A stretch of 64,000 bases of DNA, taken from contig CBDANS010000006.1 in the NCBI GenBank assembly GCA_965197745.1, positions 992,001 to 1,056,000 on the forward strand, read 5' to 3'. This document shows, one piece after another, positions 1 to 64,000 of the stretch; positions within the stretch are counted from its first letter, which is position 1, and every line of letters starts with the position of its first letter. The notes below the pieces were generated by a model. That model was not told the DNA's origin. It saw only the letters and a list, made by a program, of their open reading frames with translations, and did not search any database. Position numbers and translations under genes: made by a program. The DNA is from Opitutales bacterium (GTDB taxonomy: Bacteria; Verrucomicrobiota; Verrucomicrobiia; Opitutales; PNEW01).

Positions 1-13686: not shown

Positions 13687-15270
13687 ATGATTACCTGGGA
13701 TCAGCCCTACCCTTCGCGTCGCCGTCCGGTACTGGCCGCAAATGTGGTCTCCACCTCTCAACCACTGGCGGCCCAGGCAGGATTGCAAATGCTTCATGAC
13801 GGAGGCAATGCGGTGGACGCGGCTCTGGCTGCGGCGATGGCTTTGACCGTGTTGGAACCCATAAGCTGCGGTATTGGCGGCGATCTATTCGCAATTGTTT
13901 GGGATGGGAAAAAGCTTCATGGTCTGAATGCTTCGGGCCGTTCTCCAGCCGCGTGGACTCCTGAATATTTTACCGCTTACGATACGATGCCAACTAAAGG
14001 TTGGGACGCGATAAATGTTCCGGGCGTAGTCTCAGGGTGGGTCGCTTTAAGTGAAAAGTTTGGGAAACTGCCATTGGGAAAAATAGGGACTCCCGCCTCC
14101 ACTTATGCCTCTGAAGGATTTCCCGTTTCCCCGGGTATCTCAAACGATTGGGTCAATCATGGAATCCCCAATAAAGACACCCCGGGATTTGCCGAATCGT
14201 TTCTCATCAATGGAAAGGCTCCTGCTCCGGGGGAAACTTTTTGTCACCCGGCACAAGCGGAAACGCTTCAAGCCATTGCGGAGTCTAAAGGTGAAACGTT
14301 TTATCGCGGCGATTTAGCCGCTAAAATAGCCGCTTTTTCGAGAGAATGTGGTGGGGTAATGACCGAAGCGGATCTCGCCGAACATGAAGTAACCTGGGTA
14401 GAAACGATCACCATGGATTTCGCCGGGCATACGCTCCACGAAATTCCCCCGAATGGTCAGGGTTTAGCTGCTCTCAGCGCCCTTGGTATTTTAAAGCATA
14501 CTTCAATTGAGAGCATCCCTGTAGATTCCGCTGATTATTTGCATTTGCAAATCGAGGCGATGAAACTGGCGTTTGCCGATACCTACGCCCACGTAGCGGA
14601 CCCGGATTCCATGGTCGTTTCCTGTGATGTTCTGCTCGATTCAGACTATCTCCGCAAGCGCGCAAAACTAATCGACATGCGTCACGCTTCGCAACCTGTC
14701 TGCGAACTAACGCGAAGAGGAGGGACCGTCTATTTAACTGCCGCAGACAGCAGCGGGATGATGGTCTCACTCATCCATTCTCTTTACATGGGATTTGGTT
14801 CAGGGTTTGTCGTTCCCGGGACAGGAATTGCGCTTCAAAATAGGGGTGCTGGATTCACCCTCGAGCCCGGTCATCCCAATCAAGTAGGTCCGCGTAAATT
14901 ACCATTTCATACTATCATCCCCGCATTCGTCACAAAACAAGATCAACCTCTCCTAAGCTTCGGCGTAATGGGAGGTGACATGCAAGCGCAAGGGCATTTG
15001 CAATTTTTAACGCGGCTCGCACTCCATAATCAAAATCCGCAAACCGCCCTCGATGCCCCGCGTTTCAAAGTGCTCAATGATCGCAGTCTTTGCCTTGAAG
15101 AATTTATCGCCCCTGATGTTGTCCATGATCTGGAAAAACGCGGCCATAAAATTACCCAGTCAGACTCCGCCGTATTCTATGGTGGCGGGCAAGCAATTTA
15201 CCGGCTGGAATCCGGTAAGTACCTTGGCGCCTCAGATCCGCGAAGGGATGGCCAGGCTGTTGGTTTCTGA
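13687..15270 (+). CDS. ggt: Gamma-glutamyltransferase family protein
   Basis: GGNAVDAA, GIGGDLF, catalytic Thr in GTVYL, LQNRGAGF, PFHTIIP, GASDPRRDG. Confidence 0.9.
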   Translation: MITWDQPYPSRRRPVLAANVVSTSQPLAAQAGLQMLHDGGNAVDAALAAAMALTVLEPISCGIGGDLFAIVWDGKKLHGLNASGRSPAAWTPEYFTAYDTMPTKGWDAINVPGVVSGWVALSEKFGKLPLGKIGTPASTYASEGFPVSPGISNDWVNHGIPNKDTPGFAESFLINGKAPAPGETFCHPAQAETLQAIAESKGETFYRGDLAAKIAAFSRECGGVMTEADLAEHEVTWVETITMDFAGHTLHEIPPNGQGLAALSALGILKHTSIESIPVDSADYLHLQIEAMKLAFADTYAHVADPDSMVVSCDVLLDSDYLRKRAKLIDMRHASQPVCELTRRGGTVYLTAADSSGMMVSLIHSLYMGFGSGFVVPGTGIALQNRGAGFTLEPGHPNQVGPRKLPFHTIIPAFVTKQDQPLLSFGVMGGDMQAQGHLQFLTRLALHNQNPQTALDAPRFKVLNDRSLCLEEFIAPDVVHDLEKRGHKITQSDSAVFYGGGQAIYRLESGKYLGASDPRRDGQAVGF

Positions 15271-15363
15271 ATCCACCCGGTAATCGGATTCAGCTCAGGT
15301 TTTTCCTCATTGGAATTACCACTTCCCTTATAAGGCCGCGTTCCTTAGGTGCCTGACATCAAA

Positions 15364-16131
15364 TCAGCAAGCCGTGAGACGGCCGTAATAAACGACTGTA
15401 TTATAATCAAATACTACTGTCTGATTCTGATTATATTCATCAAATAGTTCACCCAGTTCTTCTATCATTGGCTCGTAATCAGGATGACCCTTTTCCGGAG
15501 TGTAGGAAGAGGAGAGGAGCCGGCCTTTAAGTCCATCATAATCTAAATGCTGCTCATTTTTAAAAGTGTTCATTTGAAAACGGTCATGCCCGAATAATTG
15601 TACCATTTCATCTTTCCCAATGTTCCGATGCACAGACTGATCGTAGTCCGTTCCATACTTTTGCAGGAGTCCTTCATAACATCTAAGGAACGGATAAGTA
15701 TCTGTCATTCGGTCATTCCATAAAATGAATAGCCACCCTTCAGTTTTGAGAATTCGTTTAAACTCGACTTGGGTTTTTTCGAGGTCGAACCAGTGAACGG
15801 CCTGTGCAGAAGTAATGGCATCGACACTGCGGTCAGGGAGCTCCGTCTCTTCAGCACGTCCGGAAATACTTTTAAAGTTTTCAACCCCGGCAAGCATACG
15901 CTCCGCGGCCATTCGCATTTCACGATTGGGCTCTACCCCCATCACCGTGAATCCACGCTCTAAAAGGCTTTTCGAAAAAATGCCCGTCCCTGAACCCACA
16001 TCGGCAATCACAACATCGGTTGTTGTCTTACAAGATCCTTCTATCAACTCAATTACCTCGATAGGATAGCCGGGGCGGTATTTGACATAATTATCTACTC
16101 GCGTGGAGAATCGTTTAGTAGGATCATGCAT
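15364..16131 (-). CDS. Class I SAM-dependent methyltransferase
   Basis: YVKYRPGYP, ADVGSGTG, AQAVHWFD, GRLLSSSY. Confidence 0.85.
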   Translation of the reverse strand: MHDPTKRFSTRVDNYVKYRPGYPIEVIELIEGSCKTTTDVVIADVGSGTGIFSKSLLERGFTVMGVEPNREMRMAAERMLAGVENFKSISGRAEETELPDRSVDAITSAQAVHWFDLEKTQVEFKRILKTEGWLFILWNDRMTDTYPFLRCYEGLLQKYGTDYDQSVHRNIGKDEMVQLFGHDRFQMNTFKNEQHLDYDGLKGRLLSSSYTPEKGHPDYEPMIEELGELFDEYNQNQTVVFDYNTVVYYGRLTAC

Positions 16132-16274
16132 CGCTGATTATATAAACCCCCAATGAAATTATATTCTGGTTCTCACTTCAAGACTTTGCGCCCCAATTGA
16201 GAATTCTCATTTTTTACTGGAATTGATTATCTTCCTTAACTAATGCATGCTTTTACTTATTTATTTCATTTATT

Positions 16275-17534
16275 ATGGAAAAGCTTAAATTTTTAACGCG
16301 AGACCAGGCTTTCGCCATCCGCGAGCAATATGGCACCCCTGCCTACATTTATGATGAAGCTACATGCGTCCGCCACGCAGAAGATGCTTTAGCTTTTCCC
16401 CACCCCTATGGCTTGACGATACGCTACGCCATGAAAGCAAACTCCAATGCGTCTATCCTCGGAATCTTTGATCGCCTCGGTCTGCACATCGACGCCAGTT
16501 CCGGATACGAAGTGGAACGCGCGTTAAGAGCGGGTGTGGCTCCAGAAAAGATCAGCCTCAGCAGCCAGGAATTTCCCGATAATTTTAAAGCGTTATATGA
16601 TCAGGGTATGAGTTTCAATGCCTGTTCCTTGAATCAGATTGAACGATTTGGACAGTTGTGTCCTGAACGTGAATTGGGCTTGCGTTTCAATCCCGGGGTT
16701 GGTTCCGGTGGCACCAATAAAACCAATGTCGGTGGACCGTCTTCGAGTTTTGGCATCTGGCACGAGTGGATGGATGAAGTCCAAGCCCTTGTTGCAAAGT
16801 ATCAGCTCAAGGTATTTCGTGTTCACACGCATATCGGTTCGGGAAGCGATCCCGTCGTTTGGCAAAGTGTATCTCAACTAAGCCTGAATATCGTTAAGCA
16901 GTTTCCCGAAGTAACGGTACTCAATCTTGGCGGTGGATACAAGGTCGCGCGCATGGCCGATGAAACGGGCACCGGCTTTCAGAAAATTGGGGCCCCGGTG
17001 CGCGATGCTTTTATTTCACTGGCCAATGAAACCGGACGCCAAATTCACCTCGAAATTGAACCCGGAACCTATCTTGTCGCTAATGCCGGTGCCATCCTTA
17101 CTACCGTTCAAGACATCGTCAGCACAGGTGCTGAAGGTTATAGCTTCCTCAAGCTCGATTCCGGGATGACGGAAATACTGCGCCCTTCACATTACGGCGC
17201 CCAGCACCCATTAATAATTATTCCGCAAAAGGTTACCGGGCGAACCGCGAATTACATTGCCGTCGGTCACTGCTGTGAATCCGGTGACCTCATCACCCCG
17301 GCATCCGGCACTACGGATGTTTTGCAGGCGCGTGAACTGGCCGAATCATCAATCGGAGATCTTTGTGTAATAGAAGGAGCGGGCGCCTACTGTACAAGCA
17401 TGCCGGCAAAAAATTATAATTCTTTCCCGGAAGCTGCTGAAGTGCTCATCAGATCGAACGGTGATATTCAGCAGATCCGTAAACGGCAAACACTTCAGCA
17501 AATGGTAGTAAATGAATTAACGCTTGATAGCTAA
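16275..17534 (+). CDS. lysA: Diaminopimelate decarboxylase
   Basis: YAMKAN PLP lysine, [30 protein letters not shown]. Confidence 0.9.
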
Positions 17535-17589
17535 ACGTTAATTCACAGCTCTCGCTGACCATACATGTATCCTTTTTATTTCCCGACTT

Positions 17590-19083
17590 ATGTCAGGTTT
17601 AAATTATAATTTTCCCCTCGGTGCCCGTATCCCGGACAGCATGCATAGCGTGGTCTGCAGCATTCCTACCGTTGCCGACGTCAGGGGATATGAAGAGAAA
17701 GATCCGGAAACGCTGTCTGTGATAAAAGCCGCATACCCGAGATTTTTCAGGCACGAATATCTCCAATTGATAGACAGGCACGTGAGACAAAAGCACGGCT
17801 TGCCAGGCAGGGTCTTCTACCCCCTGACCTCGCTGCGCTCTGCCGAGGAAATGGTAAACTATTGTGGTCATGATCAAGCGGCGATATTAGAAACTGAAGA
17901 TCTATTCGGGGTGCACGTTCAAGAAGAAACCGAATCCTGCTCGCGCGCCTGGTCATTCCTGCAGCATACCGGTTGTGCCGTTTCATCACGTCAAGCTGAG
18001 GACTGGCTCAATAAACACGCTCTCTTAAATTCAATTGGAGAAGAGCCTTATTTTGAAGGTAACGCCGATATGCGCACGAGTGAGTCGCTGCGCGCCATTT
18101 ACGGTTTAGAATCAGTAGATGATATACTGTTATGCAACTCGGGCATGAATGCCTTCTATGCCTCCTACCGCGCCATTAGTGAATTTCAAAAATCAAGAGG
18201 GAAAAATAAATGGCTGCAACTTGGCTGGTTATATGTCGATACCGGACTCATCCTTGAAAAATTCAGCGAGACAGAGCCGATAATCCACTTTGATCTATTT
18301 AATTTCGATGGATTGCGTAAGATTTTTGCAGAGCATGGAAATGAAATAGCCGGTATCATTACGGAAGTGCCAACTAATCCTCTCCTGCAAACCAGCGATA
18401 TCGAAGAACTCCAAAATCTCGCTGAAAAGCATAATGCTGTTCTTATTCTCGACCCGACATTAGCCAGCCCCTGTAATATCGATATCCTGCCTTATGCCGA
18501 CTTAGTCATCAACAGTTTGACAAAGTATGCCGCCAGTGAAGGAGACGTCTTGAGTGGCGCGGCTATTTTCAACCCCGCGTCTTCTTTCCATGAAGAACTA
18601 AAGACCAATCTGCCCCACCATCACGAACCTCCCTATTCACGCGACCTCCAGCGTTTGGCTCAGGAGATTGAAGCCTATCCGCAATACGTTGAGAAAGTAA
18701 ACCGTAATGTCAGTGCCTTAGCTCCATTCCTGGAAACACACCCTTCCATAAAAAAGGTTTATTGGTCCTACGAAGAGCAATCGCACTCTAATTATGAAAA
18801 AATCGCGCGCACCGCGGATTCCCCCGGATGCATGCTGACCATCTTTCTCAATAAACCCCTGGCAGATTTTTACGACCGGGTGAAAACAGTTAAAGGTCCG
18901 AGTTTCGGCACGAACTTTACCTTGATGTGTCCGTTTATGCATCTGGCACATTACGATCTCGTCAGTAAAAAAGCGGGGCGGGATTACCTTTGGAGTCTCA
19001 ACCTCGATCCCGATCTCGTGCGAATCTCCGTGGGAACGGAAGATCCCGTCGCCATTATTGAAACCTTTACCGAAGCGCTTTAA
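17590..19083 (+). CDS. PLP-dependent Cys/Met metabolism enzyme, cystathionine gamma-synthase-like
   Basis: SGMNA, EVPTNPLL, SLTKY, GPSFGTNFTL, VRISVG.E. Confidence 0.8.
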   Translation: MSGLNYNFPLGARIPDSMHSVVCSIPTVADVRGYEEKDPETLSVIKAAYPRFFRHEYLQLIDRHVRQKHGLPGRVFYPLTSLRSAEEMVNYCGHDQAAILETEDLFGVHVQEETESCSRAWSFLQHTGCAVSSRQAEDWLNKHALLNSIGEEPYFEGNADMRTSESLRAIYGLESVDDILLCNSGMNAFYASYRAISEFQKSRGKNKWLQLGWLYVDTGLILEKFSETEPIIHFDLFNFDGLRKIFAEHGNEIAGIITEVPTNPLLQTSDIEELQNLAEKHNAVLILDPTLASPCNIDILPYADLVINSLTKYAASEGDVLSGAAIFNPASSFHEELKTNLPHHHEPPYSRDLQRLAQEIEAYPQYVEKVNRNVSALAPFLETHPSIKKVYWSYEEQSHSNYEKIARTADSPGCMLTIFLNKPLADFYDRVKTVKGPSFGTNFTLMCPFMHLAHYDLVSKKAGRDYLWSLNLDPDLVRISVGTEDPVAIIETFTEAL

Positions 19084-19158
19084 AGCTATTTTTTCTTCTG
19101 TCCCTCCCTGAGGAATATTTTTAAACCGCCCGTTAAGTTTTACCGATTAACGGTAGCA

Positions 19159-20280
19159 TCAATTTTTTGGTGACGTGATCATACTTTGAATGATTGCTAT
19201 CTCTTTTGCGTCGTAAGGCATTCCATCATTCTGCAGTAAATCATGGCCCCAGACGTCTTCACATTCGGAGACTTTACCAAAGGTGTGCTGGCAATGACAT
19301 TGCGAACGACCGTTAGCCATTCCCCAATGAAAGCAGCCGACATTTTCCTCTTTATAAAACGGCAGGTGTGATTCGAACTTGCTACCCATCTGTCTTGCTA
19401 ACCATTCCGTGCAGAGGACGGGTCGATCGAAGCTTCGGCAAAAGGTTAATCGTTTTTTTTCTCCCATGGGGATGACTCCCAATTCTTTTTGCTTCTCCGT
19501 TAATGGGGCATCGCTTGTTTCCAGTCGACCATAGTGGTGGTAAGTAATAATATCCGAACAATCCATCCAGCGTTTGCCGTAGGTTACGCCCGTTTCACTG
19601 TTCGACCACCATGCAACAGTAAGCGGTTGCCTGGAATTAATTTCTCTAGCCCAGATAAAAGCGGCATCAACGAGGTCATCGGTCTTGCCCCAGGCCATGC
19701 CATCGTAGCCCCCGGGCTCGTTATACAGATCCCAGGCATAAATTTTTTCATCGTTGGCATAGTGGGTAATGATTTCCTTTACATACTCCTCGAGTACCGG
19801 TCACTGGTTTTTATCCTGGGCAGTATCGTGTCCGGGACTGGGAGTGAAACTCGAGGCAATACAGCCGGGGACTGGATCCTTCTGTTTTCCAAGATACGGC
19901 TCAGTGATGTGAGGTTCACTGGCCGAAGTAAACGAACAGTCGTCGAAATGACAGGGCATCACCGTAAGACGGTGCTTTCCCGCGATTTCAAGAAAGCGAT
20001 CGAACCTGTCCAGGAACCCCTGCCGATCATGCTTCCAAACAAGAAATTGCATAATGGTGCGAAGGGAGTTGAAACCTATATCGGCTGCCCATTTCAATTC
20101 GCGGTCAATGATTTTAGAATCGAAAGCTTCGCTCTGCCACATTTCAGTAAAATTTACGGCGTAGCCGGGTATATAGTTAAACCCCAGTGTCCAGGGTTGA
20201 GCTTCATACCATTGGCGCGCCTTTTCCGCAGGCCAACGCCAGCTCTTAAGCGCGCGCAAATCCTCTTTTTTTAATGGCAT
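19159..20280 (-). pseudogene. Clan GH-A (GH5-like) glycoside hydrolase with one in-frame TGA at 19801-19803
   Basis: ORFs 19801-20280 and 19159-19698 are in the same frame; read-through gives Q*PVLEEYVKEII...AWDLYNEPG (acid/base) and later CTEWLAR (nucleophile). Confidence 0.85.
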
Positions 20281-20332
20281 GAATACTTATGTCACTTCAC
20301 CCATTTCAATCGTATCACCTGTTTCGGATTGT

Positions 20333-23053
20333 TTAATCCGATAATTCGATACTTGCTTCTTTTAATTGGGCGGATCGACAGCCATTTTCGGAAATAAAAA
20401 AGGCGCGGTATTGCAGCCATCGAGCGGTGGACGGAATACTGTTTATCACCTGGCCGGATTTTTCGTAATAAGTTGACTCCCCATCCGCGCCGAACCAGGA
20501 CGCATGATCAAGTTCTTCTTCACTTCCTGCCCAACGCAATTTAAACTTGAGCTGCGTAGATTTTGGAACCGTGGCCTCCCAATGAAGGCGAAGCGGTATT
20601 TGCTCTCGCAAATCAATTGGTGGAGAGCTGTAACTTTCATAGGGGTTTCGGTTTAATCCATTCCCGGGATCGCGTGTCGTTAAATCGTGTGGCCCCATAC
20701 CGGGAATTCTTGTTACGCGATCAGTGGCCAACCCATCGGGGCCGTTCCAGAAAATCATGGAATCGACCTGGTGTCCCAGATCGTTACGATGACAGGCGAC
20801 CACCACATCCAGATAGCCATTGCCGGTTAGATCGATTGTGAGGAAGCCGCAGGACGATTCTGCCATGATATCGGTTGGGTTTTTTAAATCCAATCCCTTA
20901 TCCGTCCCCCAAAAAATTTGCATCGGTAATTCACGCGTTGTGGCAGAGGAATAGGCTCCGACCATCAAGTCTAAGTGTCCATTGTTATTTAAGTCTGCAA
21001 AGGATAAAGCGGTGGCAGAGGCATCACCGACACAGTATTCCACGTTATTGGGGTTAAGGCCATCGGGACCGCCATAGAAAATGCAAAACCCTGAAGGTTT
21101 ACGCGCACGGAACGCAGGAATACCCACGATGAGATCGAGGTAGCCGTTACCCGTTAGATCCGCGCTGTTCATGCTTCCGACAATTCCTCCGTTGACCGGC
21201 AATTGCTTCACCCTATCTGTTTTGTACCCATCCTCTGCTCCCAGGTAAATATAAACATACCCGCGTTTATCCGCACAGATAATATCGAGGTAATCATTCC
21301 CGGTAACATCCGCCAGATGCATCTGCCCTTCGCTATAGGTAGGTATTACCTGGTAACGTTCTCGAGAAAATCCTTCGCTCGAACCGAAGTAGATCAACGA
21401 TGATTGTGCCAATGTTTCGGGTTCTGCGTCCTGAGTCATCACCGCTAAGAGCACGTCGAGGTAACCATCACGATTAAAGTCGGCTACATATACGTGCATG
21501 CTGCATTCCCCACCCAGCCGGGGAAGATCTGAGTAGCGATCAGGTTCAAGTCCGTCAGGTCCGCCGTGAAAGATGCGCAAGCCACCTTCGGTATTAAAGA
21601 TCAGATCATGGTAACCATCTAAATTCAGATCAGCGATAACATAACAACTGCACCCACCTCCCGTAGGTAAATCCAGCCGACGATGTACTCCGTAATCAGC
21701 TTTCTCACTCCCCAAATAAACATAGATCGGAAAATCTACGTAAAACTGTGAAGGCCCAAACATCGTATTATTGAAAATCACTTCCGGTTTACCGTCACCG
21801 TCGAGATCCCCGGCATTGCATCCCATGGCGCCAGCGGTAGGGAGCAAGGTTACACGGTCATCGGAAAAACCTTCCGGACTATTCCAGAATATGGCAGATT
21901 CGGTTTCGTAGGTGACACGGTTATCGTATTTACTGGCGATCAGTTCGGGCCTGCCATCGCCATCGAAATCATGCGCGCACACCCAGGTTGTATATGGCAG
22001 AGAGAGTAACTGCTCTACCTTTTGCAGATCGTTCGCCGCTCGGATTTCTACACCCTTAACCGTAGCGAGGATCAATTGATTATGGCCATCACCGTTGAGA
22101 TCGGCAATCTCGGCACGAACCGCGCCTCGGCAAAACATCGTATTAAATCCCTCCACATCAATGATCGTCCGGTTATCCGGTGTAAAATTTCCCTTATTAT
22201 TCCAATAGATCCATACCTGATCGCCGCCACAGAAGATGATTTCTTTACTTCCGTCGTCACTGAGGTCAGCCAGATGTACCTGCATTGCATAATGTGTGGG
22301 GAGTAAAAATGGCGATTGCTTATCAAAACCTCCCTCGGTCCCCCAATATATATAAGAGTCCGTGTCGTAATTGAATTCCTTTCGATAGTTCGCCACTACC
22401 AGGTCGGGCCTTCCGTTGCCATTGAGATCGTCTATTGCCACCGACGAAGCGCCAACCCCGATTAATCCGAACCGTTCGGAAGCGTCCTCGAACTGCCGTG
22501 GGCTTGTCTGGATATAAACACGAATTAGCAGGGGCCGCCCCGGATTGTGGTGATCTACCCAGGCGGAGGGAAAAAACAAATCGAGGCGTCCGTCTCCGTT
22601 TGTATCCATTGTCGTCACATCATACGCACCCACCGTGGGAAATTCCGTGCGTTCTCCCGTCAACCCTTCAGGTCCACCCCAATAGATATATGAGTTCAAC
22701 TCCGAGGTGACCCCATTCTCCCCATTGACAACAACCAGGTCCGGATAGCCATCACCATCCACGTCTTCGATCCTGCTAACCCACCCGCTGTCATTCGGTA
22801 ACTCATGCCGCGGCCACTTTTCATCCTTTCCCTCACCCTGGGTATATATCCATGTCGGTCCGCGCTCGATATAACCGTGATTGTTGGGAAGAACAAGATC
22901 TACATAGCCATCATTGTTTAAATCGGTCCGGTGAATGGTTTCAATAAAGCCCTCCGCGTTGACATAAAGATTGCCTCCGCCTTCATCGAATCGTCCCCGG
23001 GAAAAATCCTCAACCCCTCGATGCGTCCAAGTGTTGTTCTTCTTTTCGCTCAT
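20333..23053 (-). CDS. FG-GAP/VCBS repeat beta-propeller protein, 906 aa
   Basis: About 14 DxN/DxDGxxDL-type repeats with YWG/YLG/FWN strands; no obvious signal peptide. Confidence 0.85.
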   Translation of the reverse strand: MSEKKNNTWTHRGVEDFSRGRFDEGGGNLYVNAEGFIETIHRTDLNNDGYVDLVLPNNHGYIERGPTWIYTQGEGKDEKWPRHELPNDSGWVSRIEDVDGDGYPDLVVVNGENGVTSELNSYIYWGGPEGLTGERTEFPTVGAYDVTTMDTNGDGRLDLFFPSAWVDHHNPGRPLLIRVYIQTSPRQFEDASERFGLIGVGASSVAIDDLNGNGRPDLVVANYRKEFNYDTDSYIYWGTEGGFDKQSPFLLPTHYAMQVHLADLSDDGSKEIIFCGGDQVWIYWNNKGNFTPDNRTIIDVEGFNTMFCRGAVRAEIADLNGDGHNQLILATVKGVEIRAANDLQKVEQLLSLPYTTWVCAHDFDGDGRPELIASKYDNRVTYETESAIFWNSPEGFSDDRVTLLPTAGAMGCNAGDLDGDGKPEVIFNNTMFGPSQFYVDFPIYVYLGSEKADYGVHRRLDLPTGGGCSCYVIADLNLDGYHDLIFNTEGGLRIFHGGPDGLEPDRYSDLPRLGGECSMHVYVADFNRDGYLDVLLAVMTQDAEPETLAQSSLIYFGSSEGFSRERYQVIPTYSEGQMHLADVTGNDYLDIICADKRGYVYIYLGAEDGYKTDRVKQLPVNGGIVGSMNSADLTGNGYLDLIVGIPAFRARKPSGFCIFYGGPDGLNPNNVEYCVGDASATALSFADLNNNGHLDLMVGAYSSATTRELPMQIFWGTDKGLDLKNPTDIMAESSCGFLTIDLTGNGYLDVVVACHRNDLGHQVDSMIFWNGPDGLATDRVTRIPGMGPHDLTTRDPGNGLNRNPYESYSSPPIDLREQIPLRLHWEATVPKSTQLKFKLRWAGSEEELDHASWFGADGESTYYEKSGQVINSIPSTARWLQYRAFFISENGCRSAQLKEASIELSD

Positions 23054-23120
23054 CCCATTAAAATAATCCTAACTCCGGATAAATTATATCCACGTCGCAT
23101 TGATGTATGCAATCCAACCT

Positions 23121-24164
23121 CTATGTGTTTTGTTCAAAATCGATGAAAACTTTTATCGCTCCGTCTTTTCGCCCCGTAAATAATTCGTAGGCCTGCTGTG
23201 GTTCGGTAAAAGGTAATACATGGGTAATCAGTGGTTTTAAGTTGATTCGCCCCTGCGCAATCAAATCGCGGGCCAGGGGGTAGTCGTATTCTACTTCGGG
23301 TCCCACCGAAGCCAGGAGGCGAATATTTTTGCGTAGGAATTTAAGATGGGGGAAATTAGGATAGAAATCGCGATCGGGCACCCCGAAATAGAGGATTGTT
23401 CCCTGTCGCCTGACGAGATCCATGCACAGGTCCAGTAAATAGACCTCGTGCCCCACAGCATCGACAACAATATCGGCCATCTTCCCCCCGGTTATATCCT
23501 TCACTTCATTGAGAGGATCGGTTTCATCCACATTGATGCAATGGGTGGCATGCATTTTTTCGGCCGCTTCGAGGCGCGAGGGAATACGATCCAGTCCGAT
23601 AACGCGGCGCGCGCCGAGGTTGCTTAAGAGGTGCGTAAAAAGCAGTCCCATAGGGCCGAGCCCGACAACGACAACATCGGTATTGATAATTTTATCAAGT
23701 TTGCGGCAGGCCCAGATCACAGTGCCGAGGGGTTGCGATAAAACCATTTCCTCAATCGACACGGTATTTTCAGGCAGGTGAATAGCGCGGCTTGACGGAA
23801 GGCATAGGCATTCTTGGTACCCGTTCTGATTCATCGGGAGCGCGAGAACAAAGTCCCCCTCATTGAATTTGGAAGACGATGATGCGACCACAGTCCCAAC
23901 GCACTCGTGCAATGACATCCCGGTGCGCAAGGGATAGACTTCTTCACCGTCGAGTTCGAGGAAATCGGAGTACATGGTCAAGTGCTCTGGGGCCTCCTCC
24001 TTCACATGGGTAAGATCGTGAGAAAAAAAAGGGGAATCTGATCCGCACAGGCAGCCGCGTTGGAGTCGGACAATAATATGGTCGGTGGGGCAATCGGTAA
24101 GTGTGGGATCGTCAATCTCGACTAGGTGGATGGATTGCGGAGCATTTATTATAGCGGCTTTCAT
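23121..24164 (-). CDS. Zinc-binding medium-chain dehydrogenase
   Basis: LCGSD, LHECVG, GLGPMG Rossmann motif, LITH; lacks the four-Cys structural Zn lobe. Confidence 0.85.
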   Translation of the reverse strand: MKAAIINAPQSIHLVEIDDPTLTDCPTDHIIVRLQRGCLCGSDSPFFSHDLTHVKEEAPEHLTMYSDFLELDGEEVYPLRTGMSLHECVGTVVASSSSKFNEGDFVLALPMNQNGYQECLCLPSSRAIHLPENTVSIEEMVLSQPLGTVIWACRKLDKIINTDVVVVGLGPMGLLFTHLLSNLGARRVIGLDRIPSRLEAAEKMHATHCINVDETDPLNEVKDITGGKMADIVVDAVGHEVYLLDLCMDLVRRQGTILYFGVPDRDFYPNFPHLKFLRKNIRLLASVGPEVEYDYPLARDLIAQGRINLKPLITHVLPFTEPQQAYELFTGRKDGAIKVFIDFEQNT

Positions 24165-24369
24165 AATTTGTCTTTATGAGATACAGTATGCCTTTACTGG
24201 TAATTTAATTCCGACGATTGCCTGGCATGAATAATTAGAATGGTTAAAGCGCTAAAAAAAACTTTGTCAATGTCACTAATCCTCTATACTGCCTGATTGC
24301 GTGTTCAATATTAATTTTTTATTCAGCAATTATTGAAATAAAACCCCCGAATTTATACGGATTCCCACT

Positions 24370-24795
24370 ATGACCCTGGAGCAAGCAGACGCATTGATTA
24401 AGGAAAGTATCGACAAGATGAATGCCATTTACCGGCAACCTGTTTTCGACGAATGGGCGATTGTCACTCAAACCGATAAGCAAGGGCTGGTTCTAGCCTA
24501 TAACGGTCCCCGGGTGGAGAATGTTCAGCGAGGTTTTTTTGATGATTTAAAACATATCCTATCCGATATGGAGAGCGACAAAAACGAACCGGGGTTATTT
24601 GCGTTTTCACGCGAGGCCGACGGGACCAACTTTGATGCCTTCATCGTCCTCGGGAATGGTATCTTTTTAATCTGTAACAACACCACCAATACAATGGAGG
24701 ATATTACTGATAATTCGCTTTGGTTACAGGCGCAGGTCCCTTTCGTAAACTTGAGTAACAAGTTTTTACTAAACCCCGTGGAGGCGCCGTCGTAA
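24370..24795 (+). CDS. Hypothetical protein
   Basis: 141-aa ORF filling an intergenic gap, protein-like composition, no family recognised. Confidence 0.7.
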   Translation: MTLEQADALIKESIDKMNAIYRQPVFDEWAIVTQTDKQGLVLAYNGPRVENVQRGFFDDLKHILSDMESDKNEPGLFAFSREADGTNFDAFIVLGNGIFLICNNTTNTMEDITDNSLWLQAQVPFVNLSNKFLLNPVEAPS

Positions 24796-24811
24796 GAGGA
24801 GACCTTACCGT

Positions 24812-25792
24812 TTATTGGATAAGTCCCGCGTAGAGGAAAGCCCCGTAGACGAAAACGAAAAACCCTCCCATAAATCGGGGAAGTCGTCCGAATCCCGCGA
24901 CGAATAAAAAGTGGATTGCCGTCGAGGCGAGAATAAATACGATTCCAATCTTAAAGAAACCTGGTGTTTCAATGGGGCCGAAGAGGCAGAATATTCCTAA
25001 ACAAAGGGGTATGCATATATGCCCGTCACCCACCTGAGAGCTGTAAACGACGTCGGGTTGTCGCTTCCACCCATAGTATAGAGCGAGTAGGGCGTTTGGT
25101 AAAACCATCAGCCATCCGCTTAACCACCCCAGCTTCTCATTGCTGATAAAACCGGATTCCATATTTGAAATCCATGCGACCAGCCCTTCAATACTCACAT
25201 ACAGGGCATAGGTTCCGACGCCGAGCAGACAGAGATCGACAATGATAATCCATTGAAAGGATTTATTCTCCCGGACATTTGTTTTTAATACCTCGAAAAT
25301 ATGAAAGCACTGCCAGAAGACAAAAATACCGATCAAGACCAGACCGTCCCCAAAGTCGAGTAATCCGTCACGGGCGAGTGCCCAGACAGCACCACTGAAA
25401 AAAAAGATGGCGGTCATCGTAAAGAGAAGTGAAAGCCGGTTGATACTGTATTGTTGGGCTTCGCGCTTGGCTACCCGCTTCTTATCAGGGAGGACGGACA
25501 TCCCCCAGAACAATGCGGGCAAGCCGATGAGCAGGGTCAAATTCGTTACGTTGTTGACGAGACAGTTCACCATAATCTCTCGTCCCGGTCCTCCGGCAAT
25601 GCCGAGCACAAACACAAAAATGAGATTACCCACACCGGAGCAGTAAGGCATAACGAGCGTTCCGAGAACCGTCCCTTCCACACCTCTACCCGTCATTACC
25701 TCGAGGCGCCAGATCATAAGAAAGGACCCAGCGAGAAAAAGGCCTAGGAGAATCCAGGGTGAACCCAGTAGAACATCAATCGAGACTGGCAT
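24812..25792 (-). CDS. Sodium/calcium antiporter-like (CaCA) membrane protein; start re-assigned to ATG 25792
   Basis: About 10 TM helices, two internal repeats (GTLVMPYCSG..N; GWLMVLPN...SSQVGD). Confidence 0.65.
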   Translation of the reverse strand: MPVSIDVLLGSPWILLGLFLAGSFLMIWRLEVMTGRGVEGTVLGTLVMPYCSGVGNLIFVFVLGIAGGPGREIMVNCLVNNVTNLTLLIGLPALFWGMSVLPDKKRVAKREAQQYSINRLSLLFTMTAIFFFSGAVWALARDGLLDFGDGLVLIGIFVFWQCFHIFEVLKTNVRENKSFQWIIIVDLCLLGVGTYALYVSIEGLVAWISNMESGFISNEKLGWLSGWLMVLPNALLALYYGWKRQPDVVYSSQVGDGHICIPLCLGIFCLFGPIETPGFFKIGIVFILASTAIHFLFVAGFGRLPRFMGGFFVFVYGAFLYAGLIQ

Positions 25793-25974
25793 AAAACAGG
25801 GGCGGGTTGCTTGTTGGGATGGTATAGTGCTTCTCCATTGCTGAGTCAACGTAAGCTGCCATCACTTGTGCCGCAGTTCGATGAAAAAATAAATCTTCCA
25901 ATTGCCATATGTGTAATGTAAACCTGCACAATCTTTTTTTAAAATTATCCCATTCCACAACAAGGAGGAATACA

Positions 25975-26367
25975 ATGCCCGTAATAAGGACCAGCGAAAG
26001 TTCACTTAAGGCTACCAATCGCCCGGAAGGATGCGATAAAACATCCGCAGGAGTATTCCGCGTATTGACGACGGATGGTAAATTTGACTGTCACTATCAC
26101 GATTGTGACGAGTACTGGCTCATCTTCAAAGGTAAGGCAAAAATTCTCAGCGAAGGGAAAGAATATTACGTGAAACCGGGTGACATTGTTTTCACCAGGG
26201 CGGGAGATGAACATGATGTCATCGAAATTTATGAAGACCTGGAAGCTTTCTATTTTGAGGACGCTACTCCCGAAGGCGGAAGGATTGGCCATTTGCATAA
26301 AACCGAGGATAAAGCACACAGGCATGATGTTTCCGTCAGACCTCTACCCGCCGACTTCCCTGCTTAA
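25975..26367 (+). CDS. Cupin-domain protein
   Basis: HYHDCDEYW and PGD.....G.EH cupin motifs; AGGAGG RBS before ATG 25975. Confidence 0.85.
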   Translation: MPVIRTSESSLKATNRPEGCDKTSAGVFRVLTTDGKFDCHYHDCDEYWLIFKGKAKILSEGKEYYVKPGDIVFTRAGDEHDVIEIYEDLEAFYFEDATPEGGRIGHLHKTEDKAHRHDVSVRPLPADFPA

Positions 26368-26402
26368 TATTAAATTAAACGCATAAATAAAGTTCATTCA
26401 AT

Positions 26403-27467
26403 ATGGGTAAACCACATCGCTATATTATTGTAGGAACTGCCGGTAAGGGTGGAGATTGGTGTAGATCAACACTCCCCCGTCTTGCTGAATTAGGGAAAGC
26501 AATCCCCGCGGCGGCCGTCGATATCAACCCGGATCATTTACAAAATGCAAAAGAACACCTGGGGCTATCGCCGGATCTGTGTTTTACTGATATAAATACC
26601 GCCTTCGATAAGGTAAAAGCGGACTTCGCCATTGTTGTCACCCCACCCGAATTCCACGAGGTCGTCGTCGATGCCGCACTTGCCCATGATATGGACATCC
26701 TCTCGGAAAAACCGATCGCTGATAAGATGGAAACCTGTTGCCGTATTTATAAAAACGTCACCTCTGCGGGAAAAAAAATGGCGGTGACCATGAGTCACCG
26801 ATTCGATCAGGATAAACAATCGTTAGAAGACGTCGTGCATAGCGGAGACTATGGGCCCCTGGATTATGTGATTGGACGATTCACCATGGCCTTGCGGAAA
26901 TTCGGGGCTTGGGGCGCAAGTTTTCGTCATGAAATGGTCGACCCGCTGCTCATTGAAGGGACAGTGCACCATTTTGACATCTTTCGCGGGCTGACTAAAT
27001 CAGACTGCGAGACTGTTTACACCGTCGGCTGGAATCCCCCGTGGGGTGAATACGGTGGTGATAGCCTGGCGCTGATTACGATGAAAATGAAAAACGGCGT
27101 GAAGTGCTTCTGGGAGGGCGCTAATTGCAATGCCGTTACCCTGAACGGTTGGACTAAGGATTATCTGCGTGCTGAATGCGAAAGCGGCACGCTTGAACTT
27201 GATGCCCGGAGGTTGAGGCTGCTGAATCCCCGTATTGATGGAGAGATTAGCGGAAAGGAATTGCCCCTGATCCGCGGTGAAGTCTGGAAAAACGAGTGGA
27301 TTGCGGAGATGTATTGCGATTGGCTTTCAGGAGAAAGAGATGATCATCCCTCTCGATTGGAAGATAACATCCAGTGCGTGGCTTTACTCTTCGCCGCTGT
27401 AGAATCAGCGCACACCGGACAGCCAATTAATGTTCAGGATTTCCTGCAGCAACATTTGGATAATTAG
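26403..27467 (+). CDS. Gfo/Idh/MocA-family oxidoreductase
   Basis: VTPPEFH, ILSEKPIA, VHHFD. Confidence 0.9.
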   Translation: MGKPHRYIIVGTAGKGGDWCRSTLPRLAELGKAIPAAAVDINPDHLQNAKEHLGLSPDLCFTDINTAFDKVKADFAIVVTPPEFHEVVVDAALAHDMDILSEKPIADKMETCCRIYKNVTSAGKKMAVTMSHRFDQDKQSLEDVVHSGDYGPLDYVIGRFTMALRKFGAWGASFRHEMVDPLLIEGTVHHFDIFRGLTKSDCETVYTVGWNPPWGEYGGDSLALITMKMKNGVKCFWEGANCNAVTLNGWTKDYLRAECESGTLELDARRLRLLNPRIDGEISGKELPLIRGEVWKNEWIAEMYCDWLSGERDDHPSRLEDNIQCVALLFAAVESAHTGQPINVQDFLQQHLDN

Positions 27468-27500
27468 GTGCACCACCCCTATTAAACCCCGAAACATTTC

Positions 27501-28409
27501 ATGACCCTGACCGCAATTGTTCTGATCACGGTCTCGGCTTTTCTGCATGCAGGTTGGAATACGATCAGCAAGCGCGCACATCCCACAACCGCATATTTTT
27601 TTATTGCACTCGTTATTGGGACCTCCCTTTTCTCTCCGATTCTATTCATTAATTACCGGGAAATTTTACTGTTTCCGGCTCAGGTATGGCTCCTCCTGGC
27701 GTTGACCGGTTTATGCGAAGCCATTTATTTTATCTCGCTTTCAGCTGCTTACCGCTCGGGTGATTTATCCATAGCTTATCCACTAGCCCGATCGTCTCCG
27801 GTAATTATCGTCACTATCATCACACTCTTGCTCGGGCAGAGCGATCAATTCAGTAACCAATGCATAAGTGGGGTCGTTCTCATCTTCACCGGCAGTATTG
27901 TTCTGCCCATGCGGCATTTCACTGACTTCCGTTTAAAGAATTACCTCAACCTGACCTGCCTATTTGCTCTCTGCGCAGCTTTGGGTACGGCGGGTTATTC
28001 AATAATCGATTATACCGCGTTGAAGATTTTACGTGAGACCCCGCAAATCACCCTTGGCCCACTGGGTATCGCCTTATCCTATATTGTCGTGGAATTTTTT
28101 ATCTGTGCCTTATTGCTGGGGCTATTCATACTCTTTCGCAAAGAGCGTCGTGATGATTTGCCTCAGGTATTTCGAACCAACTTCCGCGCGGTGGTCCTGA
28201 CTGGAATAGCTTTTCTCCTGCCCTACACTTTTATTCTTACGGCGATGGCTTACGTCTCAAATGTCAGTTACGTTGTCGCTCTTCGACAACTCAGTATCCC
28301 TCTGGGTGTAATCTTTGGCGTGATGTTCTTAAAAGAACCTCGATTTATTCCCAAGTTTATCGGCACTGCCATTATTTTAACAGGATTGTTTCTCGTCGCC
28401 ATGGGATAG
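27501..28409 (+). CDS. EamA/DMT-family transporter
   Basis: SAFLHAGWN, AYRSGDLSIAYPLARSSP, YVVALRQLS, LKE. Confidence 0.9.
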   Translation: MTLTAIVLITVSAFLHAGWNTISKRAHPTTAYFFIALVIGTSLFSPILFINYREILLFPAQVWLLLALTGLCEAIYFISLSAAYRSGDLSIAYPLARSSPVIIVTIITLLLGQSDQFSNQCISGVVLIFTGSIVLPMRHFTDFRLKNYLNLTCLFALCAALGTAGYSIIDYTALKILRETPQITLGPLGIALSYIVVEFFICALLLGLFILFRKERRDDLPQVFRTNFRAVVLTGIAFLLPYTFILTAMAYVSNVSYVVALRQLSIPLGVIFGVMFLKEPRFIPKFIGTAIILTGLFLVAMG

Positions 28410-28450
28410 CAAGCCTGTTGACGCGCACCCTTGAGCAAACTGTAACTCCA

Positions 28451-29215
28451 TCACAAAACGGCATACACTGCCGGAGGAAATATATCACTCACGTCACCCT
28501 CAAGGCGAAGCGAAACAGCGGGATTATCGTCGTGCTCGGTCGGGCCACGGTTAATTATGACATAAGGGACTTTTCTCCTTGAGGCCAGGAGCGGAATGGC
28601 TGCCGCAGGGTAGACGGATAGCGATGACCCCAGGGCAACCACGAGGTCTGCTTGATCCGCGGCGTTTTCCGCCGCGTCAATATCTTCACTGCGAAGGTTC
28701 TGACCAAAACTGATAGTCGCCGCTTTCAAATACCCTCCACATTCACAAAGAGGGGGCTTTGCTGTTCTCCGGAAAAAATCAAAATGGCTTTCCGGCTCAG
28801 ATCGTTGGAGACACGTTTGACACTCCACCTCGGCGTTGCTTCCGTGTAATTCAACAAGCATTGAACGTGAGGTTCCCGCCTTCTGATGTAATCCGTCAAT
28901 ATTCTGGGTTACTACACGATGCATCTTACCGGCCTTTTCCAGTTTCACAATTGTCAGGTGAACCGCGTTGGGCCGGGCGTTTTTAAAATCGTTCCACGCC
29001 TCGAGCTTATAATCCCAATGTTCGATACGCGCGCTTTCCGATCGCATGAAATCCTGGTAATAGACGGGCTGTCGCTTTGTCCATACACCCCCGGAACCAC
29101 GAAAATCGGGGATCCCGCTGTTCGTGGAAATCCCGGCCCCGGTAAAAATAAGTATTTTCCCGCTCGTTCTAAGCAGTTCGCAAAGGTGTTTGTAATCCTC
29201 TTCAACCACGTTCAC
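28451..29215 (-). CDS. cobB: Sir2-family NAD-dependent deacylase
   Basis: TGAGISTNSGIPDFRG, TQNIDGLH, ELHG, Zn cysteines, GSSL.VYPAA. Confidence 0.92.
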   Translation of the reverse strand: MNVVEEDYKHLCELLRTSGKILIFTGAGISTNSGIPDFRGSGGVWTKRQPVYYQDFMRSESARIEHWDYKLEAWNDFKNARPNAVHLTIVKLEKAGKMHRVVTQNIDGLHQKAGTSRSMLVELHGSNAEVECQTCLQRSEPESHFDFFRRTAKPPLCECGGYLKAATISFGQNLRSEDIDAAENAADQADLVVALGSSLSVYPAAAIPLLASRRKVPYVIINRGPTEHDDNPAVSLRLEGDVSDIFPPAVYAVL

Positions 29216-29218
29216 AGC

Positions 29219-30490
29219 CTATGTTGATTTGTGATTGGACACTTTAAGCAAGCAGATCCCACCCAGTAAAAACAATAGTGCCACGGCTAGCATGCCCATG
29301 CGCGGTGAACCACTCACCCTGGCTACTGTCCCCATTAAAGCAGGACCTAATAGCGCGGCAAATTTACCGACCATATTATAAAACCCAAAATAGGCGGCAG
29401 CGCGATCCGGTGGAATAATACTGGCAAAAAAAGACCGGCTGAGTGATTGGATGCTTCCCTGGACCATCCCTACAAGAAATCCAAGAATGTAGATTTCATT
29501 TATTGTTACCCCCATAATTGAGACAGGTTCAATTGAAAGGCGCGCCGCATAGAGGGTCACCCCAAGGTAAATTACAATACCCGTGAGGATTAGTTTCCTC
29601 GCTCCAAAGGACTGCCCCAACAACCCAAAAATTATGGTAAAGGGGACACCGGTAACTTGCACGATTATCAGCGTCATCATGAGATCCTTGATGGTGAAGC
29701 CCAGGCTATGGCCGAACCCTGTTGCCATCGTAATGAGGGTGTTCACGCCATCGATATAAAGCCAATAGGCAACGAGAAACCATAAAACCGTCGGTCGCTT
29801 TACAACTTCTTTTAAAATCACCCTTAATTCAATAATCCCCCCCCAAACCGCGTGCCCTATCCCTGTCTGCCGCTCACTCCGAGATTCTTTAACCGTCAAT
29901 AAAACGGGTAAACTGAAGACCATCCACCAGATGGAAACACTGAGGAATGCAACTTTTATGCCCATTGTATTATCGCTGAACCCCAAGAGTGTTGGATTAT
30001 TCACGATAACCATGTTCGCGATGAATAATAGTACGCTTCCCCCATAGCCCAAGGCAAACCCCAGGCTTGATGTGAAGTGTCGATTAGTATCATCACTGAC
30101 ATGTAGCAAAAGGGAATCATAGAAAATGTTTCCCGCCGCGAACCCGATGAAGGCCAGAATGTAAATAAAGCTGGCCAGTTGCCAGTGGCCCTTTCCCACA
30201 AAAAAAAATCCTGCTGTCGCCAGCGCTCCGAGTAGCATGAAGACACAAAGAAAAACTTTTTTGACATGTCTATGGTCGGCAATAGCGCCGAGGAACGGGG
30301 CCATCACCGCAACCAGTAAACTGGCAAAGGACACGGTGATCCCCTGCCAAAAAAGTGACTGGTCGGAACCTCCAGACCAGTAATCACGATAAAAAGGCCC
30401 AAAAAACCCGGCGATGACAATGAGGGCAAATGCCGAATTAGCCAAATCATAAAACGCCCAACTTATCGCCCCTTTGCTTAGCCGTGGCAT
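29219..30490 (-). CDS. MFS transporter (UMF1/ATG22-like)
   Basis: WAFYDLANSAF, FYDSLL, S.GFALGYGG, QSLSRSFF, FGFYNMVGKFAA. Confidence 0.88.
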   Translation of the reverse strand: MPRLSKGAISWAFYDLANSAFALIVIAGFFGPFYRDYWSGGSDQSLFWQGITVSFASLLVAVMAPFLGAIADHRHVKKVFLCVFMLLGALATAGFFFVGKGHWQLASFIYILAFIGFAAGNIFYDSLLLHVSDDTNRHFTSSLGFALGYGGSVLLFIANMVIVNNPTLLGFSDNTMGIKVAFLSVSIWWMVFSLPVLLTVKESRSERQTGIGHAVWGGIIELRVILKEVVKRPTVLWFLVAYWLYIDGVNTLITMATGFGHSLGFTIKDLMMTLIIVQVTGVPFTIIFGLLGQSFGARKLILTGIVIYLGVTLYAARLSIEPVSIMGVTINEIYILGFLVGMVQGSIQSLSRSFFASIIPPDRAAAYFGFYNMVGKFAALLGPALMGTVARVSGSPRMGMLAVALLFLLGGICLLKVSNHKST

Positions 30491-30497
30491 GATTGCA

Positions 30498-31274
30498 TCA
30501 TTGAATTTTTATCTCGACTCTTTGTCCTACCTCTAAGCCGAATTCCTTTTTTGCGTTCCCTCTATTTACCGCAATTTCCAAATAACCTCCAGAACCTTCG
30601 TAGGCAAGGGGATTGCCGTCGGCCACATTACCAAATAGTTTTGCCAGTGGAAATAAATCTTTTCCCACTAACACACGCATTTTATCAGCTTGAAACTTCT
30701 CTTCCATATCGGCGACGATGATATTAGTTATAGCATTGCCGTAGTGGTCGATGTAGACAATCTCCCCTCTCGTCTCCATCTCTTGATAATTAACTTGTGG
30801 CCAGTTCAGTGTCTCTAATTCCTCTATTCGTGGTCCAATTTCTGCGATTTTAATTCCATTGGCAAGATGCCCCGCAACGGGAGCAAAAATATCACGGCCA
30901 TGAAAAGTATGGCTGGGTCGCGCGTGGATATATTTTTGATTTTCGATCAGGTGAATTTCATAATCTCTACCCATTAAAAAAGAGAAGATACCGTTGTCAG
31001 GTCCAACCAGATAAGACTGTCCCAGGCGTATCGCAATCGCGTTTCTATCTGTTCCCACCCCAGGATCAACCACGCATAAAAAAATTGTCTGCTCGGGGAA
31101 TTCCCGAAAGCATTGAGCGAGGACGAACGCTGCCGAGCGGACATCCCCAGGCTTGATCTCATGCGTAATGTCAACACAGTTCGCGTTTGGCGAAATCCGG
31201 AGTATGCAGCCTTTCATACTGGCCACATACCAGTCTTGTCTTCCGAAATCTGTCAGGATAGCTACTGTGTTCAT
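30498..31274 (-). CDS. SAM hydrolase / SAM-dependent halogenase family (DUF62)
   Basis: LTDFG..D.YV, VVDPGVGT.R, GPDNG, TFHGRDIFAP, ID.YGN. Confidence 0.92.
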   Translation of the reverse strand: MNTVAILTDFGRQDWYVASMKGCILRISPNANCVDITHEIKPGDVRSAAFVLAQCFREFPEQTIFLCVVDPGVGTDRNAIAIRLGQSYLVGPDNGIFSFLMGRDYEIHLIENQKYIHARPSHTFHGRDIFAPVAGHLANGIKIAEIGPRIEELETLNWPQVNYQEMETRGEIVYIDHYGNAITNIIVADMEEKFQADKMRVLVGKDLFPLAKLFGNVADGNPLAYEGSGGYLEIAVNRGNAKKEFGLEVGQRVEIKIQ

Positions 31275-31351
31275 AATGATTAATGTTATAAATAGATTAT
31301 AACATCTTTAATGAACATTAAACATGGCGGGATTAATGCGCGGCCGTTATT

Positions 31352-32635
31352 TTATCCTTTTATCTGGTTATAAATTCTACCGCCGATAAAGCGCGCTTCA
31401 TTCTCAAGTTGACGCTGGATTCTCAGGACTTCATTCCATTTAACGGTTCTTTCACTTCTCGCGAAAGATCCTGCTTTCAATTGACCTGCATTCGTAGCGA
31501 CAGCGAGATGATCAATAAAGGTGTCTTCTGTCTCCCCAGATCTCCCGGAAACTACCGGGAGCCATCCGGCTTCTTGCGTGCGTTTAATACAGGCAAGAGT
31601 CTCGGTAACCGTCCCAATCTGATTGAGCTTAATCAAGACACTGTTGGCTATACTTTCACTGATGCCTTTTTCAATCCGCTTTATATTCGTCGTAAACAAG
31701 TCGTCACCGATAATCTGAATCTTTTTCCCCATGGCGTGCGTGAACCGAGCCCATCCCTCCCAGTCATTTTCGGCAAGAGGGTCTTCGATTGAAACAATTG
31801 GATATTCTTCACACCATTTAACCATAAGATCACAAAATTCTGCGGAGGAATACGTTTTATTTTCCAACCCCAACTTATAACTTCCCTCAATAAAAAATTC
31901 CGTCGCCGCGATATCAAGCGATAGAGCGATATCCTTACCCGCATCATAGCCGGCTTCATTAATCGCATTGAGAAGCACGACAAAGACTTCTTCATTAGAT
32001 TCAAACACCGGCCAGTACCCTCCTTCGTCGGCCAGTCCAGCCAGCTTTCCTTTTTCTTTCATCAGACGTCCCGTATGATGATAGACATTAAAGGTCATCT
32101 CCATACATTCCTCATAGGATTCTGCCCCCACACAAATTATCATAAAATCCTGCACATCGATTCTCCCGGAACTGTGCGCACCTCCACCGAATATTTGAAT
32201 TTCTGGAATGGGAAGAAGGTTTCCCTTACCCTTGCCGAGGTAATAATAGAGCGGTTCATTCAAAGTCCTGGCGGCGGCACAAGTTGCAGCCATAGAAACT
32301 CCCAGTATGGCGTTCGCTCCCAGACGGCTTTTATTATCTGTGCCATCTAGATCGATCATTGTTTCATCAATCGTCCTCTGTTCGACGATATCTACTCCTT
32401 TTAAAACATGGTCAATTTCCGTATTCACATTTTCAACAGCTTTGAAAACCGATCGCCCAAGAAACAGTTCAGGGTTCATATCACGCAACTCAAGCGCTTC
32501 AAAGGATCCCGTCGAGGCCCCCGAGGGGACAATGGCCGACCCTCGAACTCCATTATTCAGGACCACGTCCACCTCCACCGTAGGATTTCCACGGGAGTCA
32601 TAAACCTGAAATGCTGAAATTTTATCTATTTGCAT
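31352..32635 (-). CDS. Enolase-family protein, divergent paralogue
   Basis: DSRGNPTVE, VPSGASTG, DEGG, IEDP, GDDL, IKLNQIG; non-canonical QDF and SGRSGETED. Confidence 0.9.
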   Translation of the reverse strand: MQIDKISAFQVYDSRGNPTVEVDVVLNNGVRGSAIVPSGASTGSFEALELRDMNPELFLGRSVFKAVENVNTEIDHVLKGVDIVEQRTIDETMIDLDGTDNKSRLGANAILGVSMAATCAAARTLNEPLYYYLGKGKGNLLPIPEIQIFGGGAHSSGRIDVQDFMIICVGAESYEECMEMTFNVYHHTGRLMKEKGKLAGLADEGGYWPVFESNEEVFVVLLNAINEAGYDAGKDIALSLDIAATEFFIEGSYKLGLENKTYSSAEFCDLMVKWCEEYPIVSIEDPLAENDWEGWARFTHAMGKKIQIIGDDLFTTNIKRIEKGISESIANSVLIKLNQIGTVTETLACIKRTQEAGWLPVVSGRSGETEDTFIDHLAVATNAGQLKAGSFARSERTVKWNEVLRIQRQLENEARFIGGRIYNQIKG

Positions 32636-33626
32636 AGTCTGCTAACCGCGTCACCCACCCTTGATGTATTGATACCATCTGATAATCATTACCCGGTAAC
32701 AGGTCATGGACAAAGGCACGAACATATTCTTTTTTCTCTTCATTTCCCGCGAAATACTCTACCGGTGATTTGCCATCAATGCGCGCCAGCATGAGCATAA
32801 GAAGCAGCCGCCCGGTGCGCAGCTCTAACGCTTCCCGGTTGTCTCCACTAAAATCGTTGAAATAACAGGTTAATACTTCGAGGCAAAGGGGAAGGCATTC
32901 ATCATACCGTTCTGCCCATAAGAGCGACTTCAGGTAAAGGTGGTTTAAAAGAAAAGCTAAATCAAATGCGGGATCACCATACCAGGCAACCTCCTGATCG
33001 AGAATGATAAATCTATCCTGCCCGGCCATCATATTTTTAGGACTGTAATCTCCATGGACTAAAGCTTCACGCCATCCCTTGAGTCGCTTCGCCTCCTCTT
33101 GAAAAAAAGCGCGGAGATCTGGATTTCGGTCTCCCGCGGTTACCAGATAGGGATCAATTCTTGTTGCGTTAAAACTGTCGGACGTCTGAAAAATTCTGGC
33201 GGCCTCCTTGTCATGATGAGAATGTTTATGAATCGCCGCCAGTATTTGCGCGGCCCGTTGCGCAGCTTTGACGCTGAAAATACCCTGGAGTAATTCTGAT
33301 TTCCAATTGTGGTAGCTCGCATCCAAATATTCCATAGCGAAAAATCCCAGTTCATGATTGGTGGCCAGTATTTTCGGCATGCAATCGGGGAGTATTTTTC
33401 TCACATAGTAAATGTACTCCTGTTCCACCTTATTGCGCGAAGTATCCGCATACCACTCATCCTTAACCCTTAGTTTGGCCAGCGCCTGCTTGATAACAAC
33501 TTTATGGGTGCCGTCATCAATGAGAAAAATATCGCTGGATACGCCTCCGGTCATTAGCGTAATGACATGTTCCCCCCCGGTAATAATCTTCTTATCTACC
33601 AGATAATGGATAATATCATCAGTCAT
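32622..33626 (-). CDS. APH/methylthioribose-kinase-like phosphotransferase
   Basis: GGVSS, VIKQAL.KLRV, LVHGDYSPKN, D.E.A.YGDPAFD. Confidence 0.85.
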   Translation of the reverse strand: MTDDIIHYLVDKKIITGGEHVITLMTGGVSSDIFLIDDGTHKVVIKQALAKLRVKDEWYADTSRNKVEQEYIYYVRKILPDCMPKILATNHELGFFAMEYLDASYHNWKSELLQGIFSVKAAQRAAQILAAIHKHSHHDKEAARIFQTSDSFNATRIDPYLVTAGDRNPDLRAFFQEEAKRLKGWREALVHGDYSPKNMMAGQDRFIILDQEVAWYGDPAFDLAFLLNHLYLKSLLWAERYDECLPLCLEVLTCYFNDFSGDNREALELRTGRLLLMLMLARIDGKSPVEYFAGNEEKKEYVRAFVHDLLPGNDYQMVSIHQGWVTRLADYANR

Positions 33627-33728
33627 TGCTTGGTGCTTCTCATGATCGGCGCCATTATTATACTTTTAACGGCTTGTCTTAAGACGCTAACCCTGAAAAA
33701 TAAACGCCCTTAGTCAAAATTAATAATA

Positions 33729-34304
33729 GTGAAACGTTCTGAAATCAACCTGGCTTACCTTCAGGCCAAATCATGTTTTGAAAAGAATGGATGGGCTTTG
33801 CCCCCCCAGCCTAAATGGGATATCACCGACTGCGGCCTGAGGGATTTCGAGCACTGCGGCTTGGTTCTTATAAACCTGGCGGAAGAGCCGGAGTATTGTG
33901 AAAAACTTATGTATCAGCATCATCGCCAAAAATGCCCTGCGCATTGTCATAAAAAGAAGAAAGAGGACATCATCTGCCGTCAAGGCGAGCTTGCCCTTGT
34001 CTTATGGCCGCGACACCCCAAGGACAGCGCCGAGGGCGAATCTTTTACCGCTAAAATTAATGGAGAATCGCGTGAAATAGTTGCGGGGGAAGAGGTCGTA
34101 TTAAACCCGGGTGAAAGGATCACTCTCTTCCCCGGTATTTATCACGAATTTTTCCCGTTGAGCGATGAATGTATAATGGGGGAAGTCTCTACCGCTAACG
34201 ATGATTTACATGATAATTTTTATGTGAATCCTGATATTGGCCGCTTCCCCGCGGTTGAAGAAGATGAAACGCCCCTGATCCATCTTCTTTCCGATTCCTC
34301 ATAA
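33729..34304 (+). CDS. D-lyxose/D-mannose-family sugar isomerase (cupin)
   Basis: MKRSEIN, YCEKLM, P.HCH..KKEDII, GEVSTANDD..DN.Y. Confidence 0.9.
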   Translation: MKRSEINLAYLQAKSCFEKNGWALPPQPKWDITDCGLRDFEHCGLVLINLAEEPEYCEKLMYQHHRQKCPAHCHKKKKEDIICRQGELALVLWPRHPKDSAEGESFTAKINGESREIVAGEEVVLNPGERITLFPGIYHEFFPLSDECIMGEVSTANDDLHDNFYVNPDIGRFPAVEEDETPLIHLLSDSS

Positions 34305-34369
34305 ATAATATATCGCGGTTGTGAGAAAGCGCGGGACTCGCGCAATGGGTGTTGAGGATATATATAAGA

Positions 34370-37300
34370 TTAACTGCCGTTGGCGTTAACTGCTTGTAAC
34401 GATTCAACACTTAATTGTTTTTCCCTTAAGGACTCAATTCCGAGAAGCGCCGCCTTTGCCCCCGTCATGGTTGTCATAATACATAGACCCTGTTTAACGG
34501 CGGCGGTCCGTATGATATTTTCGTCACGCCTTGGAATTCCCCCTGATGGGGTGTTGATTACCATTTGAATCTGCCCGTTTTTAATCAGATCGACGACATT
34601 CGGCCGCCCTTCTGCAATCCTGTGAATCGTTTTTACTTTTACTCCCTCGTTCTTAAAGTAGCGGGCGGTTCCCTGAGTAGAATATATTTTGAATCCGAGT
34701 TCCAGTAACTTTCGCGCCAGCCCTACAGCAGTTTTTTTATCGCTGTCTTTAACACTGAGAAAAACAGTCCCACTGGGGGGAAGCGGCGCACCTGCGGCCA
34801 TTTGTGTTTTAGCAAAAGCGAGCCCTAAATCATCATCAAGCCCCATCACTTCACCGGTGCTGCGCATTTCCGGGGTAAGTGTTATGGGCGACCCGGGAAA
34901 ACGAACAAATGGAAAAACCGATTCCTTTACAGCCCAAATATTACATTTTGCTTCATGATTGAATTCCAGATCTTTGAGTTTAGCGCCTGCCATAACCTGG
35001 GCTGCCAGTTTAGCCAGAGGAACGCCTATTGCCTTGCTTACAAATGGCACGGTCCGCGAAGCCCGTGGGTTGACTTCAAGCACGTATAATTCCTCGTTTT
35101 TTATGGCATATTGCACGTTCATAAGACCGACAACTTCGAGCTCTTTTGCCAGGGCGTGCGTGGCCTCTTTTACCTCTCGAATCATTTCCTCTTTGAGGGT
35201 GTGGGGTGGGAGCACCATCGCGGCGTCACCACTATGCACCCCCGCTTCCTCAATATGTTCAAGCATGCCGCCAATGATCGTTTCGTCACCGTCACTTATG
35301 GCGTCTACATCAAGTTCAATTGCATCTTCAAGGAACTTATCGAGAAGGACCGGCTTACCGGGCGCGGCATCGAACGCCTCTTTTGCCACCCTTCTCATTT
35401 CTTCCATCTCATAGACAATAAACATTCCACGTCCTCCCAAAACGAAAGAGGGTCTGAGAAGCACAGGAAGCCCAATGTCCTCAGCGGCAACGTACGCCTC
35501 CTCCAGGGTCAGGGCGATCGCGTTAACAGGTTGTTTCAAGCCAATTTTATCAAGTATGGCCTTGAATCGTTCTCTGTCTTCAGCCATCTCAATATTTTCA
35601 GGCGAAGTGCCAATGATGTTTACCCCATTCGCTTTAAGATCGGTCGCAAGGTTGAGGGGTGTCTGACCACCAAGCTGCACGATGACACCGAAACAATTTT
35701 CCTGTCGGTAAATCGCCAATACATCTTCAAGCGTGAGCGGTTCAAAATAGAGACGGTCAGAAGTATCATAATCCGTGCTCACGGTCTCGGGATTAGAATT
35801 GACCATGATTGTCTCATACCCTGCTTCGCGAAGGGCAAAAGAGGCATGGACACAACAGTAGTCAAATTCAATTCCCTGTCCGATACGATTCGGGCCCCCA
35901 CCCAAGATCATAATCTTGCGCCGATCAGACGGGATGATTTCGTTTTCATCACCGTATGATGAGTAATAGTACGGGGTGAATGCATCAAACTCAGCGGCAC
36001 AGGTGTCAACGAGACGGTAGACCGTATCGACAAAATGTTTCTTGCGTAAAGCGCTTAAGTCATTGAACGCGATTCCGGTAAGGTGGGCTATCTGCGTATC
36101 GGAAAAGCCATATTCTTTTGCCTGACGCAGCAAGCCCGGATTTAATCCGCTTGGCCCTTTTTCGACAAGCGTGTTTTCCATGGTAACAATTTCACTGAGC
36201 TGAAATAGAAACCAGCGGTCGATAGCTGTATATTCGAATATTTCATCAATATTCATGCCGGCTTTTAACGCGAACCGTATAAATTGAACCCGTTCGGGTG
36301 TGGGTCGGGCCAGCCCTGCGCGTACCTTCACTAAATCTGTGACTTCATCTCCCCCCAGTGTTCCTCCACCGCCTAACCCTCGCGTGCCTATCTCAAGCGA
36401 GCGCAGTGCTTTTTGAAATGACTCTTTGAATGTGCGCCCGATTGCCATCGCTTCACCCACCGATTTCATCGATGAGGTGAGGGTATCATCCGCCTCCTGA
36501 AACTTCTCAAAGGTGAATCGAGGCATTTTGGTTACAACATAATCGATGGTGGGTTCGAAGCAGGCAGGCGTCTCCTTGGTTATATCATTGCGAATTTCAT
36601 CGAGGGTGTACCCTACGGCAAGCTTGGCCGCGATCTTGGCAATGGGGAAGCCCGTCGCTTTGGACGCAAGCGCTGAGGAGCGTGAAACGCGCGGGTTCAT
36701 TTCAATAATCACCATGCGGCCATTCTCAGGATTGACCGCAAACTGAATATTGCTGCCCCCGGTCTCCACCCCGATTTCCCGTATACAGGCAAAGGAGGCA
36801 TCACGCATCAGTTGATATTCTTTGTCCGTCAGAGTCATCGCTGGCGCTACCGTAATGGAATCACCCGTGTGTACTCCCATCGGATCAAAATTTTCAATCG
36901 AACAGATGACCACGCATTGATCCTGCTTGTCGCGCATGACTTCCATCTCATATTCTTTCCAGCCCACGAGGCATTCCTCGACGAGGATCTGGTGGACGGG
37001 TGATCTATCCAACCCTTGTTGAACGATATCTTCATATTCTTCGTGGTTGTACGCAATCCCGCTTCCTGATCCACCCAAAGTAAAACTGGGGCGAATAATT
37101 ATGGGGTATTGTCCTATATCATTTACGGCTGCGCGCGCTTCTTCTAAGGAGCGGGCGTAGGCAGAACGGGCGACATCAAGACCGATTCGGGACATGGCGA
37201 CTTTAAACAGCTCTCGGTCTTCACCTTTTAATATCGCTTCGATCTGGGCACCGATAACACTGACACCATATTTGTTAAGAATTCCCTGCTTATCGAGGTC

Positions 37301-37600
37301 GATCGTTAGATTAAGGGCTGTTTGCCCGCCCAGGGTTGGAAGCAGCGCGTCGGGCTTTTCCTTTTTTATAATCAACTCCAGCATTTCGGTCGTCAGGGGC
37401 TCGATGTATGTAACATCGGCAAATTCAGGATCCGTCATGATGGTGGCCGGATTACTATTAACGAGAATTACCTTGAAGCCTTCTTCACGCAGCGCTTTGC
37501 AGGCCTGCGTGCCGCTGTAATCGAACTCGCACGCCTGTCCGATGATTATCGGCCCGGATCCAATGATAAGAATGGAATTTATGTCCGACCTTTTAGGCAT
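34370..37600 (-). CDS. carB: Carbamoyl-phosphate synthase large subunit
   Basis: [27 protein letters not shown], duplicated ATP-grasp domains, MGS domain. Confidence 0.99.
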
Positions 37601-37797
37601 ATTAATTTATGGACACAGTAATGATCTACACTCCTCAAGGGGCAAGCGAAATTCGGTTGATTCAAAAAAATCGGCGTTATGCTATTCCACAGAATACGAA
37701 TTGCATTTTTCTGAATCACAACCCCTGGAACAATTGTGCTAAAAATCCCCTGTGTATTTCTTGTTATTTTCTAACGATTGCATAAGCTGGTAGCACT

Positions 37798-38154
37798 ATG
37801 TCAGAAATTATACTTTATCACAACCCGCAATGCAGCAAGAGCAGGCAGACCCTTGAACTCCTTCTCGAACGTGGGACAAATCCAAGGGTAATACACTACC
37901 TGGATACACCCCCGGACATAAAAACGCTCAGCCGCTTACTTCAATTGCTGGAAGGCGACCCAAATTCCTTCATTCGAAAAAAAGAACACCGCTATGAGGA
38001 GCTTGGGATTGAAAAAATGAACCCGGACCGAGCGCAATTGCTTCAATTAATGGTGGAAAATCCAATCCTTATTGAAAGACCGATCGCGGTTAAAGGAGAT
38101 GTTGCTGTAATCGGACGTCCCCCCGAAAATGTATTAGCGCTCCTGGACCGTTAA
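37798..38154 (+). CDS. arsC: ArsC-family (glutaredoxin-type) arsenate reductase
   Basis: HNPQCSKSR, PILIERPI, IGRPPE. Confidence 0.85.
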   Translation: MSEIILYHNPQCSKSRQTLELLLERGTNPRVIHYLDTPPDIKTLSRLLQLLEGDPNSFIRKKEHRYEELGIEKMNPDRAQLLQLMVENPILIERPIAVKGDVAVIGRPPENVLALLDR

Positions 38155-38966
38155 TGAATTTTTATAACAAACTGGATCGTGCATGGAGTGATAGCAATTC
38201 GCTGGTGTGTGTTGGGCTCGATACTGATTTAGACAAAATCCCGGGTCATCTTAAAGCCTTGCCCCACCCAGTTTATGAATTTAACAAGCAAATTATTGCG
38301 GCCACGGCAGATCTTGTCTGCGCTTATAAATTGCAAATTGCCTATTACAACGGGCAGGCGATAGAAGACCAGCTTAGACAAACGATAAATTATCTCGCCG
38401 GGGATTATCCCCACTTACCGATTATCCTTGATGCCAAACGTAATGATATAGGGAATACCGCGGCGATGTATGCTAAAGAGGCTTTTGATCGCTATGACGC
38501 TGATGCCGTCACGGTCAATCCATACCTCGGCGGCGACTCGCTCCAACCATTTTTAGAGCGCAAAGATAAAGGCACTATCATTCTCTGTCGTACCTCCAAT
38601 CCCGGGGGTAATGATTTGCAGAATCTGGAGATGAATGGATGCCCTCTCTATCAAATAGTAGCCGAAACCGCCGCCCGGAAATGGAACGCCAACGCAAATA
38701 TCGCGCTCGTCGTAGGCGCGACTTACCCCCATGAACTGGGAAAAGTTCGCAGTATCGTTGGATCCATGCCCTTACTGGTCCCGGGTGTTGGCGCCCAGGG
38801 TGGAGACGTGGATACCTTTGTTAAAATCGGCCTTTCTGAAAACGGGACTGGGATGATTATCAACTCATCCCGCGGCATTATTTATGCCGGGGAGGGGATG
38901 GATTTCGCCGGCGCTGCGCGCAATGCCGCGCTTGAGCTGCGCGATGCGATTAATCTGTGTCGGTAG
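38154..38966 (+). CDS. pyrF: Orotidine-5'-phosphate decarboxylase
   Basis: CVGLD, DAKRNDIGNT, NPYLG.D, RTSNPG, VVGAT, PGVGAQGG, NSSRGI; TAATG coupling to arsC. Confidence 0.95.
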   Translation: MNFYNKLDRAWSDSNSLVCVGLDTDLDKIPGHLKALPHPVYEFNKQIIAATADLVCAYKLQIAYYNGQAIEDQLRQTINYLAGDYPHLPIILDAKRNDIGNTAAMYAKEAFDRYDADAVTVNPYLGGDSLQPFLERKDKGTIILCRTSNPGGNDLQNLEMNGCPLYQIVAETAARKWNANANIALVVGATYPHELGKVRSIVGSMPLLVPGVGAQGGDVDTFVKIGLSENGTGMIINSSRGIIYAGEGMDFAGAARNAALELRDAINLCR

Positions 38967-39366
38967 CTTCATCGCCAGCAGTCTGCCCTCGAGAGGACCT
39001 CCCCGCAGCAGGGTCGATTGCACGGTTTAGAGTTTGAATCAATTTATCAATACGAAACGGTTTTTCCACATAATCATAAGCTCCGTACTTAAAAGCTTTC
39101 ATCGCGATTTCAGACGAAGAGTATCCGGTAATCATGACAACGACGGCATGGGAGTCATAGGCTTTGATCTTCTTCAATAGCTCTATTCCGTCCATGGGTT
39201 TCATGGATACATCCGCGAGCACGACATCAAATTTGTGCTCTTTGTACCGCTTCAGGGCGTCATAGCCACTGTAAAAGCATTCATACTCAAGTCCCGCAGA
39301 TTGAACCACCTCTCCCAACATTTCGTGGACGGCCTGTAAGTCGTCAACTATCATGACTGAAGGCAT
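38950..39366 (-). CDS. Single-domain response regulator receiver
   Basis: IVDD, D..M..MDG, ITG, KPF. Confidence 0.88.
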   Translation of the reverse strand: MPSVMIVDDLQAVHEMLGEVVQSAGLEYECFYSGYDALKRYKEHKFDVVLADVSMKPMDGIELLKKIKAYDSHAVVVMITGYSSSEIAMKAFKYGAYDYVEKPFRIDKLIQTLNRAIDPAAGRSSRGQTAGDEATDTD

Positions 39367-39448
39367 AGGCAGTCTCCTGTCATCTCAGTGGGCAAACCGA
39401 GATGCGATAAGTCGTAGCAATATCCGATTAGTCTTTACGGGCAATGTA

Positions 39449-40615
39449 TCAGCCGCCGACCGCTCCCGCCAGGTTGAATATAGGCAGGAACATGGCCATG
39501 ACAATACCACCGATAACGACTCCAAGGAAGCAGATCAGCAACGGTTCCATAAGCGACGTCAACGCTTCAACCAGAACTTCGATCTCCGCATCATAGAAAT
39601 CGGATATCTTGTCCATCATCCCATCCACGTTACCCGTTGATTCCCCGGCTTTGGACATATGTTTAACCATGGGTGGGAAAAAGGGATTATTGGCTACCAC
39701 TTCAGATAACTGCCCGCCCTGGCTGATATGCCTCGTTATGTCAATTACCGCCGCTTCAATGAAGGTATTTCCGCTCGCGCGACCGACAATTGCTAACGCA
39801 TTTAATATGGGAACACCGCTCCGCATTAAAATGGCGTAGGTGCGGCAGAAACGCGAGATGGCGATTTTCTGTATCAAATTCCCGAGAACGGGTAATTTAA
39901 AAAGGACACGGTCCTTCCCTATGCGCCCTTTGGGGGTGCTGATTACTTTCATAAGTACCTTATAAAATACGATTAAAGCAATAATGATATAGATAATATA
40001 AGATTTAAGAAAATCACTGAGATCAATGAGCATCTGAGTGGGCTTGGGCAGTTCCTGGCCAAAATCCGCGAACATTTCGGCAAATACAGGAATGACAAAT
40101 ACAAGGAGGACATTGACTAATCCGACGGCCAAACAAATAACGGCCACAGGATAAGTCATCGCTCCCTTTACCTGCCTGGATAGTTTAACACTTTCTTCAA
40201 AATAGACTGCCACCTTGCCGAGAATATCGGCGAGTCCTCCACTCGCTTCACCTGCCTCGACCATAGAGATAAAAAGGTTGGGGAAGGCATTCGGATATTT
40301 GCGGACCGCGTCTGAAAATGATGTTCCACTGGATACATCAGTTCTGACCTCTCGAATAATAATTTGAAAAACAGGTTCTTCCGCTTGCTCCTGAAGCGCT
40401 TCAAGAGCAGAAACGAGAGGAAGTCCCGCTTCCAGCATGGATGCCAGTTGCTGGGTAAATACAGCAAGCTGGTCGAGCTTTATTCTCTTTTTCTTGGATT
40501 GTTTCTCGTAAGCTTTTTGTTTTGCGAGCTTCTGTGACTCCATGAAGCTCATTTTCTTCCCAGGAGCCCCTCCTCCTACTTGGGATGGTGATGCACTCGA
40601 AGATATTAATGCCAT
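39449..40615 (-). CDS. Type II secretion F / PilC-family inner-membrane platform protein
   Basis: FTQQLASMLEAGLPL, AGEASG.L, AMTYP, GESTG, EP..I...G..IG.IV.AMFLPIF. Confidence 0.92.
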   Translation of the reverse strand: MALISSSASPSQVGGGAPGKKMSFMESQKLAKQKAYEKQSKKKRIKLDQLAVFTQQLASMLEAGLPLVSALEALQEQAEEPVFQIIIREVRTDVSSGTSFSDAVRKYPNAFPNLFISMVEAGEASGGLADILGKVAVYFEESVKLSRQVKGAMTYPVAVICLAVGLVNVLLVFVIPVFAEMFADFGQELPKPTQMLIDLSDFLKSYIIYIIIALIVFYKVLMKVISTPKGRIGKDRVLFKLPVLGNLIQKIAISRFCRTYAILMRSGVPILNALAIVGRASGNTFIEAAVIDITRHISQGGQLSEVVANNPFFPPMVKHMSKAGESTGNVDGMMDKISDFYDAEIEVLVEALTSLMEPLLICFLGVVIGGIVMAMFLPIFNLAGAVGG

Positions 40616-40726
40616 TGTATAAATTCTGGTTGAGATTTGTTTGTTTCCCGTAATTTACACCATTGTTAAAGAGATTTAAAGTCTTTTTTTCAAGGTCATT
40701 CCCCCTTTAACCCTCGTCGTTGGGTC

Positions 40727-41368
40727 TTATTCGCTGTCTTTATTTAACCGACGTTGTGGTAAAGACTTGCGCGCGTTTTCTCTCTCCTGGTGTGAGATTT
40801 CCCCGTCACCGTCGGTATCGAACCGTTTAAGCCTGTCTTTTCTTGACTGTTCAGCATGTTCTTTTTCTCCATCTGACAAGATCCCATCGTTATCCAGGTC
40901 GAATCGCTCCATCATTTTTTTCCGGTGCTGCGATCTCTCCCCCTGCATCGTCTCCCGAGCTACAGCCCTCTCTTCATCTGACAGCTCTCCATCCCCGTCT
41001 CTGTCGAAGCGTTTAATCATCCGTTCTCTAAATTCTCTTCCCCGCTGGGGCATCTCCCGGCGGGCATGCTCTCGCTCTATGTCAGAGAGTATACCGTCCC
41101 CATCTTTATCAAATCGCTCCAGCATGCGCTCATGGTGGGCCCCATCCCGGTTCCCACGCATCTCGGTTTTTGCCCTTTCTTTTTCCGCTTCCGAGATGGT
41201 TCCATCGCTATCGGTGTCATATTTTTCCAGAAATCGGGTGTGTGCCGGCCGATTATCCCCATTTTTATCAGCGAGTTCTGCACGTAGGCTGATTCCACTT
41301 AAGATGAGAATACCCGTGAGTATCAACCCTCCCATCCAAATTTGATTATTGCTGTATTTTAACATCAC
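40727..41368 (-). CDS. Secreted EF-hand protein
   Basis: Five DxDxDGxI/LSxxE loops, N-terminal signal peptide. Confidence 0.85.
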   Translation of the reverse strand: MMLKYSNNQIWMGGLILTGILILSGISLRAELADKNGDNRPAHTRFLEKYDTDSDGTISEAEKERAKTEMRGNRDGAHHERMLERFDKDGDGILSDIEREHARREMPQRGREFRERMIKRFDRDGDGELSDEERAVARETMQGERSQHRKKMMERFDLDNDGILSDGEKEHAEQSRKDRLKRFDTDGDGEISHQERENARKSLPQRRLNKDSE

Positions 41369-41531
41369 TTATTTATCTCCAATTTGTTATTTTAATACTT
41401 CTTCTCTAAACTGATAGCCTATAAACCCGTCTAATCTTAATTAAGTTGCAGGATCATCAGGAATTTTCGTAAATTCACCCCTTTTCATTTCAGGTGAATG
41501 TGCCCCCAAGTTTAGGTTTAAGAGTTAAACT

Positions 41532-41918
41532 ATGTTCCAAGTGACCTTCAGCGACCAGAGTATGGACGAGTTAAAGAAACTCGACATGACTGATCAACTC
41601 CATCTCGTCGAGCAGATAAGCAATGTAACGAGCGAGCAGCTTATTCATCCACGAGAACCGCTTAATAAGTTCTCGCGGGATGGCACTGATTTCTACCGTT
41701 TGCGTGTTGGCGACTACCGTTTTTATTTCGAAATCGAAAATAATACCTTATTCAGCCATTACATCCTTCACAAGAATACCCTTACTGATTTTGTCTTCAG
41801 AACGAAACTGCCTATTTCCGAGGAGCTCATCATGGAACAGAACCATTCATTCTGGAAATATCTCAGTAGTTTAAAAAAGAACAGCACCAGTCGCGACGCA
41901 TTGAGACTCGATGACTAA
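41532..41918 (+). CDS. RelE/ParE-superfamily protein, no adjacent antitoxin
   Basis: FQVTFSDQSMDELKKL...FYRLRVGDYRFYF. Confidence 0.7.
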   Translation: MFQVTFSDQSMDELKKLDMTDQLHLVEQISNVTSEQLIHPREPLNKFSRDGTDFYRLRVGDYRFYFEIENNTLFSHYILHKNTLTDFVFRTKLPISEELIMEQNHSFWKYLSSLKKNSTSRDALRLDD

Positions 41919-41923
41919 CAGTT

Positions 41924-42772
41924 ATGCCAGTGGCTAAAAACAAAAGCCCTAAAGACAGTAAATACGCGGACGCCGATGAGGCGAGCCACATTTATGTCCT
42001 GCCTAATCTGATGACCGCCGGAAATCTTTTTTGCGGTTTCCTCGCGGTCATACGTTGTATCCAGGCAAAATTTGCCGAATCGGTGCAAATCGCTGATGAA
42101 ATCGTGAAGGAGGCGCGCATTCCAGAAGACCTCTATGAACAGGCTGTATGGTTTATCCTGGCTGCTGTAATCTTCGATATTCTTGACGGTCGGTTGGCTC
42201 GTTTGGGAGGCAGGGAATCGCTTTTCGGCAAGGAGTTCGACTCCATTGCTGATATCGTCTCTTTCGGTATGGCCCCGGCATTGATGGTCTTTTTCCTTAT
42301 TCTATCCCCTACTGAACACTACCCCTTTTTTCGTCATTTAGGCTGGCTCGTGGGTTTTATTTACCTCCTTTGCAGCGCTGTCCGCCTAGCGCGGCATAAT
42401 GTAATCAGCCATCCCCTTATTGAAACAAAAACTGATCTATCTACCCTTGATTTCCAGGGTTTGCCAGTACCGGCTGCGGCGGGGATGATTGCCTCACTTG
42501 TATTACTCATTAACAGCTATAATCTCAAGGCCAGTGCCATTTTTCTTCCCGTCTTACTGTTATTAATTGCTTTTCTTATGGTAAGTAATATTCGCTATCC
42601 CAGCTTTAAAGCGATCGATTGGAAAACACAGACAAAATTACGCAGCTTTATTTATCTCTTTGGCGGTGTTGCCCTCGTTTATCATTTCCGCTGGTTTGCC
42701 ATAGCCATCCTCTTTTTCGCATATATTTTTTATGGGCTGGTCCGTCATTTTAGAGTAAATCGGCTGTCGTGA
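41924..42772 (+). CDS. pssA: CDP-diacylglycerol--serine O-phosphatidyltransferase
   Basis: LPNLMT.GN, D.LDGRLAR, FG.EFDS.AD.VSFG.APA, RLAR, F.GLP.PAA, LMVS. Confidence 0.92.
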   Translation: MPVAKNKSPKDSKYADADEASHIYVLPNLMTAGNLFCGFLAVIRCIQAKFAESVQIADEIVKEARIPEDLYEQAVWFILAAVIFDILDGRLARLGGRESLFGKEFDSIADIVSFGMAPALMVFFLILSPTEHYPFFRHLGWLVGFIYLLCSAVRLARHNVISHPLIETKTDLSTLDFQGLPVPAAAGMIASLVLLINSYNLKASAIFLPVLLLLIAFLMVSNIRYPSFKAIDWKTQTKLRSFIYLFGGVALVYHFRWFAIAILFFAYIFYGLVRHFRVNRLS

Positions 42773-42944
42773 ATGGCCCTTTCTCATAACTGCGAATAAT
42801 CGATGGAGAACCCGTTAATAAAGTACGAATTGATGCAAATAGAAACCGGCTCAAGAATCCATTCTCATCCTTTTATAAAGTTATTCGGCGCTATAACTGT
42901 AACATAAGGCTTTAAATAATAATTACTTAAAGCTACTATGCTAT

Positions 42945-43005
42945 TTTTTCACATCCTAATAATAAGAGTAATAAAATTTAAATATATATCTATATATTAA
43001 ATATC
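42945..43005 (+). promoter_or_regulatory. Candidate oriC unwinding module (DnaA box, trio-like repeats, AT-rich tract)
   Basis: TTTTTCACA (fits TTWTNCACA), then cTAATAATAAgagTAATAA, then ttaaatatatatctatatattaaatat, directly upstream of dnaN. Confidence 0.55.
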
Positions 43006-43046
43006 ATTGCCAATAAGTCCCTAAACTTCCTTATTTAAAGTTCTGT

Positions 43047-44177
43047 ATGCATTTTAAGATTCATCGCGATCATTTCAGTAACGGTTTGCAACAAGTCCTT
43101 AATGTCGTAGGGACGCGGGTAACGATGCCCATATTAAGTAATGTTCTCATCGAAACCGAAGATGATGGTATTACCCTAACGACGACCAATCTTGATCTTG
43201 GAATCCGATGCAAAATACAAGCCTCGGTCTCGGAACCCGGAGGCATTACATTGCCGGTTCGTAAGCTCTCAACGATTGTTCGTGAGCTCCCTAACCTGGA
43301 AGTTAATTTTGAAGTCTCACCCAATCACCAGTCTAAAATTACTTCCGGGGGTTCGCTCTTTCGTATTATGGGAATCGCCAAAGACGAATTTCCTCCCCTC
43401 CCTACCTTCAGCGATAAAAGTGTATTTCTTTTTAAACAGGATGAGCTCGCTCGCATGCTTAAAAATGTGTCTTATGCTCAATCCAATGACGAAACCCGTT
43501 ACATTATGAATGGGGTCTACTTTAATTTTGAAAATGAAAAACTAACGCTAGCCGCGACCGACGGACGGAGACTGGCAGTTACCAGTATTGATATGGAAAT
43601 TGAAGACAGTAACACCGGTAACCTCATCCTGCCGGCAAAAACAGGCGCGGAGGTAGAGCGCCTCCTGGGACAAGGTGATGATGTAAAAATCGCCTTCAAT
43701 GACCGACAGGTTTCGATTGAAATAAACGCTAACTCAGATGAAGCTGATTCAGGACTCATTGGGAGTATTGAGCTTGTATCCAAGGTGGTCGAAGGCAATT
43801 ACCCCAATTATCACCAGGTAATACCGAAGGAAACGGAACAGCGCGTTAAAGTTGAGCGTGAGTTGCTTCTTGATTGTGTTCGCCGTGCCGCGCTCGTGAC
43901 CAGCGATAAAAATAACTCGGTAAAAATAAAAGCAACCGAGAACCTACTGGAAATCAGTGGATCGAGCCCGGAGTATGGGGAGTCGCACGAATCGATTGCG
44001 GTCGCGTATGAAGGCCCGGAGGTGCAGGTGGCTTTCAATCCTCAATTCCTCGTAGATCCCCTCAAAGCGATTACTAAAGACGAGGTGATATTTGAGTTTA
44101 AAGACGAACTGAGCCCGGGTGTATTGCGAACCCTGGAGAGTTTTATGTGCGTTATCATGCCTTTACGGCTTAATTAA
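43047..44177 (+). CDS. dnaN: DNA polymerase III beta sliding clamp
   Basis: [50 protein letters not shown]. Confidence 0.97.
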
Positions 44178-44246
44178 TTCGGTCTGTAATCGGCAAATTT
44201 AATTATACGGTTTCTTATAATCGTATTATCTTTATAATATATATTC

Positions 44247-45134
44247 ATGTCTCTCTACCTGGACATCGCTCATGGTCTTCTCGTTCTTATCCTGGTAACG
44301 TTAGCCTTTACTTATGCCAGCATTCATTATGCCTCCCCAATTCTCGCTATTTTCTCACGGTGGTCACGCTGGTTGTTATTTGCTTTTACCTTTGCTTACC
44401 TCGCTGGATACTTTGGCAGTTCCACCCGCCCATTCTGGGTCCTCACCCTTTCCGCTTTCCTTCTATGGTTCGTCTTTGAGACCGGGTATTACTGGTTGGC
44501 GATTTCCCACCTGAGCCGTAGTTACCAACCTCTTTTCCCCGACTTCCGGACCAATAGCGCCGGTGATGAATGGCCCAACCAGAGCCACTTTATAACGCTG
44601 CGGGAGTGGCTTCGCAGCCAGGGGTTTTCTCCGCTGATCGCCCTTAAAGCGGAGTTGGAACAGAACTTTTCATTGCGCGCATCGATTTATCAAAGCAGCG
44701 ATAATATTATACGCCTGCAAATTCTCTTTGTGCCCCAACGCAGCGGCAATGTTTCAGTCTGTTATATCCTGAGTTCGATTGCCGGTGATGGTTCACGCCT
44801 CATCACAGATAACTTCTTCCTCCCCTATGGCGGTTTTTATCCCGAGCAGTGGTACATCGAACGTAAGCCGTGGAACCGCTCTCCGCAGCGCTTATTAAAA
44901 CGCCATCGCAGACGGATGGTTAAGTTCGGTGGTGCTTTCAACTCATGGGATGACGATCCGCTCGATGATATAAACGCCCAACAGCGTCATCTCGAGCGTA
45001 TCAATATTGAGTTGGGTTTTCTCTTTCCCCGGGAACTCCATGAAAAACATGGTAAAATTACCTGGGAAGGTCGCTACCGTGTGTGGAAAGAACTCTGGCT
45101 TCTCAATTATTTGGGGATTGCCCAAAGTTATTGA
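44247..45134 (+). CDS. Hypothetical membrane-anchored protein
   Basis: 295-aa ORF, three N-terminal TM helices plus a soluble domain. Confidence 0.7.
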   Translation: MSLYLDIAHGLLVLILVTLAFTYASIHYASPILAIFSRWSRWLLFAFTFAYLAGYFGSSTRPFWVLTLSAFLLWFVFETGYYWLAISHLSRSYQPLFPDFRTNSAGDEWPNQSHFITLREWLRSQGFSPLIALKAELEQNFSLRASIYQSSDNIIRLQILFVPQRSGNVSVCYILSSIAGDGSRLITDNFFLPYGGFYPEQWYIERKPWNRSPQRLLKRHRRRMVKFGGAFNSWDDDPLDDINAQQRHLERINIELGFLFPRELHEKHGKITWEGRYRVWKELWLLNYLGIAQSY

Positions 45135-45157
45135 TCCCTGGTGGGGACCAATCTTAA

Positions 45158-46174
45158 TCAGCCTCCAATATAGGACATCTCCACTTTATGAGGGGACATG
45201 TGTTTTTTGAGAAGGTCTTTGCGCAACTCTGAATAACGGTCGCTTCGCTTACTCCACGTGCCTGTCAGTAGGGTGAGTAACGCTAAGTCGCTCGCGCCTT
45301 CGCGTAGCGCTTTGCGTAAATCCTTGCCCTTGTTGGCAAATAAACAGGTGTAGAGCTGCCCGTCAGCAGTAATACGGGCGCGCGTACAATCGCGACAGAA
45401 AGGTTGTGTGACCGATGCGATGATACCAATCTCTACCTGGTTATCCGCATAACGGTAGCGTTTAGCCACCTCGCCACGATAGTCGGAGTCGACCGGTTCA
45501 ATCCGGAATTCTGACTGCAGGTCAGCAAGAATCTGTTTAGCCGGATATACGGCGCTCTTCTCCCAGCCGTTATGATTACCGACATCCATAAACTCAATAA
45601 ACCGTAACGTAAACGCGTGTCCTCTGGCATAGCGGGCCAGGGGTAGAATTTGCGTCTCATTGACCCCTTTTTCTACCACCATGTTGATCTTTACCGGTAA
45701 TCCTACACCGGCTGCCGCTTCCATTCCCTCTATCACGCGATTTACCGCTACCCCGCGACCATTCATCTTTTTGAATATCGAATCATCGATCGCGTCTAAA
45801 CTCACCGTAACCCGTTTTAATCCCGCTGCGTGGAGTGCTTCAACCGTCTGGTCTAAGAGTAAACCATTGGTTGTCAATGCGATGTCATCTATTCCGGGTA
45901 TTACCGAGAGAAATTTGACTAAATGGTCAAGTTCTTTCCTGATTAATGGTTCACCCCCTGTTAAGCGGATTTTCCGCACCCCACATTGAGAAAAAATCCT
46001 AGCCAATCGGGCAATCTCTTCGTAGGTAAGGAGTTCAGGTTTATTTAAAAATGCATAATCGCGTCCAAAAATCTCTGCCGGCATACAATAAGTGCAGCGC
46101 AAGTTACACCTGTCCGTAACGGAAATACGGAGGTCATGTAGCGGCCGGCCTAAAGTGTCAATGGGAAGGGTCAT
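45158..46174 (-). CDS. moaA: GTP 3',8-cyclase
   Basis: LRISVTDRCNLRCTYCMP, FCRDCTRAR, CLF, C-terminal MSYIGG. Confidence 0.97.
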   Translation of the reverse strand: MTLPIDTLGRPLHDLRISVTDRCNLRCTYCMPAEIFGRDYAFLNKPELLTYEEIARLARIFSQCGVRKIRLTGGEPLIRKELDHLVKFLSVIPGIDDIALTTNGLLLDQTVEALHAAGLKRVTVSLDAIDDSIFKKMNGRGVAVNRVIEGMEAAAGVGLPVKINMVVEKGVNETQILPLARYARGHAFTLRFIEFMDVGNHNGWEKSAVYPAKQILADLQSEFRIEPVDSDYRGEVAKRYRYADNQVEIGIIASVTQPFCRDCTRARITADGQLYTCLFANKGKDLRKALREGASDLALLTLLTGTWSKRSDRYSELRKDLLKKHMSPHKVEMSYIGG

Positions 46175-46267
46175 AATATTATAGGAGCAGATAAAATGGA
46201 TGGGAATTGCAAAATCTTCAATTTTAAAGGGAAATTAATTTAAAGCGAATTTCAACCGAGAGTGGAA

Positions 46268-47476
46268 ATGAGTATTTCCTGTGAAGAAGCCTTTAGTATT
46301 ATCGAAGAGACAACGGAGGCACTGCCATCTGAGGATTGTCCATTTGAGGGATTAGTAGGCCGTATCCTGCGCGAACCGGTAGTGGCCGATCGTGATTTAC
46401 CACCATTTAATCGTGTAATGATGGATGGGATTGCCATAGCTCAATCCGCATGGGATGATGGCATACGTGATTTCCCAATAGATGGGATGCAGGCAGCGGG
46501 TGCGTCGGTCCAGCAATTAAAGGACAAACATCACTGTCTCGAAGTTATGACCGGCGCCGTTTTGCCAACGCACTGCGAGTGTGTACTGCCCTACGAAGAA
46601 ATTACAATCGAGGCGGGTATCGCAAAAGTGGCTAATGGCACTTTAGCCAATGCGGGATTAAATATCCATCAGCAGGGGAGTGATTTTCCTGTTGGGGCGA
46701 CCCTTGTTGAGGCGGGAACACAGATTACCTCTCGAGAAATTGCGGTTGCGGCATCCTGTGGAAAAGAATCCCTCTCGGTTACCATCAGGCCGCGTATAGC
46801 GTTAATCGACTCCGGTGATGAACTGATTGAGATCAATGAATCGGTCGCGCAGCACCAGATCAGACGCTCCAATATTTATGCGCTCAATGCAGCGCTCACA
46901 GCTATCGGCATTACTGATTCCGAACAGATCCACATTAAAGATGATCGTGAGAACATTGAGATAACCTTGCGTGACATTGTTGAACGCACCGACGTAGTTA
47001 TCCTCAGTGGTGGAGTATCCAAGGGCAAACGCGATTTCATACCCGAGGTTCTCGAATCTGTGGGGGTGGAAAAAGCTTTTCACGGGGTTAAACAACGCCC
47101 CGGAAAACCCTTCTGGTATGGAAATATTTCCGGGGGCCCGGCGGTTTTTGCCCTGCCGGGTAATCCTCTTTCCACCCTGGTCTGTTTTCATCGCCATGTG
47201 AAACCCGCTATTGATATTATGCTGGCGCTGAGTCATAGAGTTTCAGGGTGGGCGGCATTAGCTCAACCCTTTACCTTTAAACCTTCATTAACTTTTTTTT
47301 TGCCAGTAATTGTTAAAACGCAGCAAGACGGCCTTCGCAGCGCAATTCCGGTTCCGGTAAGTAATTCCGGGGACTATGCCTCAATCGTGCCCACGCAGGG
47401 TTTTGTTGAGCTCCCCGCGGAAGAACGCGACGTGTTCCCTGAGGGTTATACCACGAAGTACTATACATGGCTTTGA
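46268..47476 (+). CDS. moeA: Molybdopterin molybdotransferase
   Basis: PPFNRVMMDG.A, MTGA.LP, SGDEL, SGGVSKG..D, RPGKP, LPGNP. Confidence 0.95.
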   Translation: MSISCEEAFSIIEETTEALPSEDCPFEGLVGRILREPVVADRDLPPFNRVMMDGIAIAQSAWDDGIRDFPIDGMQAAGASVQQLKDKHHCLEVMTGAVLPTHCECVLPYEEITIEAGIAKVANGTLANAGLNIHQQGSDFPVGATLVEAGTQITSREIAVAASCGKESLSVTIRPRIALIDSGDELIEINESVAQHQIRRSNIYALNAALTAIGITDSEQIHIKDDRENIEITLRDIVERTDVVILSGGVSKGKRDFIPEVLESVGVEKAFHGVKQRPGKPFWYGNISGGPAVFALPGNPLSTLVCFHRHVKPAIDIMLALSHRVSGWAALAQPFTFKPSLTFFLPVIVKTQQDGLRSAIPVPVSNSGDYASIVPTQGFVELPAEERDVFPEGYTTKYYTWL

Positions 47477-47506
47477 AACGGACTAAAATAACAGAACTAT
47501 TTCAAA

Positions 47507-47977
47507 ATGGCTTTTTCCCACATAAATAAAGAGAACGAACCTGAGATGGTAGACATCGGCAGCAAACCCGTGACTTCCCGTAAAGCTCACGCCCGCGCCG
47601 TGGTTGTTTTGACGGATGAGATCATGAAACATTTTAAAGGAAATGAACTCATGAGTAAAAAAGGGCCGGTATTCCAGACGGCAATTTTAGCAGGAGTGAT
47701 GGCGGCAAAAAAAACCCATGGGCTCATTCCCTTGTGTCACGCGATACCGCTGGAAGATTGTAAAATCACGATTGTCCCTGATGAAGGAGCCCGGGTCGTG
47801 GTCGACTGTGTTGCGAAAGCAACGCATAAAACGGGAGTCGAAATGGAAGCACTCACCGGTGCCAGTATTGCGGCTTTAACTATTTACGATATGTGCAAAG
47901 CCGTGTCACGTGGGATTATCATTGAGCGTATTCGGCTCATTGAAAAAACCGGCGGTAAAAGCGACTTTAAAGAATAA
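47507..47977 (+). CDS. moaC: Cyclic pyranopterin monophosphate synthase
   Basis: MVD...K, AAKKT..LIPLCH, TGVEMEAL, TIYDMCKA, KTGGKS. Confidence 0.97.
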   Translation: MAFSHINKENEPEMVDIGSKPVTSRKAHARAVVVLTDEIMKHFKGNELMSKKGPVFQTAILAGVMAAKKTHGLIPLCHAIPLEDCKITIVPDEGARVVVDCVAKATHKTGVEMEALTGASIAALTIYDMCKAVSRGIIIERIRLIEKTGGKSDFKE

Positions 47978-48034
47978 TGTTGTGCTGCCAGTACTTCGCG
48001 CTCGAAGGGTGCGAGGCGGGGCCTCGAGTTTTGT

Positions 48035-48667
48035 ATGAAATCAACACGGCTTTATATTATCAGGCACGGTGAAACGGAATGGAACCTTAAGAGGATTATT
48101 CAAGGCCATGCGGACAGCCCGCTAACCGATTCCGGAAGGGCTCAGGCGATGGCCATCGCCACAAGGCTACAGGGATTAGAATTTAATACCCTCTACAGCA
48201 GTGACCTCGGGAGAGCGGTGTCCACCGCGCAATACATTTCCGATAAATGCGGGCATCCCATTTTTACGGATGAACGCCTGAGAGAATTGAATTATGGTGT
48301 TTTCGAGGGTCTCAATGAGGCGGAGGCCGCCCGGCGGTTTCCAAAGGAGTTCAAATTTCTTAAAAACCGTGACCCGGAATATATCATCCCAGGCGGGGAA
48401 AGTTATAACCAGTTTTCTGCGCGAGCCATATCCTGCCTGGAGGAATTAATGGACAAGCATAAAGGGGAGCAAATTATGGTAATCACACATGGAGGCATAC
48501 TTAGCCGGTTATTCCGGCACGCCCTTAATCTTCCGGTTGTTGGACCCTATAATTTCAGAATAAGCAATGCCGCGCTTAATGCATTTTTTTTCGCAAACAG
48601 GCGCTGGCAACTGGAAATATGGGGAGACATAAGTCATCTTAGCAAGGTAAAGGTGACTTCAGCCTGA
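48035..48667 (+). CDS. Histidine phosphatase family protein
   Basis: RHGETEWN, SSDLGRA, LRE..YG.FEG, GGES, THGG. Confidence 0.9.
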   Translation: MKSTRLYIIRHGETEWNLKRIIQGHADSPLTDSGRAQAMAIATRLQGLEFNTLYSSDLGRAVSTAQYISDKCGHPIFTDERLRELNYGVFEGLNEAEAARRFPKEFKFLKNRDPEYIIPGGESYNQFSARAISCLEELMDKHKGEQIMVITHGGILSRLFRHALNLPVVGPYNFRISNAALNAFFFANRRWQLEIWGDISHLSKVKVTSA

Positions 48668-48697
48668 TCGGATTCCAGCTATAGAGGGTATTTTAAA

Positions 48698-49315
48698 ATG
48701 ACTGAGAAAAAAAACATTATGGGACTTGTGCTTGCCGGAGGAAGAAGCAGGCGAATGGGGCAGGACAAGACCCAACTCACAATTTTGGGCCAATCGCTCT
48801 TAATGCGCACTTATGAACTTGCCGTGCAGGTGTGCTCCGAGACCTACATTTCACTTCGTCAGGGACAGGATCAACCGAGGGAACCAGGGATTCAATCGGG
48901 AACGATTATTGATGACCAGTATGGTGAAATTGGACCTTTAGGAGGCATCCTCTCAGCGTTTGATAAACAGCCGGGCGGGCCATGGCTGGTCCTGGCCGTC
49001 GATTTGCCCTGTCTCGATAAAAACACACTGGATTTTCTATTGGCGCACCGAAACCCCGAAAAGCCGTTTACCGCTTACCGCGGTAGTAGCGACGGTCTGC
49101 CCGAACCCCTATGCGCCATTTATGAACCACAGAGTAAGGGTATTCTATGGGATTATTTTAAAAATCGGCGTGACCACTCTCCTAGAAGCATCCTTATCAA
49201 AGAAAACCCTCATCTTCTCAACCTTCCCAAGGCAAAGGCACTTGCCAATATTAATACCCTTGGGGATTATCAGAATATACTTGCGCAGTTAACCGTCGAA
49301 AATGAACCCAAATAA
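48698..49315 (+). CDS. mobA: Molybdenum cofactor guanylyltransferase
   Basis: LAGGRSRRMGQDK, GPLGGI, AVDLP, EPLCAIY, NINT. Confidence 0.92.
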   Translation: MTEKKNIMGLVLAGGRSRRMGQDKTQLTILGQSLLMRTYELAVQVCSETYISLRQGQDQPREPGIQSGTIIDDQYGEIGPLGGILSAFDKQPGGPWLVLAVDLPCLDKNTLDFLLAHRNPEKPFTAYRGSSDGLPEPLCAIYEPQSKGILWDYFKNRRDHSPRSILIKENPHLLNLPKAKALANINTLGDYQNILAQLTVENEPK

Positions 49316-49553
49316 AACCATTCAATTGGTCTATTATGCAATCCTTCGTGAACAGCGCGGGCTGAGCGAAGAAAAGCACGCAACATCTGCCGCTACCGCG
49401 CGCGAGCTATACGAGGAGTTAAAAAATGCGCACGGGTTTAATTTGCAGATAGAAGACCTCAAGGTGGCAATTAACGGCGATTTTACCGAATATGATAACG
49501 CCATCCGTGATGGCGATGACGTCGTCTTCATCCCCCCTGTAACGGGCGGTTAG
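49302..49553 (+). CDS. moaD: Molybdopterin synthase sulfur carrier
   Basis: YYA.LRE..G, VAIN, DGD.V.FIPPVTGG C-terminus. Confidence 0.93.
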   Translation: MNPNKTIQLVYYAILREQRGLSEEKHATSAATARELYEELKNAHGFNLQIEDLKVAINGDFTEYDNAIRDGDDVVFIPPVTGG

Positions 49554-49564
49554 AATTATTCGTG

Positions 49565-50011
49565 ATGTTTAAAATTTCTGATAAGCCGCTGGAAGAGAGA
49601 GCTCTTAGAGACTCCATGGCCCATGCCGAAGCCGGAGGGTTTGTAAGCTTTGAGGGATGGGTTCGCGATGTCAATGAGGGCAGACAGGTAAACGCACTTG
49701 AATATGAAGCGTTTACTGAGCTTGCCGAGCGTGAGGGCAGCCGCATCCTTAGAGAGGCAGAAGAAAAGTATGATCTTCTCAATTCGCAGTGCTGGCATCG
49801 CGTAGGACATTTACAAATCGGGGAGATGGCCGTTTGGGTGGGGGTTTGTTCCGCCCATCGAGCGGACGCATTTAAAGCGTGTAAGTATATCATTGATGAA
49901 GTAAAACAGCGCGTTCCTATCTGGAAAAAAGAATATTACAAAGAGGGGGACAGCGGCTGGCTCTGCCCTGTCGAGGGCTATGCGCACGCGCGTCCTGAAA
50001 AAAAGGAATGA
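49565..50011 (+). CDS. moaE: Molybdopterin synthase catalytic subunit
   Basis: [34 protein letters not shown]. Confidence 0.95.
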
Positions 50012-51510
50012 GCGCGAATCGATCAGATATTGGATTAATCGGATTGGCCGTCATGGGACAAAATCTTGCCCTCAATATCGCCGATCATGGCTTCCGCATC
50101 TCAGTCTATAATCGCACCGCAGCGAAGACGGAAAAATTTGTTGCCGAAAACCCTGGCACTCCGGGGGCACTGGTGGGGAAAATCGACTTGAAGGACTTTG
50201 TGCAATCGCTTTCCCAACCGCGAAAAATAATTATTCTTGTCCAGGCAGGCAGCGGAACGGATGCGGTAATCGACAGTCTATTGCCTTTGCTGGACACGGG
50301 GGACATCATAATCGACGGGGGTAACGCGCAGTGGACAGATACGATCCGGCGTGAAAAAGAGCTGAATGAGAAGGGATACCGTTTTATTGGCTCCGGTGTG
50401 TCCGGTGGCGAAGAAGGCGCACGCTTTGGGCCCTCCCTTATGCCCGGGGGCCGTGAAGACGCGTGGAGAGAACTTGAACCCATCTGGAATGCAATCGCAG
50501 CCAAGGTTGATCCGGAGACCGGAAGGCCGCTGGAGGGGATGGAACCCGGGAAACCTGTAGTGGGGGGCGTTCCCTGTACCGCCTATATAGGCGCCAATGG
50601 TGCGGGGCATTATGTCAAGATGGTTCATAATGGGATTGAATACGGAGATATGCAGATGATCTGTGAAGCCTATGATTTAATGCGTAATCTTCTCGGCATG
50701 TCTTCGGCAGAAATGGGGGGTACCTTCGAGACCTGGAATGGGGGTGTTCTTGATTCTTTTCTCATACAGATAACCGCAGACATTTTAATACAGACCGATC
50801 CGGTATCGGGGGAACCCTTTGTCGATATTGTTCTCGATGCGGCGGGGCAGAAGGGTACCGGCAAATGGACCAGCATCAATTCGATTGATATGGGGGTTCC
50901 CGCGCCGACCATTGCCGAAGCGGTTTTTGCCCGCTTCCTTAGCGCGATTAAGGATGAGCGAAGTGCGGCCAGCGCTATTCTCAAGGGCCCGGGGAAAACG
51001 TTTCAAGGAGATAAGCCCTCTTTTATCGCGGCCGTTCATGACGCGCTTTATTGCGCAAAAATCTGCTCTTATGCCCAGGGATTTCAACTTATGCGCGCGG
51101 CGCAAAATGAATACTCCTGGAATCTAAATTTTGGGGAAATTGCGCAAATCTGGCGTGGGGGTTGTATTATTCGTGCCGCTTTTCTCCAAAAAATTACCGA
51201 GGCCTATGCGCGGGACACCCAATTGGCTAATCTCCTTCTCGATCCCTATTTTAACGATGCCGTGCAGCAGGCACAGATCAACTGGCGACTTGTAATTGGT
51301 GCAGCGGCGGAATACGGAATTCCTGTTCCCACCTTTTCCTCGGCCCTCGCCTACTACGATAGTTATCGCGAGGAGCGACTGCCGCAAAACCTTCTTCAAG
51401 GACAGCGGGATTATTTCGGCGCGCATACCTATGAACGCACGGATCAGCCTCGGGGGAAATTTTTCCATATTGACTGGCCCGCCCCTTCACGACCCCAAGA
51501 GGAGGTATAA
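50008..51510 (+). CDS. gnd: NADP-dependent 6-phosphogluconate dehydrogenase
   Basis: [49 protein letters not shown]. Confidence 0.98.
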
Positions 51511-51837
51511 TTATAATTGCAGAAATTTAAGGGGTTACTCTTCGTCTTTATCTCATACTTGGAAGATAAGATTTTATTAATCATACAATGGCGAAGAAGA
51601 AGAAGATCCTAAATAATAGGGACTAATTGTGTTGTGTGCGTCTACGATGATGTCGCAGCAATGATCAGTCAGCTCAATGCTATTCGCGCCACAAGTGCCG
51701 CAATAATAGCTAATCCTCTTAGGTTACCTGATCAAATTTCGTCGCGTTATCGATAAAATGGAGCGATCGGAAATTATCTAACTGTGTTCAGCGTAAAATC
51801 CATGCTCGGCTTTGAGGCTTTAATTAGTTAACGCCGA

Positions 51838-52332
51838 TCAATCGCGATAAGACCATAAGAGACGCGCGGATTTTCGATCAAGGGCATCGGGGTCTGCGAC
51901 ATGATAGAGATCCCCCGCGAGATCGCGAATGATCATGCCCTCATCAGGCAAGCTTCTTGGCCAATCGTCGAGCTTGGTTTGAAATCTGCGCGGTCCCTGC
52001 TTCGTTTCTACCACCCACAGGCGAAGATCGTATTCCTTTTTGATATTCTTAATCGCTGTCACTTCAAGGGTGAAAGTTGACTCTGCCAGCGTCGCTTCCA
52101 CGGCGCGCCGCGAGGCGTCATCTAGATCTTCAAGCCGGTTAATGAGATAAATTTCTTTGCTCTCATTTTCGCATAGGGATAGAAACCGGGTGGGCGCGCT
52201 CCATGGGAAACAGGGACGCAATAATACCGCGATTGATTTTCCATCGCGCATAACTTTGAGAGTCCCGTCGCTGTCGCGCTTTATCTGTGGGGGCGATTCC
52301 ATTGTTAAATCCTGGCCGTTGTAATTTTCCAT
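51838..52332 (-). CDS. DUF1854-domain protein
   Basis: PCFPWS.P..FLSL, W.VET..G.R.F, I.D..G..Y. Confidence 0.8.
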   Translation of the reverse strand: MENYNGQDLTMESPPQIKRDSDGTLKVMRDGKSIAVLLRPCFPWSAPTRFLSLCENESKEIYLINRLEDLDDASRRAVEATLAESTFTLEVTAIKNIKKEYDLRLWVVETKQGPRRFQTKLDDWPRSLPDEGMIIRDLAGDLYHVADPDALDRKSARLLWSYRD

Positions 52333-52367
52333 TTTAAATATTCTATTTCAGGAGAGCATCCGGATTA

Positions 52368-54671
52368 TTAGAGCACATACATTTCATGAAGTTCGCGCTG
52401 TAAATTGTAGAGGTTCTTATAGACCCCGTTTTCTTTTTGCAGGAGTTCATCGTGCGTCCCGCTCTCGACGAGGGATCCTTCATGCATGACAAAAAGCCGG
52501 TTCGCTTTACGCAGGGTAGAGAGGCGATGGGCAATCGCGATGACGGTACGCCCTTCAATAAGCCGTTCCAGGGCCTCCTGAATATTGCGTTCGGTTTCTG
52601 AATCTACACTGCTTGTCGCTTCATCGAGGATTAAAATACGAGGATTGTGCAGGATCGCGCGGGCGATAGACACCCGTTGACGTTCTCCACCACTCAGGGT
52701 GTGACCACGCTCTCCTACAATCGTGTCATAGCCGAGTTTTAATTTGCTGATAAAGTCATGGGCGTTGGCGGCGTTGGCCGCAGTGACTACTTGCTCCAGG
52801 GTTGCTTCCTGGTTACCGTAGCGGATATTGTCGAGAATACTCCCGTGAAAAAGAAATGGGTCCTGCATGACCATGCCGATCTGCTCACGATAGTGGCCGA
52901 TATCGAGGTCGCGAATATCGACACCATCAACCGTAACGCTGCCCGCCTGCGCATCGTAAAACCGCGCAATCAGATTTGTTATCGTTGTTTTCCCCGCGCC
53001 CGATTTGCCAACGAGCCCAATCATTTCGCCGGGGTTTATCTCAAAGGAAATGTTCTTGAGCATATGCAGTACCGGGTCGTAGCCAAATGACACATCGTCA
53101 AATTGTATATTTCCTTCTACTGGATCCAAGCGAACCGGATTGGGGCGAGATACAATTTCGGGTTCTGTATCGAGCAATTCGAATATCCGGTGGGCAGAGC
53201 TGAGCGACCGGTTGATTAACCGGGTAAGATAGCCGAAATTCTCAACCGGCATGATAAACATCCCCACGTAGAGAAGAAAGGCTATAAATTCACCCGGGGT
53301 AAGCGTAATACTATCAGGGGTGCCATCACCGAGAAGACGGGGTAGAGCAAAAAACCAAACGAGGAGAACGAGAGACTCCAGGCCGAGATAAATGAGCGGC
53401 CAGTATGTTGTCCACACCTTCTGAATTCTAATCCCCTCGTTAGTGACACTGGCATTACTTTGACCAAAGCGATTGCGCTCATATTCCTCCTGATTAAAGG
53501 CTTTAACGACGCTTACCCCCGAGAGCGTGTCCGCAAGCAGGCCCGTCATATCCGACCATTTTCGCCATACGCGCAGAAATGTCCGGTGGAGATTGCGGCC
53601 CATAATATAAATAAAATATAAGACCAGAGGCACGGGCCCAATAACCACTAAACTCAGCTGCCAGTCCATCATGAAGAGGACAGTCCCAAGCCCGATTATC
53701 ATCAGGGTGGATAAAGTCATCTCCGCAAAGCCGAAGGCTATAAAATCCCAGAGTCGATCGGTGTCTGAACTTACGCGACTGACAATGCTCCCTGTCTGGC
53801 GATGTGAAAAGTAGCTTAAACTTAATTTATGCAAATGATTGTAGAGGATATCGCGAAGGTCCCGAGCCACCCATTCGCCAATCATCGACATCATCCGCAG
53901 CTGCAGCCACATAAATACCTGGCGCAACAGATAAACAGTAACGATGACCCCCAATATCATCCATCCCGTGCGGGAAGCCTCTTCCAGCGGGACAGCCCCG
54001 TCGGTATAAGGGATAATCACATCGTCTACTAAGTACCCGGTAAAAAAAGGGGGGACCAGGCTAACCGCAGTTAATCCTGCGGCGGAAAGTAAACCCAGGA
54101 TAAAGCGACCTCGATAAGGTTTGATATAGGCTAGCAATCGCCATAATACCGCCACTTTATTTTCTGCGACTGAGGCCTGGGCATTGCTAATCGGTTTCGC
54201 AACGGCCTTGGCATAAACGGAATCTGCATCGACATTGGATTCCCCCAGGGTGTTTCCCTTTATCTTTTCCTTGAGCAGGAAAATGATGGGCCCCATCGCC
54301 TGTCGTTGCCTTTGCGTGTAACGAATGACGGCGAGTGCCGGCTTATCTGGAGCGCCGTAAAAAGAAACAATCGTACAACTTAACCCCGGCGCCTCCCTTA
54401 TTTCTTTAATTTGGGAGTGCGCAATAGTCTTAAACTCGAATTGGGTTCCGTTATCCTTCTCGTGAGCTACCGCTATTTGCTCGGGGCCAAGGGCCAACCA
54501 ACTTTGAGATAACTGGAACGTGGCATCGAGATCGATCAACGCGTAGAGTTGAACGGGTTGATTATTCCAGGCTGATTCTAACTGCGCACGCACAGCTTTC
54601 GGCATCACAGTGGGTTGATCCATGAAGCGGGTAATGAAATTTCTGTCTCTCAATAAATAAGGAGTGTTCAT
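52368..54671 (-). CDS. ABC exporter (permease+ATPase) with N-terminal extension, DUF1854-associated
   Basis: GKSGAGKT, LSGGERQR, LILDEATS, IAHRLST; ~170-aa extra N-terminal domain. Confidence 0.93.
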   Translation of the reverse strand: MNTPYLLRDRNFITRFMDQPTVMPKAVRAQLESAWNNQPVQLYALIDLDATFQLSQSWLALGPEQIAVAHEKDNGTQFEFKTIAHSQIKEIREAPGLSCTIVSFYGAPDKPALAVIRYTQRQRQAMGPIIFLLKEKIKGNTLGESNVDADSVYAKAVAKPISNAQASVAENKVAVLWRLLAYIKPYRGRFILGLLSAAGLTAVSLVPPFFTGYLVDDVIIPYTDGAVPLEEASRTGWMILGVIVTVYLLRQVFMWLQLRMMSMIGEWVARDLRDILYNHLHKLSLSYFSHRQTGSIVSRVSSDTDRLWDFIAFGFAEMTLSTLMIIGLGTVLFMMDWQLSLVVIGPVPLVLYFIYIMGRNLHRTFLRVWRKWSDMTGLLADTLSGVSVVKAFNQEEYERNRFGQSNASVTNEGIRIQKVWTTYWPLIYLGLESLVLLVWFFALPRLLGDGTPDSITLTPGEFIAFLLYVGMFIMPVENFGYLTRLINRSLSSAHRIFELLDTEPEIVSRPNPVRLDPVEGNIQFDDVSFGYDPVLHMLKNISFEINPGEMIGLVGKSGAGKTTITNLIARFYDAQAGSVTVDGVDIRDLDIGHYREQIGMVMQDPFLFHGSILDNIRYGNQEATLEQVVTAANAANAHDFISKLKLGYDTIVGERGHTLSGGERQRVSIARAILHNPRILILDEATSSVDSETERNIQEALERLIEGRTVIAIAHRLSTLRKANRLFVMHEGSLVESGTHDELLQKENGVYKNLYNLQRELHEMYVL

Positions 54672-55064
54672 GGGAAAGGGAAATGGAAGTTAATAAATCT
54701 GGATTTCAGGAGAACCTGTAAGAACAGCTTGAAAGCTGGTATAGTTATGGGAGTAGTATAAATATTGTGCCGAAGCCCGGGATTTTATTGCTGCGCGTAT
54801 GTATTCCGGACGCCACCACCTCCGCATTCGGAGTGAAGGCAAGCGAAAGACTATGTGGCTAAGCAGTGAATAGCGGGCAACGCTCGGTCAAAGGGGTATG
54901 GCAGTAAGTATCATGATCTACCTCACTAATTAATCGGTCCCCATGGTTACTCCTAATAATTGCTGCTGGCAATATTTATTTTCGCATCTCTATAACTACG
55001 GAAATTTATACTATCAATTAATCTAAAACGTAACCCTCTTAAGCGCGATCTCAATGAGGGTTAA

Positions 55065-55685
55065 TCATGGCGCGCCCTCGCTGATGCGGCGTTTTTCAGC
55101 CAGGTAGAAATCGCGGAGAGCGGCGAAGTCATCCTCCTGGGTGCGGCTGGTTATACAGTAATCATAATAGCTGCTTTGCTTGAGTTCACGCGCGGCCGTT
55201 TTAAGGCGCCTGGCGATTTCGGCATCTTCGTCATCACCCCGTTTTTGAAGGCGGTCTCTCAATTGCTCTATATCTTGTGGTTGAATGAAGATGGTCACCA
55301 GGTGCGGTGCGAGTAACGCGTCCGTTTTTGCCGCTTCACGAAAAGAGGCGGCCCCTTGCACGTCGATACTGAGCAGGAGATCGATATTTTTCGCCAGCTT
55401 TCCCTGGATTTCGCTTTTTAACGATCCATAGCGGTGATTATGCACCTGGGCCCATTCATAAAACGCGCCGCTTTTCACCTCATTTTCAAACGTCGGGGGA
55501 TCAAAAAAGTAGTAATCGACACCGTCTTTTTCGCCCTCGCGTCGCGGACGCGTCGTCGAGGTAATAACCCGTTGCAAGCGCGGTTGAAAAGCCTCCAGCA
55601 TGGCTGCGCAAAGCGTTGTCTTACCGCTTCCAGCGGGACCTGATAAGATAAGGAGCAGCGCCCGGTTCACGTCTTGAGGGAGCAT
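55065..55685 (-). CDS. gmk: Guanylate kinase
   Basis: SGPAGSGKTT, TTRPRREGEKDGVDYYF, EWA.VH..RYG, IDVQGA. Confidence 0.95.
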   Translation of the reverse strand: MLPQDVNRALLLILSGPAGSGKTTLCAAMLEAFQPRLQRVITSTTRPRREGEKDGVDYYFFDPPTFENEVKSGAFYEWAQVHNHRYGSLKSEIQGKLAKNIDLLLSIDVQGAASFREAAKTDALLAPHLVTIFIQPQDIEQLRDRLQKRGDDEDAEIARRLKTAARELKQSSYYDYCITSRTQEDDFAALRDFYLAEKRRISEGAP

Positions 55686-55688
55686 CGC

Positions 55689-56225
55689 TCAGTAGCTAAA
55701 TGCGACGACACATAAAAGCAAACCATAAAGAGTAATGAAGGAGCCAATTCCGCTGGTGCGGCTGCGGCGTGTGAAGAGCCAATTAAAAAAATCACGCACC
55801 CGGTAAGGCACCACCCCCAGGTAGAGCGCGATAATAATACAGAGGTAGACAAAACTTACCATAAAGAGACGGGCTGCAGGTTCCTGCATATACGCGGCAT
55901 CGAGAAGAACACGGGCGCACATTAAAACGAGGATGACCGCGCCCCGCACCGCCAGGTAATCCTTGACGAATATAAATGAGAGAAAAGCGATACCAAAAAA
56001 AAGGATGAATAAAATATGGCGGTAATGACCGAAATCGGCCGCGCCCAGTTGCGTTACTTCATATAAAAACCATGCTGATCCGAGTCCCATGAGTAAAAAC
56101 GTGATGGGCGACGAACGCAGAGATTTTTTTGCCAAACGCTCGAATGCCGGGTTGTTCCACAGTAATAATATTCCTGTTATCAGGAGCAATATACCGGGCA
56201 AAAGGGTAGCGATGAAAAGCGACAT
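55689..56225 (-). CDS. Hypothetical multi-TM membrane protein (start re-assigned to ATG 56225)
   Basis: Hydrophobic ORF between miaB and gmk with operon-like spacing. Confidence 0.7.
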   Translation of the reverse strand: MSLFIATLLPGILLLITGILLLWNNPAFERLAKKSLRSSPITFLLMGLGSAWFLYEVTQLGAADFGHYRHILFILFFGIAFLSFIFVKDYLAVRGAVILVLMCARVLLDAAYMQEPAARLFMVSFVYLCIIIALYLGVVPYRVRDFFNWLFTRRSRTSGIGSFITLYGLLLCVVAFSY

Positions 56226-56235
56226 AGCTGATACT

Positions 56236-57627
56236 TTATCCGGAAGGGATTGCCAGTGGAGTATCCTCTTCCACTCCTTTGACAAGGAGAGATCCCAATA
56301 GCGTGCTGGGTGAGGCCTTTTCAATCCTGACATTCACAAGTTCTCCTATCAGTCGCGAGCGGCCGGGAAAAATGACTTTACGGTTCCCCCGGGTGCGCCC
56401 CTGGAAGAGGCCGTCACCCTTACGCGCGGGTCCTTCCACTAAAATTTCCTGTGTCGTGCCGAGCAGCGACCGATTGCGGCGCAACGAACTTTGCTCGAGA
56501 ATATCCAGAAGTATTTTATTGCGCTTTTCTTTTACCCCCTGGGCCACTTGATCAGGTAACGCGGCAGCGGGTGTTCCCGTGCGCGTACTGTATTTGAATA
56601 TGTATGCCATATCATATGCTATTTCCTGGAAGAGGATTCGCGTTTGTTCAAAGTCCGATCCTGTTTCCCCCGGAAACCCCACAATGATATCTGTCGATAT
56701 ATACATGTCGGGAACAATGGCTCTTAAATCATCAACGATCTGTCTATAACGCTTCGAACTGTAGGGGCGATTCATTGCGCGCAACAGACGGTCCGACCCG
56801 CTCTGTATGGGAAGGTGAACGTACTCGCACAGCTTTGGCAGGTCGCGGTAGGCTTCTATGAGATCCTGTTTAAAACCCCGCGGGTGCGGTGATGTAAAGC
56901 GGATGCGTTCAAGGCCTTTTACTTCGTTTATGGCCTCAAGCAATTGGACAAAGGGGCTTATCTTATTTTTAAATGGAATTTCGCGCCGCCCGTAACTGGT
57001 TACAATTTGCCCGAGCAATGTCACTTCACGCGTTCCCTGTGAGACCAGTTCCTCGACCTCTTCAACAATTGCCGCGATGGGGCGACAGCGTTCGCGCCCG
57101 CGCGTTTTAGGGACAATGCAAAACGTGCAATTCATGTTGCAGCCTTGCATGATAGAAACGAATGCGCTGACCTGTCGTTGCCCAGGGACGTGGGGGCGTA
57201 TGGTGTTTTGCGATCCCTCCTCTTCCTCAAGGTCGACGATTGTCGCGGGCCGGGGTCCCTCTCCCTGGTAGCTGCGAATAAGGTTATCGAGATGATCGGG
57301 GACGCGGTGAAATTTCTGCGTGCCCACGAGCAAATCGAGATCGGGTAGTCGATCGAGAAGCGCCGCGCCCCGGTTTTGAGCCATGCATCCCATAATCCCA
57401 ATTATAAGATCGGAATTTTTACGTTTGCGCTTTGCCAGGTAACCGGTTTTCCCAATCGCTTTTTGTTCTGCCTGGTCACGCACCGCGCAGGTATTGAGTA
57501 ATACAACGTCGGCGTCGTGTTCATTATCCACCATGGCATAGCCGCGATTGCGAAGCATCGCCGCTACCGCCTCTGAATCGCGGTCGTTCATCTGGCAGCC
57601 GTATGTCTTGATATATACCCGGTTCAT
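56236..57627 (-). CDS. miaB: tRNA-2-methylthio-N6-dimethylallyladenosine synthase
   Basis: TYGCQMN..DS, NTC.VR..AE.K, GCMAQ, GCNMNCTFCIVP.TRGRE, FTSPHP, TRAM domain. Confidence 0.96.
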   Translation of the reverse strand: MNRVYIKTYGCQMNDRDSEAVAAMLRNRGYAMVDNEHDADVVLLNTCAVRDQAEQKAIGKTGYLAKRKRKNSDLIIGIMGCMAQNRGAALLDRLPDLDLLVGTQKFHRVPDHLDNLIRSYQGEGPRPATIVDLEEEEGSQNTIRPHVPGQRQVSAFVSIMQGCNMNCTFCIVPKTRGRERCRPIAAIVEEVEELVSQGTREVTLLGQIVTSYGRREIPFKNKISPFVQLLEAINEVKGLERIRFTSPHPRGFKQDLIEAYRDLPKLCEYVHLPIQSGSDRLLRAMNRPYSSKRYRQIVDDLRAIVPDMYISTDIIVGFPGETGSDFEQTRILFQEIAYDMAYIFKYSTRTGTPAAALPDQVAQGVKEKRNKILLDILEQSSLRRNRSLLGTTQEILVEGPARKGDGLFQGRTRGNRKVIFPGRSRLIGELVNVRIEKASPSTLLGSLLVKGVEEDTPLAIPSG

Positions 57628-57738
57628 GGTGAAAAGAAATTGGTATGCGAAATTGTAAACATGAGGTCAACCGAGAACTTGGATTGCGGCAAGTGAAGAA
57701 TGCGTACAGGACATAGATTGAGGAAAGAAGGAATGAGA

Positions 57739-59235
57739 CTAGAATAACTCTTTTACTTTAGGTTTGGTAACTTTTCCCATCACATTCCGGGGGAGTGAGG
57801 GCACTAATTTTAGACGACTGGGGATTTTATATTTGGCCAGGTGTTCACTCGCCCAGGAACGGAGGTCTTCCAGGGTTAAGACACAATCTTTTTTAATGAC
57901 GAGGGCAGAGCACACGCGTTCTCCCCACTCCTCATCACTTATTCCTACTACCGCGCACTCCGTAATAACGGGATGGGCTCGCAGTACTTCTTCAATCTCC
58001 AGGGCAGAAACTTTATAGCCGCCGGTTTTTATTATATCCGTGGAACTTCGGCCCAGAATTCGATAGCAATCATTTTTTCTTATCGCGATATCTCCGGTGC
58101 AAAACCATTCCGCCTGAAAAGCATTCAGGGTCGCTTCTTTGTCTTCCCAGTATTCGAGAAAAACGGTGTCTCCTTTGATCCGGATTTCACCCTCCTTCAA
58201 TTCGTCGGTAATGACTTCACCGGACTCCTCGATCAGCTGGAGTTCGACGCCCGGTAACGGAACACCGACGAAGCCGGGTCTTCTCTCACCGCAAAGCGGG
58301 TTGGAAAGAGCCATTCCGATCTCAGTCATCCCATAGCGTTCGAGCAGCGCGTGACCGCTGATCACTTGCCATTTTTCAAAAATGGTGACGGGCAGTGCCG
58401 CTGAACCGGAAACCATAAGACGCAATTTTTTACAGGCCGCCGTCATCCTTTCTTTATCTTTATTTCCTGCAGCTTCCCATACCGCAATTAACTTTACGTA
58501 AATGGTCGGCACCGCCATAAAGAGAGTGAATTCGCTGCTGATGAAACGCTGCCAGGTTTCTTCCGCGTCAAAGCGGGGGAGCATTTCACAGCGTGCCCCC
58601 ATCCATAATGCACAGCACAAAGCGTTGATAACGCCATGAATATGATGGAGTGGCAATAGATGCAGAATATGATCATTTTCCGACCATCCCCATGCTTCAA
58701 TAAGTGAAGTAATCTGCGCACAGATGTTCCGATGTGTCGTAACAACCCCCTTGGGGTTACTCGTGGTTCCGCTCGTATACAAAATCATCGCTCTGCGCTG
58801 CTCATCGACTAGGGGAAGTGAGACGGTGTTTAATGCGGTGTCCCTGTCGGGGGAAATTAATTCGATATTATGACGCTCGATGAGCGGCGCTATTTTTTTT
58901 TCGTAAACGGGATGCGCAATAATCGTTTTTATGCCCGCATTATTAATCACGTATTCAATTTCTGATAAGGGGTGCGACAGGCAGAGGGGTACCGCGATCC
59001 CTCCGGCCTGCCAGATGCCCCATTGCGCGGCCACAAAGTCAATTCCCGGGGGTGTTATGAAAGCGACCCTGGCCTCGCGCAGGTCGCTGACAGCGCCTAG
59101 CAATTGGGCGGTAATCCCCAGGGATCGAGTTAATAATTCACGGTAGCTGTGCGATCCCCCTTCATCAATAATGGCAACGCGCTCCCCGTGAGAAACGGCT
59201 CGGTTAATCAGGGGGATATTTGAAACTTGATTCAT
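57739..59235 (-). CDS. Acyl-CoA synthetase (malonyl-CoA synthetase MatB/ACSF3-like)
   Basis: YTSGTTSNPKG, LPLHHIHG, FMAVPTIY, SGSAAL, ERYGMTE, IIKTGGYKVSALEIE. Confidence 0.88.
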   Translation of the reverse strand: MNQVSNIPLINRAVSHGERVAIIDEGGSHSYRELLTRSLGITAQLLGAVSDLREARVAFITPPGIDFVAAQWGIWQAGGIAVPLCLSHPLSEIEYVINNAGIKTIIAHPVYEKKIAPLIERHNIELISPDRDTALNTVSLPLVDEQRRAMILYTSGTTSNPKGVVTTHRNICAQITSLIEAWGWSENDHILHLLPLHHIHGVINALCCALWMGARCEMLPRFDAEETWQRFISSEFTLFMAVPTIYVKLIAVWEAAGNKDKERMTAACKKLRLMVSGSAALPVTIFEKWQVISGHALLERYGMTEIGMALSNPLCGERRPGFVGVPLPGVELQLIEESGEVITDELKEGEIRIKGDTVFLEYWEDKEATLNAFQAEWFCTGDIAIRKNDCYRILGRSSTDIIKTGGYKVSALEIEEVLRAHPVITECAVVGISDEEWGERVCSALVIKKDCVLTLEDLRSWASEHLAKYKIPSRLKLVPSLPRNVMGKVTKPKVKELF

Positions 59236-59346
59236 CCAACCGGGGATTATTATTACCTTATTTTGAAATCGGGCCTTTCCTAAAAGCGCGGACTTTCCAG
59301 TTTTAGAAACTTAGAGGAGATCGCGAGTGTGAGGAATAAAATAATG

Positions 59347-59774
59347 CTAACCCCATAACTCAATGCTATTTTTGTTCACATATTTTTCGAGAAGATTTCG
59401 CATAAATGAATTCACTTCTTCCTGCTCCTCCTGCAACAGGGTCACCACCCCGCCGCGGCGTTCATAGGGAGTGTAGAGGATGTCACTATCGGAGCGCTGT
59501 TTTTTTATGCGTTTGTAATAATCCGCGTTCATGCGAAAGACGCCAATGCTGACATCCCGAATCTTTTCTGCCGGTAACCGCGCAAATGTTTTCTCCACAC
59601 ACGCACTGTAAGTATCACGCCACTGGGGGATGCGTAATATCGGGTCGAAACAGAGACGCACTTGCCATCCATCTTCGATTGCCTGTGCCGCGCCCACCAG
59701 TCGACGTTCGAACGACGCCGTCTTTTTTTCATAACGATCAACAACGGGTTCGGGGGAAAGAGACCAGGCAAGGA
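59347..59774 (-). pseudogene. C-terminal part of SplB-like radical SAM gene split by an IS1595 element
   Basis: Joins in frame with 62788-63376 after removing the element and one TSD: PHNKI|ILAWSLSPE...RLCFDPI. Confidence 0.9.
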
Positions 59775-59828
59775 TAATTTTAGGTAACTATCCCTTGACA
59801 ACATGTAAAATGTGTGTATATTAAAGGT

Positions 59829-60213
59829 ATGAATAAGATAAAAAATAATAAATTCGCGATTTCTAAATTTAATAAACAATACCCTGATGACAATACATGT
59901 CTTCACGAAATATTTTTAACTAAACACTCTAGCGATAAAGAATGTCATCACTGCCATAGACCATTCCGGTTTTATAAAGTAGCAAAACGCAAATGCTATG
60001 AATGTAGCTATTGCGGGTATCAGGTGCATCCTTTAGCCAATACGATCTTTCATAAATCATCGACACCGCTTAAAAATTGGTTCTTTGCTATCTATCTTTT
60101 CTCCGTTTCTAAAAATGGTGTATCAGCTAAGGAATTAGAAAGACAATTAGGTGTCACCTATAAGTGTGCTTACAGGATGGGAAAACAGATAAGGAAACTC
60201 TTTAATGAAAATA
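59829..60213 (+). pseudogene. IS1595 transposase N-terminus (Zn ribbon + HTH), catalytic domain missing
   Basis: CHHC...CSYC, TIFHKSSTPL..WF.AI.L....K.GVSA.EL.RQLGVTYK.A.RM; cut by the IS3 end at 60214. Confidence 0.9.
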
Positions 60214-61564
60214 TGATCGGACCCCGTATTTCGTATCAAATTTTAAGTGAGAGAACTACCGGGTGTTAATGGTTTTAGGATTGATGTATATGAGAGATCT
60301 TGGCGCAGTGAGGGCGTAGCCCGAACGCGGCCAAGAGCGGAAAGGAATGTGACAAACTCTTGTGGGCTTTTAAAGCCTAATCGACTGTGGGGATGTTCAT
60401 TGTTATAGGTCTGACGCCATTGTTCTATTAGCACTTGCGCTTCAGCCACGCTGAGCAACACTTCACGGTTCAAACACTCATCGCGTAAGCGGTTGTGAAA
60501 CGACTCGATGAAACCGTTTTGCCAGGGACTGCCCGGATCGATATATATCGCCTTGATCTTTTTGTCGGACAACCACTGCTGCACCTGATGAGCAATGAAT
60601 GGCTTCGCATGTCGTCGCTTCGCTCCTCGGAACACTGCCGTTGTCACTGCGGATATAGCTAGGAACTCCCTCTTCATCGATGGTTTCGCTGAGTACCGAG
60701 AGAACATCGGTTGAGGTGAGCTGTCGAGCTACCCGGATGCGTAAACATTTACGCGTATATGTCTTCGCTTCGCTTGAGTGTCGTCGCTTTCAGCTCCTCG
60801 GTACATCGATCAAGGTCATCATCTTTAGCATACCGCCATTGTCTGTACGATCATGGACAAAGTCCCAGGACCAGACGTGATTGCGACCGGTTGCTTTAGT
60901 AGGGAGCCCAGTAGAGATCCCCTGACGGTGTCTACGCTTTTTTGGTGGCTTTACCTGTAAGCCCGAAGAACGTCGCACTGCCTGTACAAATTTCCTGCTT
61001 GCCGCCCAACCTTCTTTCACCAGCAAGGCACGAATGCGCCGGTAACCGTAACGGGGATGTTCCCAGGACAAGGTCAAAATCCGCTCGGCCAATTGCTGAG
61101 CCTTCTTACTGGCCTGCTTGGGTCGGTAGCTGTACGTTGACCAACTGAGGCTGAGATAAGCACAAGCCCTCTAAAACGAGCACAGCCCCTTCTCAGCCGC
61201 ATCTTTTACTGCTCGCTTCTTCTGCTTTGGGCTCACCATTTTTTTGAGAGCGTTTCCTCCAACACCCGAAGCTTGAGCATTTGATCAGCGAGCATCTTCT
61301 TCAGCTCCGTATTCTCCTTTTCCAGCTCTTTAAATCGCTTCGCATCAGCCAGCTCCAAGTTGCCATACTTTTTGCCCCAGCGATAGAAGGTCTGTTCACT
61401 TAGGTTGTTGCCGTGGCAGACTTCCTGCACGGTTTTGCCCGTATCGGGCTGCCGCAGTATTGCTATGATCTGTTCTGTTGTATATCTTTTTCTTTTCATT
61501 GAGGTTATCTGTTTATCCCGATAACCTCTCTCTGTTAATGATACCATTTTTGGGGGTCACTCCA
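60214..61564 (-). mobile_element. IS3-family (IS407-like) element, decayed
   Basis: TG...CA imperfect TIRs (tgatcggacccc.../tggagtgacccc...), orfA 61233-61499, A7 frameshift site, orfB motifs YGYRRI, WSWDF, SDNG, PWQNGFIESF; TAG at 61171-61173 and two small insertions. Confidence 0.92.
61233..61499 (-). CDS. IS3 orfA (HTH) transposase subunit
   Basis: MKRKRYTTEQII.IL...SEQTFYRW.KKYG...LEKEN.ELKK.LAD; ends AAAAAAATGGTGA. Confidence 0.9.
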   Translation of the reverse strand: MKRKRYTTEQIIAILRQPDTGKTVQEVCHGNNLSEQTFYRWGKKYGNLELADAKRFKELEKENTELKKMLADQMLKLRVLEETLSKKW

Positions 61565-61706
61565 TGTCTTTATCATTTATTGTAAAGAATATGTATGCAA
61601 ACAATGTCCCGATAACAGTTACCCCAAGAATAGCAACCACTCCTCTATAAAACCATTTGTCTTTCATAAATATTGGCCCTCCTTCATCATTTTTACTATC
61701 GTTCAT
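61565..61706 (-). pseudogene. Truncated small membrane-protein cargo gene
   Basis: MNDSKNDEGGPIFMKDKWFYRGVVAILGVTVIGTLFAYIFFTINDKD, cut by the IS3 end. Confidence 0.55.
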
Positions 61707-61905
61707 GGCGATTTACATAAAAAAAATGCAACAGTTTATTTACTTCGTTATCTTCCATTATATTTAACGGGTGACCCTACATATCAGGAAGCCCAGAAAC
61801 GATTACGGGGGAAGTATTGATTTTTGCCATCAGGTAGTCAATAGCATTATTATTAGTTACTATTATTTCCTTTTCTTTTGGTTATAATTCAGCTTTTACT
61901 ATTCA

Positions 61906-62424
61906 ATGAGTAAAACACCGGAACAAATAGATAAGTTATTAGAAAATCCAGATTACTTATTTAAATTTCAAAATATATCTTGTGCTCCATATTCTAAAAA
62001 AACAGATTCTAAATATTTTAGTTTGGATATTGAAGCTTCATGGGTAGAACCTAATATTCAAGCTCAATTACCAAAATTTATAGTTAATAAAGGGCAACTT
62101 GATGAAGCACAACAAACTTTAAAATCATTCTTTATAAGAAAGGTTCCATACATTTCTCAGAGACGTAATGTGAATCCCGTCTTTGAAGCCATATCACCAG
62201 ATCGTGGGCTAAAACTAGCTCTTCTATCGGATAAATACAATTGCTTTTGTAAGGCTTTTTCTTGTTACTTCCATCCTTGTCAAGTAGATTCCTATTTACT
62301 AATAATCCGAGTAGTATCTCGATCCTATGCTGATAAGGGTTTTCTGGATTATACTTTTCAAATTTCATATAAACAACTTTCTGAAGTTCAGAAACTGATT
62401 TCAAAGCATTTTCCAATGTATTAG
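61906..62424 (+). CDS. Hypothetical low-GC cargo protein
   Basis: 172-aa ORF in AT-rich cargo; 3' half overlaps antisense ORF 62132-62482. Confidence 0.5.
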   Translation: MSKTPEQIDKLLENPDYLFKFQNISCAPYSKKTDSKYFSLDIEASWVEPNIQAQLPKFIVNKGQLDEAQQTLKSFFIRKVPYISQRRNVNPVFEAISPDRGLKLALLSDKYNCFCKAFSCYFHPCQVDSYLLIIRVVSRSYADKGFLDYTFQISYKQLSEVQKLISKHFPMY

Positions 62425-62592
62425 CAAATTTAGAATCATAAACAAAAGATTCTTGAGAAGAATTCCCTTTAGTTTTAGTCATTTTCCTTATTTTTTATAT
62501 TATTTAATTTTGTAGGGCAGCACCCTCTTTCAATGGCTCCTATTCTAACGTCTTGGGTCAGGCCGCCTAATGGCGAGAAAGGAGTTATTGAA

Positions 62593-62706
62593 ATGGCTAA
62601 AACAAAATGTTATCCTAAAAGGATAGACAAAAAGACGGGGCCGAAGACTGTGCCAGTAAAACGGCACAAACGTTCGACCCCTAAAAAGACTGGCAAAAAA
62701 TGCTAG
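62593..62706 (+). CDS. 37-aa Lys/Arg-rich microprotein
   Basis: AAAGGAG RBS 8 nt before ATG; MAKTKCYPKRIDKKTGPKTVPVKRHKRSTPKKTGKKC. Confidence 0.55.
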   Translation: MAKTKCYPKRIDKKTGPKTVPVKRHKRSTPKKTGKKC

Positions 62707-62787
62707 TCTTTGATTGGTTGGTATTGGGTGCTGTCCTACTCTTGTAAAGTTGATTGGTGTTATACATGTTGTTAAGGGATAGTTACC

Positions 62788-63376
62788 TAATTTTATTATG
62801 CGGAGTAAGATCGGAGAAGGCGCGGTAATTCGCGCTTTTAGTGCGGATCTCTACAAGCAGATTATCTTTTTTTTCGCTGTATGAAATCCATTCATGGCAG
62901 TAAGGGACAAATGATTCAAACGCCAGTAAATCGGTGTCGTAAGAGATGGCGAGGTAGAGCGGTGTGTCGGGGTGTGCCCGTTGGTCAATGGCGTCATCAG
63001 TCGCAGAGAAAAAATCCTCAAGGTTAACAAAGACAACGATGTTGGCCGATGGATACATGCCCTGAAGGTAGCAGTAATCACAATTATAAATACAGTTTAG
63101 AATGAGCGCATTGTAATGGAAATTAGGATAGCCAAAGTCCTGCGCGTTGCTGCTGCCCGGATAAATCAAATTACTTTTTTTAACCGCGAGGATGAGTTTC
63201 ATCCCGCGCTTCTGGTTCTGAAAATGCTGACCGGGGCGGGCAAAGACATTTTTGTAGTTATTGATTGTCACCCGTTCGGCCTTAGGAAAACGCCGCAATA
63301 AGGTTTCTGTCAGGGGATATTTTTCAGCCGCCTTTTCAATGTAGAGGTGAGAAAAATTACTCAACCGTGAGTTCAT
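62788..63376 (-). pseudogene. N-terminal part of SplB-like (spore photoproduct lyase family) radical SAM gene
   Basis: FSHLYIE, NCIYNCDYCYLQGMY, ISYDTDLLA.E, EIRTKSAN. Confidence 0.9.
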
Positions 63377-64000
63377 GCTTAATGGATTCCAGGACGCGGT
63401 TGCGTTCCGCCTTGTTCTTCACTTTGCTTTTAAGATAGGACTCCAACCCATCCAGGCCGTGTCGTTGACGGACAATATAGCCTTCAGCCCAATCTTTTAA
63501 CTGGTGCCTCTGGGTGGTGGTCAGCTTGAGTGATGCACCGAGTTGGGTTAAAAGGGAAGCGTCATCCCTGCTCATGAGTGATGGCCTCGAATTCAATATG
63601 ACCGTCAAATCCAGGATAAAGGCAAAGGGCTCCAGGCAGCCTTCAATTTTTTCTCTAATGAGGGACTTATTTATTTTTCCCCCTTCTAAATGGTCTGAGA
63701 TGAGCTTGAGGCACAAGATATTCTGGAGCGGTATCAAGGTAGAGGCCGCCATGAAAAACCCGCTCGCCTCCATGTCGACCATGTCGGAGGACGGGGACAC
63801 TGCACCTGCGATTACAGGGCTGTCAAATGTAGTCACCGAGGCTTCGCGCAGGTTATGCTTGAGAATTATTTCCGGATAGAAATCACGCTTTGTGTCAGCT
63901 TCGGTTATTTTCTTTATATAAACAAGTTCCCCTGTCGGCCGGCGGGTATCGCAGCACCCGCATAGCCCGAAATTAATGGCGATGGTATTTTCGGGGGACT
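63357..64000 (-). CDS. Nucleoside phosphorylase/MTA nucleosidase-fold protein, 5' end outside window
   Basis: Frame open to window edge: INFGLCG...FYPE...VDMEASGFF...KLISD. Confidence 0.7.
   Translation of the reverse strand, partial: SPENTIAINFGLCGCCDTRRPTGELVYIKKITEADTKRDFYPEIILKHNLREASVTTFDSPVIAGAVSPSSDMVDMEASGFFMAASTLIPLQNILCLKLISDHLEGGKINKSLIREKIEGCLEPFAFILDLTVILNSRPSLMSRDDASLLTQLGASLKLTTTQRHQLKDWAEGYIVRQRHGLDGLESYLKSKVKNKAERNRVLESIKHELTVE

What the first reader, a model, noticed from the sequence alone, without database searches (positions are those of the whole stretch)
31352..34304. Altered-site enolase paralogue coupled to an MtnK-like kinase and a divergent sugar isomerase: possible new sugar-acid pathway
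Seen: the enolase keeps the metal ligands (LDIAA, IEDP, GDD), the catalytic Lys (IKLNQ) and Glu (DEGG). It changes otherwise near-invariant pocket residues: QEF to QDF (yeast E168 equivalent), SHRSG to SGRSG (H373 equivalent), and NxxNGG to QIFGGG. Its start overlaps the stop of an APH/MtnK-fold kinase, and a D-lyxose-isomerase-family gene is transcribed divergently. Inference: an enlarged pocket near C3 would suit a longer 2-phospho-aldonate made by the kinase, i.e. a kinase/dehydratase route rather than glycolysis.
Basis: partly seen in the sequence, partly recalled or inferred. Interest (0 to 1): 0.7.

Follow-up and report, generated by a model that had tools for sequence, protein, structure and literature searches.

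The report
Kinase-coupled variant enolase gene pair
A small-molecule kinase gene overlaps a second, altered copy of the glycolytic enzyme enolase; the pair recurs across many bacterial phyla, nobody has characterised it, and it most likely feeds a glycerate-like acid from sugar breakdown into phosphoenolpyruvate.

Summary
Window 31352-32635(-) encodes an enolase that keeps the metal ligands, the Lys base and the Glu acid. It has Asp for yeast Glu168 and Gly for His373. Its start overlaps the stop of an APH/MtnK-fold kinase by 14 nt. A D-lyxose-isomerase-family gene lies divergently.

The pair is conserved. Of 124 kinase loci with enough downstream DNA, 116 carry an enolase directly downstream, and all 116 lack the His. 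A fused kinase-enolase protein exists.

This is the only enolase in this assembly. However, a canonical enolase, P0253, carries the same contig figures (3 contigs, longest 3,106,837 bases) as the identical variant protein. The absence is therefore probably an assembly gap.

Recurrent neighbours are an aldehyde dehydrogenase, a class-I-aldolase-like protein, the cupin isomerase and a ketohexokinase. Together they suggest hexose to triose aldehyde to C3 acid to 2-phospho acid to PEP.

The substrate is unresolved. Glycerate or a close analogue is favoured, and a longer aldonate is less likely. Seven literature searches found no description of the pair. Earlier notes of this scan report the same module in other genomes.

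The parts
31352..32635 (-). Variant enolase, 427 aa. Metal ligands, Lys base, Glu acid and phosphate/carboxylate binders are kept. Yeast Glu168 is Asp (D163), His373 is Gly (G364), and there is a new Arg158 in the mobile loop.
   Evidence: TIGR01060 546 bits; canonical relatives score 642-695; PDB alignment; clade-specific columns; clade invariants.
32622..33626 (-). APH/MtnK-fold small-molecule kinase, 334 aa, translationally coupled to the enolase.
   Evidence: AlphaFold model pLDDT 94.1. Best Foldseek match is MtnK 2pyw_A, TMq 0.84 at 16% identity. The kinase motifs HGDxSPKN and DxE are invariant in 42 homologues.
32622..32635 (-). 14-nt overlap of the kinase stop and the enolase start.
   Evidence: sequence read directly. 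The same overlap geometry is seen in G001 (ORFs 7637-8920 and 8907-9911).
33627..33728 (.). 102-bp divergent intergenic region between the kinase and the isomerase; presumed shared control region.
   Evidence: Coordinates. The promoter-like hits are no more frequent than in shuffles (7 found, 7.4 expected), so function is inferred only.
33729..34304 (+). Cupin aldose-ketose isomerase of the D-lyxose/D-mannose isomerase family, 191 aa.
   Evidence: PF07385, 1.5e-47. (NF051472, 113 bits against a cut-off of 350). (3kmh, E 1.4e-23). Homologues 58-61% identical lie directly downstream of the variant enolase in L038, L049, L068, L092 and L104, and upstream in L152.

Best explanation
The kinase and the variant enolase form a two-step funnel.
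- The kinase phosphorylates the 2-hydroxyl of a small 2-hydroxy acid. This is most likely glycerate or a close three-carbon analogue, such as its L-enantiomer or a 3-O-/3-substituted form.
- The variant enolase abstracts the C2 proton with the retained Lys. It expels the C3 substituent with the retained Glu and gives phosphoenolpyruvate.

The acid would come from sugar or sugar-acid catabolism. In the fullest operons the route is: cupin isomerase (aldohexose to ketohexose), ketohexokinase, class-I-type aldolase (DHAP plus a triose aldehyde), aldehyde dehydrogenase (aldehyde to acid), and then this pair. In the window only the pair and the divergent isomerase are present.

Shown:
- the gene anatomy;
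- the conserved pairing and the fusion protein;
- the retained catalytic set and the altered pocket;
- the neighbour families.

Inferred:
- the position that is phosphorylated;
- the identity of the acid;
- PEP as the product.

The enzyme is not this organism's housekeeping enolase.
For: 1. Pairing.
- 116 of 124 kinase loci with at least 1.3 kb downstream carry an enolase starting within -50 to +700 bp on the same strand (36 of 160 loci were too short to judge).
- All 116 read S[A/G]RSGE and none reads SHRSGE.
- P0501 is a 770-aa APH + Enolase_N + Enolase_C fusion.

2. Retained chemistry.
- S41, H154, Q162, E204, D241, E284, D311, K336, R365, S366 and K387 are invariant in 40 variant enolases.
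- These are the yeast S39, H159, Q167, E211, D246, E295, D320, K345, R374, S375 and K396 equivalents. The yeast numbering is recalled.
- The substrate is therefore still a metal-bound 2-phospho-carboxylate.

3. Altered pocket around C3: D163 in 70/70, A/G364 in 70/70, R158 in 59/70, W208 in 69/70.

4. Neighbours.
- ALDH lies immediately upstream of the kinase in 12 loci of set 1 and 8 of set 2.
- Aldolase-like c10 sits before the ALDH in L049, L063, L068, L083, L104 and L152.
- The isomerase and a PfkB/Khk kinase are in the same operons.
- G019, from another family of the order, has kinase-enolase-DeoC aldolase-GFO-PfkB.
- In L131 a complete oxidative set sits next to the pair: SDR, FAH, SDR, SMP30 lactonase, epimerase and IlvD/Edd. 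The pair then fits best on the hydroxy-acid end product.

5. Not housekeeping.
- G001, G002, G019 and G040 hold a canonical enolase as well.
- G209 and G044, the two other kinase-positive genomes among 301 of the phylum sample, also have canonical-scoring enolases.
- P0253 is on record with the same contig figures as the variant.

6. G000 already has a GarK-type glycerate kinase (331 bits). The APH kinase is thus not needed for plain D-glycerate.
Against: - No biochemical data exist and no ligand modelling was possible.
- The G000 assembly contains no other enolase. If that absence is real, the variant must also turn over D-2-phosphoglycerate.
- Neighbourhoods are heterogeneous, and most loci show only the bare pair.
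- ALDH is adjacent in only about 20 of 160 loci, and the isomerase is present in 8 of 160.
- Several neighbour sets are those of 6-deoxyhexose pathways, whose end product is lactate. These include FAH with SDR and lactonase, an HpcH aldolase, a fucosidase and RhaT. An enolase cannot use lactate.
- Both carboxylates next to C3 are kept. This argues against anionic leaving groups but does not separate D- from L-glycerate or a C4 acid.
- One kinase homologue is fused to a UxuA mannonate dehydratase (P0472). That is compatible with an aldonate substrate.
Confidence: 0.6

Rival explanations
1. Ordinary isozyme pair. The kinase is a new type of D-glycerate 2-kinase, and the variant is simply a co-expressed 2-phospho-D-glycerate enolase. 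This would be the lower branch of non-phosphorylative sugar catabolism.
For: - TIGR01060 scores 546 bits, above the cut-off.
- All metal, base, acid and phosphate-binding residues are kept.
- A mannose-type isomerase, a ketohexokinase and an aldolase would yield D-glyceraldehyde, and a GH130 mannoside phosphorylase lies beside the pair in L086.
- It is the only enolase in the G000 assembly.
- Earlier scan notes report D-2-hydroxyacid dehydrogenase partners in other lineages (not tested here).
Against: - Two positions invariant in all 30 canonical enolases examined are replaced in 70 of 70 His-less ones.
- Near-obligate linkage and a fusion are unexpected if the intermediate is a free central metabolite that the canonical enzyme already handles.
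- All six other genomes shown here to hold the kinase or a second, non-canonical enolase also keep a canonical-scoring enolase: G001, G002, G019, G040, G209 and G044.
- G000 also has a GarK-type kinase.
Confidence: 0.18
2. The kinase makes a 2-phospho-aldonate of four or more carbons, and the variant enolase dehydrates it to a phosphoenol-2-keto-3-deoxy acid. This would be a phosphorylative alternative to sugar-acid dehydratases.
For: - Shortening Glu168 and removing His373 enlarges the space next to C3 while keeping the acid catalyst.
- SDR aldose dehydrogenase and SMP30 lactonase neighbours make aldonates.
- A UxuA-kinase fusion, P0472, exists.
- HpcH 2-keto-3-deoxy-acid aldolases lie nearby in several loci.
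Against: - Classical dehydratases co-occur with the pair: IlvD/Edd in L131 and MR/MLE in L083.
- The product would need a further phosphoryl-transfer enzyme, which is never seen in the operons.
- The ALDH and aldolase core predicts a C3 acid.
- The pair often stands alone.
Confidence: 0.12
3. A desulfonating or other anion-eliminating route. For example, sulfolactate from sulfoquinovose would go to 2-phospho-3-sulfolactate and then to PEP plus sulfite. A 3-O-sulfo- or 3-phospho-glycerate analogue is a variant of the same idea.
For: - The set isomerase, PfkB kinase, DeoC/LacD-type aldolase and ALDH mirrors sulfo-EMP logic. This comparison is recalled, not tested.
- A new Arg158 in the active-site loop is present in 59 of 70.
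- Sulfatases lie nearby in some loci.
Against: - No GH31 sulfoquinovosidase, sulfite exporter or sulfite oxidase appeared among about 200 neighbour ORFs annotated.
- Neutral-sugar MFS transporters lie beside the operons (L076; L104; L151).
- Both carboxylates facing C3 (D163, E204) are invariant, which disfavours an anionic leaving group.
- The ALDH is not GabD-like by its best PDB and NCBIfam hits.
Confidence: 0.07
4. It is this organism's housekeeping enolase, which happens to sit next to an unrelated kinase.
For: No other enolase or enolase remnant is present in the 4.45-Mb, 7-contig assembly.
Against: - P0253 (SHRSGET, QEF) is 87% identical to G001's canonical enzyme. It is recorded on 3 contigs with a longest contig of 3,106,837 bases, the same figures as the 100%-identical variant P0001.
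- The completeness estimate is 92.3%. A one-contig relative scores only 94%.
- The linkage to the kinase is conserved in 116 of 124 loci.
Confidence: 0.03

Closest known systems
Canonical enolase / phosphopyruvate hydratase (EC 4.2.1.11; TIGR01060; Pfam PF03952 + PF00113), e.g. PDB 9no2, 4mks, E. coli 1e9i
   Same: The two-domain architecture and length are the same, and the protein scores above the TIGR01060 cut-off. The metal ligands, Lys base, Glu acid, Arg/Ser phosphate clamp and Lys/Gln carboxylate binders are conserved.
   Different: - Identity to canonical enolases of its own order is 46.5-49%, against 61-83% to other variant members.
- Yeast Glu168 is Asp, and His373 is Ala or Gly.
- The Asn of NGG is Gly, and the mobile loop carries a new Arg/Trp.
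- GDEGG becomes ADEGG with a following Trp, and IKTG becomes LK(V/A)G.
- The N- and C-terminal charge pair is changed.
- It is always kinase-linked and is an extra copy beside a canonical one.
5-Methylthioribose kinase MtnK (TIGR01767; PDB 2pyw, 2olc)
   Same: MtnK is the best structural neighbour of the kinase model (Foldseek E 1.2e-17, TMq 0.84). It is also the best NCBIfam and PDB sequence hit. The kinase shares the APH-type catalytic loop.
   Different: Identity is only 14-16%. The score of 65.7 bits is far below the equivalog cut-off of 275. The protein is about 60-80 residues shorter. No methionine-salvage genes are adjacent, and its partner is an enolase.
Glycerate 2-kinase plus enolase, the lower branch of non-phosphorylative Entner-Doudoroff, glucarate and serine-cycle routes
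   Same: The proposed logic is the same: aldehyde or hydroxy acid to 2-phospho acid to PEP, fed by an aldolase and an aldehyde dehydrogenase.
   Different: Known glycerate kinases belong to the GarK/GlxK, MOFRL or P-loop families rather than the APH fold. They hand their product to the ordinary enolase. G000 has a GarK-type enzyme as well.
D-lyxose/D-mannose isomerase (PF07385; NF051472; PDB 3kmh)
   Same: The window's divergent gene has the same cupin fold family and hits 3kmh at E 1.4e-23.
   Different: It scores 113 bits against an equivalog cut-off of 350. It is shorter (191 aa against a 227-position model), and its substrate is unknown.

Membership tests
Enolase (EC 4.2.1.11, TIGR01060) | Whole-protein HMM score above the curated cut-off | tested here: met
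   546.4 bits against a cut-off of 300. Canonical enolases of 36 related genomes score 642-695 bits.
Enolase (EC 4.2.1.11, TIGR01060) | Metal ligands (yeast D246, E295, D320), base K345, acid E211, and phosphate/carboxylate binders R374, S375 and K396 | tested here: met
   All are present in the window protein and invariant in 40 variant sequences. The yeast numbering is recalled.
Enolase (EC 4.2.1.11, TIGR01060) | Glu at yeast position 168 and His at position 373 | tested here: not met
   The window protein has Asp163 and Gly364. In one search the canonical set has Glu and His in 30 of 30, and the His-less set has Asp in 70 of 70 and Ala/Gly in 70 of 70.
Enolase (EC 4.2.1.11, TIGR01060) | Interconverts 2-phospho-D-glycerate and PEP as the cell's glycolytic enzyme | not testable with these tools
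   This needs an enzyme assay or complementation. Indirect evidence: G001, G002, G019 and G040 also hold a canonical enolase; G209 and G044 do too; P0253 covers this species.
MtnK, 5-methylthioribose kinase (TIGR01767) | Equivalog HMM score above the cut-off | tested here: not met
   65.7 bits against a cut-off of 275.
MtnK, 5-methylthioribose kinase (TIGR01767) | APH/protein-kinase-like fold closest to MtnK | tested here: met
   Model pLDDT is 94.1. The top 13 listed Foldseek chains are MtnK entries or an MtnK model, with TMq up to 0.84.
APH phosphotransferase family (PF01636) | Pfam gathering score, with the catalytic HGD...N loop and DxE metal site | tested here: met
   49.6 bits against 23.2. 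H191, G192, D193, N198, D210 and E212 are invariant in 42 homologues.
D-lyxose/D-mannose isomerase (PF07385 / NF051472) | Pfam family membership | tested here: met
   162.1 bits against 20.8.
D-lyxose/D-mannose isomerase (PF07385 / NF051472) | NCBIfam equivalog score (same function as characterised enzymes) | tested here: not met
   113.2 bits against a cut-off of 350.
Sulfoglycolysis (sulfo-EMP-like) cluster | A sulfoquinovosidase (GH31) and sulfite export or oxidation genes beside the catabolic enzymes | tested here: not met
   None appeared among the neighbour ORFs annotated. The defining gene set is recalled.

The most novel reading that the evidence does not exclude
The variant is an enantiomer-specific enolase. 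The kinase would make 2-phospho-L-glycerate from L-glycerate, and the variant enolase would convert it to the achiral PEP.

L-glycerate would be the C4-C6 end product of L-galactose-type oxidative pathways and of reductive uronate catabolism, or the oxidation product of L-glyceraldehyde. This would close L-hexose catabolism with a mirror-image use of the enolase acid/base pair.

The reading would explain three things:
- why the kinase product cannot be left to the ordinary, strictly D-specific enolase;
- why the two genes are almost never separated and are sometimes fused;
- why the pair sits beside lactonase/SDR/FAH sets, and inside a porphyranase/agarase locus of Microbulbifer (L056).
Probability: 0.2. 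Interest if true: 0.85.

Novelty: new variant of a known kind. Interest (0 to 1): 0.62.

Why it matters
Enolase is regarded as a one-function family with an invariant active site. Here a large branch replaces two of those positions and is locked to a kinase. The kinase family has 511 clusters at 50% identity with E at or below 1e-30. About 580 species-level loci were found in one scan.

Public sources that name members of this branch call them phosphopyruvate hydratase or enolase. Metabolic reconstructions of Verrucomicrobiota, Planctomycetota, Acidobacteriota and marine Bacteroidota therefore miscount glycolytic enolases and miss a catabolic step.

Identifying the substrate would add a new reaction to the enolase family. 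It would probably also supply a missing end of one or more sugar or sugar-acid pathways. The proposal is directly testable with two recombinant proteins and commercially available acids.

Tried and rejected
- **Complex prediction.** Complex prediction for kinase plus enolase was not available, so physical association or channelling is untested.
- **Synteny around the canonical eno.** I tried to decide between a gap and a loss using the flanks of G001's canonical eno. Only 2 ORFs of the 18-kb G001 region had G000 matches at E < 1e-20: the canonical eno itself (hitting the paralogue) and one other gene. This was uninformative.
- **Paralogue-only genomes.** The five lowest-scoring enolase genomes of the phylum sample have 43-49%-identical, non-variant enolases.
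- **Phylum-wide enolase census.** The output was truncated before the weaker matches. In addition, 63 of 301 genomes gave no match at E 1e-60, so negatives from that tool are weak.
- **First metagenome scan.** The single kinase sequence as query found nothing. The alignment query worked.
- **Aldolase-like neighbour c10.** It had no Pfam, NCBIfam or PDB-profile hit. Only the language-model atlas named it, as fructose-bisphosphate aldolase at score 0.98. This is a lead, not a proof.
- **Aldehyde dehydrogenase typing.** PDB and NCBIfam searches gave only generic ALDH hits.
- **Sulfolactate idea.** It was considered and down-weighted; see the rival explanations.
- **Promoter and terminator scans.** Promoter-like sites were at shuffle level and terminator-like sites within one sd of it.
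- **Literature.** Seven searches found no description of the pair. I read only passages of one preprint, 10.64898/2026.05.18.725363. It concerns CpgD, does not mention enolase, and shows only that 2-phospho-L-glycerate can be bought.
Full report
**Anatomy**

The window holds three ORFs exactly as reported.
- An enolase at 31352-32635 (-), 427 aa.
- A kinase at 32622-33626 (-), 334 aa.
- A divergent cupin gene at 33729-34304 (+), 191 aa.

Family scans assign them as follows.
- The enolase matches Enolase_N and Enolase_C and scores 546 bits on TIGR01060 (cut-off 300).
- The kinase matches APH. Its best NCBIfam hit is MtnK at 65.7 bits, far under the 275 cut-off.
- The cupin matches Lyx_isomer and scores 113 bits on NF051472 (cut-off 350).

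The minus-strand junction reads ...GCAGACTATGCAAATAGATAA... Here the enolase ATG lies 14 nt before the end of the kinase stop codon.

A DUF62-type SAM hydrolase, an Atg22-like MFS transporter and a Sir2 deacylase follow on the same strand with gaps of 77, 7 and 3 bp. These are not conserved partners elsewhere. A SAM-hydrolase homologue was seen in 1 of the first 80 loci.

**Active site**

The alignment to solved enolases and the translation show all the retained motifs: SGASTG, GGGAH, ADEGG, LDIAA, SIEDP, GDDL, IKLNQ, RSGET and LKAG. The differences are QDF for QEF, SGRSGET for SHRSGET, and QIFGGG for NxxNGG.

I aligned 30 canonical enolases of related genomes with 70 His-less ones (68 kinase-linked loci plus the G001 and G002 paralogues). 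Columns that are at least 90% conserved in the canonical set but held by at most 10% of the His-less set include:
- E163D, in 70 of 70;
- H364A/G, in 67 + 3 of 70;
- N150G, in 69 of 70;
- P158R, in 59 of 70;
- G202A, in 70 of 70;
- A208W, in 69 of 70;
- T388V/A, in 69 of 70;
- a changed pair at R9 (aromatic) and E408 (Arg).

In 40 variant sequences the whole metal, base, acid, phosphate and carboxylate set is invariant. So this is a working enolase-type catalyst for a 2-phospho-carboxylate, with a rebuilt surrounding of C3. The yeast numbering and residue roles are recalled textbook knowledge, not tool results.

**A distinct, widespread branch**

The 120 best database homologues are 61-100% identical. 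Among them 111 have S-A-RSGET, 7 have S-G-RSGET and 2 did not match the pattern. QDF occurs in 113 of 120. Named members are all labelled phosphopyruvate hydratase or enolase. They come from Balneolales, Microbulbifer, Seonamhaeicola, Reichenbachiella, Rhodohalobacter and others.

The window protein is only 46.5-49% identical to canonical enolases of its own order.

I built an IQ-TREE of 102 enolases.
- The 31 His-bearing sequences lie on one side of a branch with SH-aLRT 100.
- 66 of the 71 His-less sequences form a clade with support 95.
- Two Atribacterota sequences and three long branches (L115, L036, L037) fall outside that clade.
- The window's protein groups with G001/G002 (support 100) and then with Balneolaceae and Saprospiraceae (support 92), not with other Verrucomicrobiota. 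I read this as horizontal spread, which is an inference.

One caveat applies. The canonical sample comes from one order only, and the root is unknown.

**Link to the kinase**

An alignment of 42 kinase homologues retrieved about 580 species-level loci in genome contigs and about 590 in metagenome contigs. Eighty loci were kept from each collection.

Of these 160 loci, 36 end less than 1.3 kb after the kinase. Of the remaining 124, 116 have an enolase gene starting within -50 to +700 bp downstream on the same strand, and 8 have none. All 116 read SARSGE (114) or SGRSGE (2).

The carriers span Verrucomicrobiota, Planctomycetota, Acidobacteriota, Bacteroidota, Balneolota, Chloroflexota, Atribacterota, Myxococcota and Pseudomonadota.

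A search of 1.84 billion cluster representatives found 511 kinase relatives at E <= 1e-30. One of the best 150, P0501 (770 aa), is an APH-Enolase_N-Enolase_C fusion. Two other fusions were seen: UxuA-kinase (P0472) and NTP_transf_3-kinase (P0375).

The kinase model is confident (pLDDT 94.1). Its nearest solved folds are MtnK (TMq 0.84, 14-16% identity), then PsiK and LxmK. 'MtnK-like' is therefore correct for the fold, not for the function.

**Is it the only enolase?**

In the G000 assembly (4.45 Mb, 7 contigs, 92.3% complete) it is.
- The family search found one match over the cut-off.
- tblastn with three canonical enolases at E <= 10 found only the variant.

Three facts weigh against a real absence.
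- The same-family genomes G001 and G002 carry both a canonical enolase (676 and 672 bits) and the variant (557 and 553 bits). G019 and G040 also have a second, more divergent copy.
- The G001 locus has the same 13 ORFs as the window, in the same order, on the same strands and with near-identical lengths.
- A search with G001's canonical enolase returned P0253. It is 87% identical, reads SHRSGET/QEF, and is recorded on 3 contigs with a longest contig of 3,106,837 bases. These are exactly the figures recorded for P0001, the 100%-identical copy of the window's variant.

I conclude that an organism with the identical variant also has a canonical enolase. Its absence from G000 is most likely an assembly gap. 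This rests on matching contig statistics, not on seeing the contig itself.

In a sample of 301 genomes of the phylum, the kinase was found in 3: G000, G209 and G044. G209 and G044 both have canonical-scoring enolases.

**Neighbourhoods**

Most loci show the bare pair. The commonest addition is an aldehyde dehydrogenase immediately upstream of the kinase. It is present in 12 loci of set 1 and 8 of set 2.

The fullest operons (L049, L068, L104, L152, and in part L038, L063, L083, L092, L166) contain:
- an AraC regulator;
- a 340-aa protein with no Pfam, NCBIfam or PDB-profile hit, which the protein atlas places with 'fructose-bisphosphate aldolase' and DeoC/DUF2090 clusters;
- the ALDH;
- the kinase;
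- the variant enolase;
- a cupin isomerase 58-61% identical to the window's;
- a PfkB or 'prokaryotic ketohexokinase' gene.

G019 has GntR-kinase-enolase-DeoC/LacD aldolase-GFO oxidoreductase-PfkB.

Other recurrent neighbours:
- SDR aldose dehydrogenases, SMP30 lactonases and FAH hydrolases. L131 adds an epimerase and an IlvD/Edd dehydratase.
- HpcH aldolases, aldo-keto reductases and sugar MFS or ABC transporters.
- A FucI-like isomerase in L135 and L141.
- DgoK/DgoA in L128.
- A GH130 protein, a fucosidase and sulfatases.
- Porphyranase and agarase genes around ALDH-kinase-enolase in Microbulbifer sp. HZ11.

No sulfoquinovosidase or sulfite-handling gene was seen among these.

**Reading**

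The conserved pairing and the fusion say that the kinase product is the enolase substrate. The invariant catalytic set says that this substrate is a 2-phospho-carboxylate that loses a C3 substituent with acid help.

The sequence aldolase, ALDH, kinase, enolase points to a three-carbon acid with PEP as product. So does the frequent stand-alone occurrence of the pair.

Plain D-glycerate is possible, but it leaves three things unexplained:
- why two otherwise invariant pocket residues are replaced throughout;
- why the genes are never separated;
- why G000 also has a GarK-type glycerate kinase (no MOFRL type).

I therefore favour glycerate or a close analogue, with the exact species open. The L-enantiomer is the most interesting candidate. 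It is weakened by co-occurring classical dehydratases and by the lack of a follow-up enzyme. Anionic leaving groups are disfavoured by the two retained carboxylates and by the absence of sulfo-pathway genes.

**Relation to earlier notes and to print**

Eight earlier notes of this scan describe the same kinase-variant-enolase module in other genomes and reach a similar 'glycerate-like acid to PEP' reading. They are AI notes, not independent evidence.
- I re-derived the pairing, the altered residues and the existence of fusions myself.
- I did not see the D-2-hydroxyacid dehydrogenase partner that they report.

Seven literature searches returned no paper on the pair, as far as that open library reaches.

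**Verdict**

This is a real, conserved and uncharacterised variant of a very well-known enzyme, with a plausible but unproven role. It has been found repeatedly by this scan. In this window its special points are the divergent isomerase and the apparent lack of a canonical enolase, which is probably an assembly artefact.

Noticed in passing
window 28451-31274 (-): A DUF62-type (R)-SAM hydrolase (258 aa), an Atg22-like MFS transporter (423 aa) and a Sir2/CobB deacylase (254 aa) follow the enolase on the same strand, with gaps of 77, 7 and 3 bp. The layout looks like an operon and is the same in G001. It is not conserved in other kinase-enolase loci.
   Followed up: partly
G000 whole assembly; P0253: The assembly lacks a canonical enolase. 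P0253, a canonical enolase, carries the same contig statistics (3 contigs, longest 3,106,837) as the identical variant P0001. This is probably an assembly gap, and it could mislead metabolic reconstruction of this genome.
   Followed up: partly
window 25909-28409 (+): A small cupin (152 aa), a GFO/IDH/MocA oxidoreductase (354 aa) and an EamA transporter lie head to tail. The transporter is nearest to TIGR03340, 'phosphonate utilization associated' (184 bits, below cut-off). The layout is conserved in G001 and the function is unknown.
   Followed up: no
window 40727-41368 (-): A 213-aa protein is built of about six repeats of an EF-hand-like motif (RFD.DGDG.LSD.E...). It probably has a signal/TM start and lies next to a GspF/PilC-like gene (39449-40615).
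   Followed up: no
P0472, P0375: Kinase homologues occur fused to a UxuA mannonate dehydratase (720 aa) and to a MobA-like nucleotidyltransferase (519 aa; 48% identical to the window kinase). These may point to other substrates, or to a nucleotide-activated product in some subfamilies. In L106 a kinase with no enolase sits beside PfkB, HAD and cytidylyltransferase genes.
   Followed up: partly
L053:3091-4812 (+): A RuBisCO-like protein (573 aa) lies directly downstream of the kinase-enolase pair in an Opitutaceae MAG.
   Followed up: no
L036 (G019), L037 (G040): A still more divergent second-enolase clade scores about 430 bits on TIGR01060 and sits on long branches. G019's copy is kinase-linked and reads SARSGET. 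G040's copy has lost the RSGET and QxF motifs and sits beside an IS110 transposase and sulfatases.
   Followed up: partly
L056 (Microbulbifer sp. HZ11): ALDH-kinase-variant enolase is embedded between two porphyranases, an agarase-CBM protein, CBM6 proteins, an MFS transporter, an SMP30 lactonase and a sulfatase. This suggests a link to red-algal galactan (L-galactose or 6-O-methyl-galactose) use.
   Followed up: partly

What the first reader, a model, noticed from the sequence alone, without database searches (positions are those of the whole stretch)
60601..60803. Family of 16-43-nt micro-insertions (TWCCGAG...GAC/GCC|AT) interrupting two conserved motifs of an IS3 transposase
Seen: on the minus strand the IS3 orfB motifs ID-E-YTR and SDNGS-E-FIA are each broken inside the Glu codon, reading G + insert + A TAT and G + insert + A TTC. 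The inserts are 60761-60803 (taccgaggagctgaaagcgacgacactcaagcgaagcgaagac, 43 nt) and 60601-60632 (ttccgaggagcgaagcgacgacatgcgaagcc, 32 nt). Units with the same ends recur 58 kb away at 2519-2538 (-), 2638-2664 (+) and 2839-2854 (-), and degenerately at 11606-11634 (-). Every unit is directly followed by AT, has a variable hairpin-like core and shows no target duplication. Established: those Glu positions are conserved in IS3 transposases, and GCGAAGC (present in both IS3 inserts) forms a very stable DNA mini-hairpin. Inference: the original sites were TGAAT with one A replaced, pointing to a sequence-specific, probably single-strand (HUH/RAYT-like) micro-insertion process. It may act as an ultra-small parasite or as an IS-inactivating mechanism. 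No candidate enzyme gene is in this window.
Basis: partly seen in the sequence, partly recalled or inferred. Interest (0 to 1): 0.8.

Follow-up and report, generated by a model that had tools for sequence, protein, structure and literature searches.

The report
Tiny hairpin inserts breaking a transposase
Two very short hairpin-type DNA modules have landed inside a jumping-gene enzyme gene and broken it; they belong to a lineage-specific family of ultra-small inserted repeats whose likeliest, but unproven, driver is a tiny DNA-cutting enzyme gene found elsewhere in the same genome.

Summary
On the minus strand, 43 nt (60761-60803) and 32 nt (60601-60632) interrupt an IS3-family transposase gene. 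Diverged copies in the same genome carry the empty sites, and in each case one A of TGAAT is replaced, with no target duplication.

The inserts belong to a real family, TACCGAG + short hairpin + CGAC, usually followed by AT. It has 111 strict copies here against 2 for the control. It reaches 57-227 copies in four related Opitutales genomes and stays at background in about 400 other Verrucomicrobiota.

Units lie in IS3 genes, at the ends of small MITEs and between genes. None breaks an ordinary gene.

RNA-library contigs keep the inserts, and removing them does not restore the reading frame. Splicing or ribosomal bypass is therefore unlikely. The window copy is a dead IS.

The new point is that the MITEs are deletion derivatives of a ~460-bp element encoding only a 94-102-aa GIY-YIG nuclease. 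This layout resembles the Ssn/NTS system described in 2025. Its terminal hairpins share the CGAG-hairpin-CGAC core and are the commonest target of the units. The link is incomplete, because one unit-rich genome lacks this nuclease.

Earlier follow-ups of this scan found the same insert family in another Opitutales genome.

Verdict: a new variant of a known kind (REP/SRM-like hairpin repeats), with unusually clean insertion evidence.

The parts
60214..61564 (-). IS3-family element ('ISa'), 1351 bp. It is a dead copy, carrying an in-frame TAG plus two micro-inserts in orfB.
   Evidence: blastn finds 36 full-length copies in the genome, about 17 of them at 99% identity or more. rve-domain matches. 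Ends located.
61233..61547 (-). orfA (104 aa, helix-turn-helix type), ending at the A7 slippery run at 61236-61246
   Evidence: ORF list; A7 run located. The -1 frameshift is inferred from IS3 family knowledge.
61171..61173 (-). In-frame TAG in orfB (SF*RAC). The 89.7% subgroup has CGA at this position.
   Evidence: Alignment of copies; coordinates
60761..60803 (-). Insert 1: 43 nt replacing the A of GATG-A-ATAT. It starts TACCGAG and carries an in-frame TGA.
   Evidence: Filled in 29 of 36 copies, with empty alleles in the same genome. A DNA contig joint skips these 43 nt with T in their place.
60601..60632 (-). Insert 2: 32 nt replacing the A of AGTG-A-ATTC, net +31 nt, so it shifts the frame. 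The same 32 nt sits at the same site of a second IS3 family ('ISb').
   Evidence: Site counts: ISa-type 35 filled and 5 empty, ISb-type 37 filled and 4 empty.
60468..60485 (-). Empty site 3 (CGCGATG AG TGTTTGAAC). It is filled by 36-37 nt in 9 of 36 copies and in a third IS3 family.
   Evidence: An RNA-run contig carries the 37-nt insert here.
60514..60527 (-). Empty site 4 (CCCTGGC-A-AAACGG). One genome copy and contigs of four runs have 43 nt here in place of 1 nt.
   Evidence: copy C6:565961; joint 60519/60521
2599..2884 (+). 286-bp MITE. It is a deletion derivative of the GIY-YIG mini element, with inverted terminal hairpins TTGTCATTGCGAGG-hairpin-GACGAAGC at 2599-2637 and 2855-2884.
2638..2664 (+). 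Unit TACCGAG-TCCCGCAAATGAGGGA-CGAC nested at the GC-A-AT foot of the left terminal hairpin
   Evidence: Empty ends of the same family read ...GAAGC-A-ATCCAGG.
2839..2854 (-). Minimal 16-nt unit TACCGAGCGCAGTGAC nested in the right terminal hairpin
2519..2538 (-). Solo 20-nt unit TACCGAGGGAGAAGCCCGAC inside a (N)AATCCG heptamer-like array
11606..11634 (-). Degenerate unit-like stretch next to a decayed terminal-hairpin remnant (CATTGTGGAGAGTGTAGCGACGAAGC)
   Evidence: Read only; it does not match the pattern

Best explanation
The two segments are copies of a lineage-specific, non-coding, REP-like DNA hairpin module. The module is 5'-T(A/T)CCGAG, then a short hairpin with a GNA-type or 4-nt loop, then CGAC. 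In the IS copies a second GCGAAGC-type tail follows. The module is inserted at the DNA level into (G/C)-A-AT sites, where it replaces one A and makes no target duplication.

In this window the module hit two of the three sense-strand TGAAT sites of an IS3 transposase gene and destroyed it. The copy is therefore a dead, non-autonomous IS. Its many near-identical sisters arose either by transposition of already-filled copies with transposase supplied in trans, or by spread of the inserts between copies through recombination.

The units encode nothing, so a trans-acting enzyme that recognises the constant ends and the hairpin, probably on single-stranded DNA, must make or spread them. My best candidate (about 1 in 3) is the 94-102-aa single-domain GIY-YIG nuclease of a ~460-bp mini element in the same genome. 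Its inverted terminal hairpins carry the same CGAG-hairpin-CGAC core and are the units' commonest landing site.

Shown: the insertion polymorphism, the target, the constant ends, the pairing of the core, the genomic and phyletic distribution, and the nuclease element with its MITE derivatives.

Inferred: action on single strands, involvement of the nuclease, and how the cut DNA is rejoined.
For: Filled and empty alleles at four sites, each with one nucleotide replaced.

Strict pattern counts are 111 against 2 for the control in this genome, and 140, 157, 57 and 227 in four of 40 relatives. Among 400 other genomes of the phylum only one is raised, at 21.

There are 66 distinct cores among the 111 units, and they keep pairing. 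The 9-nt class has 64 of 75 cells paired against 53.4 in shuffles, with 0 of 2000 shuffles reaching that. The 16-nt class has 70 of 84, reached by 4 of 2000 shuffles. Loops are mostly GAA or AAA.

No unit breaks a non-IS gene. Of 106 units that lie in a long open frame once removed in silico, 77 are in IS3-type genes. In the other 29 the frame is not broken by the unit.

RNA-library contigs retain inserts 1, 2 and 3.

ISb has 4 uninterrupted copies that could supply transposase.

Nuclease link: there are 153 hairpin ends and 42 short inverted pairs of 98-436 bp. Two intact ~460-bp elements and at least one broken one carry a GIY-YIG ORF (Pfam PF01541, E 2.9e-13). 54 units abut such a terminal hairpin. 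The same element has empty ends in G002, a filled 5' end in G000 and a filled 3' end in G001. Close homologues (64% identity or more) occur in 4 of the 5 unit-rich genomes and in 0 of the 36 unit-poor ones. 77 of 80 metagenome relatives carry GTCATTGCGAG-type hairpins upstream, 77 downstream and 75 on both sides. Enzymes of this layout cut single-stranded DNA next to their hairpin (Chenal et al. 2025, PMC11893778; sections read).
Against: G040 has the most units (227) but no small GIY-YIG gene and none of the GTCATTGCGAG hairpins. G012 has those hairpins (33) with only 1 unit. The nuclease link is therefore incomplete.

Three of the four co-occurring genomes are close kin, so they are not independent.

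GIY-YIG nucleases only cut. No ligating or strand-transfer activity has been identified.

I saw no strand bias relative to GC skew in G000, and the main class in G040 is 47 plus against 47 minus, interleaved. This gives no support for a lagging-strand mechanism.

The two IS inserts do not fold better than shuffles under nearest-neighbour DNA parameters.

No ISa copy is free of inserts (0 of 36), yet about 17 copies are 99% alike or more. Insert 1 differs at 1 of 43 nt between subgroups whose local flanks differ by about 20%. A plain 'dead DNA' view does not explain this by itself.
Confidence: 0.65

Rival explanations
1. The inserts are removed or skipped when the gene is expressed, as a mini-intron or as a translational bypass like T4 gene 60 or the mitochondrial byp elements. 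On this reading the filled IS copies still make transposase and the inserts are functional parts of the element.
For: Filled copies are the most numerous and youngest: about 17 at 99% or more, and 0 of 36 ISa copies lack an insert. Insert 1 is nearly invariant where the flanks differ by about 20%. Insert 1 keeps the frame (net +42 nt) and all IS inserts are in the sense orientation.
Against: Insert 2 adds 31 nt and insert 3 adds 35 nt. No exact excision restores the Glu codon. The high-copy subgroup also carries an in-frame TAG. I could read no matched take-off and landing codons around the inserts. RNA-library contigs retain inserts 1, 2 and 3, and the only skipped forms match empty DNA alleles. 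These are contigs of relatives, so this is weak evidence. There is no Rfam match. Most units lie outside genes in either orientation.
Confidence: 0.05
2. The units are a host tool that silences insertion sequences by targeted insertion into conserved transposase motifs.
For: 36 of 36 ISa copies and 37 of 41 ISb site-2 alleles are hit. The same insert variants occupy the homologous sites of three IS3 families.
Against: The hit sites are simply all the sense-strand TGAAT sites of the element. The number of independent events is small: on a mosaic tree, at least 3, 1 and 5 state changes. About half of the strict units sit in MITE ends and others lie between genes. Filled copies went on multiplying, so nothing was silenced at the family level.
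Confidence: 0.07
3. There is no dedicated mobility. A few one-off templated insertions, made by template switching onto nearby hairpin repeats, were then spread by IS transposition and by recombination between IS copies.
For: ISb-left/ISa-right chimeras are joined exactly at insert 2 in 3 of 10 loci of G001, and the reverse chimera occurs in G000. Divergence between subgroups is mosaic. The tails of the IS inserts resemble pieces of the terminal hairpins (AGCGAAGCGAAG...).
Against: The same constant ends appear in 57-227 copies in genomes of three different families of the order, with many different cores and flanks. The same one-nucleotide replacement occurs at separate sites. The same position of the terminal hairpin is filled independently at the 5' end in G000 and at the 3' end in G001.
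Confidence: 0.13
4. The units are mobile, but another enzyme moves them, for example the ~330-aa Y1 (IS200/RAYT-like) proteins or an unrecognised protein.
For: G040 (227 units) has 46 Y1_Tnp matches and G015 has 17. G040 lacks the GIY-YIG gene.
Against: G035 has 26 Y1 matches and no units. G000 has one Y1 gene, frameshifted and without flanking units. The Y1 genes examined in 12 loci are not bracketed by units, and the G040 copies have unrelated terminal repeats.
Confidence: 0.1

Closest known systems
Ssn nucleases with NTS/SRM hairpin repeats (SsnA of Neisseria meningitidis; Chenal et al. 2025, PMC11893778; abstract and sections 6, 7, 8, 10, 12 read)
   Same: A ~94-aa single-domain GIY-YIG gene sits between inverted hairpin repeats that also occur in tens to hundreds of gene-less copies. 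The outer letters of the repeat (GTCATT...AATCCAG) match the NTS consensus CGTCATT...AATCYRG. The repeats are rarely inside genes. The authors themselves note the IS-like layout.
   Different: The published SRM search pattern finds nothing above chance here: 16 hits against 19 in the control, 0 of 85 terminal hairpins and 0 of 111 units. The subject of this finding is a second, smaller module (TACCGAG...CGAC) that nests in those hairpins and in IS genes. Insertion polymorphism with loss of one base is not described in the parts of that paper I read. One unit-rich genome lacks the nuclease.
REP elements, REPINs and RAYT transposases; CGTC/TGTC-tagged REPs (Di Nocera et al. 2013, PMC3733652, abstract and CGTC section read; Bertels & Rainey 2011, PMC3116915, passages read)
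   Same: Short palindromic repeats with an unpaired conserved tag, in hundreds of copies, mostly outside genes and some inside. Read on the other strand, the unit begins (A)TGTCG. For CGTC REPs no dedicated transposase is known.
   Different: Stems here are 2-6 bp against 8-9 bp. Both ends are conserved and there is no CCA tail. No Y1 gene is flanked by the units. Units occur singly, not as inverted doublets.
Small dispersed repeats SDR4-6 of Nostoc/Anabaena (Elhai et al. 2008, Genome Res 18:1484). The paper is not held.
   Same: Very small (21-27 nt) mobile repeats with hairpin potential, no known enzyme, nested in other repeats. Their presence or absence defines insertion sites, and they are linked with short tandem repeats.
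   Different: A different phylum and, as far as I recall, different sequences. I could not check their target rule.
Rickettsia palindromic elements inside protein genes (recalled; Ogata et al. 2000)
   Same: Palindromic repeats that land inside coding sequences.
   Different: RPEs are 100-150 bp, stay in frame and are translated in working genes. These units are 16-45 nt and sit only in dead transposase genes.
Translational bypass elements (T4 gene 60; mitochondrial byps of Magnusiomyces; recalled)
   Same: Inserts of 27-55 nt, GC-rich and hairpin-prone, inside coding sequence.
   Different: No matched take-off and landing codons. The frames are not restored. The RNA contigs alone cannot decide about bypass.

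Membership tests
IS3 family insertion sequence (the host element) | Two overlapping frames joined by a -1 frameshift at an A-rich slippery run | tested here: met
   orfA at 61233-61547 ends at an A7 run (61236-61246), and orfB continues in the -1 frame. The frameshift itself is inferred.
IS3 family insertion sequence (the host element) | DDE (rve) catalytic domain in orfB | tested here: met
   PF00665 gives 82 matches in the genome. ISa copies match in pieces because the inserts split the domain. The motifs WSWDF, SDNGSEF and IESFH were read.
IS3 family insertion sequence (the host element) | Terminal inverted repeats and a 3-4 bp target duplication | not tested
   The ends TGACCCC.../...GGGGTC were seen. 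Duplications were not examined.
Ssn nuclease family (CDD cd10448) | Single-domain GIY-YIG protein of about 94 aa | tested here: met
   94-102 aa ORFs. PF01541 covers residues 2-74, E 2.9e-13. The best solved relative is UPF0213 protein BH0048 (1zg2), E 2e-5.
Ssn nuclease family (CDD cd10448) | Assignment to cd10448 rather than to another small GIY-YIG clade | not testable with these tools
   No CDD library or SsnA sequence was on hand. NCBIfam gave only a weak sub-threshold hit.
Ssn nuclease family (CDD cd10448) | Gene flanked on both sides by inverted hairpin repeats that also occur dispersed | tested here: met
   G000, G001, G002 and G015. 75 of 80 metagenome relatives have them on both sides. 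153 ends in G000.
Ssn-related motif (SRM) as published | Match to HGTCWYN(0-2)YYVSBRHN(0-5)WNVSBRGN(0-2)RNCYNB | tested here: not met
   16 hits against 19 in the reversed control. 0 of 85 terminal hairpins and 0 of 111 units (reverse strand, plus or minus 12 nt) match.
Ssn/SRM system | Cleavage specific to single-stranded DNA next to the hairpin | not testable with these tools
   Needs the purified protein and oligonucleotides.
REP/RAYT (IS200/IS605-related) | Y1 (HUH) transposase gene bracketed by the repeats, and co-occurrence of the two | tested here: not met
   There is one frameshifted Y1 gene without units in G000, and counts in relatives do not track unit counts.
CGTC/TGTC-tagged REPs | Terminal CGTC/TGTC tag, 8-9 bp stem starting AT, 4-5 nt loop, CCA tail | tested here: inconclusive
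   The reverse strand of the unit reads (A)TGTCG-hairpin-CTCGGTA. The tag is present, but stems are only 2-6 bp and there is no CCA tail.
Programmed translational bypass | Matched take-off and landing codons, a stop after take-off, and the frame restored across the gap | tested here: not met
   Read. No matching codon pair brackets either insert. Insert 2 changes the frame by +1.
Any curated RNA family (Rfam 15) | Covariance-model match | tested here: not met
   No match over the IS or the MITE, apart from one chance-level miRNA hit at E 0.13.

The most novel reading that the evidence does not exclude
These would be the smallest site-specific mobile DNAs yet seen with single-base resolution. 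They are 16-45-nt hairpin modules that encode nothing. A tiny hairpin-guided single-strand nuclease of the Ssn type, or an unknown partner enzyme, would cut them out or copy them and set them into (G/C)-A-AT sites in exchange for one nucleotide. Once inside repeated DNA they would act as portable recombination sites that reshuffle whole IS families. That would give the Ssn-type nuclease and hairpin systems, whose way of spreading is unknown, a directly testable insertion chemistry.
Probability: 0.2. Interest if true: 0.85.

Novelty: new variant of a known kind. Interest (0 to 1): 0.6.

Why it matters
How REP-like hairpin repeats multiply is a long-standing open question. For the Ssn-type nuclease and hairpin systems described in 2025, no insertion event had been pinned down in the parts of that paper I read.

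This lineage offers many clean filled/empty pairs. The high-copy IS elements act as built-in reference alleles. They define the target ((G/C)-A-AT), the exact junctions (one base lost, no duplication) and the constant ends of the inserted module. The lineage also offers a short list of candidate enzymes.

That makes a bench test possible: the purified 94-aa nuclease on unit-bearing single strands. The data also show that such modules can act as junctions where diverged IS families recombine.

For genome annotation, it explains why dozens of IS3 copies in these Opitutales genomes look recently active yet are all broken.

Tried and rejected
1. Assembly artefact: rejected. The inserts are identical in 29-33 of 36 copies, and contigs of four public runs carry them.

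2. Splicing seen in RNA: not found. The only skipping joints match empty DNA alleles of diverged copies. These are contigs, not reads, so rare spliced forms could be missed.

3. Replication-strand bias: the listing seemed to show an all-plus run over 2 Mb of G040. One search showed this was a listing artefact (47 plus, 47 minus, interleaved). G000 shows no bias either.

4. Y1/RAYT link: looked for and not found.

5. An autonomous element bracketed by inverted TACCGAG units: none in G000 and none in 36 sampled G040 loci, where only 78-222 bp MITEs were seen.

6. Empty sites found by flank search: only IS site 1 was recovered this way, 26 pairs.

7. A second rRNA operon as an empty reference for the window MITE: there is none.

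8. Tree test of single against repeated insertion: state changes of at least 3, 1 and 5. The copies are mosaics and the branch lengths are erratic, so this decides nothing.

9. In-frame TAG or TGA as recoding: TAG is present in one subgroup only, with CGA in the other, so it is an ordinary nonsense mutation.

10. Literature. Searches 'gcgaagc + transposase + hairpin' (0 papers), 'GIY-YIG + YhbQ' (0), 'GIY-YIG + COG2827' (1, irrelevant) and 'Opitutales + insertion sequence + palindromic' (2, listing only, not read) gave no description of these units. Elhai 2008 could not be read.

11. The exact 34-nt insert 2 plus AT occurs in only one other species representative, G001, at 10 loci.
Full report
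**What is there.** The window's last kilobases hold a 1351-bp IS3-family element on the minus strand (60214-61564). It has orfA (61233-61547), an A7 slippery run (61236-61246), and an orfB that is broken three times:
- an in-frame TAG at 61171-61173;
- a 43-nt segment at 60761-60803;
- a 32-nt segment at 60601-60632.

**Are they insertions?** The genome (4.45 Mb, 7 contigs, laid) holds 36 full-length copies of this element. In their alignment:
- Site 1 is filled in 29 of 36, site 2 in 33 of 36, and a third site (RLRDE/CL) in 9 of 36. No copy is free of all three.
- Empty alleles read GATG-A-ATATACG, CAGTG-A-ATTCA (or GAG) and GATG-AG-TGTTTG. Filled ones read GATG[43]ATATACG, CAGTG[32]ATTCA and GATG[36-37]ATGTTTG.
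- So one A of TGAAT is exchanged for the insert, with no duplication.

Contigs of public runs give the same picture. A DNA run has joints that skip the 43 nt (T in their place on the + strand) and the 33 nt (CT in their place). All four runs show a fourth site where 1 nt at 60520 is replaced by 43 nt. One genome copy shows this too. The window copy has no TGAAT left on its sense strand, so all three ancestral sense-strand TGAAT sites are known as filled somewhere.

**The family.**
- The informative core is TACCGAG + N(3-22) + CGAC + AT. It gives 111 copies against 2 for the reversed control, with 66 different cores in size classes of 5, 9 and 16 nt.
- The cores keep base pairing. The 9-nt class has 64 of 75 cells paired against 53.4 expected, with 0 of 2000 shuffles as high. 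The 16-nt class has 70 of 84, reached by 4 of 2000 shuffles. Loops are mostly GAA or AAA.
- The bases next to the stem (GA...GA) could form tandem G.A pairs. That is my reading, not a test.
- Standard DNA folding does not rate the two IS inserts as stable (z +1.57 and +1.25), and only mildly favours the intergenic units (z -1.05 and -2.16). The special stability of GCGAAGC mini-hairpins is textbook knowledge that this model does not include.
- No Rfam family matches.

**Where the units sit.**
- IS3-type transposase genes. The same 32-nt insert occupies the same Glu codon of a second IS3 family, ISb (37 filled, 4 empty). ISa-type sites are 35 filled and 5 empty. Insert 3 also sits in a third family.
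- The ends of a MITE family. 54 units directly follow the terminal hairpin TTGTCATTGCGAGG-hairpin-GACGMRGC. The window's example is 2599-2884, with units at 2638-2664 and 2839-2854.
- Between genes, often inside (N)AATCCG heptamer-like arrays, such as 2519-2538.
- No real unit interrupts an ordinary gene. Of 106 units lying in a long open frame once removed in silico, 77 are in IS3-type genes. In the other 29 the frame is as long or longer with the 'unit' in place (one differs by a single codon). Those are chance matches or lie in leaders.

**Distribution.** The organism is an Opitutales MAG. This rests on the record title of the sister genome and earlier notes.
- Among 40 relatives, four are unit-rich: G001 140, G002 157, G015 57 and G040 227. 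The rest have 0-4.
- Among 400 further Verrucomicrobiota only one is raised, at 21.
- The constant ends are the same in three families of the order, while the cores differ: TTGAAAA in G015, and CGAAYG and CCTGTAAAGG in G040.
- The exact insert 2 occurs in one other species representative only (10 loci).

**RNA or DNA?**
- Removing the inserts cannot restore the Glu codons. Insert 2 adds 31 nt, and the high-copy subgroup also has the TAG.
- Contigs from two metatranscriptome runs cover inserts 1, 2 and 3 without gaps. Their only skipping joints equal empty DNA alleles.
- This is weak evidence, because these are contigs of relatives and DNA may be present. Together with the intergenic copies in both orientations, it makes splicing or bypass unlikely.

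I therefore read the window copy as dead. ISb keeps four uninterrupted copies (C4:137535, C7:407057, C7:1353329, C7:1901942), so trans-mobilisation is plausible for ISb. For ISa no intact source is present in this 92%-complete assembly.

**Unexplained features of the IS inserts.**
- Insert 1 differs at 1 of 43 nt between two subgroups whose neighbouring sequence differs by about 20%. Overall, 1 of 75 insert positions differs against 179 of 1327 outside (P 2e-4). Part of that contrast comes from a low-divergence 3' block, so the copies are mosaics.
- On a tree of the copies the insert states need at least 3, 1 and 5 changes, but the tree is unreliable for the same reason.
- In G001, 3 of 10 loci with insert 2 are ISb-left/ISa-right chimeras joined exactly at the insert, and G000 has the reverse chimera. 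The inserts thus serve as recombination junctions between IS families. This can also spread them.

**A candidate enzyme.**
- Pairing the MITE ends gave 42 short elements (98-436 bp) and three of about 460 bp. Two of these are intact and one is broken. They enclose a 94-102-aa ORF with a GIY-YIG domain (PF01541, E 2.9e-13). The best solved relative is UPF0213 protein 1zg2, E 2e-5.
- Many MITE ends still carry the 3' end of this gene, so the MITEs are its deletion derivatives.
- The element in G002 has both ends empty (…GACGCGGC-A-ATCCAG…). G000 has the 5' end filled and G001 the 3' end filled. Here the filled form differs by AA exchanged for unit + ATCTTCCAT, so the exact right boundary of the unit is ambiguous.
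- Close homologues (64% identity or more) occur in G000, G001, G002 and G015 and in none of 36 unit-poor relatives. They do not occur in G040 either.
- The terminal hairpins are abundant in G000 (51), G001 (41), G002 (67), G015 (218) and G012 (33), and absent from G040.
- In metagenomes the gene has at least 563 relatives. Of the 80 examined, 77 have GTCATTGCGAG-type hairpins upstream, 77 downstream and 75 on both sides. Only 1 has a (doubtful) unit.

**Comparison with what is known.**
- This layout is that of the Ssn nucleases and their NTS/SRM hairpins (Chenal et al. 2025, PMC11893778; sections read). There, a 94-aa GIY-YIG enzyme binds its hairpin on single-stranded DNA and cuts a few nucleotides upstream. 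The authors note the IS-like NTS-ssnA-NTS arrangement.
- The outer letters agree (GTCATT…AATCCAG against CGTCATT…AATCYRG). However, the published SRM pattern finds nothing above chance here: 16 against 19, 0 of 85 hairpins and 0 of 111 units. I therefore do not file these repeats as SRMs.
- The Nostoc SDRs (recalled; paper not held) are the closest in concept.
- A Y1/RAYT link was looked for and not found. No strand bias was seen.

**Verdict.**
- The DNA-level, site-specific micro-insertion reading is supported. The HUH idea is not.
- The GIY-YIG idea gains a concrete but incomplete case.
- Earlier follow-ups of this scan described the same insert family in another Opitutales genome and left the enzyme open.

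Noticed in passing
G000 C7:1541878-1542337 and C7:1545544-1546003 (outside the window); broken copy at C6:787806-788269: Two identical ~460-bp elements, 3.7 kb apart and in opposite orientation. Each carries only a 102-aa GIY-YIG ORF between inverted GTCATTGCGAGG hairpins. No target duplication is visible at their ends.
   Followed up: partly
L024, L026, L030 (G001) and G000 C7:1673285 copy: Chimeric IS3 elements whose left and right halves come from two families about 76% alike, joined exactly at the 32-nt insert.
   Followed up: partly
window 59814-60269 (+): A 151-aa open frame with a Cys-rich N-terminus that looks like the front part of an IS1595-type transposase. The IS3 element appears to cut it off. 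Its family was not checked.
   Followed up: no
window 6895-8473 (-): The 16S rRNA gene spans 1579 nt against a 1533-position model, so it holds about 46 extra bases. No unit-like pattern was found in it. The genome has a single rRNA operon.
   Followed up: no
L011-L014 (G040): A multi-copy element with perfect terminal repeats (AAATGGGGACGGACCT...) carries a ~340-aa Y1_Tnp-domain gene. The 3' part of that gene is itself a landing site for two different MITEs, one of which ends in a TACCGAG unit.
   Followed up: partly
G000 C6:654281-654525 and C7:1685297-1685541: A duplicated 250-bp stretch holding four units in both orientations within one repeat cluster.
   Followed up: no
window 2480-2545 and many intergenic places: Short arrays of heptamer-like repeats ((N)AATCCG, AAATCGA) that often host solo units. 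They recall the heptamer repeats of cyanobacteria.
   Followed up: no
G000 and G040, e.g. C4:214037, C7:652; L061-L071: A second conserved context, ...TAGCCAC[unit]AT(G/T)...CAAAGGCACAAGA, is shared by genomes of two families. It may be part of the cassette-junction repeat noted earlier in this genome (e1-3252611).
   Followed up: no
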